Part shown: in pieces, positions 1 to 35,799 of the stretch
Layout of the letters: each line of letters begins with the position of its first letter
Numbering within the stretch: the first letter of the stretch is position 1
Made by a program: the position numbers and the translations under genes
Origin: Verrucomicrobiota bacterium
GTDB taxonomy: Bacteria > Verrucomicrobiota > Verrucomicrobiia > Verrucomicrobiales > Verrucomicrobiaceae
Direction of reading: 5' to 3'
NCBI GenBank assembly: GCA_043757085.1
Contig: JAYVQB010000084.1
Coordinates: 1-35,799 of the forward strand
DNA length: 35,799 nucleotides
The notes under the pieces: model-generated
Database searches by the model: none
What the model was told of the DNA's origin: nothing
What the model saw: only the letters and a program-made list of their open reading frames with translations

Positions 1-2
1 CC

Positions 3-248
3 ACGCCGAGTCATGCCACGCGCATCTGGCTGACACTCCGAGATAATATTGTTCGCAGCATCAATCACCGATGGGCCTACGTCACCGTGCTCGCATTCGC
101 TGGGGAAAATTTTTCTGCAACAGAACTGGCCGAACGTCCGCGATCAGATGCCGAGACGACACAGGTGCTGGATGAATTTGTAAAATTGGTCGCGCCGAGA
201 TTCCAGAAAAGTTTCATGGACAAGCAGCCAGTGACGGCTGCAAATTGA
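3..248 (+). CDS. 3' end of an unidentified upstream gene (partial; 5' end outside window)
   Basis: Frame 3 is open from base 3 to TGA 246-248 (81 sense codons). It is absent from the ORF track because it has no start in the window. The stop lies 6 nt before the larE ATG on the same strand. The product is not recognisable from ...FAGENFSATELAERPRSDAETTQVLDEFVKLVAPRFQKSFMDKQPVTAAN. Confidence 0.45.
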   Translation, partial: TPSHATRIWLTLRDNIVRSINHRWAYVTVLAFAGENFSATELAERPRSDAETTQVLDEFVKLVAPRFQKSFMDKQPVTAAN

Positions 249-254
249 ACCATC

Positions 255-1097
255 ATGCAATCAGAACTCACTGAAAAATTGGAGCGCCTCCGCGAATATC
301 TCGCCCGCATGGAACGCGTCATCGTCGCGTTTTCTGGCGGAGTGGACAGCAGTCTGGTATTGAAAATGGCGGCGGATGTATTGCAAAAGAATGCACTGGG
401 CGTCATCGCCGTTTCACCAAGTTTGCCTGAGTCCGAACGTCATGAAGCGCTCGCGTTGGCGCATTCGCTGGCGGCAAACATTGAGGTGGTGGAAACAAAT
501 GAAACGGATGACGCGGAATATATCGTCAATGCCCCCAACCGGTGCTTCCATTGCAAAAACCATGTCTATGCGACTCTCCGCTGCATGGCCGATGAGCGTG
601 GCATCGCGCATGTTCTCGACGGAATGAACGCGGAAGACGCCTTCGATATTCGGCCCGGGCGTGCCGCTGCGATCAAGCACGGTGTGCGCAGTCCATTGAA
701 CGAACTTGATTTCTCCAAACAAGATGTGCGCGATGCAGCTCTTGCGCTCGGCTTGTCGAACTGGGACAAGCCAGCTGCGGCGTGCCTTTCGTCGCGCATT
801 CCTTATGGCACCCAGATCACAACGGATCTCCTCAAGAGAATCGAACTCGCCGAGGAGCTTCTTCACTCGCTGGGCTTTCATGAACTTCGCGCGCGGCATC
901 ACGGGGATGTCATTCGCATCGAAGTGCCGGATACAGAAATTGATTCAGCACTTCAGCAACGTGAGGCGATAAGCGGAGGGTTGCGCGCCCTCGGCTGGGC
1001 CTATGTCGCACTTGATCTCGACGGCTTGCGCCATGGCAGTCTGAATGAAACAATGCGCGCTCGCGAGAGAAAGTTGGTGGAGCATTTTACAGCATGA
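255..1097 (+). CDS. larE: LarE, ATP-dependent sulfur transferase of nickel-pincer (NPN) cofactor biosynthesis
   Basis: PP-loop ATP pyrophosphatase motif AFSGGVDSS (aa 25-33). AACLSSRIPYG holds Cys177, at the position of the L. plantarum LarE sulfur-donor Cys176. An extra CxxC (C97, C100) is present. 4-nt ATGA overlap with larB. Confidence 0.9.
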   Translation: MQSELTEKLERLREYLARMERVIVAFSGGVDSSLVLKMAADVLQKNALGVIAVSPSLPESERHEALALAHSLAANIEVVETNETDDAEYIVNAPNRCFHCKNHVYATLRCMADERGIAHVLDGMNAEDAFDIRPGRAAAIKHGVRSPLNELDFSKQDVRDAALALGLSNWDKPAAACLSSRIPYGTQITTDLLKRIELAEELLHSLGFHELRARHHGDVIRIEVPDTEIDSALQQREAISGGLRALGWAYVALDLDGLRHGSLNETMRARERKLVEHFTA

Positions 1098-1861
1098 ACA
1101 CTGAAACACTGCGCGCTCTCTTGCAGCAGGTGGCGACCGGAGCCTGTGCTCCAGATACAGCAATCGAAACGCTGCGCACGCTTCCTTTCACCGAGGCGGC
1201 GCAAACTCTGGCGGATACGCATCGCGAAATTCGCACTGGTCTGCCGGAGGTTGTTTATGGGCGACAGAAAACCACGCAGCAGATCATGGAGGCGGTATCA
1301 ATTCTGCATGCTGCGCATGGTCACGCGCTGGCCACACAAGTTTCAGCGGAGAGTGGCGCGGCACTTTGTCAGTGTTTTCCAGAAGGAAGTTACAACGCTG
1401 TTTCATTGTTGTTCAGTTTGGGTAGCATGGAGCCTCGCTCAAAACAGGAGAATGTGTGTGTCGTGTGCGCTGGCACTTCCGATCTGCCAGTTGCAGAAGA
1501 AGCCGCAGGCACGCTGGAGTTTGCCGGAGCCACGGTGCAGCGCGTGCGCGATGTCGGCGTCGCGGGCTTGCATCGTTTGTTGGGCAAACTTGAATTGATT
1601 CGTGAGAGTCGCGTTGTGATTGCCATCGCCGGCATGGAAGGGGCGTTGCCAGGAGTAATTGCCGGACTGGTCGCTGCACCCGTGATCGCAGTCCCCACCA
1701 GCATCGGCTATGGCGCGAGCTTCGGTGGACTCTCCGCATTGTTGGCCATGTTGAACGCCTGTTCAGGCGGCATTGGTGTGGTGAATATTGATAACGGTTT
1801 TGGCGCTGCTGTGCTGGCGTTGCGAATGCTGAATGTAGCAGCCGACGTGAGGAGGCTCTAA
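1094..1861 (+). CDS. larB: LarB, pyridinium-3,5-biscarboxylic acid mononucleotide synthase (PurE/AIR-carboxylase-like)
   Basis: The C-terminal half (VCAGTSDLPVAEEA...AIAGMEGALPGVIAGL...VIAVPTSIGYG...NIDNGFGAA) is the PurE-like LarB signature. The gene sits between larE and larC. The last 8 codons (VAADVRRL) plus stop are supplied by a 24-nt repeat. Confidence 0.9.
   Translation: MNTETLRALLQQVATGACAPDTAIETLRTLPFTEAAQTLADTHREIRTGLPEVVYGRQKTTQQIMEAVSILHAAHGHALATQVSAESGAALCQCFPEGSYNAVSLLFSLGSMEPRSKQENVCVVCAGTSDLPVAEEAAGTLEFAGATVQRVRDVGVAGLHRLLGKLELIRESRVVIAIAGMEGALPGVIAGLVAAPVIAVPTSIGYGASFGGLSALLAMLNACSGGIGVVNIDNGFGAAVLALRMLNVAADVRRL
1835..1858 (+). repeat. 24-nt terminal inverted repeat, left copy (GTAGCAGCCGACGTGAGGAGGCTC)
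   Basis: Perfect reverse complement of 2256-2279. Overlaps the last 8 codons of larB, and the TAA stop follows directly. Confidence 0.9.
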
Positions 1862-1882
1862 TTATCTACCGCTCAATCTAGG

Positions 1883-2236
1883 ATGACTGTCATGATTGCT
1901 TCTCTCTCTGAAGGCTGGAGATCGGCCCAAAACGATTTGGTATTTATTGTTACTATTTCCATCTATTTTTCTTTGATTGGGCCTTTTTGGATCATTTTCA
2001 ATAGTGGTGTCGACACGCTGCTGGGTATTCTTTGGCTCGCAGTTGACATCGCTATTGTGCTTAGAATATGGAGCGCCTCTCGCAAAGCTCTCTCTCGACA
2101 CGAGAATAACAACTCGCCCCAAGGATACCTCAAGACTTGCCTCGCAGGAACCGCATCACTCGTTTTGCCACCTGCCGCATGGATATTAGTGAACTTCGCA
2201 ATCATAGCTACGTGGAACCATTTTCACAAAACGTGA
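1883..2236 (+). CDS. Hypothetical small membrane protein (117 aa, 3-4 hydrophobic segments)
   Basis: ATG-initiated ORF filling the segment between the two 24-nt inverted repeats. Hydrophobic stretches include LVFIVTISIYFSLIGPFWIIF, LLGILWLAVDIAIVL and LVLPPAAWILVNFAIIA. Visibly more AT-rich than the flanking lar genes. No family recognised. Confidence 0.45.
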   Translation: MTVMIASLSEGWRSAQNDLVFIVTISIYFSLIGPFWIIFNSGVDTLLGILWLAVDIAIVLRIWSASRKALSRHENNNSPQGYLKTCLAGTASLVLPPAAWILVNFAIIATWNHFHKT

Positions 2237-2255
2237 TGTCCGCCCGATAACATTT

Positions 2256-2279
2256 GAGCCTCCTCACGTCGGCTGCTAC
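2256..2279 (-). repeat. 24-nt terminal inverted repeat, right copy
   Basis: GAGCCTCCTCACGTCGGCTGCTAC is the exact reverse complement of 1835-1858. It lies 9 nt upstream of the larC ATG. Confidence 0.9.
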
Positions 2280-2288
2280 TAAACTCAA

Positions 2289-3476
2289 ATGAAAACACTC
2301 TACTTCGACTGCATTGCCGGCGCTTCCGGCGACATGATCCTCGGTGCATTGATCGATGCTGGACTGGATGCAGACTGGCTGCGCGGTGAACTCGGCAAAC
2401 TTCCCATCAGCGGCTGGAAGCTCGAAACGAAGCGCGTTGATAAAAATGGATTCACAGCAACAAAAGTGGATGTCATCGTCGGCCCGCAGCCGCACGCCCG
2501 GCCGTTGCCGGAAATCGAGCGTGCCATTCGCGATAGCACGATAGCGGAGCAAATTAAGACGCAGGCATTGCAAGTCGTCCGCATCATCGGCGCGGAAGAG
2601 GCGCGCATTCACGGAATGCCGATTGAAGAAGTGCACCTGCATGAGGTCAGCGGCGAAGATGCAATCATTGATATTGTCGGCAGTTTGCTTGGTGTGGATC
2701 ATTTGGGAATCAAACGCATCATCAGCAGTCCATTGCCGCTGGGTCGCGGATTCATCGCGGGTGCGCACGGCCAGATTCCGCTGCCTGCGCCGGCGACGGT
2801 TGGCATTCTCAAAGGCTTGCCCATCGTGGGATCACCGATCAATGCGGAATTGGTGACACCCACAGGCGCGGCATTGATCAAATTTTTGGCAAGCAGCTTT
2901 GGCCCGCTGCCCGCGATGCGGCTTGATGCCGTCGGCTACGGCGCGGGCACTTGGGATCTGGTCATTCCAAATCTCCTTCGCGTCTTCATCGGAGAGGGCG
3001 ACACCAATGATTTTGATACAGACACTGTCGCTGTGCTTGAGACAAATCTTGATGACCAGTCCGCCGAGCAGCATGGTCATGTGATGGAAAGACTGCTGGA
3101 AGCTGGTGCGCTTGATGTGACATTGACGCCCGCGCAAATGAAAAAAAATCGTCCCGGTGTTACATTGAGCGTCATCGCCAAACCGGAAGATCAGGCCGCG
3201 ATGCGAAATCTTATTTTAACCGAGACCAGTTCACTCGGAGTGAGAGAGCAACACATGCGGCGCAGCGTGCTGCCCAGAGATTGCATCCGCGTGAACACGC
3301 AGTTTGGCGAGACAGTCGTGAAGGTTTCGCATCTCCCCGGTGGTGCACACAAGTATGCGCCGGAGTTTGAGGACTGTCGTGCTCTCGCTCGCAAAGCGGG
3401 CGTGCCGTTGAGAGAAGTTTATGTTGCGGCGGAAGCTGCGGCGCGAGCCGCGCATGAAAGGCCCGGCAGTCATTAG
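2289..3476 (+). CDS. larC: LarC, nickel insertion (CTP-dependent cyclometallase) protein of NPN cofactor biosynthesis (DUF111 family)
   Basis: N-terminus MKTLYFDCIAGASGDMILGALIDAG is the LarC/DUF111 signature. Single unsplit 395-aa ORF. lar gene context. Confidence 0.9.
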   Translation: MKTLYFDCIAGASGDMILGALIDAGLDADWLRGELGKLPISGWKLETKRVDKNGFTATKVDVIVGPQPHARPLPEIERAIRDSTIAEQIKTQALQVVRIIGAEEARIHGMPIEEVHLHEVSGEDAIIDIVGSLLGVDHLGIKRIISSPLPLGRGFIAGAHGQIPLPAPATVGILKGLPIVGSPINAELVTPTGAALIKFLASSFGPLPAMRLDAVGYGAGTWDLVIPNLLRVFIGEGDTNDFDTDTVAVLETNLDDQSAEQHGHVMERLLEAGALDVTLTPAQMKKNRPGVTLSVIAKPEDQAAMRNLILTETSSLGVREQHMRRSVLPRDCIRVNTQFGETVVKVSHLPGGAHKYAPEFEDCRALARKAGVPLREVYVAAEAAARAAHERPGSH

Positions 3477-3485
3477 TCAGACATT

Positions 3486-4289
3486 GTGAGCAGAATAGGC
3501 AACATACTTCGAGGCTTCATCGACCTGCTTAAGTTCAACAACTGGACGCAGTTGTTGGTAAACCGATTGTTGTTTCGGAATACGGGACTGGTCGTTTACC
3601 GGCTTCAGCAAAACGAGATTCTGATCGATCATGCCGGGGACGATCAGAACGGGACCCGCGCATGCCTGGTATCGGACATGTATGCCCGCCACTTTCATCT
3701 TATTCCGAAAGACAAGTTGCTCAATGTGCTAGACCTTGGCGCTAATGGAGGGGGATTCCTTTTAAGCATGCATTGTCACGGATTCAGATTTGGCACGCTG
3801 GCGTGTGTCGAGATGAATCCGGCCACATTTGGGCGATTGCACTTTAACGTTTCGCAAAACATACCTGCGGCGCACGCCCGCCTCATCAACGCCGCCGTCT
3901 GCCAGACGGACGGGAAAATGCTCGTGAATCTTGGCAAGGGTGGAACGAATGAAAGCATTCATCAGGCACAAGCCGCTCATGGCAAAAAAGCGACGGCTAT
4001 TGTCACACGCAGCTTCGATTCCGTCGTCAGTGAATGTTTTGGCGAAGCAAAAATTGACGTATGCAAAATGGACATTGAGGGAGCGGAGTTTGATGTGGTC
4101 TTTTCAGGTGCCGCTGAGTTTTTGAAGAACGTCAGGCTGCTGCTTATAGAAGTTCATCCGCATCCGACTCGGAGCAAGGACGAGTTACTCTCATTGCTGG
4201 CCAGAATGGGTTTTCAAGGACAGATGGGCGATCAGAAAACCAATGGCGGGTGCAGTTTATATGTCCTCAAGAACACTGGGACTGAGTAA
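3486..4289 (+). CDS. FkbM-family SAM-dependent methyltransferase
   Basis: VLDLGANGGGF (SAM-binding glycine motif) and CKMDIEGAEFDV (FkbM-family motif). GTG start 9 nt after the larC stop; the exact start is uncertain. Confidence 0.8.
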   Translation: MSRIGNILRGFIDLLKFNNWTQLLVNRLLFRNTGLVVYRLQQNEILIDHAGDDQNGTRACLVSDMYARHFHLIPKDKLLNVLDLGANGGGFLLSMHCHGFRFGTLACVEMNPATFGRLHFNVSQNIPAAHARLINAAVCQTDGKMLVNLGKGGTNESIHQAQAAHGKKATAIVTRSFDSVVSECFGEAKIDVCKMDIEGAEFDVVFSGAAEFLKNVRLLLIEVHPHPTRSKDELLSLLARMGFQGQMGDQKTNGGCSLYVLKNTGTE

Positions 4290-4332
4290 CACCATTCTGA
4301 GGCTGTAAACTAATGGAGCTAGGGAATTTCAA

Positions 4333-5721
4333 ATGAACAACGCAATGGCCAAAGCGTCGGAAACCGATGCGACATGTTCTGTATTCGTTGGGCTGATGAA
4401 CTATGCTGATTCATCGTTGACGCAAGGCAACGTGGCGCAGGCCATTAATCTGCTCGGTCTCGATGAAAACTTCATCCGTTCAGGCGACAACGTAGTGCTC
4501 AAGCCCAACTGGGTGAAGGAACATGATGAGCGTTACCCCGGTCCGAATCAATGGGAGCACATAGTCACACATCCGAGCGTGATAGAAGGCGTGATCGCAT
4601 GGGTAGCGCCGAAGTTGCAAGGCAAGGGCAGCATCACGGTGTGCGATGCACCACAGACAGACTCGTCGTTCGCCACGTTGCGGAAGTATTGCGACCTGGA
4701 TGCGATGATCGAACGATGCCGCGCGCAGTGGGAAGGTTTGCAAATTGAGCTGCTCGATCTTCGTTCTGAGGAATGGCACACGATTGATGGCGTGACGGTG
4801 GGCAAGACAGAGTTGCCCGGTGATCCGAAAGGCTCTACGCAAGTGAAGCTGAATGAAGACAGCGAGTTCGTCGGCTTCCACGGACTCGGCCAACTCTACG
4901 GCGCGAGCTACAATATGGCCGAGACGCGTGAACATCATCGCGACACGAAACACGAATACATGCTCTGCCGCACACCGATGGATGCGGATGTTCTGATCAA
5001 CATTCCGAAACTTAAGTGTCACAAAAAAGTCGGCCTGACTTGCGCGTTGAAGAACATGGTCGGCATCAATGCCAACAAAAACTGGCTGCCTCATCATACG
5101 GAAGGCACGCCAGATCAAGGTGGCGATCAGTTTCCCGTAGCGACTTTGAAGGCGAAGCTGGAGCACTCATGGATGGGTGGGATCAAGCGCATGCTTTTTG
5201 GTCGCAGCCTCTTAAGTAAGCTGTTCGTGCCAGTGAAAAAGTTGGGCCGTATGGTTTTCGGCAATACGCAAAACATCGTGCGCAGCGGCAACTGGCATGG
5301 CAACGACACCTGCTGGCGCATGGTTGTTGATCTTAACAAATGCCTGTTTTACTTCGATGGCAGCGGCGCTCCACGGACAAAGCCGCTGCGCTACCTGACT
5401 GTTGTGGATGCGATCATCGCGGGTGAAGGCAATGGCCCGATGTCGCCCGACGCAAAACCCTGCGGCATTATCGTTGCCGGGACTAATCCACTCGCAGTGG
5501 ACAGCGTCTGTTGTGCATTGATGGGCTTTGACTGGCGGAAGCTAAAGATGCTCTTTGGGGCATATCGCGCGACGCGGAAACAGGTCGCATCTTTTTCGCA
5601 TGACGAGATTCGTGTAGTGTCGAATGACGCAAGCAAGCAGAAAGCCTTGGGCGAATATCGCAACGATGATGGTCTCGCTTTCAAGCCGCATTTCGGATGG
5701 GTAGGTGCGGTGGAAATGTAG
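4333..5721 (+). CDS. DUF362 (COG2006) domain protein
   Basis: VVLKPNWV (aa 54-61) and INIPKLKCHKKVGLTCALKNMVG (aa 222-244) match my memory of the DUF362 signature. No ferredoxin-type CxxCxxCxxxC motif is present. Confidence 0.75.
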   Translation: MNNAMAKASETDATCSVFVGLMNYADSSLTQGNVAQAINLLGLDENFIRSGDNVVLKPNWVKEHDERYPGPNQWEHIVTHPSVIEGVIAWVAPKLQGKGSITVCDAPQTDSSFATLRKYCDLDAMIERCRAQWEGLQIELLDLRSEEWHTIDGVTVGKTELPGDPKGSTQVKLNEDSEFVGFHGLGQLYGASYNMAETREHHRDTKHEYMLCRTPMDADVLINIPKLKCHKKVGLTCALKNMVGINANKNWLPHHTEGTPDQGGDQFPVATLKAKLEHSWMGGIKRMLFGRSLLSKLFVPVKKLGRMVFGNTQNIVRSGNWHGNDTCWRMVVDLNKCLFYFDGSGAPRTKPLRYLTVVDAIIAGEGNGPMSPDAKPCGIIVAGTNPLAVDSVCCALMGFDWRKLKMLFGAYRATRKQVASFSHDEIRVVSNDASKQKALGEYRNDDGLAFKPHFGWVGAVEM

Positions 5722-5768
5722 AACGGGCATTTTTTTGTCCGACTTATTAATTTCGCTATTCAGGCAAA

Positions 5769-7169
5769 ATGCCTGTTCACGTGATGTCCCTAGAAGACAC
5801 ATTATACCCTTTGCGTAAGCTCTATGAGTCAGCGCCGCAACCCGTGAAGTCGCTGGCGGGGCGGGCGTATCGCGCGATTCCGGTATCGTTGCGATATGGA
5901 CGGGAATACACACAATTTCAAAATGAAGCGCGCGACGTGGAGTCATGGGATCCGGAGACGATCAGGCGTTATCAAATCAATGCATTGCGTGAATCGTTGA
6001 TCGCCGCGGCGAAAGCACCGTTTTACAAACAGCGATTCACAGCTTGTGGAGCTGATCCGGCAAAGTTTGAATCACTGGAGCAGCTCGGGGATTATCCATT
6101 GCTCACAAAACAGGAGATGATCTTGCAGCGCGAAGAGATGCTGAATCCCGAATACGATGCCACGCAGCGGCTCTATATGACAACAGGTGGTTCGAGCGGC
6201 ATGCCGGTCGGGTTCTATCTGCACAAAGGCGTGAGCCGCCCAAAAGAACAGGCTTATCTTGAGGCGCAGTGGTCGCGACGTGGATTTCGCAGAGGTGACC
6301 GCGTTGCAGTGATTCGCGGAGCTGTCACGTCGAGCAGTGCGAGTGGCGACATCAGCTACTTCGATGCGACACGGAAGTGGCTCATTCTATCATTTTATCA
6401 CCTCACGCTGGAGCGACTGCCGGAGTATGTGGCCGCGCTCAAGCGCTTCCGTCCACAGCATCTGCACATGTATCCCAGTGCCGCATTGATGCTCGCTCGC
6501 GGACTGGAGCAGACGGGATTGAAACTTGAGTTTGTTCTCACATCCGTGTTTTGCGGATCGGAGAAACTCTCGCGCGAGTCGCAGAACTATCTCGAGCAAA
6601 TTTTCGCCGCGCCCGTGTTCCATTGGTATGGCCACAGCGAGCGCGTGGTGCTCGCGGCTCAGGGGCGCACGTCGAATCATCTCTACTTCTGGCCCACGTA
6701 TGGCTTCGTCGAATTCGGCGAACCGGATGCGAGCGGCCACCGCGAGGTCATCGGCACCTCGTTTCACAACCTCGTCATGCCGCTCATCCGCTATCGCACG
6801 GGCGATTATGTAAAACTTGCGCAAAAGCCCGACACTGAATTGCCGATGATCGAAATCGAAGAAATCATTGGTCGGGACTACGAATTTCTCATCAGCTCCA
6901 CGGGCCGCCGCATCTCTCTAACCGCAATCAATATGCACGATGGCATCTTCGAAGGACTTATGGCCGTGCAGTTTTATCAAGAGCGTGAAGGCGAGGTGGA
7001 GTTTCGATATCAAGCCGGACCCCGTTGGCAAGGCTCACATTTGGAGCCGATGCGCGCCGGTTTACTGAAGAAGCTTGGCGATGATTTCTCATTCAAGCTG
7101 CGTGAAGTTAGTGAAATGGAGAAGACATGCACGGGGAAACAACGGTGGCTGGTGAGTAAACTGCAATGA
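5769..7169 (+). CDS. CapK / phenylacetate-CoA ligase / coenzyme F390 synthetase-like adenylate-forming enzyme
   Basis: YMTTGGSSGMPVGFY AMP-binding P-loop-like motif and RYRTGD motif (IRYRTGDYV). Length and N-terminal region are typical of the CapK-like members found in polysaccharide loci. Confidence 0.8.
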   Translation: MPVHVMSLEDTLYPLRKLYESAPQPVKSLAGRAYRAIPVSLRYGREYTQFQNEARDVESWDPETIRRYQINALRESLIAAAKAPFYKQRFTACGADPAKFESLEQLGDYPLLTKQEMILQREEMLNPEYDATQRLYMTTGGSSGMPVGFYLHKGVSRPKEQAYLEAQWSRRGFRRGDRVAVIRGAVTSSSASGDISYFDATRKWLILSFYHLTLERLPEYVAALKRFRPQHLHMYPSAALMLARGLEQTGLKLEFVLTSVFCGSEKLSRESQNYLEQIFAAPVFHWYGHSERVVLAAQGRTSNHLYFWPTYGFVEFGEPDASGHREVIGTSFHNLVMPLIRYRTGDYVKLAQKPDTELPMIEIEEIIGRDYEFLISSTGRRISLTAINMHDGIFEGLMAVQFYQEREGEVEFRYQAGPRWQGSHLEPMRAGLLKKLGDDFSFKLREVSEMEKTCTGKQRWLVSKLQ

Positions 7170-7957
7170 GCGAAGCCAAGATGGAACTTGCCATCAAGCA
7201 GCACGAGAAAGGTGATGTGCTGGGGCTGAAGGTTGATATTACAAATTACAGTGATGCATGTAAACGAATTGAGGCCATCGCAAGGAGCGGCTGCGTAGCG
7301 GCGGTGGCCGCGGCCAATACACATCTCGTTGGCGAGTGCCTGCGCCACAGTGAGTTTGCCGATGTCATGAAGACTTTTGACTTCGTGTTGCCAGACGGGA
7401 TGCCATTGGTGTGGGCCTTGCGGCTGGATGGTCACGAAATAAATGATCGTGTTTATGGGCCTTACTTTATGGAGCACGTCCTTATGAATGCGTCTTCTGG
7501 TTCGAGGCATTACTTTTTCGGCGGCACGCAGGAGTGTCTCGATAAGTTGCAAGACGCGGCTCGCACACTGAATCCGCAAATCCAAATATCGGGAGCGAAG
7601 TCGCCTCCATTTGGATTATGGGATGAAGCAACGGAGACTCGATTGATAGATGACATCAATGCGGCTCAAGCAGACTTCATCTGGGTGGCGCTCGGCGGCG
7701 TGAAACAGGAGACGTGGATCGCGAAGAACCGGCATCGCTTCACGCACGGCGTCTTTCTCGCGGTGGGAGATGCGTTTGTTCTCGTGGCGGGCCAGCGGTC
7801 ATACGCACCTGCGTGGGTGCAGCGCGTGGGTATGACGTGGTTGTTCCGTATGTTGCAGGAGCCGCGGCGGTTGCTATCGCGCTATTTGAGATACAATACG
7901 TTGTTTGCCGTGGCGTTTCTGAAGGAGCGTCTGCGGCTTGCTTATGGTGACAACTAA
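7166..7957 (+). CDS. WecB/TagA/CpsF-family (GT26) glycosyltransferase
   Basis: AANTHLVGE...FDFVLPDGMPLVWALRL...YFFGG...PPFG...DFIWVALGGVKQE matches the GT26 TagA/WecG pattern. 4-nt ATGA overlap with the preceding gene. Confidence 0.85.
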   Translation: MSEAKMELAIKQHEKGDVLGLKVDITNYSDACKRIEAIARSGCVAAVAAANTHLVGECLRHSEFADVMKTFDFVLPDGMPLVWALRLDGHEINDRVYGPYFMEHVLMNASSGSRHYFFGGTQECLDKLQDAARTLNPQIQISGAKSPPFGLWDEATETRLIDDINAAQADFIWVALGGVKQETWIAKNRHRFTHGVFLAVGDAFVLVAGQRSYAPAWVQRVGMTWLFRMLQEPRRLLSRYLRYNTLFAVAFLKERLRLAYGDN

Positions 7958-7966
7958 TCATTGCCG

Positions 7967-10891
7967 ATGAAACAACTCGCCCAATATCAGGACGGTCGCC
8001 TTGAACTGCAAGAAGTGCCGCCGCCTATGCCGCCGCCTGGTGGCATTCTCGTGCGCACAACTTGTTCGGTGATCTCGCCAGGGACGGAGAAGATGAAGGT
8101 GGAGCAGGCGCGGATGTCGTTGTTGCAAAAGGCGAAGGCGAGACCAGACCAAGTGCGCAAGGTGATCGAGACGGCACGGACGCTCGGCTGGAAAGCCGCA
8201 ATGGAGAAAGTTCGTAATCGTCTTGAATCACCGACGCCCCTTGGTTACTCGGCAGCGGGTGTTGTGGTGGAGGTGGATGAGTTGAACACCCGATTCCGTG
8301 TCGGAGATCGCGTGGCCTGCGGTGGTGCAGAGTGTGCTTTTCACGCGGAGATGATCGCGGTGCCAGATTTGCTGGCGGCACCTATTCCCGATGGCGTTGA
8401 GGACTGGCAGGCGGCTTACACGACACTGGCCTCCATCTCAATGGAGGCCGTGCGCCAATCCAGTGTGCAACTCGGTGAACGAGTTCTTGTGATTGGGCAG
8501 GGGCTTGTCGGTTTGCTGGCGACGAATTTACTCAAAGCTGCTGGTGCCCGCGTGATGGCTGCGGATTATGTGCCGGAACGTTTGCATACCGCGCTGGCGA
8601 TGGGCGCGGAGCGTGTGGTGAATCCGGGTCAATCAAAACTTGAAGAGGAAGTTCGAGTATGGACAGATGGTCATGGCGTGGATGCAGTGTTGTTATGCAT
8701 GGGTGGGAAGGGTCGCGAGGCGGCGGACACGGCAATAGCCTGTCTGCGGGATCGCGGCGTCATGGTCATCGTGGGTATTTATGATGCGGAGCTGTCATGG
8801 AAAACGGCTTACATGAAAGACATTCAGGTGCGTTATTCGCGCAGTTACGGCCCGGGCCGTTACGATCCGCAGTATGAGTGGGGTGGACATGATTACCCCA
8901 TCGGCCATGTGCGCTGGACGGAGAACCGGAATTTTGAGGCATGCCTCGCTCTCATGCGCAGCGGGCAGATCAATCTCACGCCTGTGACGACGAGACACGC
9001 GAAGTTCGCAGACGCGATTTCGGTTTATGATGAGTTGATGCGCGAGGGAAATGCGGACATTGGAGTCGTGCTGGAATATTCTGGTAGCTCAGGTGTTTCA
9101 CCTGAGACAAGTCGAGCGGGCATCCTGCCCTCGGAGCAATCGGACAAAATGTCCGATGCACCCGCGACAAGCAAAATGCCCGTCCTACCTAATCGTTTAT
9201 TTATCCCCTACAACTCCCATCTTCACACTGACAAAGCGCGTAGAAACCTGCCGCACTGGGAGCAGGAAGGCGTTACTCACTTCGTCACGTTTCGACAGGC
9301 TGATGCCATTGCGCAATCGCGTTTCATAGAGTGGCGCGAAGAGCGCGAAGCGTGGCTGTCGCGACATCCCAAACCGTGGGATTATGCGACAGAAGAACTT
9401 TATCATCGTCTCTTCGAGGAGCGACAAGAACATTGGTTGGATGAAGGCGCGGGTTCCTGCTTGCTCGCGAATGAGGATGAAGCGCTGCTCGTGAAAAATG
9501 CGATGCATCACTTCGACGGCGAGCGCTACATTCTTGATGAATATGTCATCATGCCGAACCATGTGCATGTGCTGATCAAGCCATTGGGCGGACATGCACT
9601 TTCAGGCATCATGCACTCGTGGAAAAGTTTTACTTCCCGAGAAATCAAGAAGCGTTACGGCCTTGGGGAAGAACCATTTTGGCAGGCGGAACGGTTTGAT
9701 CATGCCATACGCAGTGATGGATCACTTGATGCCAAGCGGAAATACATCTGGCAGAATCCATCGGCAGCAAAGTTGCGCGCAGGATTTGTTTGCGGATGCG
9801 GCATCGGTGTTGTGTTGCAGGACAGTAGCTCAGGTGTTTCACCTGAGACATGTCATAAGGGCATTCTGCCCGTTACGGTCCCGGGCAAAATGCCCCCCCG
9901 ACTCGTCTCAGGTGATACACCTGAGCTACACGTCATTGGCGCGGGCAACTTCGCGCGAACCATGCTGCTGCCACATGTGAAAGGAAAGATTGCACTCGGC
10001 ACCATTGTGAATGCGACTGGGATTAGCGCGAAGCATGTAAAGGAAAAATTTGGATTCGCCGATGCTGAGACAGATTCATCAACGATTTTTTCAAGCAAGG
10101 GTAACGCCGTAATGATCGGCACGCGGCATCACCTTCATGCGCCGCTCGTGCTTGGCGGGCTGGCTGCAAACAAACACGTCTTCGTCGAGAAGCCGCTATG
10201 CCTCACGCGCGATGAACTCACGAAAATCGACACTGAAATGTCGTCCACGCAAGGCAGCGTAATGGTCGGCTTCAACCGACGTTTCGCTCCCGCGACCATC
10301 GCCTTGAAAAAATCATTGGGCGCGATCTCGGGGCCGAAAGCGCTGGCCTATCACGTCTTCGCCGGACCGCTCGCGCCGGATCACTGGTATGCGAATCTCG
10401 AAGAAAGCGGTGGCCGCATTCTCGGCGAAGCATGCCACTTCTTCGACTTCGCGTGCTTCATGCTGGAAGCCAAGCCGGTGCGCATAACTGCGCAGATGAT
10501 CGGCGCGGCACGCGGGCGCAATCAATTTCCTGATTCCATAACCGCGCAAGTTGAGTTCAGCGATGGTTCATCGTTTCAGTTAGTCTATTCCGCCGAGGGC
10601 GATTTTGCGTTTCCAAAAGAAACCTTCCGCATCTTCGCCGCCGGCCTGATTGCAGAGTGCGAGAATTTCCAAAGGCTAAGTTTGCATCAAAATAATAAGA
10701 CATCGGTGAAAAAATTCACTGGCAAAGGCCACGCCGAGGAAATAACCGCATGGCTCGCATTTCTCAACGGCTCCGCCGCGCATCCGCTACCCTATGAGCA
10801 GTCGCGGCAGAGCATGGCCCTCACGTTCGCGGCACTCGACTCCATTCGTGAAGGCCGTAGCATTGAGGTAGCAAGGGCGTCCCGCCCCTGA
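7967..10891 (+). CDS. Bi-domain oxidoreductase (MDR/Zn-alcohol-dehydrogenase-like N-domain + Gfo/Idh/MocA C-domain) carrying an in-frame RAYT transposase domain in the linker
   Basis: One uninterrupted frame (the track starts at TTG 7961; ATG 7967 gives MKQLAQY). The N-domain has VLVIGQGLVGLL (Rossmann). The C-domain has HVIGAGNFARTMLLPH and VFVEKPL (Gfo/Idh/MocA). The central ~280 aa form an HUH Y1 transposase (see the mobile element). The last 8 codons lie in a REP-like repeat. Confidence 0.8.
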   Translation: MKQLAQYQDGRLELQEVPPPMPPPGGILVRTTCSVISPGTEKMKVEQARMSLLQKAKARPDQVRKVIETARTLGWKAAMEKVRNRLESPTPLGYSAAGVVVEVDELNTRFRVGDRVACGGAECAFHAEMIAVPDLLAAPIPDGVEDWQAAYTTLASISMEAVRQSSVQLGERVLVIGQGLVGLLATNLLKAAGARVMAADYVPERLHTALAMGAERVVNPGQSKLEEEVRVWTDGHGVDAVLLCMGGKGREAADTAIACLRDRGVMVIVGIYDAELSWKTAYMKDIQVRYSRSYGPGRYDPQYEWGGHDYPIGHVRWTENRNFEACLALMRSGQINLTPVTTRHAKFADAISVYDELMREGNADIGVVLEYSGSSGVSPETSRAGILPSEQSDKMSDAPATSKMPVLPNRLFIPYNSHLHTDKARRNLPHWEQEGVTHFVTFRQADAIAQSRFIEWREEREAWLSRHPKPWDYATEELYHRLFEERQEHWLDEGAGSCLLANEDEALLVKNAMHHFDGERYILDEYVIMPNHVHVLIKPLGGHALSGIMHSWKSFTSREIKKRYGLGEEPFWQAERFDHAIRSDGSLDAKRKYIWQNPSAAKLRAGFVCGCGIGVVLQDSSSGVSPETCHKGILPVTVPGKMPPRLVSGDTPELHVIGAGNFARTMLLPHVKGKIALGTIVNATGISAKHVKEKFGFADAETDSSTIFSSKGNAVMIGTRHHLHAPLVLGGLAANKHVFVEKPLCLTRDELTKIDTEMSSTQGSVMVGFNRRFAPATIALKKSLGAISGPKALAYHVFAGPLAPDHWYANLEESGGRILGEACHFFDFACFMLEAKPVRITAQMIGAARGRNQFPDSITAQVEFSDGSSFQLVYSAEGDFAFPKETFRIFAAGLIAECENFQRLSLHQNNKTSVKKFTGKGHAEEITAWLAFLNGSAAHPLPYEQSRQSMALTFAALDSIREGRSIEVARASRP
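9084..9108 (+). repeat. REP-like unit: GTAG + 8-bp-stem hairpin (GTAG CTCAGGTG TTT CACCTGAG AC)
   Basis: Perfect 8-bp stem with a 3-nt loop preceded by GTAG. 25/25 identical to 9825-9849. Translated in the host frame as SSGVSPET. Confidence 0.9.
9118..9155 (+). repeat. Mini-hairpins GGGCA-TCC-TGCCC (9118-9130) and CGGACA-AAA-TGTCCG (9141-9155)
   Basis: Perfect 5- and 6-bp stems with 3-nt loops. Same family as 9859-9895, 11059-11073 and 12182-12196. A decayed copy (aGCAAAATGCCC) follows at about 9170-9181. Confidence 0.7.
9825..9849 (+). repeat. REP-like unit, second forward copy
   Basis: 25/25 identical to 9084-9108. Similarity continues imperfectly for about 22 more nt, into a GGGCA-N3-TGCCC hairpin. 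Confidence 0.9.
9859..9895 (+). repeat. Mini-hairpins GGGCA-TTC-TGCCC (9859-9871) and GGGCA-AAA-TGCCC (9883-9895)
   Basis: Two perfect 5-bp stems with 3-nt loops, lying between the forward and inverted REP copies. Confidence 0.75.
9905..9929 (-). repeat. REP-like unit, inverted copy
   Basis: GTCTCAGGTGATACACCTGAGCTAC is the reverse complement of the REP except for the loop (TAT vs TTT). Translated as SGDTPEL. Confidence 0.9.
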
Positions 10892-10920
10892 TCGGGCAAG
10901 GGCGAGATGCCCTTGCTACC
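10867..10920. repeat. GTAG-headed REP-like imperfect palindrome (GGTAGCAAGGGC ... GCCCTTGCTACC) spanning the oxidoreductase stop codon
   Basis: The 12-bp perfect outer arms 10867-10878 and 10909-10920 are inverted. The right half contains a tight hairpin, GCAAGGGC-gagat-GCCCTTGC (10896-10916). The TGA stop (10889-10891) lies inside the element. Confidence 0.8.
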
Positions 10921-10969
10921 CACGGCTTGCACGCACGACAATTCATGGCATCCTGAACCCGCCTCCATT

Positions 10970-11044
10970 GTCCCCGTAGTTCAATGGATAGAACGGTGGT
11001 TTCCTAAACCGCAAATTCAGGTTCGACTCCTGACGGGGACGCCA
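10970..11044 (+). tRNA. tRNA-Arg (anticodon CCT)
   Basis: Hand-folded cloverleaf: acceptor GTCCCCG/CGGGGAC, D-arm GTTC-AATGGATA-GAAC, anticodon arm GTGGT-TTCCTAA-ACCGC (anticodon CCT), variable loop AAAT, T-arm TCAGG-TTCGACT-CCTGA, discriminator G, encoded CCA. 75 nt in total. Confidence 0.9.
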
Positions 11045-11058
11045 CTCAAAACAATGCA

Positions 11059-11073
11059 CGGGCAAGATGCCCG
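11059..11073 (+). repeat. Mini-hairpin CGGGCA-AGA-TGCCCG
   Basis: Perfect 6-bp stem, same family as the hairpins flanking the RAYT. Lies between the tRNA and the heparinase-like gene. Confidence 0.7.
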
Positions 11074-11088
11074 CGCTCCCTTTATAAA

Positions 11089-12966
11089 ATGGCTGGCGCA
11101 CTTTGGTATTGGCATCGCTTCCGGGCCATGGGCGTGTCCGAGTTGTGGCATCGGATCATGGAGAAGGTCGGGAAGATCACGGAACCGTTCGCGCTGTCCG
11201 AAATCAGTGATGTGCACATCACACAAAAGGCCGCAAATTATCCGGCTCTGCCGTCGCGTGAGACTGCTCCGGTCTTGTTGAAACAAACGCTCGCGAATGA
11301 CGCGGCAAAGTTGCTCAATGGAAAATGGACGCTGTTTGGCTGGAAGGAAGTGCGGGTGTCCTCGCCGCCCGACTGGCATCGCGATTACATGCGAGGAGTG
11401 AGTGTTCCGAAGATTGGTGGAATTAATCATCGAACTCTGCCCGACGGAGCGGATGTCCGCGCGATCTGGGAGATTAATCGCTGGGCGGAACCTGTGCGGC
11501 TCGCGATGCATGGATGGTTGAACGATGATCCTCCTGCGATTCAGCGTGCTCAACAGTGGCTCGCTGACTGGGTAAAAGTGAACCCGGTGGGTGAAGGCAT
11601 CAACTGGACGAGTGCGCTTGAGGGGGGATTGCGATTGATTAATTTTTGCTGGTTTGATGCATTGGTATCGCAGATGGGGGAAAAGCAAAGTGATCTCGTG
11701 GATTCGATTGTTCCCGCACATGTCTGGTGGGTAAATCGCCATCTGTCATTTGGATCATCGGCAAACAATCATCGACTGGGAGAACTTGCGGGACTGTTGT
11801 TGGCGGTGAAACGCTGGCCTGAAATGGAACAATTTACTGACACGGCAGAGAGCCTTTGGAAACAGATCGCTGATTGCATTATGACTCAATTTGCCGAAGA
11901 CGGAGGCAATCGCGAACAGGCACTGCATTATCATTTGTTTGCCTACGAGATAGCACTTCATGCATGTAATGCGATGAAGGTGACAGAAGGACCTGTCATA
12001 GATCGCTTGCAACGCGCGGCAGATTTTTTTGTGCGTATGTCACATCCACAGGAATCTTGGGACTACGGCGATAATGATGATGCGCAGTTAGTCCCACTGA
12101 CGATGCATCGCGAGAAAGCCGCTGCGGAGTGGGGCGCGTGGATGCATGGTTGTGGCACAGGCTTGCAGCCTGTGTGTCCAACGGGCATTCTGCCCGATCA
12201 GGAGGGCGTTGGATTAAATTACTGGCTTCGCGGTGAGCACGGGCAGTATGCCCATGCTATACACAAGTCACAGACCTGTGCCACAGACTGGTGGATTGCG
12301 CCGCAATCTGGTATGGCTGTGATCGAGCGCGATGGCTGGAAACTGCGGGTCGATGCATCACCACTTGGTTTCGGCAAACTGGCCGCGCATGGTCACTGTG
12401 ACGCGATGCATGTTTCCATTTGGGATGGCGAAAACGCGCTGGTAATTGATCCGGGAACAGGCGGCTACTTCGGAGCGGAGGAACTTCGCACAGAGCTTGC
12501 TTCATGGAACGCTCACAATGGACCGCAGCCAGTCGAGGGTTTTAAAACGCCGCGACGGGCAGGGACGTTTTTGTGGGCATGCCCGCATTCGACACCTGAG
12601 ATTGATTGTGTAGGTGATGAAATACACGTCCGCTTTAGCAGCGAGGAGCATTGTTTTTCTAGAACAGTCCGCTTTATAGATGGAGTGAATCACGTGGCGG
12701 TATGGGACTTGGAATCAAACAAGAAAAAATTTAAAGTTCGCTGGCAAATTGCACCGGATCTAATCGTGCGCTCGATCGATTCAAGAATTGCATCGTTTGA
12801 GATTTCCAGAGGACGAAACATCTGGAGCATGTCAGTCATGAGTGAAGAAAAATTAGTTAATGTTACAACTGGAAGAACATCACGATTCTTCGGTGAAGAT
12901 GAACCTGGTTCTGTGATTGAGGTCGTTGCCCAGGGTTGGCTGCGAACGGAGTGGCATCGCCTCTAA
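11089..12966 (+). CDS. Heparinase II/III-family (alginate-lyase-fold) protein
   Basis: SSANNHRLGELAGLL (toroid-domain N-H motif) and AAHGHCDAMHVSIWDGENALVIDPGTGGY (Hepar_II_III C-terminal motif). This family is commonly paired with bi-domain oxidoreductases in glycan loci. Confidence 0.8.
   Translation: MAGALWYWHRFRAMGVSELWHRIMEKVGKITEPFALSEISDVHITQKAANYPALPSRETAPVLLKQTLANDAAKLLNGKWTLFGWKEVRVSSPPDWHRDYMRGVSVPKIGGINHRTLPDGADVRAIWEINRWAEPVRLAMHGWLNDDPPAIQRAQQWLADWVKVNPVGEGINWTSALEGGLRLINFCWFDALVSQMGEKQSDLVDSIVPAHVWWVNRHLSFGSSANNHRLGELAGLLLAVKRWPEMEQFTDTAESLWKQIADCIMTQFAEDGGNREQALHYHLFAYEIALHACNAMKVTEGPVIDRLQRAADFFVRMSHPQESWDYGDNDDAQLVPLTMHREKAAAEWGAWMHGCGTGLQPVCPTGILPDQEGVGLNYWLRGEHGQYAHAIHKSQTCATDWWIAPQSGMAVIERDGWKLRVDASPLGFGKLAAHGHCDAMHVSIWDGENALVIDPGTGGYFGAEELRTELASWNAHNGPQPVEGFKTPRRAGTFLWACPHSTPEIDCVGDEIHVRFSSEEHCFSRTVRFIDGVNHVAVWDLESNKKKFKVRWQIAPDLIVRSIDSRIASFEISRGRNIWSMSVMSEEKLVNVTTGRTSRFFGEDEPGSVIEVVAQGWLRTEWHRL
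12156..12196 (+). repeat. Double hairpin inside the heparinase-like CDS: CACAGGC-ttgca-GCCTGTG (12156-12174) + CGGGCA-TTC-TGCCCG (12182-12196)
   Basis: Two perfect stems (7 and 6 bp). GGGCATTCTGCCCG is 14/14 identical to 9859-9872 next to the RAYT. Translated in frame as GTGLQPVCPTGILPDQ. Confidence 0.75.
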
Positions 12967-12983
12967 ACTAAGAGTTGGTCAAA

Positions 12984-14285
12984 ATGAACATCTCCATTTT
13001 CGGTCTCGGATATGTCGGCGCAGTAACGGCGGGCTGTTTAGCAGAGCTTGGTCATCGCATTATCGGCGTGGATGTGCAGCTATTAAAGGTGGATGCGTTG
13101 AATGCAGGGGTGTCGCCTATAATTGAGCCGGGGCTGAATGAGTTATTACAGAGGGTAAGGCATGAAGATCGGTTGCGAGCGACGACTGATGCAGTCGAGG
13201 CTGTGAATGAATCAGAAGTGAGCATCATCTGCGTGGGCACGCCTTCGTTGGAGTCGGGACAATTGAATCTGGATCATGTTCGCAAGGTTTCGCGGCAGAT
13301 TGCGGAGGCGGTTATAAAGAAGGGTAACCCGCATGTGGTGATCTTCCGCAGCACGATGCTGCCCGGCAGCACGCGGGCGATGGCAGATGAATATTTTTCT
13401 GAACCGCGAATCACGACGATGTTGCGGATTTATCACAGTCCTGAGTTCTTGCGTGAAGGCACGGCGGTGCAGGATTTCCGTGAACCATCGCTGGCAGTGC
13501 TTGGAACGCACAATGGAAATAGCCCGCAAAGCGACGAGGCGTCGCTTCTGCTTGGAGGGAATCCTGCAGTGCTGACATGGGAGGGTGCAGAGATGATCAA
13601 ATACTCCTGCAATTATTTCCACGCGCTCAAGGTCGGCTTTGCCAACGAGATTGGCCGTCTGTGCAAACATCTCGGCGAGGACGGCGCGAGAGTGATGGAT
13701 GTGGTATGCGAGGATACCAAGCTGAATATCTCGCGCCAATACTTGCGACCGGGTAATCCGTTTGGTGGTTCGTGTTTGCCGAAGGATGTGAGTGCGCTGA
13801 AGTCGTTTGCGCGCGTGGAGGGCATCAGTTTGCCGCTCCTTGAAAATACCTTGGACACCAATCAGGCCCATCTCGACCAACTCATCAAACTTATCATCAG
13901 CAAAGATAAGCGGCGCATCGGTCTGCTGGGGCTTGCTTTCAAAGCAGATACTGACGACTTGCGAGGCAGTCCAATGGTGGCCGTGGCGGAGAGATTGCTC
14001 GGGCTTGGCTATGAACTTCACATCTATGATCCGCAGCTAAATATCGCACGCCTGATTGGCGCGAATGCGAATGAAATTCAACGACGCATGCCGCATCTGG
14101 CATCATTATTGAGGTCGAGCGTGCATGAAGTAATTGACAAATGTGATGTGATCGTGGCCGCGCAGAAGTGCGCAAGTCACGGTGAAATGCAGGCCTCGGC
14201 AAGGTCAGGGCAATGTGTCATTGATGTGAACGGTTGGTCCGAGCTAATGGATTTGCCGTGGAAATACGAAGGGATTTGTTGGTAA
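12984..14285 (+). CDS. algD: GDP-mannose 6-dehydrogenase (AlgD-like nucleotide-sugar dehydrogenase)
   Basis: MNISIFGLGYVGAVTAGCLAELGHRIIGVDV..., ...PEFLREGTA..., ...GGSCLPKDV..., ...LGLAFKADTDDLRGSP... and the C-terminal ...EGICW follow P. aeruginosa AlgD closely, as I remember it. ATG 12984 is preferred over the track's TTG 12975. Confidence 0.8.
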   Translation: MNISIFGLGYVGAVTAGCLAELGHRIIGVDVQLLKVDALNAGVSPIIEPGLNELLQRVRHEDRLRATTDAVEAVNESEVSIICVGTPSLESGQLNLDHVRKVSRQIAEAVIKKGNPHVVIFRSTMLPGSTRAMADEYFSEPRITTMLRIYHSPEFLREGTAVQDFREPSLAVLGTHNGNSPQSDEASLLLGGNPAVLTWEGAEMIKYSCNYFHALKVGFANEIGRLCKHLGEDGARVMDVVCEDTKLNISRQYLRPGNPFGGSCLPKDVSALKSFARVEGISLPLLENTLDTNQAHLDQLIKLIISKDKRRIGLLGLAFKADTDDLRGSPMVAVAERLLGLGYELHIYDPQLNIARLIGANANEIQRRMPHLASLLRSSVHEVIDKCDVIVAAQKCASHGEMQASARSGQCVIDVNGWSELMDLPWKYEGICW

Positions 14286-14301
14286 ACCAAAAGTATATAC
14301 T

Positions 14302-15462
14302 ATGAAAAAACGATACATCGAATTCGACGGACTGCGCGGCTGGCTCGCGTTGTGGGTGGCCTTGGCGCATATCTTATGCTGGTGTGGATATGGGCGAATC
14401 GCTGCAGAGGGTAAACTCGGAAAGTTATGGTCGGAGTTCACGGGGGCTGGTGCTGCCGTGGAGACATTTATTATCCTGAGCGGGTTTGCCATCCACACAT
14501 TGTTACAACGCGAACCACAATCCTATGGGCGATACATGACCGGAAGATTTTTCCGAATCTATCCGGTCTATTTTATCTGTCTGCTAATGAGTTTGGCTTT
14601 GTTACCAGCCACGGCGCATATCGTTGGGTCTATACCCTGGAAGGATGACTATTATATTGGTTGGATGGGATTAATCAGTGAAAACCAGTCTGCAAGTCCT
14701 ACGTCGCATACATTCTGGCATACCGCCTTGTTGCATGGAATCTTACCGAAATCATTTCTGAATTGGGCAGCGACGACGATACTGAAGCCAGCGTGGAGCA
14801 TCAGCCTGGAATGGCAGTTCTATCTGGCTGCGCCGTTTATCGCGCTCATGCTGCGCAAGTCGATTGGCGTGGGCGTTCTGATTGTGGCGGCATTGTTCGG
14901 TCATTTCACGCAGAGCTGGTGGGCCAATCCTGACAATGCATTTTTACTGCGATGGTTGCCGATGTTTCTTATAGGGATCATATGCGCTGAGTTTGCGGCA
15001 TGGTGTGAGCAGCGGGAGGACGTGACGCGTCGTTACGGCATGATGATCGTCGGCATCGGAGTCGGGCTTACTTTGTTCTTTTTTAACAAGCCAATCTCGT
15101 TTGGCATTTGGACGCTGGGCTTCACGGTAGCCATTGGTGCTTGGGAATGCTTTTTCCCCAAGGCCGGGAATTTGCTGAGTGGTGTGCTGCGGATGCGTCT
15201 GGCGCAGTGGCTCGGTGCCTTGTCATATCCGCTCTATCTGCTGCATTGGCCATTCATTGTCGCCATGATTTCATTTTTGCATTGGTGGGATCCGGGTATG
15301 GGACAGAGAGGAATGCTGCTGATTCTGCTGGCGATCGGGATGCCAATGCTTTTGCTCGGCGCATGGGCTTTGCATATTTGGATTGAGAAGCCGTTTATGC
15401 GGATCGGGAAAAGGCTGTCCGGGCGCGCGCCCTCATTATCCACTATACAGAGCGTTCCGTGA
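14302..15462 (+). CDS. Acyltransferase-3 family membrane O-acyltransferase
   Basis: N-terminal EFDGLRGWLALWVALAHI motif and multiple hydrophobic segments throughout, typical of polysaccharide O-acetyltransferases. Confidence 0.8.
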   Translation: MKKRYIEFDGLRGWLALWVALAHILCWCGYGRIAAEGKLGKLWSEFTGAGAAVETFIILSGFAIHTLLQREPQSYGRYMTGRFFRIYPVYFICLLMSLALLPATAHIVGSIPWKDDYYIGWMGLISENQSASPTSHTFWHTALLHGILPKSFLNWAATTILKPAWSISLEWQFYLAAPFIALMLRKSIGVGVLIVAALFGHFTQSWWANPDNAFLLRWLPMFLIGIICAEFAAWCEQREDVTRRYGMMIVGIGVGLTLFFFNKPISFGIWTLGFTVAIGAWECFFPKAGNLLSGVLRMRLAQWLGALSYPLYLLHWPFIVAMISFLHWWDPGMGQRGMLLILLAIGMPMLLLGAWALHIWIEKPFMRIGKRLSGRAPSLSTIQSVP

Positions 15463-16652
15463 GTTTGCGAATCCTCATCATCGTAGAAAATCTCCCCGTT
15501 CCCTTGGACAGGCGGGTGTGGCAGGAGGCTTGTGCGCTGCGGGATGCGGGGAATGAGGTGACGGTGATCTGCCCGCAGATGCTTGGTTGCACGGAGCTAT
15601 TCGAGGTGTTCGAGGGCATTACAATTTATCGTCATTGGATTACGAGGGAAGCGAGGGGCTTAGATGGATTTGTTTGTGAGTATGCTTCCGCATTGTGGGG
15701 CGAGTTGATCTGCGCGGTGAGAGCGTGGCGGCGGACGGGCTTCGACGTGATTCATTTGTGCAATCCACCGGACTTGCTGTTCCTCGTCGCGCTGCCGTTC
15801 AAGCTCATCGCGGATGTGAAGGTAATCTATGACGTGCATGATCTGTGGCCGGAGATGTTCGAGGCCAAGTTTGGGAGGCGGGGGCTGTTCTACTGGTGTG
15901 TGCGTCTCGCGGAACGCTGCACGTTATGGCTGGCGGACGTGGTGATGGCGACGAATCAAAGCGTGCTCGCAACCGTAAAGCGCCGGGGGAAGAAAACAGA
16001 TGACGAGGTATTCGTCGTGCGGACGGCACCGGACAAGTTGAATACCTCACTGCCGGAAGACTTGGGCTTAAAAAAAGGGCGCAGGCACCTAGTCGGTTAT
16101 ATTGGAGTCATGGGAAATGCCGACGGTGTCAACTATCTTGTCGAAGCGGCGGCTCATGTTATTAAGAGGCGGGGACGTGAGGATGTGCAGTTTCTGCTGA
16201 TGGGCTCCGGACCAGAGTATGATGAACTTATCAAGCTCAGAGATGCATATAACTTACAGTCTTATATGGACATGCCCGGCCGGGTTTCGAATGATTTTTT
16301 GTTTACAGCCTTGAAGACGATGGACTTTGGTGTCGCCTGTGATCCCATCAATGACTACAACGATCATTGCACGATGAACAAGACGCTGGAATACATGGCC
16401 TTCGGCAAAGCGCAGGTAATGTTCGGCACACATGAAGGGCGTTACTCCGCCGGTGCTGCCGCGCGATATGTGATGGAGAATTCTGCTGAGAAACTGGGTG
16501 ATGCCATTATTGAGTTACTGGACGATCCTTCGGCGCGCGAACGGATGGGGCGGATCGGGCGCGAACGTCTGGAGAATGAATTGAATTGGGAGCGTTCCGT
16601 TAGCGAAATGTCAAAGGCTTATCAATACGCCATGAATGGCGCTACGGCATGA
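15459..16652 (+). CDS. GT4-family (GT-B) glycosyltransferase
   Basis: LRILIIVENLPVPLDRRVWQEACALRDAGNEVTVICP N-domain, with a C-domain LVGYIGVMG...LLMGSGPE...EYMAFGKAQV pattern. GTGA overlap with the upstream gene. Confidence 0.8.
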   Translation: MSLRILIIVENLPVPLDRRVWQEACALRDAGNEVTVICPQMLGCTELFEVFEGITIYRHWITREARGLDGFVCEYASALWGELICAVRAWRRTGFDVIHLCNPPDLLFLVALPFKLIADVKVIYDVHDLWPEMFEAKFGRRGLFYWCVRLAERCTLWLADVVMATNQSVLATVKRRGKKTDDEVFVVRTAPDKLNTSLPEDLGLKKGRRHLVGYIGVMGNADGVNYLVEAAAHVIKRRGREDVQFLLMGSGPEYDELIKLRDAYNLQSYMDMPGRVSNDFLFTALKTMDFGVACDPINDYNDHCTMNKTLEYMAFGKAQVMFGTHEGRYSAGAAARYVMENSAEKLGDAIIELLDDPSARERMGRIGRERLENELNWERSVSEMSKAYQYAMNGATA

Positions 16653-18658
16653 GAGCGGATGGTGTCCAAATGGATGGTGGCGAGTCGATCTCTGATGAGG
16701 TCAACGCGAGTCAGAACGTGTCGGGATCTGTGACGGCGATGGATGCGGGTTTTGTGACGAGACTCATCAAAGCTGCGCTGGCGATCTGCTTTCTGATGGG
16801 CTTTCTCCTTACGGGATTGCTGGGCACGGAGACGCGGCTTTTGTTCTTCTGGCCGGGGGCTGCGTTGATCGGGATGGCCGGGGTTTTGGCCGCAGTGCGC
16901 TGGCGCTGGCGGGTGAGAAATGCGCCAGTGGAATGGTGTCTGGCCACTGTGCTTTTGCTGGGGGGATATTTTTTAATCCGCCAGATCAGCTCTCCGGTAT
17001 GGTTTTGGGCGCGGGAGGATTTGTTTATGATGTTGGGCTGTGGCGTGGCTTATCTGCTGGCGGCCACGGTGCTGAGTCATCCTCGGTGGCACATGGCGAT
17101 GGTGTTGCTGCTTGCGGTGTTGCTAGTAGCGAATCTCGCCGTCGGCTTCGTGCATTTTTCCGGTCGTTGGGGATTTCATCTGGTGCCGCATTACATGCGA
17201 ACTTTTGGCGAGGGTGTGCAGCACCGTATTGGAGGACTGTTCATCAATCCCAACCACCTCGCCGCCTTCCTGGTGATGATGACCATGCTGATGCTGGGCT
17301 TGGCGTGTTTCGGCAGGGGCGGTGCAGTGAGGCGGCTTCTATGTTCTTTTGCCGCCATCGCTGCGGCCATTGGAATCACATTGACGGAAAGTCGCGGGGC
17401 AATGATTGGACTTGGTGCGGGCGGCGTGGCGCTGGCCGTGATGCTTCTGTTGGTTCTGCGGCAGGCGCATCCCCATCTGGTGCTGAAGGCGGCCTTGGGA
17501 ATGGTTCTGGTCGGGGGCCTGGCATCACTGGTTCTTGGCGCGGTGATGAAAGATCGGCTGCAAAACCGTTTCGCTGACGGCGAGATTTTTCAGAGTGATC
17601 CGCGTGTTTTAATCTGGCGTTCCGCGCTGGCGCAACACGCGGAGCATCCGTTGTTCGGCGCGGGTGCGCGGATGTTCTATGAAGGCTGCATCAGGCTCAG
17701 GCCTGACGACGCTCCGTCGTGGATGCAGGATGCACAGTTCGTGCACAATGAGTGGCTCCAGACGCTCGCGGATTACGGGTGGGTGGGGCTGGGGCTAGTG
17801 CTTCTGATGTTCGCAGCTCATCTGGGCAATGGCTGGCGTTATTTGAGCTGGTTCGCCAAAGAACGATTTCCGCGAACGGCAGTGCTGAACGGATCGCGTC
17901 TGGGCCTGACTGTGGGTGCGATGGCGGCGATGGTCGCGGTGCTGGTGCAGGCGGTGTTCGAGTTTCATTTTCATGTCCCCGCTGTGGCGCTTTTCGTGGC
18001 CATGTTGCTGGGCGTGCTGGCGAATCCCGGTTTCGAGGGTTCACTTCGACGCCCGAGGCGGATTCCTGGCGTGCGGATTTTAAGCAAGATGGCGATGTTG
18101 GGTTGCGGCACTGCTTTAATTTGGGGTGCGTGGATGATTGGTCGTGCTGATTACTTTGTGGAGAGATCAATCGTGAGGAGTGGCGAGGAGGATGCAAAAG
18201 ACGGACGCATGATGTGGCTGACCCGGGCGGTAGAACTTGATCCGGCGAATGCGCAGACATGGTATGAGCGCGGACTGTTGCGGATCAAGGAGGCTGAGGG
18301 TCAGTCTTGGAAGTCCGGCCAAGTGATGCTGGAGGGCGCAGTGCGTGATCTGGAGCAATCACACCAACTCAATCCCCATGATTTTTATCCAACGCTTGAT
18401 TTGGCCAACGCTCAGGACGCATTGGGGAAATATGCGGAAGCAGAAAAAAATATCATCGATGCCTGTCGGCTGGCGCCATTGTATCAGCAGCCAAGGATGG
18501 CGCTCGCCATTCATCTGAACCGGCTAAAAAACTGGACCGGTGCGGATGAAGCTTACCTCTGGGCATCAGAGGCCAGGGCCGGAATCTATTCAGATGAATG
18601 GAGGGATTTTTATCAAGAAATGCTGCGGAGCGCCCAGAGTGAGAATCCGCCTAAATAG
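16649..18658 (+). CDS. Wzy_C / O-antigen-ligase-like polytopic membrane protein with C-terminal TPR-like region
   Basis: More than 10 hydrophobic segments. FVHNEWLQTLADYGWVGLGL is the Wzy_C signature. The C-terminal ~170 aa are soluble and TPR-like (AVELDPANAQTWYERGLL...ALGKYAEAEKNIIDACRLAP). ATGA overlap with GT4. Confidence 0.75.
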   Translation: MRADGVQMDGGESISDEVNASQNVSGSVTAMDAGFVTRLIKAALAICFLMGFLLTGLLGTETRLLFFWPGAALIGMAGVLAAVRWRWRVRNAPVEWCLATVLLLGGYFLIRQISSPVWFWAREDLFMMLGCGVAYLLAATVLSHPRWHMAMVLLLAVLLVANLAVGFVHFSGRWGFHLVPHYMRTFGEGVQHRIGGLFINPNHLAAFLVMMTMLMLGLACFGRGGAVRRLLCSFAAIAAAIGITLTESRGAMIGLGAGGVALAVMLLLVLRQAHPHLVLKAALGMVLVGGLASLVLGAVMKDRLQNRFADGEIFQSDPRVLIWRSALAQHAEHPLFGAGARMFYEGCIRLRPDDAPSWMQDAQFVHNEWLQTLADYGWVGLGLVLLMFAAHLGNGWRYLSWFAKERFPRTAVLNGSRLGLTVGAMAAMVAVLVQAVFEFHFHVPAVALFVAMLLGVLANPGFEGSLRRPRRIPGVRILSKMAMLGCGTALIWGAWMIGRADYFVERSIVRSGEEDAKDGRMMWLTRAVELDPANAQTWYERGLLRIKEAEGQSWKSGQVMLEGAVRDLEQSHQLNPHDFYPTLDLANAQDALGKYAEAEKNIIDACRLAPLYQQPRMALAIHLNRLKNWTGADEAYLWASEARAGIYSDEWRDFYQEMLRSAQSENPPK

Positions 18659-18685
18659 AAAGCACGAATCAGCGGTTATTTTAGC

Positions 18686-18714
18686 AAGGCGGACCCGAGT
18701 CCGCCTTCTTTTTT
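18686..18714 (+). terminator. Rho-independent terminator ending the lar-glycan gene array
   Basis: AAGGCGGAC-ccga-GTCCGCCTT (9-bp perfect stem) followed by CTTTTTT, 28 nt after the stop codon. Confidence 0.85.
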
Positions 18715-18760
18715 GTCGTGGTGGTTGATTTACCCGGCTTTCTTGATTGACTGAGCGGAC

Positions 18761-19699
18761 ATGAAAGACGGGTTGAAAATATTAAGCGGGTCGGCGCATC
18801 CGGCATTGTCGAAGGCCATCGCGGAACATCTCGGGGTATCCTTATGTTCGGTGACACTGGAAACTTTTCCGGACGAGGAAACTTTTGTCCAGATCAATGA
18901 AAACATCCGGGGTCGCGATGTCTTCATTGTCCAGCCCACCTGTCCGCCCGCGAATCAAAACTTGATGGAGCTGCTCATCATGGTGGATGCGGTGCGGCGC
19001 GCCAGTGCGAATCGGATCACGGCGGTGCTGCCATTTTTCGGCTACGCGCGGCAGGACCGCAAAGACCGCCCGCGTGTTCCCATTACTGCGAAACTGGTGG
19101 CGAACCTCATGGTTGCCGCCGGGGTGAACCGGGTGCTGACCATGGATTTGCACGCCCAGCAGATTCAGGGTTTCTTCGACATCCCCGTGGATCACCTTTA
19201 TGCCTCACCCGTGCTCATCAAGACCATCCGGGATCGCGGGCTGGAGGACATCGTGGTCGTATCACCCGATGTCGGCGGCATCAAGATGTCGCACGCCTAC
19301 GCGCGGGCATTGAAAGCGCCGCTGGCCATCGTGGCCAAGAACCGCATCAATGCGGAAGAGGTCGAGGCGCTCACCGTGATCGGAGACGTGAAAGGCAAGA
19401 ATGTGCTACTGGTGGATGACCTGACCGAGTCCGCCGGAACACTCACCTCGGCAGCGAAACTTCTGAGCGAGTATGGAGCGAGAAATATCTACGCAGGCGT
19501 CTCCCACGCCGTGCTCAGCGAAAAAGGCCGGAATCGGCTGGCAGATTCGGCCATTATGGAAGTTCTGGCCACCGACAGCGTTCCCCAAGCCTACGGCCCC
19601 AAAGTGACCGCCTTGAGCATAGCTGAACTGATGGGGGAGGCCATCAAGCGCATCCACTCTGATGAGTCTGTAACTTCGCTGTTTGACATCCGCGGGTAG
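18761..19699 (+). CDS. prs: Ribose-phosphate pyrophosphokinase (PRPP synthetase)
   Basis: FPDEETFVQINENIRGRDVFIVQ, ...PFFGYARQDRK... and ...VSPDVGG...LVDDL motifs. Conserved prs-ctc-pth order. Confidence 0.95.
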   Translation: MKDGLKILSGSAHPALSKAIAEHLGVSLCSVTLETFPDEETFVQINENIRGRDVFIVQPTCPPANQNLMELLIMVDAVRRASANRITAVLPFFGYARQDRKDRPRVPITAKLVANLMVAAGVNRVLTMDLHAQQIQGFFDIPVDHLYASPVLIKTIRDRGLEDIVVVSPDVGGIKMSHAYARALKAPLAIVAKNRINAEEVEALTVIGDVKGKNVLLVDDLTESAGTLTSAAKLLSEYGARNIYAGVSHAVLSEKGRNRLADSAIMEVLATDSVPQAYGPKVTALSIAELMGEAIKRIHSDESVTSLFDIRG

Positions 19700-19755
19700 G
19701 GGTGTATTCTGCCCGCCCCTTTCCCCCAATCCAGCGAACCCAGACTCATCTTATC

Positions 19756-20463
19756 ATGGCCAAAATCCTCGAACTGAGCGCGACTCCTCGCACTATCTCC
19801 GGCACTACCGCAGTGAAACGCTTGCGCAAGACCGGACGCATTCCCGCAGTCATTTACGGAAAGAAGCATGAGAACGCGAATCTGGATTTGGATGCCAAGA
19901 CCTTCGCGAAAATTCTAAACGCGAGCGCCTCGGACAACATTCTCGTCAATCTCAAGATCGAGGGAGAGAAGGCGGATTCACTGGCCTTGGTTCAGGAAGT
20001 TCAGCACGACCATCTCCGTGGTGGCATTCTGCATGTGGACTTTCACGCCGTGGCTGCTGACGAAGTAATTCATGCTAACGTGGCCATCGTGCTTACGGGC
20101 GTTGATATCGCCGAGAAAAAAGGCGGCATGCTGGAGCACATTATGCACTCGATCGAAGTGCGCTGTCTGCCGAAAGATCTTCCTGAGAAGTTGCTTCTCG
20201 AAGTCGCTTCATTGGAATTGAATCAATCGAAGCATGTGAGCGATCTCAAATTCCCAGAAGGTGTCTCTACCAAGCTTGATGGTCACGTTGTCATCGCTGT
20301 TTTGAAAGAGCCTACCGTAGCGGAAGAAGTGGTTCCTGCCGCTGCCGCAGCCCCCGCCGCTGGTGCAGCCGCTCCCGCAGCTGGTGCCGCTCCTGCCGCA
20401 GGCGCAGCCGCTCCCGCCAAAGGCGCTGCTCCTGCCAAGGGCACCGCCCCGGCCAAGAAATAA
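19756..20463 (+). CDS. rplY: 50S ribosomal protein L25 / general stress protein Ctc, with an Ala/Pro/Gly/Lys-rich C-terminal tail
   Basis: MAKILELSATPRTISGTTAVKRLRKTGRIPAVIYGK is the L25/Ctc N-terminus. ATG 19756 is preferred over the track's upstream start at 19702. Confidence 0.9.
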   Translation: MAKILELSATPRTISGTTAVKRLRKTGRIPAVIYGKKHENANLDLDAKTFAKILNASASDNILVNLKIEGEKADSLALVQEVQHDHLRGGILHVDFHAVAADEVIHANVAIVLTGVDIAEKKGGMLEHIMHSIEVRCLPKDLPEKLLLEVASLELNQSKHVSDLKFPEGVSTKLDGHVVIAVLKEPTVAEEVVPAAAAAPAAGAAAPAAGAAPAAGAAAPAKGAAPAKGTAPAKK

Positions 20464-20487
20464 ACCCACGTCCCAGAAACTCTGAAT

Positions 20488-21117
20488 GTGTCCGAAGCTG
20501 TCCCATCGTCCGTCGCGATTCCGCGCCTGATCGTAGGACTTGGCAATCCCGGACGCGAATACGAGGACACGAGGCACAACATTGGATTCATGGTCGTGGA
20601 CGCTCTCGCCAGTCAGTTGCAGGTTTCTTGGGCAGTGGAAAAACGCTGGGACTGTGCGCTCGCGAAATTTGCCGCAGGATGGTTGCTCAAACCCCTCACC
20701 TTCATGAATGGCAGTGGCGAGGCCGCTTCCGCCGTAGGCCGTTTTTTCAAAATCGACCCGCACGAGGTTCTCGCCGTCTATGATGATGTGGACTTGCCAT
20801 TGGGAACTGTGCGCTTTCGCATGAACGGCTCCGCAGCAGGACACAATGGCGTCCGCTCACTCATCTCACACCTCGATGGTGAAAATTTTCCACGCCTCAA
20901 GATGGGCATCGCTCCCGCGCAAGGCCGTCCAGCGGGCGACCGCATGATCGGCCATGTCCTCGGTAAATTTTCAGCCGATGAAAAGCCTCTCGTGCATTCT
21001 GTGATCCAGCGTGCTACAGAAGCCGTCCAGTCTGCGCTGCGCCATGGACTTGAAGCCGCAATGAATCTCTACAACCGCAAAGAAGAAACAGTGAACCCAA
21101 ACAGCCAAAAACCATGA
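20488..21117 (+). CDS. pth: Peptidyl-tRNA hydrolase
   Basis: LIVGLGNPGREYEDTRHNIGFMVVD and GHNGVRS motifs. GTG start. Confidence 0.9.
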   Translation: MSEAVPSSVAIPRLIVGLGNPGREYEDTRHNIGFMVVDALASQLQVSWAVEKRWDCALAKFAAGWLLKPLTFMNGSGEAASAVGRFFKIDPHEVLAVYDDVDLPLGTVRFRMNGSAAGHNGVRSLISHLDGENFPRLKMGIAPAQGRPAGDRMIGHVLGKFSADEKPLVHSVIQRATEAVQSALRHGLEAAMNLYNRKEETVNPNSQKP

Positions 21118-21398
21118 GCCGCAAATACGAAGCCATGATCGTCCTCGATACCAAAGGTAAAGAGGAAAGTGTCGAAACCCTCATCAGTCAAATCACCCGC
21201 GACTTCGAGCAGAATGGCGCGAAGCTCGAGCAGGTGGACAACCTCGGGAAGAAAAAATTCCCCTATGCTCCCCGCCACGTCGAGTCCGGCACCTTCGTGA
21301 ACTTCCTCTTTGAAGGAGACAGCACGACCGTGGATAAACTCCAGGCGAAGCTCAAGCTCAACGAAAACATCTACCAGCAGTATTATCAGCGTCGCTGA
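21114..21398 (+). CDS. rpsF: 30S ribosomal protein S6
   Basis: MSRKYEAMIVLDTKG...KKKFPYAP pattern of S6. ATGA overlap with pth, and followed by ssb. Confidence 0.9.
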   Translation: MSRKYEAMIVLDTKGKEESVETLISQITRDFEQNGAKLEQVDNLGKKKFPYAPRHVESGTFVNFLFEGDSTTVDKLQAKLKLNENIYQQYYQRR

Positions 21399-21406
21399 TG
21401 CGGGTC

Positions 21407-21431
21407 GATTTTTTCACCAGTTGAAAAAATC
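21407..21431 (+). repeat. Perfect 10-bp AT-rich inverted repeat (GATTTTTTCA-ccagt-TGAAAAAATC) in the rpsF-ssb spacer
   Basis: Read directly from the sequence, 9 nt after the rpsF stop and 40 nt before the ssb ATG. Confidence 0.7.
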
Positions 21432-21471
21432 AATCGCCAAATCGCGGCCTGTTCGCTAACCTGCTTGCACT

Positions 21472-21975
21472 ATGGCTTCATTGAACAAAGTAATGCTCAT
21501 CGGGAATCTCACGCGGGATCCCGAAGTTCGCTACACGCCCAAGGGTAGCGCTGTGTGCGACCTCGCCCTCGCCGTGAACCGCTCCTTCACTGCCGACAAC
21601 GGCGAGAAACGTGAGGAAGTGACTTATGTGGATATTGTCGTCTGGGCCAAGCTTGCCGAAATAGCCGGGAAATATCTGCAAAAAGGCGCGCCAGTTTTTG
21701 TCGAAGGCCGCCTTCAGATGGATCAATGGGATGACAAACAGACCGGGGTGAAGCGCACAAAAATCCGTGTGGTCGCCGAGAATTTTCAGTTCCTTGGACG
21801 TCGCGAAGGCGGCGCCGGTGGTGGTGAACATACTGGCGGCGATGAAGGCGGTGGATTCCGTCCCGCAGCCCGTCCAGCGCAGAAGCCTCAAGCCGCGCGT
21901 CAGGAACAGCCCGCTGCGGAATTCAGCGAAGGACCGATTACCGACGGGCTGGAAGATGACGACATCCCGTTTTGA
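21472..21975 (+). CDS. ssb: Single-stranded DNA-binding protein
   Basis: MASLNKVMLIGNLTRDPEVRYTPKGSAVCDL OB-fold N-terminus, a Gly/Pro/Gln-rich linker, and the acidic tip DDDIPF. Confidence 0.95.
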   Translation: MASLNKVMLIGNLTRDPEVRYTPKGSAVCDLALAVNRSFTADNGEKREEVTYVDIVVWAKLAEIAGKYLQKGAPVFVEGRLQMDQWDDKQTGVKRTKIRVVAENFQFLGRREGGAGGGEHTGGDEGGGFRPAARPAQKPQAARQEQPAAEFSEGPITDGLEDDDIPF

Positions 21976-22004
21976 TTCCACACTGAATGAATCGCGTGTA
22001 GCGA

Positions 22005-22028
22005 GGCAGGCTTCGGCCTGCTTTTTTT
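22005..22028 (+). terminator. Rho-independent terminator after ssb
   Basis: GCAGGC-ttcg-GCCTGC stem-loop (22006-22021) followed by TTTTTTT (22022-22028). Confidence 0.8.
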
Positions 22029-22031
22029 ATT

Positions 22032-23087
22032 TCACGCGACTGACAGCATCTCGTGCAGCATCGGCATCATCTGCATATATAAACTCTGTCCGCCAAGGCG
22101 GCTGAGTTGTTCGCTGATGAGCGCTGAATCCGTCACCAGATCAGCGGGCAGCATTTCTTCATGCGTGTGATTTTGAATGACGACTTTCGTGCAGACATAA
22201 GCTGCGCCGCAGTCGCGCGAAACGGTGAACCTCGCACGATCAGATGCGAACGAAATGCCAAGCAGAGCCTCTTTGCTAGATTCTGCACGGAAGCTCACGA
22301 CCATTACATTGCCTTCCGGCGTGATCAATTTGATGCCGCCTGATGTATCCAGCTTGCATTTCATGCGCACGGCAATCCACGCGGCGATCAGCAGTCCTGC
22401 AAGCCGGTGCCCGGCGGAATGCGTGATCTCGATGCGCCGTAAATTTGAAAGTTCAGCAAGAGCAATGGAATCTTGAAAGCACGATGCCAGCGCAGTGCGG
22501 AAAAGATGTGAACGCAGCCAACTCAAATCATAGACGCGGAATCGGGCGGTTGATTGAGACAGCGCGTGTTGTAAAGCCGCGAAATCGTGCCCTGGATTTT
22601 TCCATTTTGAGCTGTCGATGAACAGCATGTCCATCACGCTGTAAAAACGCTCGGAGAAATTGGCCGTGAGATCGCCCTGCCACCAGCACACCAGAGGCAG
22701 ATCGGAATCGAGATGAGCGAAGACGATGTTCCGCACTTGGTTCATGCTGCCGCCTTCCAGCAGAAACGAAACCTGCTCGCTGCACACGGATTTTTGACCC
22801 TCGTGAAGCTGACAGTGGGCGGTTATCCAGGCGCGTGCGCTCGCAGTCCCGGCTGGCAGCGCCAGCAGAAGCATACCGCGACAGGCGTGTTCCTGAGTTA
22901 TCTCTTTAAGAAGTTTTGTATTGGCTTCGATGGTCGATGCATCCTCGCTATAGATGGCAAAGTTCATCAGCGACGCGCGGGTGCGCGCCTCGTCCTTGCC
23001 CCAGAGATCCTTCAAGGCCATGTCCACCTGGCCGAGCGGCACCTCTTGACCGAGGATGGTGAGTGAGTCTTCAAGTGGGATGCTCAT
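22032..23087 (-). CDS. opcA: OpcA, glucose-6-phosphate dehydrogenase assembly/allosteric effector protein
   Basis: Downstream of zwf on the same strand. N-terminus ...VDMALKDLWGKDEARTRASLMNFAIYSED and overall length fit the OpcA family as I recall it. Confidence 0.7.
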   Translation of the reverse strand: MSIPLEDSLTILGQEVPLGQVDMALKDLWGKDEARTRASLMNFAIYSEDASTIEANTKLLKEITQEHACRGMLLLALPAGTASARAWITAHCQLHEGQKSVCSEQVSFLLEGGSMNQVRNIVFAHLDSDLPLVCWWQGDLTANFSERFYSVMDMLFIDSSKWKNPGHDFAALQHALSQSTARFRVYDLSWLRSHLFRTALASCFQDSIALAELSNLRRIEITHSAGHRLAGLLIAAWIAVRMKCKLDTSGGIKLITPEGNVMVVSFRAESSKEALLGISFASDRARFTVSRDCGAAYVCTKVVIQNHTHEEMLPADLVTDSALISEQLSRLGGQSLYMQMMPMLHEMLSVA

Positions 23088-23101
23088 GATGCGTTGTTGT
23101 T

Positions 23102-23398
23102 TTAAATGCTCTTCAGTTTTTTAGCTATCCAACGCGGATCGCGGCGCCCATCAACCACAGCTCTGACGAGAATGGATTCATTTTCGATAGAATAATAAAT
23201 CGAGTATGGGAAGCGAGATACCAGCATTTTATGATAACCGCCGACCTTCCGATGGATGCCTGCAAAACGGGGAAGTGTTTCGATTTGTGCAGATAGACTT
23301 TCGAGAAAATACCGTCCGATTCCAGCCTCTTGATTCTCGTAGAAATAATATCCCTCGGCCAAGTCCAGATTTGCCGATGGAAGTATGAGCACGGTCAT
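23102..23398 (-). CDS. Type II toxin, RelE/ParE superfamily
   Basis: 98 aa. ...HKMLVSRFPYSIYYSIENESILVRAVVDGRRDP is the typical ParE/RelE C-terminal pattern. 4-nt overlap with the upstream small antitoxin gene. Confidence 0.75.
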   Translation of the reverse strand: MTVLILPSANLDLAEGYYFYENQEAGIGRYFLESLSAQIETLPRFAGIHRKVGGYHKMLVSRFPYSIYYSIENESILVRAVVDGRRDPRWIAKKLKSI

Positions 23399-23634
23399 CG
23401 ATTGCAGAGTGCCATGAGCTTTTGTTTAGCAACATCCCACGGAATTGGAATTTCAAGACCCGCGCGATAACGGTCTTCGCGCTCTTGAAGAAGATCAAGA
23501 TGCCACTGCGGCGATTCAATTTCATCTCGGTTGTCGCCCAGTGACTCCCGGATATCCGCTATCGCTTGAAGCTTTTCCTTCATGCTCATGGTTTCCAGAT
23601 TCGGAATCAACGTGCTCATGGGGCATTCTCTCAC
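23395..23634 (-). CDS. Antitoxin, putative addiction-module component (TIGR02574-like)
   Basis: Small acidic protein. ...MSMKEKLQAIADIRESLGDN....PQWHLDLLQEREDRY... resembles the addiction-module component family. The start could instead be the Met at 23619. Confidence 0.65.
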   Translation of the reverse strand: MRECPMSTLIPNLETMSMKEKLQAIADIRESLGDNRDEIESPQWHLDLLQEREDRYRAGLEIPIPWDVAKQKLMALCNR

Positions 23635-23670
23635 TTGTTAAATCCATTGTCCAATAAGCTCTGCCGCGCT

Positions 23671-25209
23671 TCAAAGCCTTCTCCACACCCGTCCGTCGGC
23701 GGAGAGCAAGTCGTCCGATTCCTTCGGCCCCCATGAACCGGCGGGATATTCGCACATTGGCGGTTGCGGGCAGTCATTGTGCCAGGCGTGCTCGATCTCA
23801 TCAATGAATGTCCATGCGTTCTCCACTTCATCGCGACGGGCGAAGAGCGTGGCGTCTCCGGTCATGGCATCCAGCAGCAAGCGTTCGTAGGCTTCCGGGC
23901 TGGCCTTGCCGAAGCTGGTGCTATAACGAAAATCCATCTTCACGGGTTGCATGATGAGCTGCACACCGGGCATCTTCGAGAGCATCCGCAATGAGATGCC
24001 TTCATCCGGCTGAATGCGGATGACGAGCACATTGCGCGTGCCGCGTTGCAATGTAGTGGGGAAGGGGGCTTGCGGCGGATACTTAAAATGCACGGAGATT
24101 TCTGTGGCCTTCTTCGGCAATTGTTTACCCACGCGCATGTAAAACGGAACGCCCTGCCAGCGCCAGGTGTCCACGAACAATCGCAACGCCACATAGCACT
24201 CGGTCATGCTCTGGGGATTCACGCGATCCTCTTGCCGGTAGCCGACGCACTCCACGCCATCCACACTACCGGCGATGTATTGCGCGCGGATCACATTGGC
24301 TGCGACTTCATCTGGGCCGCGCCACTTGCGAAGCGAACGGATGACCTTGACCTTTTCATCGCGCACGGAGTCCGCGCTGAGATCAGTCGGCGGCTCCATG
24401 GCCACGAGGCTGAGCAACTGGAACAAATGATTCTGCACCATGTCGCGCAAGGCGCCTGCCGTGTCGTAATAACCGCCGCGTCCACCTTCCATGCCGAGAT
24501 TTTCCGAGCAGGTAATTTGGATGTGGTCGATGTAGCGGCTGTTCCAGTTCGGCTCGAACATGATATTCGCAAAGCGCAACACCATGATGTTCTGGGCCGT
24601 TTCCTTGCCGAGATAATGGTCGATGCGGTAAGTGTCGCGCTCGTGGAAAGTCGCGTTCACCACTTCATTCAAATGGCGTGCAGTTACGAGATCTTTACCA
24701 AATGGCTTCTCGCAAACGACGCGCGCCCATTTGCCGCCTGCGCCCTCGTTCAGGCCGCTCTCACGCAGCTTGAGCATGATCTGGTCAAAAAACTCTGGCG
24801 CAGATGCGAGATAGAAAAGACGGTTCGCAGGCACGCCACGTTGCCTGTCAAATTCATCAAGCATGACCTTGAGCGATTTGTATCCCTCGATGTCCTGAAA
24901 CTCGCATTGATGGTAGTGAATATTCTGGACAAAGCTGGCCCACAAAGTCGCGTCATGTCCCTGACGGGAATTTTTCTTGTTGGATTCTTCCAGCTCGGCG
25001 CGGAATCCTTCATCTGATTTTTCTCTACGTGCAAAGCCCACGACTTTGAAGTGCGGTGGAAGATCACCGCCCGCAGCGAGATTGTAGAGTGCCGGGATGA
25101 GCTTGCGATGCGTCAGGTCGCCAGTCGCGCCGAAGATGACCATCGTGCAAGGCTCGGCGCGATGCCTTTGGATGAGAGTTTCTTGAAATGGGTTTTCTGA
25201 GTCGGGCAT
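23671..25209 (-). CDS. zwf: Glucose-6-phosphate 1-dehydrogenase
   Basis: VIFGATGDLTHRKLIPALYNL (NADP-binding), RIDHYLGKE (active-site motif) and EKPFG motifs. Confidence 0.95.
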   Translation of the reverse strand: MPDSENPFQETLIQRHRAEPCTMVIFGATGDLTHRKLIPALYNLAAGGDLPPHFKVVGFARREKSDEGFRAELEESNKKNSRQGHDATLWASFVQNIHYHQCEFQDIEGYKSLKVMLDEFDRQRGVPANRLFYLASAPEFFDQIMLKLRESGLNEGAGGKWARVVCEKPFGKDLVTARHLNEVVNATFHERDTYRIDHYLGKETAQNIMVLRFANIMFEPNWNSRYIDHIQITCSENLGMEGGRGGYYDTAGALRDMVQNHLFQLLSLVAMEPPTDLSADSVRDEKVKVIRSLRKWRGPDEVAANVIRAQYIAGSVDGVECVGYRQEDRVNPQSMTECYVALRLFVDTWRWQGVPFYMRVGKQLPKKATEISVHFKYPPQAPFPTTLQRGTRNVLVIRIQPDEGISLRMLSKMPGVQLIMQPVKMDFRYSTSFGKASPEAYERLLLDAMTGDATLFARRDEVENAWTFIDEIEHAWHNDCPQPPMCEYPAGSWGPKESDDLLSADGRVWRRL

Positions 25210-25268
25210 AAAATACGAAGGCGGAGACTACGACGCGGAGGAGGGGTGCGCAACCGTGCCGCTCCAAG

Positions 25269-25922
25269 TTATGGAGCAGGGTTGAGCAAATCCCCTGCCA
25301 TTCCTGAATGCTCCCGAATAAACTTATCGGGCGCGAGGCGGTCCAGCGGGCCATCGGCGTAACCGAGTCCCGGATAAACCGATGTGCTCTGCCGCACTTC
25401 AAAATGCAGATGCGCCAGATAGTGCCCGTTCGCCGTGCCCACAGTTCCGATTTGCTGTCCACGTTTCAATAAGTCGCCATGCTTGATCATTACCTTTTCC
25501 ATGTGGGCATAGACCGTTTGATAGGTCCGCCAGCCGTGAGGCGCAGCAGCATCCGGCACCCGATGTCCGATGATGACCATGTTGCCCCAGCCATCAGCGG
25601 GAACTCCGCAATAAATGACCTTGCCTGCACCGCTGGCGAAAATTGGATCGCCGAAATCAGAATTCCAGCCGCCCACGCCATTCAGATCACTGCCCAGATG
25701 TCGCGTGGTTTGGAACGGTTGCGCGTCATAAGTCAGCGCGCCGAGTTGGCTGCCGACGGGGGATTCAAAACGTGGCGCCAGTGGTAACGCGGCGATTTCC
25801 AATGCCGACAAGCGAACGAAGGCTGCATCAAAGGGCTTCGTCGGCGCATCCTTTTTGGGCGCACAGCCAGCAATGACGCAAACGATCAGCAGGGCTGACA
25901 GGCAGTTTCGTGAGAAAAGCAT
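25269..25922 (-). CDS. M23-family metallopeptidase, probable lipoprotein
   Basis: HxxxD/HLH catalytic pattern (...GHYLAHLHFEV...). Met at 25922 gives the signal peptide MLFSRNCLSALLIVCVIAGC with a lipobox Cys. The track's longer start (25994) would collide with the divergent fur-family gene. Confidence 0.8.
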   Translation of the reverse strand: MLFSRNCLSALLIVCVIAGCAPKKDAPTKPFDAAFVRLSALEIAALPLAPRFESPVGSQLGALTYDAQPFQTTRHLGSDLNGVGGWNSDFGDPIFASGAGKVIYCGVPADGWGNMVIIGHRVPDAAAPHGWRTYQTVYAHMEKVMIKHGDLLKRGQQIGTVGTANGHYLAHLHFEVRQSTSVYPGLGYADGPLDRLAPDKFIREHSGMAGDLLNPAP

Positions 25923-25993
25923 TTTTATAGGAGTCGCCGATCCCTGCCCCGCACGCAAGGTTCGCGTTGACTCTTGACCGATGGCTTGGAACA

Positions 25994-26476
25994 ATGTGCC
26001 ATCCGATGACTGAAACCGTTCGCCAGCAGCTTGATGTTTTTCTCGCCAGCAGCGGCTTGCGCCGCACCAAGCCGCGCGATGTGATCATCGAGGCCGCGTT
26101 CGGAACGCGAGAACACTTCAATGCCGATGAACTGCACGAGATGGTGCGGCGGATTGATCGCAGCATTTCGAGAGCCACGGTTTATCGCACGCTCAGTTTG
26201 CTCGTGAAGTGCGGCCTGCTGCGCGAGGTCGATCTCGGGCGCGACCAGACATATTACGATCCGAACTTCCTCGACAAGCCGGAGCACAACCACCTTATCT
26301 GCGTGGACTGCGGGCGCGTGGTGGAATTTGAAGATGAACACATCGCGCTGTTGGAGGACTGCATCACGCGCCGTCTGGGATTCACCCCGGCAAAGAAAAG
26401 CATTCACATCGAAGCCAGTTGCGAGGAGTTGTCGCGCACTGGGCACTGCCAGAACCGCCGGGTTGTCGCCAAGTGA
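25994..26476 (+). CDS. Fur-family metalloregulator (Fur/Zur/PerR type not resolved)
   Basis: Winged-helix ...SRATVYRTLSLLVKCGLL... followed by HNHLICVDCGRVVEF (CxxC) and a C-terminal Cys pair. The start is ambiguous (ATG 25994 or 26006). Confidence 0.85.
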   Translation: MCHPMTETVRQQLDVFLASSGLRRTKPRDVIIEAAFGTREHFNADELHEMVRRIDRSISRATVYRTLSLLVKCGLLREVDLGRDQTYYDPNFLDKPEHNHLICVDCGRVVEFEDEHIALLEDCITRRLGFTPAKKSIHIEASCEELSRTGHCQNRRVVAK

Positions 26477-26533
26477 GAGGGGGCTGACTCGCGCTTGCGA
26501 GACTGGCCGGATGACCTACACTCCGCATTCGCC

Positions 26534-27904
26534 ATGTGGAAAGGCCGTTTTCAAGAACCAACCAGCGCGCTCGTGCGGCGCTACGGGGAATCCGTGTCCT
26601 TCGATTGGCGGCTATACGCCCATGACATCCGGGGTTCCATCGCCCACGCCCGCGCCTTGCAGAAGGCGGGCATCCTGACGCAAAAGGAATTCAAGGCCAT
26701 CGAAAAAGGTTTGCTCGACATCAAGTCGGACATCCTGGCGGGCAATTTCAAATGGAGCGAAGAACTCGAGGACGTTCACATGAACATCGAGTCCGAGCTG
26801 ACCAAACGCATCGGCCCCGCAGGCGCGAAGCTGCACACTGCGCGCAGCCGCAACGACCAAGTGGCCACCGATGTGCGGCTCTGGTGTCGCGATGAGATTG
26901 ATGCCATTCTCGGTCATGCGCGCAGTTTGCAGCGCGCGCTGGTCGAATGCGCCCAGCGCAATTCATCCGTCGTCATGCCCGGCTACACACATCTTCAACG
27001 GGCGCAGCCAGTCTTGTTCGCGCATCATCTGCTCGCCTATGTGGAAATGCTGGCGCGGGACACGGATCGGCTTCGCGATGCGCGGCGGCGGCTCAATGTG
27101 CTGCCGCTCGGCTCCGGTGCCATCGCGGGTTCCACGATCATTCTCGACCGCAAGCTTGTCGCCAAGGAACTTGGCTTTGATAGCGTGTCGCAAAACTCGA
27201 TGGACGCCGTGAGCGACCGTGACTTCATCGCGGAAATACTTTTTGCCATTGCGATGGCTGGCATTCATCTCTCGCGCCTCAGCGAAGATATAATTTTGTG
27301 GGTCAGCGCGGAATTCGGATTCGTTACATTAAGCGACGCGCACACCACTGGCTCCAGCTTGATGCCACAGAAGAAAAATCCCGACGTGGCCGAACTCACA
27401 CGCGGCAAGTCAGGGCGATTGGTGGGTAATTTGATGAGCTTGCTCACGACGCTCAAGGGTTTGCCGATGACTTACAATCGCGACTTGCAGGAGGACAAGG
27501 AACCGCTCTTTGATTCCGTGGATACGATCAAGCTTGCGCTGGAAGTCTTTGCGGAAATGATCGGTGGCATGGATGTGAATGAAGCGAAGACTTCAGCGGC
27601 TGCAGCTGACCCCTTGTTGCTCGCGACCGATCTCGCGGATTATCTCGTGAAGCGCGGCGTGCCATTTCGTCAGGCGCATGAAGTCATCGGCAAGCTGGTG
27701 GCGCATACGGTGAAAACGGGGCGCACGTTCCCTGAACTTGCACTCACGGACTATCGGAAATTCAGCGATACTTTTGAAATTGGTGTGTTTGATTTGCTTG
27801 AAATTAAAGCCGCACTCGCGGCACGCAACGGCATTGGTGCTCCCTCGCCGAAAAATGTTACTCTGCGGCTGAAGCACTGGCGCAAAGTTTTGTCGAAGGA
27901 TTGA
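26534..27904 (+). CDS. argH: Argininosuccinate lyase
   Basis: MWKGRF...DWRLYAHDIRGSIAHARAL..., ...GYTHLQRAQP... and ...GSSLMPQKKNPD (fumarate-lyase signature). ATG 26534 is preferred over the track's upstream start. Confidence 0.95.
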   Translation: MWKGRFQEPTSALVRRYGESVSFDWRLYAHDIRGSIAHARALQKAGILTQKEFKAIEKGLLDIKSDILAGNFKWSEELEDVHMNIESELTKRIGPAGAKLHTARSRNDQVATDVRLWCRDEIDAILGHARSLQRALVECAQRNSSVVMPGYTHLQRAQPVLFAHHLLAYVEMLARDTDRLRDARRRLNVLPLGSGAIAGSTIILDRKLVAKELGFDSVSQNSMDAVSDRDFIAEILFAIAMAGIHLSRLSEDIILWVSAEFGFVTLSDAHTTGSSLMPQKKNPDVAELTRGKSGRLVGNLMSLLTTLKGLPMTYNRDLQEDKEPLFDSVDTIKLALEVFAEMIGGMDVNEAKTSAAAADPLLLATDLADYLVKRGVPFRQAHEVIGKLVAHTVKTGRTFPELALTDYRKFSDTFEIGVFDLLEIKAALAARNGIGAPSPKNVTLRLKHWRKVLSKD

Positions 27905-27907
27905 TCC

Positions 27908-28510
27908 ATGATTTTTCCAGACTTCGAGCTTTGTGAGATCAAGGATCATGATGGCTGGCAGAAGCTGCCGGGTCGCCGGGTTTATGAGGGGCCGTATGTG
28001 CAGATTGAGGAATGCAGTTTTTTAACTCCGGCGCGGCCAGACAAGCCCGTGCCTTGGACGGTGGCTTATCGCAAGTCGGCGGTGGCCGTGGCGCCGATCA
28101 CGGAGGATGGGCGTTTCATTCTGATTCATCAGGAGCGCCTGCCCATTCAGCGGGCTTTGTGGGAATTTCCTGCCGGACAGATTGATGATGAACATTCCTG
28201 CGCAAACATTGCTCAAACTGCGTTGCGCGAAATGGACGAGGAAGCCGGGTGCGAATTATCGCCGATGGGTGAACTGACCGCGCTGGGCTGGTTTTTTGGT
28301 TCGCAAGGATTCACTGGCGAGCACGTTTATCTCTTTGTCGCACGTCCGGTGCAGATCGTCCGCCAGCCGCAGCCAGTGGGCGGCGAGCACATTGGCGAAG
28401 TGCGGACGGTGACGGCGGACGAGTTGCGGGACATGGTGGCGCGGAACGAGGTGCAGGATGCGCTGACGCTGGCACTGTTTGCGCGGATGACGGCGCGAGG
28501 CATCATTTGA
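27908..28510 (+). CDS. Nudix hydrolase (ADP-ribose pyrophosphatase-like)
   Basis: Nudix box GQIDDEHSCANIAQTALREMDEEAG fits Gx5Ex7REUxEExGU. Confidence 0.85.
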   Translation: MIFPDFELCEIKDHDGWQKLPGRRVYEGPYVQIEECSFLTPARPDKPVPWTVAYRKSAVAVAPITEDGRFILIHQERLPIQRALWEFPAGQIDDEHSCANIAQTALREMDEEAGCELSPMGELTALGWFFGSQGFTGEHVYLFVARPVQIVRQPQPVGGEHIGEVRTVTADELRDMVARNEVQDALTLALFARMTARGII

Positions 28511-28550
28511 TAAGCGAATGAACTTACGACAAGATTTTGAATAGAATAAT

Positions 28551-29612
28551 ATGCTAAACTGGGTTTTCAAAAAAGTGGTCAAACTCCGGGAAAAGGTCTC
28601 CAAGGATCTTGGCCAGGAGGATGTCGAGAAACCGTTTCTCGAACACTTGGAGGATTTGCGCACCATGCTGGTGCGGATGGCGATGACGCTGGCGGTCTTT
28701 GTCATCGGCACTTTTATTTTTTATGATCATCTCTGGGGTCTCGTCACCTATCCTATTCATCTCGCCGGGCTGGACGGCAAAATCAAGTTCACCCAGTTGA
28801 ATCCCATCGGGGGTTTCATGGCCATCATGAACCTTTCGATTGCCGCTGGCATCGTCATCGCCTGCCCGCTGCTGCTTTATTTTCTCATGCAGTTCGTGTT
28901 GCCGGGACTTCGCACCACGGAGAAAAAAATCATGTTTCCCGCGCTGGCGGTCGGAGGCGGGCTGTTCCTTTTGGGTGCGTCGTTCGCCTATTTTATCGTC
29001 GTGCCCAAGGCGCTGGATTTCTTCTACCACTTCAATAATCACCTCTCGGACATTCCCGGTGGCGGAGGCCCGGCATCTGAAGGCACGATGTGGGGCATTC
29101 AGGAGTTCACCAAGTTCATCTGCCAGTTTGTTCTCATCTTCGGCCTTTGCTTTGAGCTGCCGGTCGTGGTTATGGCGCTCGTGAAGGTGGACATTCTGAG
29201 CTACAAGGTCATGAAAAGCTCGCGCAGTTGGGCGGCGATTGGTATTTGCGTGGTCTCGGCAGTTGTTGCGCCATCGCCTGATGTGTTCACTCTCGGCCTC
29301 ATCGCTGGGCCGTTGTATGCGCTTTACGAAATCTGCATCTGGCTCGCGTGGTGGCTCGACAAGCGTGACCGTGAGCTTTATCCCGAGCACTATAAGCAGA
29401 TTGAGGAAGATGAAAAAATAATGGATGCCCCCGATGACTGGGACAACGACAGCTACAATCCTTGGAGCAGCGATGATGATGAAGACGAGATCAAACCCGT
29501 CAAGCCGGTCGCATCTCCACACGGCACACAGCCGATGAACGATCAGCCCGCCAAGCCTGCAGACCCGAGTCATCATCCTGATGAACCCAATCACGACGCG
29601 AACAAAGACTGA
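28551..29612 (+). CDS. tatC: Twin-arginine translocase subunit TatC, with a long acidic C-terminal tail
   Basis: PFLEHLEDLRTMLVRMAMTL N-motif and six hydrophobic segments. About 84 extra acidic/Pro-rich residues follow the last TM. Confidence 0.9.
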   Translation: MLNWVFKKVVKLREKVSKDLGQEDVEKPFLEHLEDLRTMLVRMAMTLAVFVIGTFIFYDHLWGLVTYPIHLAGLDGKIKFTQLNPIGGFMAIMNLSIAAGIVIACPLLLYFLMQFVLPGLRTTEKKIMFPALAVGGGLFLLGASFAYFIVVPKALDFFYHFNNHLSDIPGGGGPASEGTMWGIQEFTKFICQFVLIFGLCFELPVVVMALVKVDILSYKVMKSSRSWAAIGICVVSAVVAPSPDVFTLGLIAGPLYALYEICIWLAWWLDKRDRELYPEHYKQIEEDEKIMDAPDDWDNDSYNPWSSDDDEDEIKPVKPVASPHGTQPMNDQPAKPADPSHHPDEPNHDANKD

Positions 29613-29621
29613 CGAAAAAAT

Positions 29622-30032
29622 ATGGTCGAAATCACAACCAGCTATGAAGGGCAACTGCGCTGCCGCGCGGTGCATGGACCATCGAAGACCGAACTCATCA
29701 CCGATGCCCCTGCCGACAACATGGGCAAAGGAGAGGCCTTCTCGCCCACCGATCTCGTCGCGACCGCACTGGCCACATGCATCCTCACGACCATCGGCAT
29801 TGTCGCGCAGCGCAAGGGCATTGAGATCAAGTCCATGCGCGCGAATGTGGAGAAGCACATGAGCGCGGATGCGCCCCGGCGCATTGTGAAGCTGCCGGTG
29901 AAGATTTGGATTTCCCTGCCGCCCGATCATCCCGAGCGCCCGCTGCTGGAAAGAACTGCGCACGGCTGCCCCGTGCATCAAAGCGTGCGGGCAGATTTGG
30001 AGATGCCCATTGAGTTTGTCTGGGAAGGATGA
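29622..30032 (+). CDS. OsmC-family protein
   Basis: 136 aa. ...GEAFSPTDLVATALATCILT... and ...AHGCPVHQS... are the two OsmC/Ohr Cys-region motifs. Confidence 0.8.
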   Translation: MVEITTSYEGQLRCRAVHGPSKTELITDAPADNMGKGEAFSPTDLVATALATCILTTIGIVAQRKGIEIKSMRANVEKHMSADAPRRIVKLPVKIWISLPPDHPERPLLERTAHGCPVHQSVRADLEMPIEFVWEG

Positions 30033-30103
30033 AGGCACGGTTGAGATGCCACTTGGCGTTTTCCATGTTCAGGTTATGATATGGCCCGAACAAGCATCCA
30101 ACC

Positions 30104-30652
30104 ATGTCTGACATCACACCTCCGTCGTCCGCCTCAACTTCTGAATCCACGGTCTGGAAAGGATGCACCTCCCAATGGTTGCACTGGCTTTTTTATCTGG
30201 TCTGTATATTGGCGGCGATAGGTATCACCGTCCTCTCTTACAGGTGGGAAGGTTTTCTGGCATGGGCGTTGCTGGCTCCTTTGGCGGCTGCGGCGGGACG
30301 GTTTTGGGTGACGCGATGCACCTCTTATGAACTGACTACGGAGCGCCTCATGAAAAGCAGCGGCGTCTTTAACCGGCGTCTCGACAATCTGGAGCTATAC
30401 CGGGTGCGCGACTACACCGTTCTCCAGCCCTTTCTCATGCGGATGCTCGGGCTGGGAAATCTTCACCTGGTCACTTCGGATGCGGCAAATCCTGAGCTTT
30501 CCATCGAAGCCGTCTGGGGCATCGAGATCATTCGCGAGCAATTGCGCAAAGCGGTCGAGGCCGCGCGCGACCGCAAACGCGTGCGCCAGATGGACGTGGA
30601 CAATGTTGATGTCGGCGGCCCTAGCGCTGACGATCAGGGTCATCACGATTGA
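30104..30652 (+). CDS. bPH_2 (YdbS/YdbT-like, DUF304) membrane-flanked PH-domain protein
   Basis: Two N-terminal TM segments, then YELTTERLMKSSGVFNRRLDNLELYRVRDYTVLQPFLMRMLGLGNLHLVTSD, the bacterial PH-domain pattern. Confidence 0.75.
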   Translation: MSDITPPSSASTSESTVWKGCTSQWLHWLFYLVCILAAIGITVLSYRWEGFLAWALLAPLAAAAGRFWVTRCTSYELTTERLMKSSGVFNRRLDNLELYRVRDYTVLQPFLMRMLGLGNLHLVTSDAANPELSIEAVWGIEIIREQLRKAVEAARDRKRVRQMDVDNVDVGGPSADDQGHHD

Positions 30653-30903
30653 TGGCGCAGCTTGCGCAGTGGATGACCGCTGAGATTTTTGAGTCTTTAA
30701 ATTCTGGTGCGCGGTAATGATGGCAATGCCCGGACAGGCAAATCAGTCTATAGGGCTATGCACTTGACGCTTGTCGCCCCCCCTATCAGTCTAAACGCTT
30801 TTTACGCGTAGTATGAAAAGCGGTGTAATTAGATGATAATTCTAAAAAATCCAAAATTTCACTAGACTTATCAAGAAAAGTTAAGTATTTTAGAGCAGTA
30901 ATT

Positions 30904-31659
30904 ATGGTTGCCACTGCTAATCCACCCGCCAATCCCATGCAGTTCGTTTTCCCGACCCAGTTGAATCTTGGTCTGCAAGACTCCGAGGGATTCCACCAAG
31001 AACTCTTGCGTGGCCTCACGCACAAGCTGAACAACCTACTGGCTATCATCCAGGGTTTCAGCAGCTTGATCCTCATGAACGATGATCTGGACCCCTCGAT
31101 TCTGGAAAACATGAAGCACATCAAAGAGGCTTCAGTCAGCATCTCTGGACTCAGCGACCGCATCCGTGCCGCCGGTGGTTGCGCCAAGGTCACGCTGCAA
31201 CCGCTCAATCTCGATGAATATCTGGGAGTGGTGTCCACTGCCTTGCACGAGCCCTTTGTCAGATGCGGAGTGCCCTTCGAGATGGACATCACTCATGGAC
31301 TGCCACCGGCATCAGTCGATCCCTCCAAGTTCAAGGAACTCCTGCTCGAACTCCTCAAGAACGCTGCCGAAGCTGCGCAAAAATTCGGTGGTCGCGCCCT
31401 CATGCAGGTGACTGGCCCCGGCGTCATTAGCCCGGCGTCAGAAAACCGGGTGGACATTCTCATCAGCAACACCGGTTCCCAAATTTCGCCAGAAAAACTC
31501 GCCGATGTCTTCCGTCCCTTCCAAGGCACGAAGAACAGCAATCATCTCGGCCTCGGCCTCACCATCGCCGCCATGCTCGGTCACATGATGAACATCCGCC
31601 TCGGCGTGAATTCCCAAGACAACACCACGACCTTCTGGGTCAGCGTGGCTGCCGCCTGA
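30904..31659 (+). CDS. Small cytoplasmic sensor histidine kinase (DHp + HATPase_c only, no TM or sensor domain)
   Basis: H-box GLTHKLNNLLAIIQGF, N-box ELLKNAAEA, F-box FRPF, G2-box HLGLGLTIA. Confidence 0.8.
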   Translation: MVATANPPANPMQFVFPTQLNLGLQDSEGFHQELLRGLTHKLNNLLAIIQGFSSLILMNDDLDPSILENMKHIKEASVSISGLSDRIRAAGGCAKVTLQPLNLDEYLGVVSTALHEPFVRCGVPFEMDITHGLPPASVDPSKFKELLLELLKNAAEAAQKFGGRALMQVTGPGVISPASENRVDILISNTGSQISPEKLADVFRPFQGTKNSNHLGLGLTIAAMLGHMMNIRLGVNSQDNTTTFWVSVAAA

Positions 31660-31684
31660 AATTTTTCACAACCACACTCCTACG

Positions 31685-31720
31685 AAAAACGCGCGGAAGT
31701 ATGCCTTCCGCGCGTTTTTT
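31685..31720. terminator. Bidirectional rho-independent terminator between the convergent kinase and regulator genes
   Basis: AAAAA-CGCGCGGAAG-tatgc-CTTCCGCGCG-TTTTTT: 10-bp perfect GC-rich stem flanked by an A-run and a T-run. Confidence 0.85.
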
Positions 31721-31752
31721 GTTTGAGATGGATTTTGTGATTTACCGGTGGC

Positions 31753-33111
31753 TCAGGAAGTAGTGCGGCGTTCGACGTTGAGTTCCATTTTGCGGTAAAG
31801 GGTGGCGATGCTGACGCCCAACATGCTGGCGGTTTTTTCGCGGGAGCCGTTGTTGAGTTTGAGGGTTTCGTTGATGAACATTTTTTCCTGACCGCGGATG
31901 AAGTCATCCAAGGTGGAGCCGACGGGGAGCTTCTGGGTGCCGCCGGATTCGGCTGAGGGATCGAGCGGTGCTTCGACCTTTTGCGTGACTTTGGAGGGGA
32001 GGTCGGCAGGGCGAATGTTGTTGGTCTCAGAGAGGGCGCAGGCGCGTTCGACGGCGTTGCGGAGTTCGCTGATGTTGCCGGGCCAGGGGTATTTTTCGAG
32101 AAACTCCTCGGCGTAAGGTTCCATTTTTTTCATGGGGCCACCGGAGCGCAGGGCTTGCTCACGCAGGAAGTGCTCGACGAGCGGGGGGATGTCCTCGCGG
32201 CGCTCGCGAAGGGGCGGGACGTTGACGGGGACGACGGAGAGTTTGTAGTAGAGGTCTTCGCGGAAGCGGCCTTCGCGGATGGCGTCTTCCAGATGCATGC
32301 TGGTGGAGGTGATGAGACGAAAATTAAAGGCGCCGTTGTAAGAATTGGGCGTGGTGGTGGCGGCCTGTTCGAGCAGTCCGTTCAACTGCGCCTGAATGCG
32401 CATTGGCAGATGGTGGATTTCCGCGAGGTGAACGGTGCCGCCTCGGGTGCGGGCGAAGACGCTGCTCTGAGGATTGCCGTGGCCGAAGAGCTCGGCCTCC
32501 AGAAGGTCTTCGGGAAGCGCGCTGCACTGAATGGCCTTGAAGGGAGCGTTGTTCCGGCGGCTGCCTTCGTGGAGGGCGCGGGCAATGATTTGTTTGCCGA
32601 CGCCGAATTCGCCCTCGAGAAGGATGGGGCTGTCGTTATCGGCGACGCGCTGGATGATACTGAGGATTTTTTGGACGGCGTTGCTCTGGCCAATGAGCTT
32701 GACATTATGGGCCACCGGCGGGGGCAGCGGGGCCTCCCGGGTGGCCGAAGGCTTTTTTCCCAGTGCCTGTTCAATGGTGCGCTTGAAGTCAGTCAGCTCG
32801 AAAGGCTTGGAGAGGTAGTCAAAGGCTCCAAGGCGCATGGCTTCGACGGCCACTTCCACCGAGCCGTGTCCGGTGACCATGATGACGGCGGCAGAGGGCA
32901 CTTCCGTGCGACAAAGCTTGATGATTTCCAGTCCGTCGATGTCACCGATGCGCAAATCCACTACGATGATATCCGGTTTGATCTCCCGGATGGCCGCGAC
33001 GCCCAGCGTGCCGGTGAGACAATCTGTGACTGCGTGGCCGAGCGAGCGGCAGAATTTAGCCATTAGCTCCAAAAAGGAGGTCTCGTCATCTATGATTACG
33101 ATTTTGGCCAT
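31753..33111 (-). CDS. NtrC-family response regulator (REC + AAA+ + Fis-type HTH) with a degenerate sigma-54 interaction module
   Basis: REC domain: IIDDE, VVDLRIGD, VTGH, SKPF. AAA+ domain: GEFGVGKQ Walker A, FREDLYYKL, PPLRERREDI. HTH: SREKTASMLGVSIATLYRKM. GAFTGA is absent, and Walker B reads HLAEI instead of hhhhDE. Confidence 0.85.
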   Translation of the reverse strand: MAKIVIIDDETSFLELMAKFCRSLGHAVTDCLTGTLGVAAIREIKPDIIVVDLRIGDIDGLEIIKLCRTEVPSAAVIMVTGHGSVEVAVEAMRLGAFDYLSKPFELTDFKRTIEQALGKKPSATREAPLPPPVAHNVKLIGQSNAVQKILSIIQRVADNDSPILLEGEFGVGKQIIARALHEGSRRNNAPFKAIQCSALPEDLLEAELFGHGNPQSSVFARTRGGTVHLAEIHHLPMRIQAQLNGLLEQAATTTPNSYNGAFNFRLITSTSMHLEDAIREGRFREDLYYKLSVVPVNVPPLRERREDIPPLVEHFLREQALRSGGPMKKMEPYAEEFLEKYPWPGNISELRNAVERACALSETNNIRPADLPSKVTQKVEAPLDPSAESGGTQKLPVGSTLDDFIRGQEKMFINETLKLNNGSREKTASMLGVSIATLYRKMELNVERRTTS

Positions 33112-33164
33112 ATCGATAAGGATTGTGGGTTTCGAGAATAATGATTTTAATGAATATTCATGGA

Positions 33165-33193
33165 ATATTAAGCACTTCTTGTGGTTTGGTCAA
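33165..33193 (-). promoter_or_regulatory. Candidate sigma-70-type promoter for the NtrC-like gene (TTGACC-N17-TAATAT)
   Basis: On the minus strand the -35 TTGACC is at 33193-33188 and the -10 TAATAT at 33170-33165, with exactly 17 nt between them. The predicted start falls in the 12-bp palindrome ATGAATATTCAT (33150-33161), about 45 nt upstream of the ATG. Confidence 0.4.
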
Positions 33194-33294
33194 TCAAAAA
33201 TGAGAATGAGCGGTGCGTTTTAGTTTTGAGAAACGGTTGATACGTCGTCGGGCTATTCATTTTGAGCGGGTGTTGATGGAGCCGTTTTCAGTGT

Positions 33295-35799
33295 TTACAG
33301 GCTAAACCTTTGCAGATGTTTGGAGCGCGGGCGCGCGACATCGACTGGTCTTTGCATTGTTGGTTCCATGAACGCGCGTTCAGAACGTTCATGCAATTCC
33401 GAGTAGGCGCGCAGCTTGTCCCATGCTTTGGCGTAATCATCTTTGCGGATGAGCAGGACGGCTTGATCGAAAAGATATTTTCGTGGTGCACCGGGGATTT
33501 GTGATACTTTTTCCAAGGTGCGGAGCGCGTCATCCATCAGGTTTTTCGCCTTCTCGGCTTCGTAAAGATCGAGGCCATAGCTGTAATCTGTGGAGTGAAA
33601 CAGGAAGGCTTGCCGGAGTTGCTCCAAGCTTCCGGTGCGGCGCGTCGTTCCATCGATCGTCGGAGTCACATTTTCCATGGCAATATGACAGGCGCGCTTG
33701 AAGTCACCGGCGGAGGCACTGTCTGAAGCTAGAATGGGCCAGCCGGTGCCGCGCCATGCTGGATTGCGATCAAGGGCGTCGAGCAAAGAGCTGCGATCTC
33801 CCTTTTCATGCCATAGGCGGAACAGTTTGAGCCGTTCCTCCGATGTGAAAAGATTCAGAGCAGGCTGCATGCGCAGCAGTTCCTGAAGCACCGGCGCAAA
33901 ATCGTCAGACGTGGCATAATCGAGATAGGCGAGCTTGAGTCTGGGATCAGTTGCCAGATCGCGCACGGAAGTTCGCAGCTCCGGCTCGTTTTCAAGATAG
34001 GAGCAGAGGGTGGTAAAGAACTGACTCGCGCGAGAATGATCGCGCTCCAGAGCCTGTCGCCAGGCCGGGATGGAATACTTGGGGCGATAACGAATCCAGA
34101 GCAGAGCCTCCTGATAGCAAAGCAAACTGCTGTGCGGTTCGAGGGCTCGCGCGCGGGCAAAATCCTCCAGCACGGAGTTGGGCGCCTGCCCCATGGGAAG
34201 TGCTAGTGATGCTCTGTCGTAGTAATAGCTCCATTGCAAAGGCTTCATGGCGATGGCCGTGGAGATAGACTGTCGGGCTTTCTCTAGTTCACCCCGATCA
34301 TCTTGTTGAGCGCTGCGGTGTTCCAGCATAGTCGCGCCCAAGCCGCTCGGCAGGGCGGGATAACCGAGGCTGACAGCCAGCCAGGCGCCCGCGATGCCAA
34401 ACAACAAAATAGCGGATCCAATTCTTGAACCTGCGCCGGTTGAGGTCGGCATTGGCGACTCACTTTTGCTTTGTCGCAGAGACAATCCCGCGAGAAGCAT
34501 CATGGTGAACAGAATCCCGAGATGGTGTCCGGGAACATCCACCACTCCGAGAACCGGAACCATGAGCGCGGCTACCGCGCAGGCGCTGCGAAGACGGCGG
34601 TGCTTTCTACCTGAAGAACCTTGGCTCTGCCATGAACCGGTGCTGAAGATGTAGGCGATGACCGTCAGGAGTAACAAAACCACCACCGGGAGACCAGCCT
34701 CCGCCGCAAGCCAAAGCCAGTCACTGCCCGGATGAACCGGCCTCCTGTATAAGTCCGAGCCGGGCGCAGTCAAAGCGAACACCGGTTCGAAGTTGCCCAT
34801 GCCGACACCGAGCAGTGGTGTCTTTGTAATCATCTCCATCGTGCTGGTGGCCAGCTTGATCCTAGCTTGGTTGCTCAGGGGAGTGAAGGAGGGCTTGGGG
34901 ATGGCAAGCCGGTCAAGCAGCATATCTCCAAAAGTGATATAGAGCGCAGCCAGAGTCAGGAGCAATGCCACGAAAAGGCTTATGCGCTGGGTGGAACGCT
35001 TGCTGAAGGAGGAGAAACACACCCATACGATTATCCCGCCAAAGAACAGCAGCACACCGGCGCGCGATGAGTTCACCAGCAGAACCCAAAACATGGGCAC
35101 CAAACAGAGTGCGTGAAGCAGGATCCGTCCGCGTGTTTTCCGTGAGGAATCATGCAACACGGCGATGGATAGCACCAACCCCATCGCCAGAAAACAACCG
35201 AAGACATCAGGGTTCGAAAACGGCCCGGTATAAATTGCCGGCCACTCATGATGCCAGAAGGCTGGATGGATGTTGAAGATGCCGAACAACAAAGACTGCA
35301 CCGCGATGAACGTCATGCCGATGCTAAGTCGCAAAGTCAGCCAGCGTCGCTCCACTTTCCCATACCTGCGGCCCAGGCATGACAGGAACCAAGTCAGACC
35401 CATGATGAAGAGGACACAGTTTTCCAGTGTAACCCAAGGCTGCGGAGAAAGAAGTGTAGATAAGTTGATCCCGAAATCCGTGCGCAGACGCGAGCGCCAT
35501 TCTGGAAGAAAGGACGCGCTTGCAGGCAGCAGACTCGCCAACATGAGAATGGCGATGAGATAGAGCGGCCAGATGATGGTTCGGGAGACGCGTGCCCTTG
35601 GGGCATTCTGCACCAGATTGAAACCCACCAGCGCGGCCACTAGCGCTAGGGCCCAGGGCTGGTGATTGCCCGCGAACTCGCAGGCAGCCAGCGGCACTGA
35701 AAGCGTCAGCCACAGTCTGCCGGTCGAATCAGGTTTCTTGGATTCCAGCCGGACACCGCGTGCTTTGCGCGTGGGGTGATCGTTTGAAGCAAGTCGAGG
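33295..35799 (-). CDS. Second Wzy_C / O-antigen-ligase-like membrane protein with a long C-terminal TPR-like region (5' end probably outside window)
   Basis: Polytopic N-half with TPLLGVGMGNFEP...HPGSDWLWLAAEAGLPV (Wzy_C-like). The C-terminal ~370 aa are a soluble helical repeat. The track starts at GTG 35697, but the frame stays open to base 35799. Confidence 0.7.
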   Translation of the reverse strand, partial: PRLASNDHPTRKARGVRLESKKPDSTGRLWLTLSVPLAACEFAGNHQPWALALVAALVGFNLVQNAPRARVSRTIIWPLYLIAILMLASLLPASASFLPEWRSRLRTDFGINLSTLLSPQPWVTLENCVLFIMGLTWFLSCLGRRYGKVERRWLTLRLSIGMTFIAVQSLLFGIFNIHPAFWHHEWPAIYTGPFSNPDVFGCFLAMGLVLSIAVLHDSSRKTRGRILLHALCLVPMFWVLLVNSSRAGVLLFFGGIIVWVCFSSFSKRSTQRISLFVALLLTLAALYITFGDMLLDRLAIPKPSFTPLSNQARIKLATSTMEMITKTPLLGVGMGNFEPVFALTAPGSDLYRRPVHPGSDWLWLAAEAGLPVVVLLLLTVIAYIFSTGSWQSQGSSGRKHRRLRSACAVAALMVPVLGVVDVPGHHLGILFTMMLLAGLSLRQSKSESPMPTSTGAGSRIGSAILLFGIAGAWLAVSLGYPALPSGLGATMLEHRSAQQDDRGELEKARQSISTAIAMKPLQWSYYYDRASLALPMGQAPNSVLEDFARARALEPHSSLLCYQEALLWIRYRPKYSIPAWRQALERDHSRASQFFTTLCSYLENEPELRTSVRDLATDPRLKLAYLDYATSDDFAPVLQELLRMQPALNLFTSEERLKLFRLWHEKGDRSSLLDALDRNPAWRGTGWPILASDSASAGDFKRACHIAMENVTPTIDGTTRRTGSLEQLRQAFLFHSTDYSYGLDLYEAEKAKNLMDDALRTLEKVSQIPGAPRKYLFDQAVLLIRKDDYAKAWDKLRAYSELHERSERAFMEPTMQRPVDVARPRSKHLQRFSL

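Follow-up and report, generated by a model that had tools for sequence, protein, structure and literature searches.

Many genomes have been known since 2014 to make the nickel-pincer (NPN) cofactor yet lack LarA, and to our knowledge only two non-LarA users of NPN have been reported, an aldo-keto reductase and an ornithine cyclodeaminase, both very recently. Genes larB, larC, and larE occur without larA in ~15% of genomes (PMC11796402). The window analyzed here, a stretch of 35,799 nucleotides from a member of the Verrucomicrobiaceae, raises the question of which protein could use NPN in such a locus, as it encodes LarE, LarB, and LarC, and a search of the window for LarA (PF09861) found none. 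The first-pass annotation pointed to a DUF362 protein two genes downstream of larC on the same strand; this placement was confirmed, with the order larE-larB-larC-FkbM-DUF362 and all five genes on the forward strand. The genes of the locus are as follows.

255 to 1097, forward strand: larE, NPN sulfur insertase (NCBIfam TIGR00268, E 6.4e-93, 311 bits)
1094 to 1861, forward strand: larB, NaAD carboxylase/hydrolase of NPN biosynthesis (NCBIfam NF033503, E 6.2e-80, 268 bits; Pfam AIRC)
2289 to 3476, forward strand: larC, CTP-dependent nickel insertase with LarC1 and LarC2 fused (PF01969, E 3e-137, 458 bits; NCBIfam LarC1 and LarC2)
3486 to 4289, forward strand: FkbM-family methyltransferase, between larC and DUF362 (PF05050, TIGR01444)
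4333 to 5721, forward strand: long-form DUF362 protein of 462 aa, candidate NPN enzyme (PF04015, E 2.7e-31, 109.6 bits; AF2 model; Foldseek)
5769 to 7169, forward strand: CapK/PaaK-like adenylate-forming ligase (NCBIfam/Pfam AMP-binding matches; CapK_C in relatives)
7166 to 7957, forward strand: WecG/TagA-family glycosyltransferase (PF03808, E 2e-51)
7961 to 10891, forward strand: bi-domain oxidoreductase, ADH_zinc_N plus GFO/IDH/MocA (Pfam)
11089 to 12966, forward strand: heparinase II/III-like protein (Pfam; synteny)
12975 to 14285, forward strand: UDP-sugar 6-dehydrogenase (Pfam; synteny)

The LarE sequence contains the PP-loop motif SGGVDS and a CxxC...C motif (C97, C100, and C177); based on its sequence, it resembles catalytic LarE of the [4Fe-4S] type, for which the CxxC...C motif was defined in PMC9283937. 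Locus comparison showed that the slot between larC and DUF362 varies in related loci, where it is empty or holds a sulfatase or other gene. The open reading frame (ORF) of the bi-domain oxidoreductase carries an in-frame interruption by a REP/RAYT element, and the genes for the heparinase II/III-like protein and the UDP-sugar 6-dehydrogenase are conserved downstream members of the exopolysaccharide operon based on synteny.

DUF362 is a very large uncharacterized family. The ORF at 4333 to 5721 matched PF04015 in two stretches, with a score far above the cutoff of 24 bits, and all 82 relatives that we scanned also matched PF04015. The LarA profile PF09861 (Lar_N/DUF2088) did not match the DUF362 protein even at E ≤ 10, and it matched 2 of the 82 relatives at E ~0.05. 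The Pfam DUF362 HMM matched 31 of 40 genuine LarAs, with a best E value of 1e-5 and a score above the gathering score, and it aligned to residues 82 to 245 of the L. plantarum LarA (E 1.3e-4). After confirming the LarA numbering (H108, H174, K184, and H200) on the 5HUQ sequence, we used hhalign to map residues; a single match of 48 columns aligned aa 208 to 255 with LarA 152 to 200 and placed H230 on H174 and K240 on K184, albeit weakly (E 0.027, reported probability ~2%). LarA HMM positions 152 to 193 aligned to this core segment in nearly all of 87 family members, in the same register. Other hhalign alignments (greedy, N-terminal-only, and C-terminal-only), which fell outside aa 208 to 255, were discarded for residue mapping because they were non-significant and at odds with the order of secondary structure.

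Searches of the PDB with phmmer and hmmsearch, using either the single protein or a profile of 82 DUF362 sequences, retrieved no LarA, and the matches that they returned (MntA antitoxin, GbpA, and a virion protein) were rejected as spurious; plain profile-sequence searching is too weak in the direction from DUF362 to the PDB. Using TBLASTN, we found nothing with the whole protein among 72,556 plasmids and three marginal matches with the core peptide, one of them a classical DUF362.

AlphaFold (AF2) modeled the DUF362 protein with a pLDDT of 94.7, and the top 16 Foldseek matches of this model in the PDB were without exception LarA, NPN enzymes resembling LarA, or 4NAR, a LarA-related entry (E 1.2e-5 to 4e-3, prob 0.96-1.0), although TM-scores were only 0.23-0.37. 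Most of the alignments spanned ~375-415 columns, whereas those to 9Q3J and 9Q3K spanned 212-260. By this comparison the AF2 model has the LarA-like two-domain fold of the LarA superfamily, sharing ~400 aligned columns with LarA structures (5HUQ, 6C1W, and 2YJG; Lar_N PF09861 plus LarA_C PF21113). Based on DSSP analysis of the AF2 models of both proteins, secondary structure also agrees around the three key residues, in the shared order of a strand ending in His, G-x-S/T, a Lys at a helix start, and a His in the loop that follows the next helix; His174/H230 and Lys184/K240 lie on matching elements, and H254 lies in the loop equivalent to that of His200, its probable counterpart. The two proteins differ in that the DUF362 protein is only ~10-15% identical to LarA and contains large insertions at ~aa 146-205 and 260-325. 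Pfam clan CL0471 already holds both DUF362 and DUF2088/LarA_N (PMC11770544). The first-pass annotation had left homology and analogy as alternatives; the HMM cross-matches, core alignment, Foldseek results, and shared clan establish that the DUF362 protein is a genuine, distant relative of LarA and not a mere analogue.

Within the DUF362 protein, the residues of interest read PKLKC-H230-KKVGLTCAL-K240-NMVGINANKNWLP-H254-H255, that is, H-x9-K-x13-H-H, with codons starting at 5020, 5050, 5092, and 5095, exactly as proposed for ORF 4333 to 5721. This is the sole H-x9-K-x13-H in the protein. We assessed conservation across ~134 representatives of the DUF362 family with 34-66% identity, and the features concerned are as follows.

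4501 to 4509, forward strand: K57-P58-N59 motif, near-invariant (131-132/134), following strand 53-58
4954 to 5097, forward strand: core segment aa 208 to 255, homologous to LarA 152 to 200 (hhalign E 0.027; LarA HMM)
5020 to 5022, forward strand: H230 codon, invariant (134/134), His174 equivalent by alignment, at the end of a beta-strand (DSSP)
5050 to 5052, forward strand: K240 codon, conserved in 133/134, Lys184 equivalent by alignment, at a helix start (DSSP)
5092 to 5094, forward strand: H254 codon, conserved in 133/134, in the loop after short helix 249-251

The columns of H230, K240, and H254 were also invariant in 119 further sequences. H255, which had been proposed alongside them, is variable (His in 47/134, Tyr in 50, and Phe in 25), so that the conserved part of the motif is a triad. 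The proposed correspondence of these residues to K184, H174, and H200 held in sequence alignment for H230 and K240, and LarA-type proteins headed the structural matches; the partner of H200 is less settled, as hhalign bridged a gap in the loop to pair H200 with H255. Both H254 and H255 lie in the H200 loop, and H254 is most likely the equivalent of the Ni ligand His200. The spacing by itself is not significant because it occurs in 2.8% of 20,000 shuffles of the protein (17.7% with a looser x11-17 spacing); the significance of the motif derives from its family-wide invariance and homologous alignment to LarA. H-x9-K-x12-H also occurs in a classical DUF362 of Parabacteroides that bears a Tat signal. 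The cyanobacterial Npun_F2552 family shares an H-x9-K...H core with DUF362.

In LarA, the NPN site comprises Lys184 as the thioamide tether, His200 as the Ni ligand, Asp72 at the ribose, and Arg75 at the phosphate, and the catalytic histidines are His108 and His174 (PMC12611868). By alignment, the tether lysine has its counterpart in K240. Among the 134 representatives, judged by secondary-structure order, we found no conserved counterpart of Asp72 or Arg75, and KPN stands in place of SDHTRP; sequence alignment around this region was not significant, and K57-P58-N59 may occupy the place of LarA S71-D72-H73 at the ribose/phosphate site, based on the models. Nor did secondary structure and the same representatives reveal a conserved counterpart of His108, the corresponding position (Q108/T109) being variable. 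Of the two catalytic histidines of LarA racemases and epimerases, only the equivalent of His174 (H230) is therefore invariant here. A single catalytic histidine is also found in LarA_Sp and LarA_Bw (9Q3J, 9Q2U, and 9Q3K), which have the LarA fold and are among the Foldseek matches; they are bona fide DUF2088 members with demonstrated NPN use and suspected carbohydrate-related substrates (PMC12611868). These enzymes keep the His108 equivalent and have Asn for His174, whereas the DUF362 protein shows the opposite arrangement, with H230 kept and no equivalent of His108.

The order larE-larB-larC-(0 or 1 gene)-DUF362-CapK was found in 11 loci (the window and 10 others), across which LarC identity ranges from 48% to 95%. 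All lar-linked loci fall within a single Verrucomicrobiales clade of the DUF362 tree, and because of this confinement we count the adjacency as one evolutionary event rather than 11. No lar gene was present within 10 kb in ~39 other DUF362 loci whose upstream flank extends to 9 kb or more; these include the sister Limisphaerales clades as well as other phyla. LarA was found in none of 83 DUF362 loci. The most widely conserved neighbor is the CapK-like ligase, which is present in 55 of the 83 loci across phyla within the fetched flanks (~10 kb), mostly immediately 3' of DUF362. A metagenome scan with LarC identified four close relatives, three of which have DUF362 directly after larC; the remaining 76 LarCs were distant, on short contigs, and uninformative.

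From homology, residue conservation, and synteny, we infer NPN binding, a type of chemistry, and a class of substrate for the DUF362 protein, and we consider it plausible, at about an even chance, that this protein represents an NPN-dependent branch of the LarA superfamily. The ORF product is a long-form DUF362, a divergent two-domain member of the superfamily, and the co-transcribed LarB, LarE ([4Fe-4S] type), and LarC would supply NPN. The cofactor would be installed in the DUF362 protein through a thioamide tether to K240, and H254 would provide the fourth ligand of the nickel; H230 would act as a general base on the substrate hydroxyl, and hydride would pass to C4 of the pyridinium ring. 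A single conserved LarA-type catalytic histidine points away from a symmetric racemase and toward a one-directional epimerase or other "hidden-redox" enzyme. Paired with the adjacent CapK-like adenylating ligase, the DUF362 protein may make or alter a unit, either a hydroxy acid or a sugar acid, for subsequent activation and attachment in exosortase-linked exopolysaccharide synthesis. LarA, in contrast, belongs to hydroxy-acid metabolism.

Less probable, but the strongest competitor, is the explanation that the DUF362 protein is a homologue within the LarA superfamily that does not use NPN, in which the inherited triad forms a catalytic or ligand-binding site that works with a metal, a different cofactor, or no cofactor at all; a single arrival of the lar genes beside it, in one lineage of Verrucomicrobiales, would then explain the adjacency, and NPN would go elsewhere. 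Consistent with this, most family members lack adjacent lar genes, the adjacency is monophyletic, equivalents of Asp72, Arg75, and His108 are absent, and the CapK-like ligase rather than lar is the most widely conserved partner. Short DUF362 proteins of the classical type (~310 aa, PF04015; Parabacteroides distasonis WP_005857469 is an example) also bear on this point, as they carry KPN, H-x9-K-x12/13-H, and D...G-x-G-P as the protein here does, yet they are often exported by Tat or have a 4Fe-4S protein as fusion partner or neighbor. Members of the long subfamily, in contrast, are 450-510 aa, cytoplasmic, contain the insertions, and are tied to CapK-like ligases as well as to glycosyltransferase, ATP-grasp, AsnB, and PGA_cap fusions. 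However, the invariant residues correspond to exactly the NPN-tether Lys and, most likely, the Ni-ligand His of LarA, the lar genes stay immediately upstream down to 48% LarC identity, and no known NPN user, LarA included, is encoded in these loci, all of which speaks against this explanation.

A different consumer of NPN, such as the bi-domain oxidoreductase or a further NAD-type enzyme in the cluster, appears improbable. A precedent is NphT, an NPN-dependent aldo-keto reductase which, like the DUF362 protein, is a non-LarA candidate drawn from larBCE adjacency in larA-less clusters, and which shows that NAD(P)-type folds beside larBCE can be NPN enzymes (PMC13524815). NphT has a Lys tether, a His ligand, sugar substrates, and experimental evidence of NPN binding (PMC13524815); its TIM-barrel fold is unrelated to the LarA-clan fold of DUF362, for which NPN binding is only predicted. 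All lar-linked loci whose downstream flank is long enough carry the oxidoreductase gene, and in one locus (L088) larC is followed by an AsnB-like gene and the bi-domain oxidoreductase. However, both domains of the oxidoreductase retain canonical glycine motifs for dinucleotide binding (GxGxxG at aa 179, GxGxxA at aa 660), and a tether motif of the LarA kind is missing from it. Its gene also turns up in many loci without lar, and it lies 3-4 genes from larC, whereas DUF362 is 0 or 1 gene away.

That the His-x9-Lys-x13-His spacing is a chance likeness of no evolutionary or functional meaning, a caveat raised in the first-pass annotation and in keeping with its frequency among shuffled sequences, has almost nothing left to recommend it and we rule it out, given the family-wide invariance of the triad, the consistent LarA register in ~87 sequences, the Pfam cross-matches that join DUF362 and LarA, and the place of LarA and its relatives at the head of the Foldseek matches.

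Apart from the statement on clan membership, we found neither a functional study nor a proposal of NPN use in the literature on DUF362, PF04015, COG2006, Npun_F2552, and CL0471. More speculatively, and in our judgment rather unlikely, the whole DUF362 family could form a second, very large branch of NPN enzymes, with the Npun_F2552 family of cyanobacteria and the classical forms, both Tat-exported and Fe-S-associated, among its members; this would explain much of the ~15% of genomes with larBCE and no larA, cyanobacteria included, and through the long subfamily NPN chemistry would enter the biosynthesis of exopolysaccharides. If DUF362 does bind NPN, a major domain of unknown function would gain an annotation, part of the problem of orphan lar genes would be accounted for, and nickel-pincer chemistry would reach beyond hydroxy-acid racemization to glycan biosynthesis.

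The gene encoding the DUF362 protein follows genes for biosynthesis of the nickel-pincer nucleotide (NPN), and the five genes occur on one strand with small gaps or overlaps between them:

255-1097, + strand, larE, upstream of DUF362
1094-1861, + strand, larB, upstream of DUF362
2289-3476, + strand, larC, upstream of DUF362
3486-4289, + strand, FkbM methyltransferase gene, between larC and DUF362
4333-5721, + strand, DUF362 protein gene, 462-aa ORF (Pfam PF04015)

As the first-pass annotation had it, DUF362 lies two genes downstream of larC on the same strand. The genes 3' of DUF362 are an exopolysaccharide (EPS) operon with these members:

CapK/PaaK-like adenylating ligase
WecG-type glycosyltransferase
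7961-10891, ADH/GFO bi-domain oxidoreductase (ADH_zinc_N and GFO/IDH/MocA)
heparinase II/III-like protein
UDP-sugar dehydrogenase (UGDH)
acyltransferase
GT4 glycosyltransferase
Wzy-like polymerase

Based on a Pfam search, LarA (PF09861) is not encoded anywhere in the window. The window LarE has the PP-loop SGGVDS and a CxxC...C motif (C97, C100 and C177). The catalytic, [4Fe-4S]-dependent LarE of Thermotoga shows this pattern, whereas the L. plantarum LarE is of the sacrificial single-Cys type (PMC9283937); judged by motif, the window LarE appears to resemble the former.

A 117-aa hydrophobic ORF (1883-2236) fills the space between larB and larC, which are 428 bp apart here but much closer together in related loci (in most, from a few bp to about 150 bp). 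Pfam, NCBIfam and tblastn against the related loci gave no match for this ORF, which may encode a small membrane protein specific to this lineage or may be spurious. A gene resembling REP-associated tyrosine transposases (RAYT, Y1_Tnp) is inserted in frame within the inter-domain linker of the oxidoreductase (about 9084-9929), so that the oxidoreductase gene reads as one 976-aa ORF. Orthologues in syntenic loci align only to residues 3-409 and 612-970, and the one with a called gene (locus L001) is 725 aa long. On either side of the insert are 47-nt direct repeats (9084-9130 and 9825-9871) and palindromic REP-like arms, and the linker peptide SSGVSPET..GILP..KM is duplicated in its flanks.

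The DUF362 ORF matches PF04015 at 109.6 bits, versus a cutoff of 24. It contains the motif PKLKC-H230-KKVGLTCAL-K240-NMVGINANKNWLP-H254-H255, so that the H-x9-K-x13-H-H spacing likened earlier to LarA is present (codons at 5020-5022, 5050-5052 and 5092-5097); the LarA residue numbers used in that comparison agree with the 5HUQ sequence. H-x9-K-x13-H occurs once within the 462-aa protein. Shuffling the protein's sequence gave the exact spacing in 2.8% of cases and a looser spacing in 17.7%, and the spacing taken alone is weak evidence.

The family is large: when 1.84 billion cluster representatives were searched, 3,855 clusters matched with E ≤ 1e-3 and 772 with E ≤ 1e-30. Verrucomicrobia supply the close relatives (66-84% identity), and full-length relatives at 34-50% identity come from Planctomycetota, Acidobacteriota, Zixibacteria and other phyla. 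Among 134 representatives, H230 is conserved in all and K240 and H254 in 133 each; a second set, of 119 sequences, shows no variation in the same triad columns. The His pair of the first-pass annotation is thus conserved at H254 only, as H255 occurs in 47/134 (Tyr in 50, Phe in 25). A classical 310-aa Tat-signal DUF362 protein of Parabacteroides distasonis (L165:5491-6423, NZ_OY725750.1) keeps KPN and H-x9-K-x12-H, and the NCBIfam model Npun_F2552, named for a Nostoc punctiforme gene, matches residues 205-256 (window 4945-5100), the H-K-H core, with 68 bits. The motif therefore appears general in DUF362. Directly 3' of the P. distasonis gene is a gene for a 4Fe-4S dicluster protein, which suggests that the two form an exported pair of enzymes loaded with cofactor.

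In a 2024 JBC paper (PMC11770544), DUF362 served as the outgroup of a LarA tree on the grounds that the two share Pfam clan CL0471. The Pfam DUF362 HMM matches residues 82-245 of L. plantarum LarA (E 1.3e-4) and 31 of 40 LarAs, some above the gathering score (E 1e-5). We used hhalign to compare an 82-sequence DUF362 profile with a 19-sequence LarA profile; this analysis gave a single match, residues 208-255 against LarA 152-200, with E 0.027 and low reported probability. In its register, H230 aligns with H174 and K240 with K184, and H255 pairs with H200 after a one-residue gap in the loop. Of 87 family members, nearly all show the same register in their best local alignment to the LarA HMM; beyond the 48-column core, the hhalign alignment was not significant.

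An AlphaFold2 model of the DUF362 protein (119 sequences; mean pLDDT 94.7) was searched against the PDB with Foldseek. The 16 best matches are all LarA, LarA-like NPN enzymes or the LarA-related 4NAR, at E 1.2e-5 to 4e-3 but with TM-scores of only 0.23-0.37; alignments span about 375-415 columns for most and 212-260 for 9Q3J and 9Q3K. Entry 4NAR (Thermotoga maritima Q9WYS3, "putative uronate isomerase") is a structural-genomics protein related to LarA by sequence (E 4e-5 to a LarA); it ranked fourth, and its 8.4 Å rmsd over 375 columns is the lowest of the near-full-length matches. DSSP strings of the DUF362 model and an AF2 model of LarA share four collinear elements: a strand ending in His (LarA H174, DUF362 H230), G-x-S/T (G178 and S180, G234 and T236), a Lys at a helix start (K184, K240) and a His in the loop past the next helix (H200, H254). 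Because H254 is invariant, it is the probable equivalent of the Ni ligand H200, rather than H255.

NPN-binding LarAs all conserve the Lys tether, the Ni-binding His, Asp72 (ribose), Arg75 or Lys (phosphate) and catalytic His108 (PMC12611868). By secondary-structure order, however, the LarA SDHTRP motif is replaced in the DUF362 protein by invariant K57-P58-N59 followed by a 20-residue loop, and His108 by a variable Q/T; a Pfam search detected no Lar_N match. The protein thus belongs to the LarA superfamily (clan) but falls outside the LarA family. Whereas LarA has two catalytic His residues, the DUF362 protein keeps only H230, the mirror image of recently described single-His LarA homologues, which retain His108 and lack His174.

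We compared 83 loci with a family member (80 genome loci and three context look-ups); larE, larB or larC occurred ≤10 kb from DUF362 in only seven. A LarC-based metagenome scan identified three further loci with DUF362 directly 3' of larC. These 10 loci and the window share the order larE-larB-larC-(0 or 1 variable gene)-DUF362-CapK-(WecG)-ADH/GFO-heparinase-like-UGDH, retained as LarC identity falls from 95% to 48%. All 11 lar-linked loci fall in one clade of the DUF362 tree, and adjacent lar genes were absent from sister Limisphaerales clades and all other phyla (about 39 loci whose upstream flank was ≥9 kb); the linkage thus counts as a single evolutionary event that has been preserved, not as 11 separate ones. 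None of the DUF362 loci compared encodes LarA. On one metagenome contig (L088:1088-3001), a gene for an AsnB-like glutamine amidotransferase comes after larC and is followed by that for the ADH/GFO oxidoreductase, and neither DUF362 nor CapK intervenes, although the contig is only 3.9 kb and DUF362 could lie elsewhere in the cluster.

DUF362 loci are exosortase (EpsH/EpsI)-type EPS clusters, and the CapK-like ligase is the broadly conserved neighbor (55/83 loci, several phyla, including L003, L004 and L069-L083). Some family members are also fused to GT4 and GT2 glycosyltransferases, PGA_cap, an AsnB-like amidotransferase and a TupA-like ATP-grasp ligase, which ties the subfamily to glycan assembly and carboxylate-activating enzymes. 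Together, CapK pairing and fusions (long-form proteins P0140, P0144, P0164, P0240, P0258 and P0259) suggest a role in glycan decoration through carboxylate activation.

The best-supported reading, to which we give roughly an even chance, is that the DUF362 protein is an NPN-dependent LarA-superfamily enzyme; of the LarA-related NPN scaffold first suggested, the homology is borne out by HMM cross-matches, hhalign and Foldseek. Adjacent LarB, LarE and LarC would supply the cofactor, for which K240 would be the tether and H254 a ligand, and H230 would be the single acid/base in proton-coupled hydride transfer. The substrate may be a hydroxy acid or sugar-acid intermediate, which the CapK-like ligase would then adenylate. 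The analysis shows the homology, the conserved residues and the synteny, while cofactor binding, chemistry and substrate are inferred. In the main alternative, which we consider less likely, fold and triad were inherited and are used without NPN, the lar genes having entered the operon once for another reason. In a narrower alternative modelled on NphT (PMC13524815), the ADH/GFO oxidoreductase would be the enzyme that uses NPN; however, it keeps canonical dinucleotide-binding glycine motifs in both domains and is widespread also without lar genes, and we regard this as improbable. Chance resemblance is excluded as the explanation of the spacing.

DUF362-LarA homology is already on record in Pfam and mentioned in one paper; our literature search found no paper proposing or testing NPN use by DUF362. 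Most larBCE-only genomes are still regarded as unexplained (PMC11796402; PMC13524815), and NPN use by DUF362 is a testable proposal. Cyanobacteria are reported to have larBCE and to lack LarA (PMC11796402), which makes the Npun_F2552 family a lead in the search for their missing NPN user.

Follow-up and report, generated by a model that had tools for sequence, protein, structure and literature searches.

RAYTs are among the most widespread 'domesticated' transposases of bacteria. The closest described systems are the REPIN-RAYT systems, represented in our comparison by E. coli TnpA_REP (PDB code 4ER8), the RAYTs of Pseudomonas and subclass 2.7 of TnpA_Y1 (Quentin et al. 2018). TnpA_REP is a monomer (PMC3479197), and its residues W94, Q95, E/D100, H101 and R104 have roles in the binding of GTAG (PMC6006769). 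The RAYTs described so far are genes of their own, located in REP clusters between other genes; Quentin et al. (2018) excluded 'unexpectedly long proteins', which they took for fused genes or annotation errors. The locus described here shares with these systems the Y1 HUH fold, the HVH and YIxxNP motifs, the GTAG-binding residues WQ, D-H and R, hairpin REPs of the GTAG/GTGG type that flank the gene on either side as inverted pairs (REPINs), and an apparently single-copy state with vertical descent. It differs from the free-standing intergenic RAYTs in that it has neither start nor stop, lies inside the frame of another gene and has its REPINs translated. No published description of a RAYT read through within a host enzyme was found, and the earlier note was right to call the arrangement unusual.

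Ogata and colleagues are said to have described in 2000 the Rickettsia palindromic elements (RPEs), palindromic repeats that lie in frame in protein genes at permissive sites and are translated. RPEs, like other palindromic repeats or MITEs that lie in frame, resemble the solo REPIN linkers and a REP segment of a heparinase ORF, both described below; the RPEs are non-autonomous and carry no embedded cognate transposase, whereas in the present case the gene for the enzyme lies in frame as well. The RPE and REP repeat families are probably unrelated. IStrons, which combine a group I intron with an IS200/IS605-type transposon, can reside in coding genes without destroying them (PMC4227781). RNA self-splicing makes them harmless, whereas no ribozyme was detected in the RAYT cassette, whose harmlessness would come from its translation as a linker. 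Inteins with homing endonucleases are also alike in being selfish nuclease-type modules that are translated inside a host protein, inherited with the gene and patchily distributed among orthologues. Unlike inteins, the RAYT cassette occupies a linker and not a conserved active-site motif, and its enzyme class is HUH Y1.

The window, that is, the whole stretch of DNA analysed (35.8 kb), contains a forward-strand ORF that is open throughout from 7961 to 10891 and has 976 codons when counted from the TTG at 7961. The 976-codon frame of the earlier note is correct in this sense; however, the real start is the ATG at 7967, because the homologues all begin with MKQLAQ, and the protein has 974 aa. 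The central observation of that note, that a RAYT with its GTAG-hairpin REPs lies intact and in frame between two oxidoreductase domains, is confirmed by the uninterrupted frame, the three Pfam domains and the GTAG REPs. The features are as follows.

7967-10891, forward strand: tri-domain ORF of 974 aa, in the order MDR/ADH, REPIN, RAYT, REPIN, Gfo/Idh/MocA
7967-9082, forward strand: MDR/zinc-ADH-like N-terminal domain, ending ...GVVLEYSG (Pfam, alignment with bi-domain homologues; dN/dS 0.11)
9084-9192, forward strand: left REPIN-derived spacer, comprising REP A, hairpin B GGGCATCCTGCCC and degenerate B' and A' (...GCCCGTCCTAC)
9084-9108, forward strand: left REP with GTAG, 8-bp stem and 3-nt loop (folding; compensatory changes across loci)
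9188-9823, forward strand: complete RAYT (Y1 HUH transposase) coding sequence, without start or stop of its own (dN/dS 0.14)
9560-9568, forward strand: HUH motif, His-Val-His in MPNHVHVL (kept in 19 of 19 fused homologues; aligns with HMH of 4ER8)
9680-9712, forward strand: WQAERFDHAIR, with the predicted GTAG-binding residues (position-by-position alignment to 4ER8)
9743-9745, forward strand: catalytic-type Tyr in KYIWQNP, the YIxxNP helix (Tyr invariant in both homologue alignments)
9825-9929, forward strand: right REPIN, comprising REP 9825-9849 (+), hairpins B/B' and inverted REP 9905-9929 (-)
9929-10891, forward strand: Gfo/Idh/MocA C-terminal domain, starting HVIGAGNFART (Pfam, homologue alignment; dN/dS 0.11)

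In the tri-domain protein, the Pfam domain ADH_zinc_N covers residues 183-301 (1.4e-21), Y1_Tnp residues 523-597 (33.1 bits against a cutoff of 23) and GFO_IDH_MocA residues 658-771, which is accompanied by the C-terminal domains of that family. The presence of both ADH_zinc_N and GFO_IDH_MocA on one ORF in a conserved polysaccharide locus assigns this sugar-pathway protein to the bi-domain oxidoreductases, and the host parts are 75-85% identical to proteins named 'bi-domain-containing oxidoreductase'. The conserved exopolysaccharide locus also contains LarE/B/C-like, DUF362, WecG, heparinase II/III and UDP-glucose dehydrogenase genes. A REP segment is found in the heparinase ORF of the locus. 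The AF2 model of the full-length protein is weak (pLDDT 64, pTM 0.40), and its low-confidence parts coincide exactly with the two repeat-encoded spacers.

The element at 9084-9929 consists of 846 nt, or 282 codons, and starts at codon position 2. The host frame is free of stops across it, while the other two forward frames have 3 and 19. The size and open frame given in the earlier note are thus correct, and the HVH motif, the Tyr and the two ATGs at 9149 and 9176 which it had listed are all read in frame. The N-terminus of the RAYT, LFIPYNS..., aligns with MSFRxxFKPY... of the free-standing relatives of about 209 aa. The fragment WQAERFDHAIR contains the counterparts of E. coli TnpA_REP W94, Q95, E100 (Asp here), H101 and R104. 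The RAYT core is modelled by AF2 with a pLDDT of 93. The top Foldseek match of the model is 4ER8_A (E 5.5e-6, probability 1.0), followed by the ISDra2 and IS608 TnpA structures; the TM scores are only 0.45/0.56, and in the model a helical segment, at about residues 43-108, separates the initial strands from the core. The best sequence match is also 4ER8, in which TnpA_REP is bound to a REP hairpin. Since TnpA_REP is monomeric, the RAYT could plausibly work as one domain of a fusion.

The 25-mer GTAGCTCAGGTGTTTCACCTGAGAC occurs at 9084-9108 (+), at 9825-9849 (+) and, with one mismatch, at 9905-9929 (-), while zero copies are expected from shuffled sequences. Every REP copy folds as GTAG with an 8-bp stem (z about -5). 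The right REPIN is a hairpin of 105 nt (-41.1 kcal/mol, z -12.9) translated as SSGVSPETCHKGILPVTVPGKMPPRLVSGDTPEL; the left REPIN-derived spacer is translated as SSGVSPETSRAGILPSEQSDKMSDAPATSKMPVLPN, is stop-free in the host frame and has low AF2 confidence. The left and right REPINs form direct as well as inverted repeats, with 71-nt arms that are 76% complementary. The hairpin units of the flanks are spaced 27 nt apart and the indels are multiples of 3. Across loci, pairing in the local GTAG hairpins reaches 95% and 10 pairs are compensatory, a result reached in 0 of 500 shuffles. The earlier note had expected other REP copies, and these are present but sparse: the window outside the cassette has one GTGG-type REP (12152) and some degenerate hairpins. 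About 2 REPs outside the cassette are found in the flanks of about 150 kb of the RAYT-bearing loci (one extra copy in L001, none in L004-L007 and L132), and the exact 25-mer has no match in the JGI metagenome contigs. Given this rarity, an active set of REPINs served by the RAYT would be hypothetical.

The homologues that have no RAYT have 709-729 aa, not the 694 aa (976-282) that the earlier note expected of an uninterrupted enzyme, and their linker of 35-41 aa is one REPIN of the same or another family. The closest of them, P0020 (722 aa), is about 252 aa shorter than the tri-domain protein; in P0020 and other homologues the solo REPIN linker has 117 nt (-71.7 kcal/mol, z -9.7). As this linker is itself one REPIN, the true difference from P0020 is the RAYT plus one REPIN. 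Close relatives without the RAYT show 94-98% nucleotide identity in the flanking halves of the gene. In the pairs L004 and L008, and L132 and L010, homology stops exactly at the linker edges within genes that are 94-98% identical, and in the first pair the divergence is concentrated beside the linker. The linker contents vary widely among homologues, including eight REPIN families and one Kinase-PolyVal domain. The linker alleles have apparently been exchanged by recombination. This shows that inter-domain linkers can consist of translated REPINs and can be swapped like cassettes.

The RAYT is found at the identical position in at least 18 further protein clusters of Verrucomicrobiales (951-1013 aa, 65-78% identity), and all examined loci of the fused homologues are syntenic, being the same exopolysaccharide locus. 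The 19 fused RAYTs form a single clade with no free-standing member, among 87, in neighbour-joining trees that carry no support values and are not in full agreement at their deep nodes. Free-standing relatives reach at most 58% identity. RAYT distances are correlated with those of the host (r = 0.67, Mantel p = 2e-4), and dS is saturated between most carrier lineages. The cassette is old, not a fresh insertion, and is conserved among related Verrucomicrobiales. The earlier note had taken the element for a unique or recent arrival in a linker that already existed; instead, the cassette is the linker, in diverged, syntenic, monophyletic and co-diverging orthologues. An ancient fusion shared by unrelated taxa, which that note had set against its own reading, is borne out as to age but not as to range, since the carriers are only related Verrucomicrobiales and have sisters of 94-98% identity without the RAYT. 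A single origin demands many independent losses or replacements, including swaps to unrelated REPIN families.

On balance, we consider it probable that the REPIN-RAYT-REPIN cassette at 9084-9929 is an inherited, translated inter-domain linker whose expression and protection come from the host gene. Lacking both a start and a stop codon, the cassette can be expressed only by read-through of the host ORF. The product would be a protein of about 107 kDa with three folded modules and two repeat-encoded spacers of about 35 aa, as predicted from the sequence. The cassette probably entered the linker once, in an ancestor of the Verrucomicrobiales, and has been inherited with the gene since then. The RAYT module most likely still acts on GTAG-hairpin REPs as a monomeric domain, judging from its motifs. 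Residence in frame would give the element free expression and, because nonsense and frameshift mutations would also destroy the downstream Gfo domain, would shield it from such decay; a tolerant linker would keep the cost to the host low. Loss probably occurs by recombination between the two direct REPINs, leaving a solo REPIN linker, and other linker alleles are apparently imported by homologous recombination. Of the options proposed in the earlier note, tolerance in a flexible linker together with expression slaved to the host gene fits best.

The RAYT might instead be an inert passenger, a nuclease-dead but tolerated folded spacer, which only exact in-frame deletions could remove and whose misfolding would harm the enzyme. 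The few REPs outside the cassette, the very different contents accepted by the linker (eight REPIN families and the Kinase-PolyVal domain) and the NCBIfam score for REP_Tyr_transpos (64-68 bits, under the cutoff of 80) are in keeping with this. However, the HUH motif, the Tyr, the WQ pair and D-H-x-x-R are unchanged in 19 of 19 lineages, and HUH and Tyr are also kept in the XseA lineage described below. In comparisons with unsaturated dS, the dN/dS of the RAYT (0.14) is like that of the ADH and GFO domains (0.11 each). Judged by these alignments, the HUH motif, the catalytic Tyr and every GTAG-binding residue have been kept under purifying selection. Deletion to a solo REPIN does occur, so retention of the RAYT is not forced. 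An inert passenger is therefore unlikely, although it is the strongest of the alternatives.

It is also conceivable that the RAYT fold was recruited for an oxidoreductase or polysaccharide role, for example in regulation or oligomerisation, giving a domesticated tri-domain enzyme. Purifying selection has kept it in one conserved locus for a long time, which would agree with this, as would the general behaviour of RAYTs as housekeeping genes (PMC5581495). However, an internal RAYT was found in 34 of the best 150 cluster representatives, a fraction that could be inflated because such representatives may favour long proteins. The hosts of in-frame RAYTs include XseA, HypF, RecG, DinG, CarB, a Mur ligase, B12-radical-SAM enzymes, a CARF-deaminase and MmeI/Eco57I enzymes, and direct REP-derived peptides bracket the RAYT in all ten proteins whose flanks were read. 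For the XseA type, 55 matches of at least 600 aa were obtained, about 200 aa longer than XseA without a RAYT and with identity down to 51%; most have a Y1_Tnp match on record, and HUH and Tyr are retained in 12 of 12 aligned proteins. That this RAYT family, bracketed by the same REPs, occurs in unrelated proteins, restriction-modification enzymes among them, indicates that embedding is a property of the element and not of the oxidoreductase. For this reason the functionally integrated tri-domain enzyme, the third option of the earlier note, is unlikely. Sister lineages also manage without the RAYT, and confident inter-domain packing is absent from the full-length AF2 model. In addition, the REPIN flanks have a dN/dS of about 0.65 with a low dS (about 0.68, against more than 1.4), which points to constraint at the nucleotide and not the protein level; such conservation of the REP hairpins in DNA would be needless for a purely protein-level role. 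We regard recruitment as improbable.

Another alternative is that the cassette is removed or bypassed, yielding a normal bi-domain enzyme, a free RAYT, or both. The possible routes are DNA excision in part of the population, catalysed by the RAYT or due to slippage, initiation at the ATGs 9149 and 9176, and proteolysis of the spacers. The complementary 71-nt arms could loop out the RAYT, solo-REPIN alleles exist, and the REP unit GGCAGGATGCC gives a conserved in-frame ATG 5' of the RAYT. However, as no stop follows the RAYT, internal initiation would yield a RAYT-GFO fusion. The Rfam scan of positions 8800-10200 gave no intron or ribozyme; its sole matches were to generic hairpins, lay on the right REPIN and stayed below threshold. 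The cassette junctions are ...EY(xx)|SSG and PEL|H(V/A)(I/V), here ...EYSG|SSG and ...PEL|HVIGAG. The insert end has no terminal Asn, junction residues vary between homologues, and the residues of intein splice junctions (Cys/Ser/Thr at the start and +1, His-Asn at the end) are not conserved in the homologue alignment; the insert therefore presumably stays in the mature protein. The REPIN flanks of six loci (713 codons) contain no stop in the host frame, against 8-44 in the other frames and a mean of 23.6 (minimum 9) in shuffled flanks, and routine removal would make such an open frame in six lineages needless. Separate products thus have little probability.

A recent selfish insertion that inactivated the gene without visibly breaking it, or an artefact of assembly or gene calling, is hardly credible: RAYT/REP systems are usually intergenic and a random in-frame, stop-free insertion, though improbable, has a chance above zero, but the identical tri-domain architecture is present in independent NCBI, JGI, ENA and Logan assemblies, and the frame is still open between carriers with saturated dS, with both host domains at a dN/dS of 0.11.

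Returning to the inherited linker cassette, the oxidoreductase example belongs to a broader class of RAYT cassettes that lie in frame within many multi-domain proteins. A more tentative proposal, which may or may not hold, is that a RAYT clade has an obligate 'exonised' lifestyle, with cassettes that lack start and stop, are built of frame-neutral units of 27 nt (9 codons), and are long-term linker residents of housekeeping and defence proteins, translated and catalytically competent. A RAYT lineage that persists without its own start, stop and presumably promoter, as a module translated within host proteins that are essential or useful, would be a new mode of persistence if true, and embedded RAYTs would explain the 'unexpectedly long' Y1 proteins dropped from earlier surveys. 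The natural pairs of alleles with and without the RAYT in near-identical genes are directly testable material, and two predictions follow, a fusion protein of about 107 kDa and HUH activity from an internal domain. The finding is relevant to genome annotation, to the origin of domain insertions and to protein engineering with HUH-tags. If the exonised lifestyle is real, it would be a third harmless way to reside in genes, beside inteins and self-splicing introns, in which the host gene provides both expression and protection from decay, and the linker becomes a recombining cassette site.

The open reading frame at 7961-10891 on the forward strand of the window is single and unbroken. Its true start is the ATG at 7967, giving a protein of 974 residues, since the peptide MKQLAQ opens every homologue. 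The domains of this oxidoreductase, with residue numbers, and the REP repeats of the cassette are as follows.

Domains and repeats of the oxidoreductase frame
Residues 183-301, ADH_zinc_N (Pfam)
Residues 523-597, Y1_Tnp (Pfam)
Residues 658-771, GFO_IDH_MocA, with its C-terminal domains (Pfam)
9084, forward strand, 25-mer REP GTAGCTCAGGTGTTTCACCTGAGAC
9825, forward strand, the same 25-mer
9905-9929, reverse strand, the same 25-mer with 1 mismatch

Each copy of the 25-mer consists of GTAG and an 8-bp stem, and three copies are present in the cassette against 0 expected from shuffles. For the right REPIN, an inverted doublet of REP hairpins at 9825-9929, folding gives a hairpin of 105 nt (-41.1 kcal/mol, z -12.9); a more degenerate form of the same unit makes up the left side of the cassette. 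The 846-nt element has no stop codon in the host frame, while the other two forward frames have 3 and 19. The HVH motif (9560-9568), the tyrosine codon (9743-9745) and the internal ATGs (9149 and 9176) had been located correctly in the earlier note and, on reading the sequence, are all in frame.

The 212-residue core encoded by 9188-9823 is a full REP-associated tyrosine transposase (RAYT). Its top sequence match in the PDB is E. coli TnpA_REP (4ER8). The AF2 model of the core (pLDDT 93) finds its top structural match in the same entry, a complex of TnpA_REP with a REP hairpin, and the next matches are the TnpA proteins of ISDra2 and IS608. The fused RAYT has the HUH motif, the YIxxNP tyrosine and the WQ...DH..R residues, whose counterparts bind the GTAG guide in TnpA_REP (PMC6006769). 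The free-standing relatives are about 209 residues long and start with MSFRxxFKPY..., which corresponds to ...LFIPY... of the fused copy; the fused copy thus spans the entire gene and lacks just a start and a stop. In its features the core agrees with TnpA_Y1 subclass 2.7 (Quentin et al.). The NCBIfam RAYT model gives 64-68 bits for this protein, under its 80-bit cutoff.

The known RAYT/REPIN systems are free-standing, single-copy, vertically inherited genes with REPIN flanks (PMC5581495, PMC6006769), whereas the RAYT presented here lies in frame inside a host protein, without a start or stop of its own. Full-text literature searches gave no account of a RAYT gene lying in frame within a host protein; one large survey (Quentin et al.) dropped "unexpectedly long proteins", taking them for fusions or errors of annotation.

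The in-frame cassette is real. A search with the whole protein returned 18 further clusters of 951-1013 residues, two of them partial (825 and 914 residues), with 65-78% identity across 99% of the query, the same three-domain architecture and an identical RAYT position. This identical architecture, obtained from independent sources, rules out an artefact of assembly or gene calling. The named ones are MAG proteins from Verrucomicrobiales and Prosthecobacter, labelled "hypothetical protein" or "zinc-binding dehydrogenase". Every retrieved locus is syntenic with the window, sharing genes for exosortase EpsH/EpsI, LarE/B/C-like proteins, DUF362, a CapK-like protein, (WecG), heparinase II/III and UDP-glucose dehydrogenase. 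The genes for LarE-like (NAD_synthase), LarB-like (AIRC), LarC (Ni_insertion) and DUF362 proteins, at 255-5721 of the window, are conserved in these exosortase-type polysaccharide loci, which hints at a sugar-modification step dependent on the nickel-pincer cofactor.

When 1.84 billion cluster representatives were searched exhaustively, the oxidoreductase-RAYT fusion turned up in only one 50%-identity cluster. Fusions were judged from this search, as the fused proteins were missing from the results of the word-index search with the RAYT core; in the latter search the closest free-standing RAYT is at most 58% identical to the fused one. A neighbour-joining tree (no support values) that includes 87 free-standing relatives puts the 19 fused RAYTs in a single clade, and the distances between RAYTs correlate with those between hosts (r = 0.67, Mantel p = 2e-4). 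A pseudogene or a fresh insertion is ruled out by the conservation, the saturated dS and the open frame. The earlier note had described an intact RAYT inserted in frame and judged it unusual, and this holds. The insertion is not recent, given its conservation and saturated dS, and it is not unique, given the 18 further clusters and the other hosts.

Codon alignments of six loci gave dN/dS values of 0.11 for the ADH domain, 0.14 for the RAYT core (from three pairs with unsaturated dS) and 0.11 for the GFO domain. The RAYT is under selection as a protein. The repeat-encoded flanks have a dN/dS of about 0.65; their dS is about 0.68, whereas that of the host domains exceeds 1.4. Conservation of the flanks is thus at the DNA level and not at the peptide level. 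The four local hairpins, compared over ten REPIN copies, show 95% pairing and 10 compensatory pairs (for example, CTCAGG/CCTGAG versus GACAGG/CCTGTC), which none of 500 shuffles equals; covariation is weaker for the single long REPIN hairpin. The hairpin units recur every 27 nt (9 codons) and the REPIN is 105-108 nt long, with length changes of 3 or 27 nt at a time. Over 713 flank codons the host frame contains 0 stops; the other frames contain 8-44, and shuffles average 23.6. Rickettsia, too, has palindromic repeats that are read in frame, its RPEs. In the homologous locus L006 (11135-11330 and 11913-12100) and in protein P0015, single REP units of 27 nt have expanded in tandem and are translated as nine-residue repeats (SGKMPEPQP two to three times, SSGFQPEGS five times), lengthening the spacers with the frame kept.

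Most oxidoreductase homologues have 709-729 residues, and their linker of 35-41 residues is a translated palindrome. Some linkers without RAYT are a solo REPIN of the GILP/GRMP type found in the cassette, as in homologue P0020 (117 nt, -71.7 kcal/mol, z -9.7); others come from further palindromic repeat families, at least seven in number. The peptide signatures of these families, at least eight in all, are GILP/GRMP, IADCG/IRNP, EQGAG/APCP, EDGRW/LPSP, MTNDE/RHSSF, AECGM/RIPNS, PGFSR and AQSSV.

Palindromic linkers in homologous loci
L002, 11114-11230
L008, 3652-3771
L009, 11114-11227
L010, 11102-11209
L011, 2143-2256

In homologues P0020-P0120 the palindromic linkers are always in frame and nearly constant in length, with DNA-fold z-scores from -9.7 to -1.5. 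The non-RAYT linker types share no 12-mers with the sequence within about 20 kb of their genes. At the same linker position, three clusters of 958-977 residues (P0028, P0045 and P0046) have an insert of roughly 235-255 residues carrying a Kinase-PolyVal domain (PF18762).

The carriers of RAYT are dispersed across the host tree (again with no support values), and the linker alleles turn over. Locus L004, with RAYT, and L008, without it, have gene halves 96.0% and 97.6% identical; for L132 (with) and L010 (without) the identity is 94-97%. In both pairs the homology ends exactly at the linker edges. Between L004 and L008 the mismatches are concentrated beside the linker, with identical sequence on either side, which matches the expectation for import by homologous recombination. 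The monophyly of the fused RAYTs and the exchange pattern at the linker edges make one old entry of the cassette, followed by vertical descent, the simplest history. If the two direct REPINs recombined, the RAYT would be lost and a solo REPIN would stay behind; linker alleles would be swapped between lineages. Unrelated REPIN families occupy this one 36-codon slot. A free-standing Y1_Tnp gene (152-161 residues), with long inverted repeats of its own on both sides, is found just upstream of the oxidoreductase gene in L004 (8291-8776) and L009 (8983-9441) and is missing from L008. Its family is another one, IS200-like (MxTYxQIxYHxVF...HVHIL); no link with the linker types was seen.

The exact 25-mer GTAGCTCAGGTGTTTCACCTGAGAC has 0 matches in JGI metagenome contigs. 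A scan of GTDB genomes for GTAG-CAGGC-N5-GCCTG places this REP class in many phyla among the matches listed, and REP copies are very few in the roughly 10 kb on the sides of each locus. The heparinase II/III frame (11089-12966) also contains, in frame at 12150-12260, a GTGG-hairpin REP (12152) and GGCATTCTGCC/GGCAGTATGCC hairpins, with the peptide ...GTGLQPVCPTGILPDQ...; this region falls between the N and C Pfam domains, and the L002 orthologue has a REPIN at the corresponding place (13423-13556). A tRNA-Arg(CCT) gene (10970-11044, forward strand) between the oxidoreductase and heparinase genes is flanked by short REP-like hairpins (10895-10920 and 11058-11073), one of which ends in CTAC.

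The RAYT core is internal, with at least 120 residues on each side, in 34 of the best 150 cluster representatives it matched, and another 34 have one long extension; representatives may favour long proteins. The hosts are unrelated multi-domain proteins, with the RAYT mostly between annotated domains.

Host proteins with an internal RAYT
XseA, HypF, RecG, DinG/XPD, CarB
Mur ligase, B12-radical-SAM enzymes
poly(A)/CCA polymerase, CARF-adenosine deaminase
many MmeI/Eco57I-type restriction-modification enzymes

Direct REP-derived peptides bracket the RAYT in all ten proteins whose flanks were read. Embedded RAYTs are especially frequent in defence genes, namely MmeI/Eco57I-type restriction-modification enzymes and CRISPR-associated CARF-adenosine-deaminase proteins (clusters P0264, P0273, P0277, P0281, P0296, P0298, P0299, P0306, P0344, P0355; P0249, P0258, P0266). 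A full search with one XseA fusion gave 55 matches of at least 600 residues (up to 779), most with a recorded Y1_Tnp hit. These long proteins come from Kiritimatiellales and Pontiellaceae, with identity down to 51%; XseA of cultured Pontiella has 443 residues and no RAYT. A regular-expression scan had pointed to loss of catalytic motifs in half of the RAYTs embedded in XseA, but aligning 12 long proteins refuted this: in them HVH and Tyr are kept and the only changes are Pro to Ala and NP to NL/NV. Given the many unrelated hosts and the long-lived XseA fusions, in-frame residence is a recurrent, persistent habit of this RAYT family.

An intein is ruled out by the absence of junction residues. 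IStrons (PMC4227781) are IS200/IS605 relatives made harmless inside genes through RNA splicing; an intron or IStron is ruled out here by negative Rfam results. Neither an intron or ribozyme nor an intein junction provides a route for removing the insert. The gene would be translated as one protein of about 107 kDa. In the full-length AF2 model the RAYT and GFO modules are folded, and low confidence is found mainly at residues 362-428 and 613-649, the repeat-encoded spacers. The RAYT may act as an internal domain, which is plausible because TnpA_REP is a monomer (PMC3479197). In-frame coupling would supply the element with expression and would guard it against nonsense and frameshift decay.
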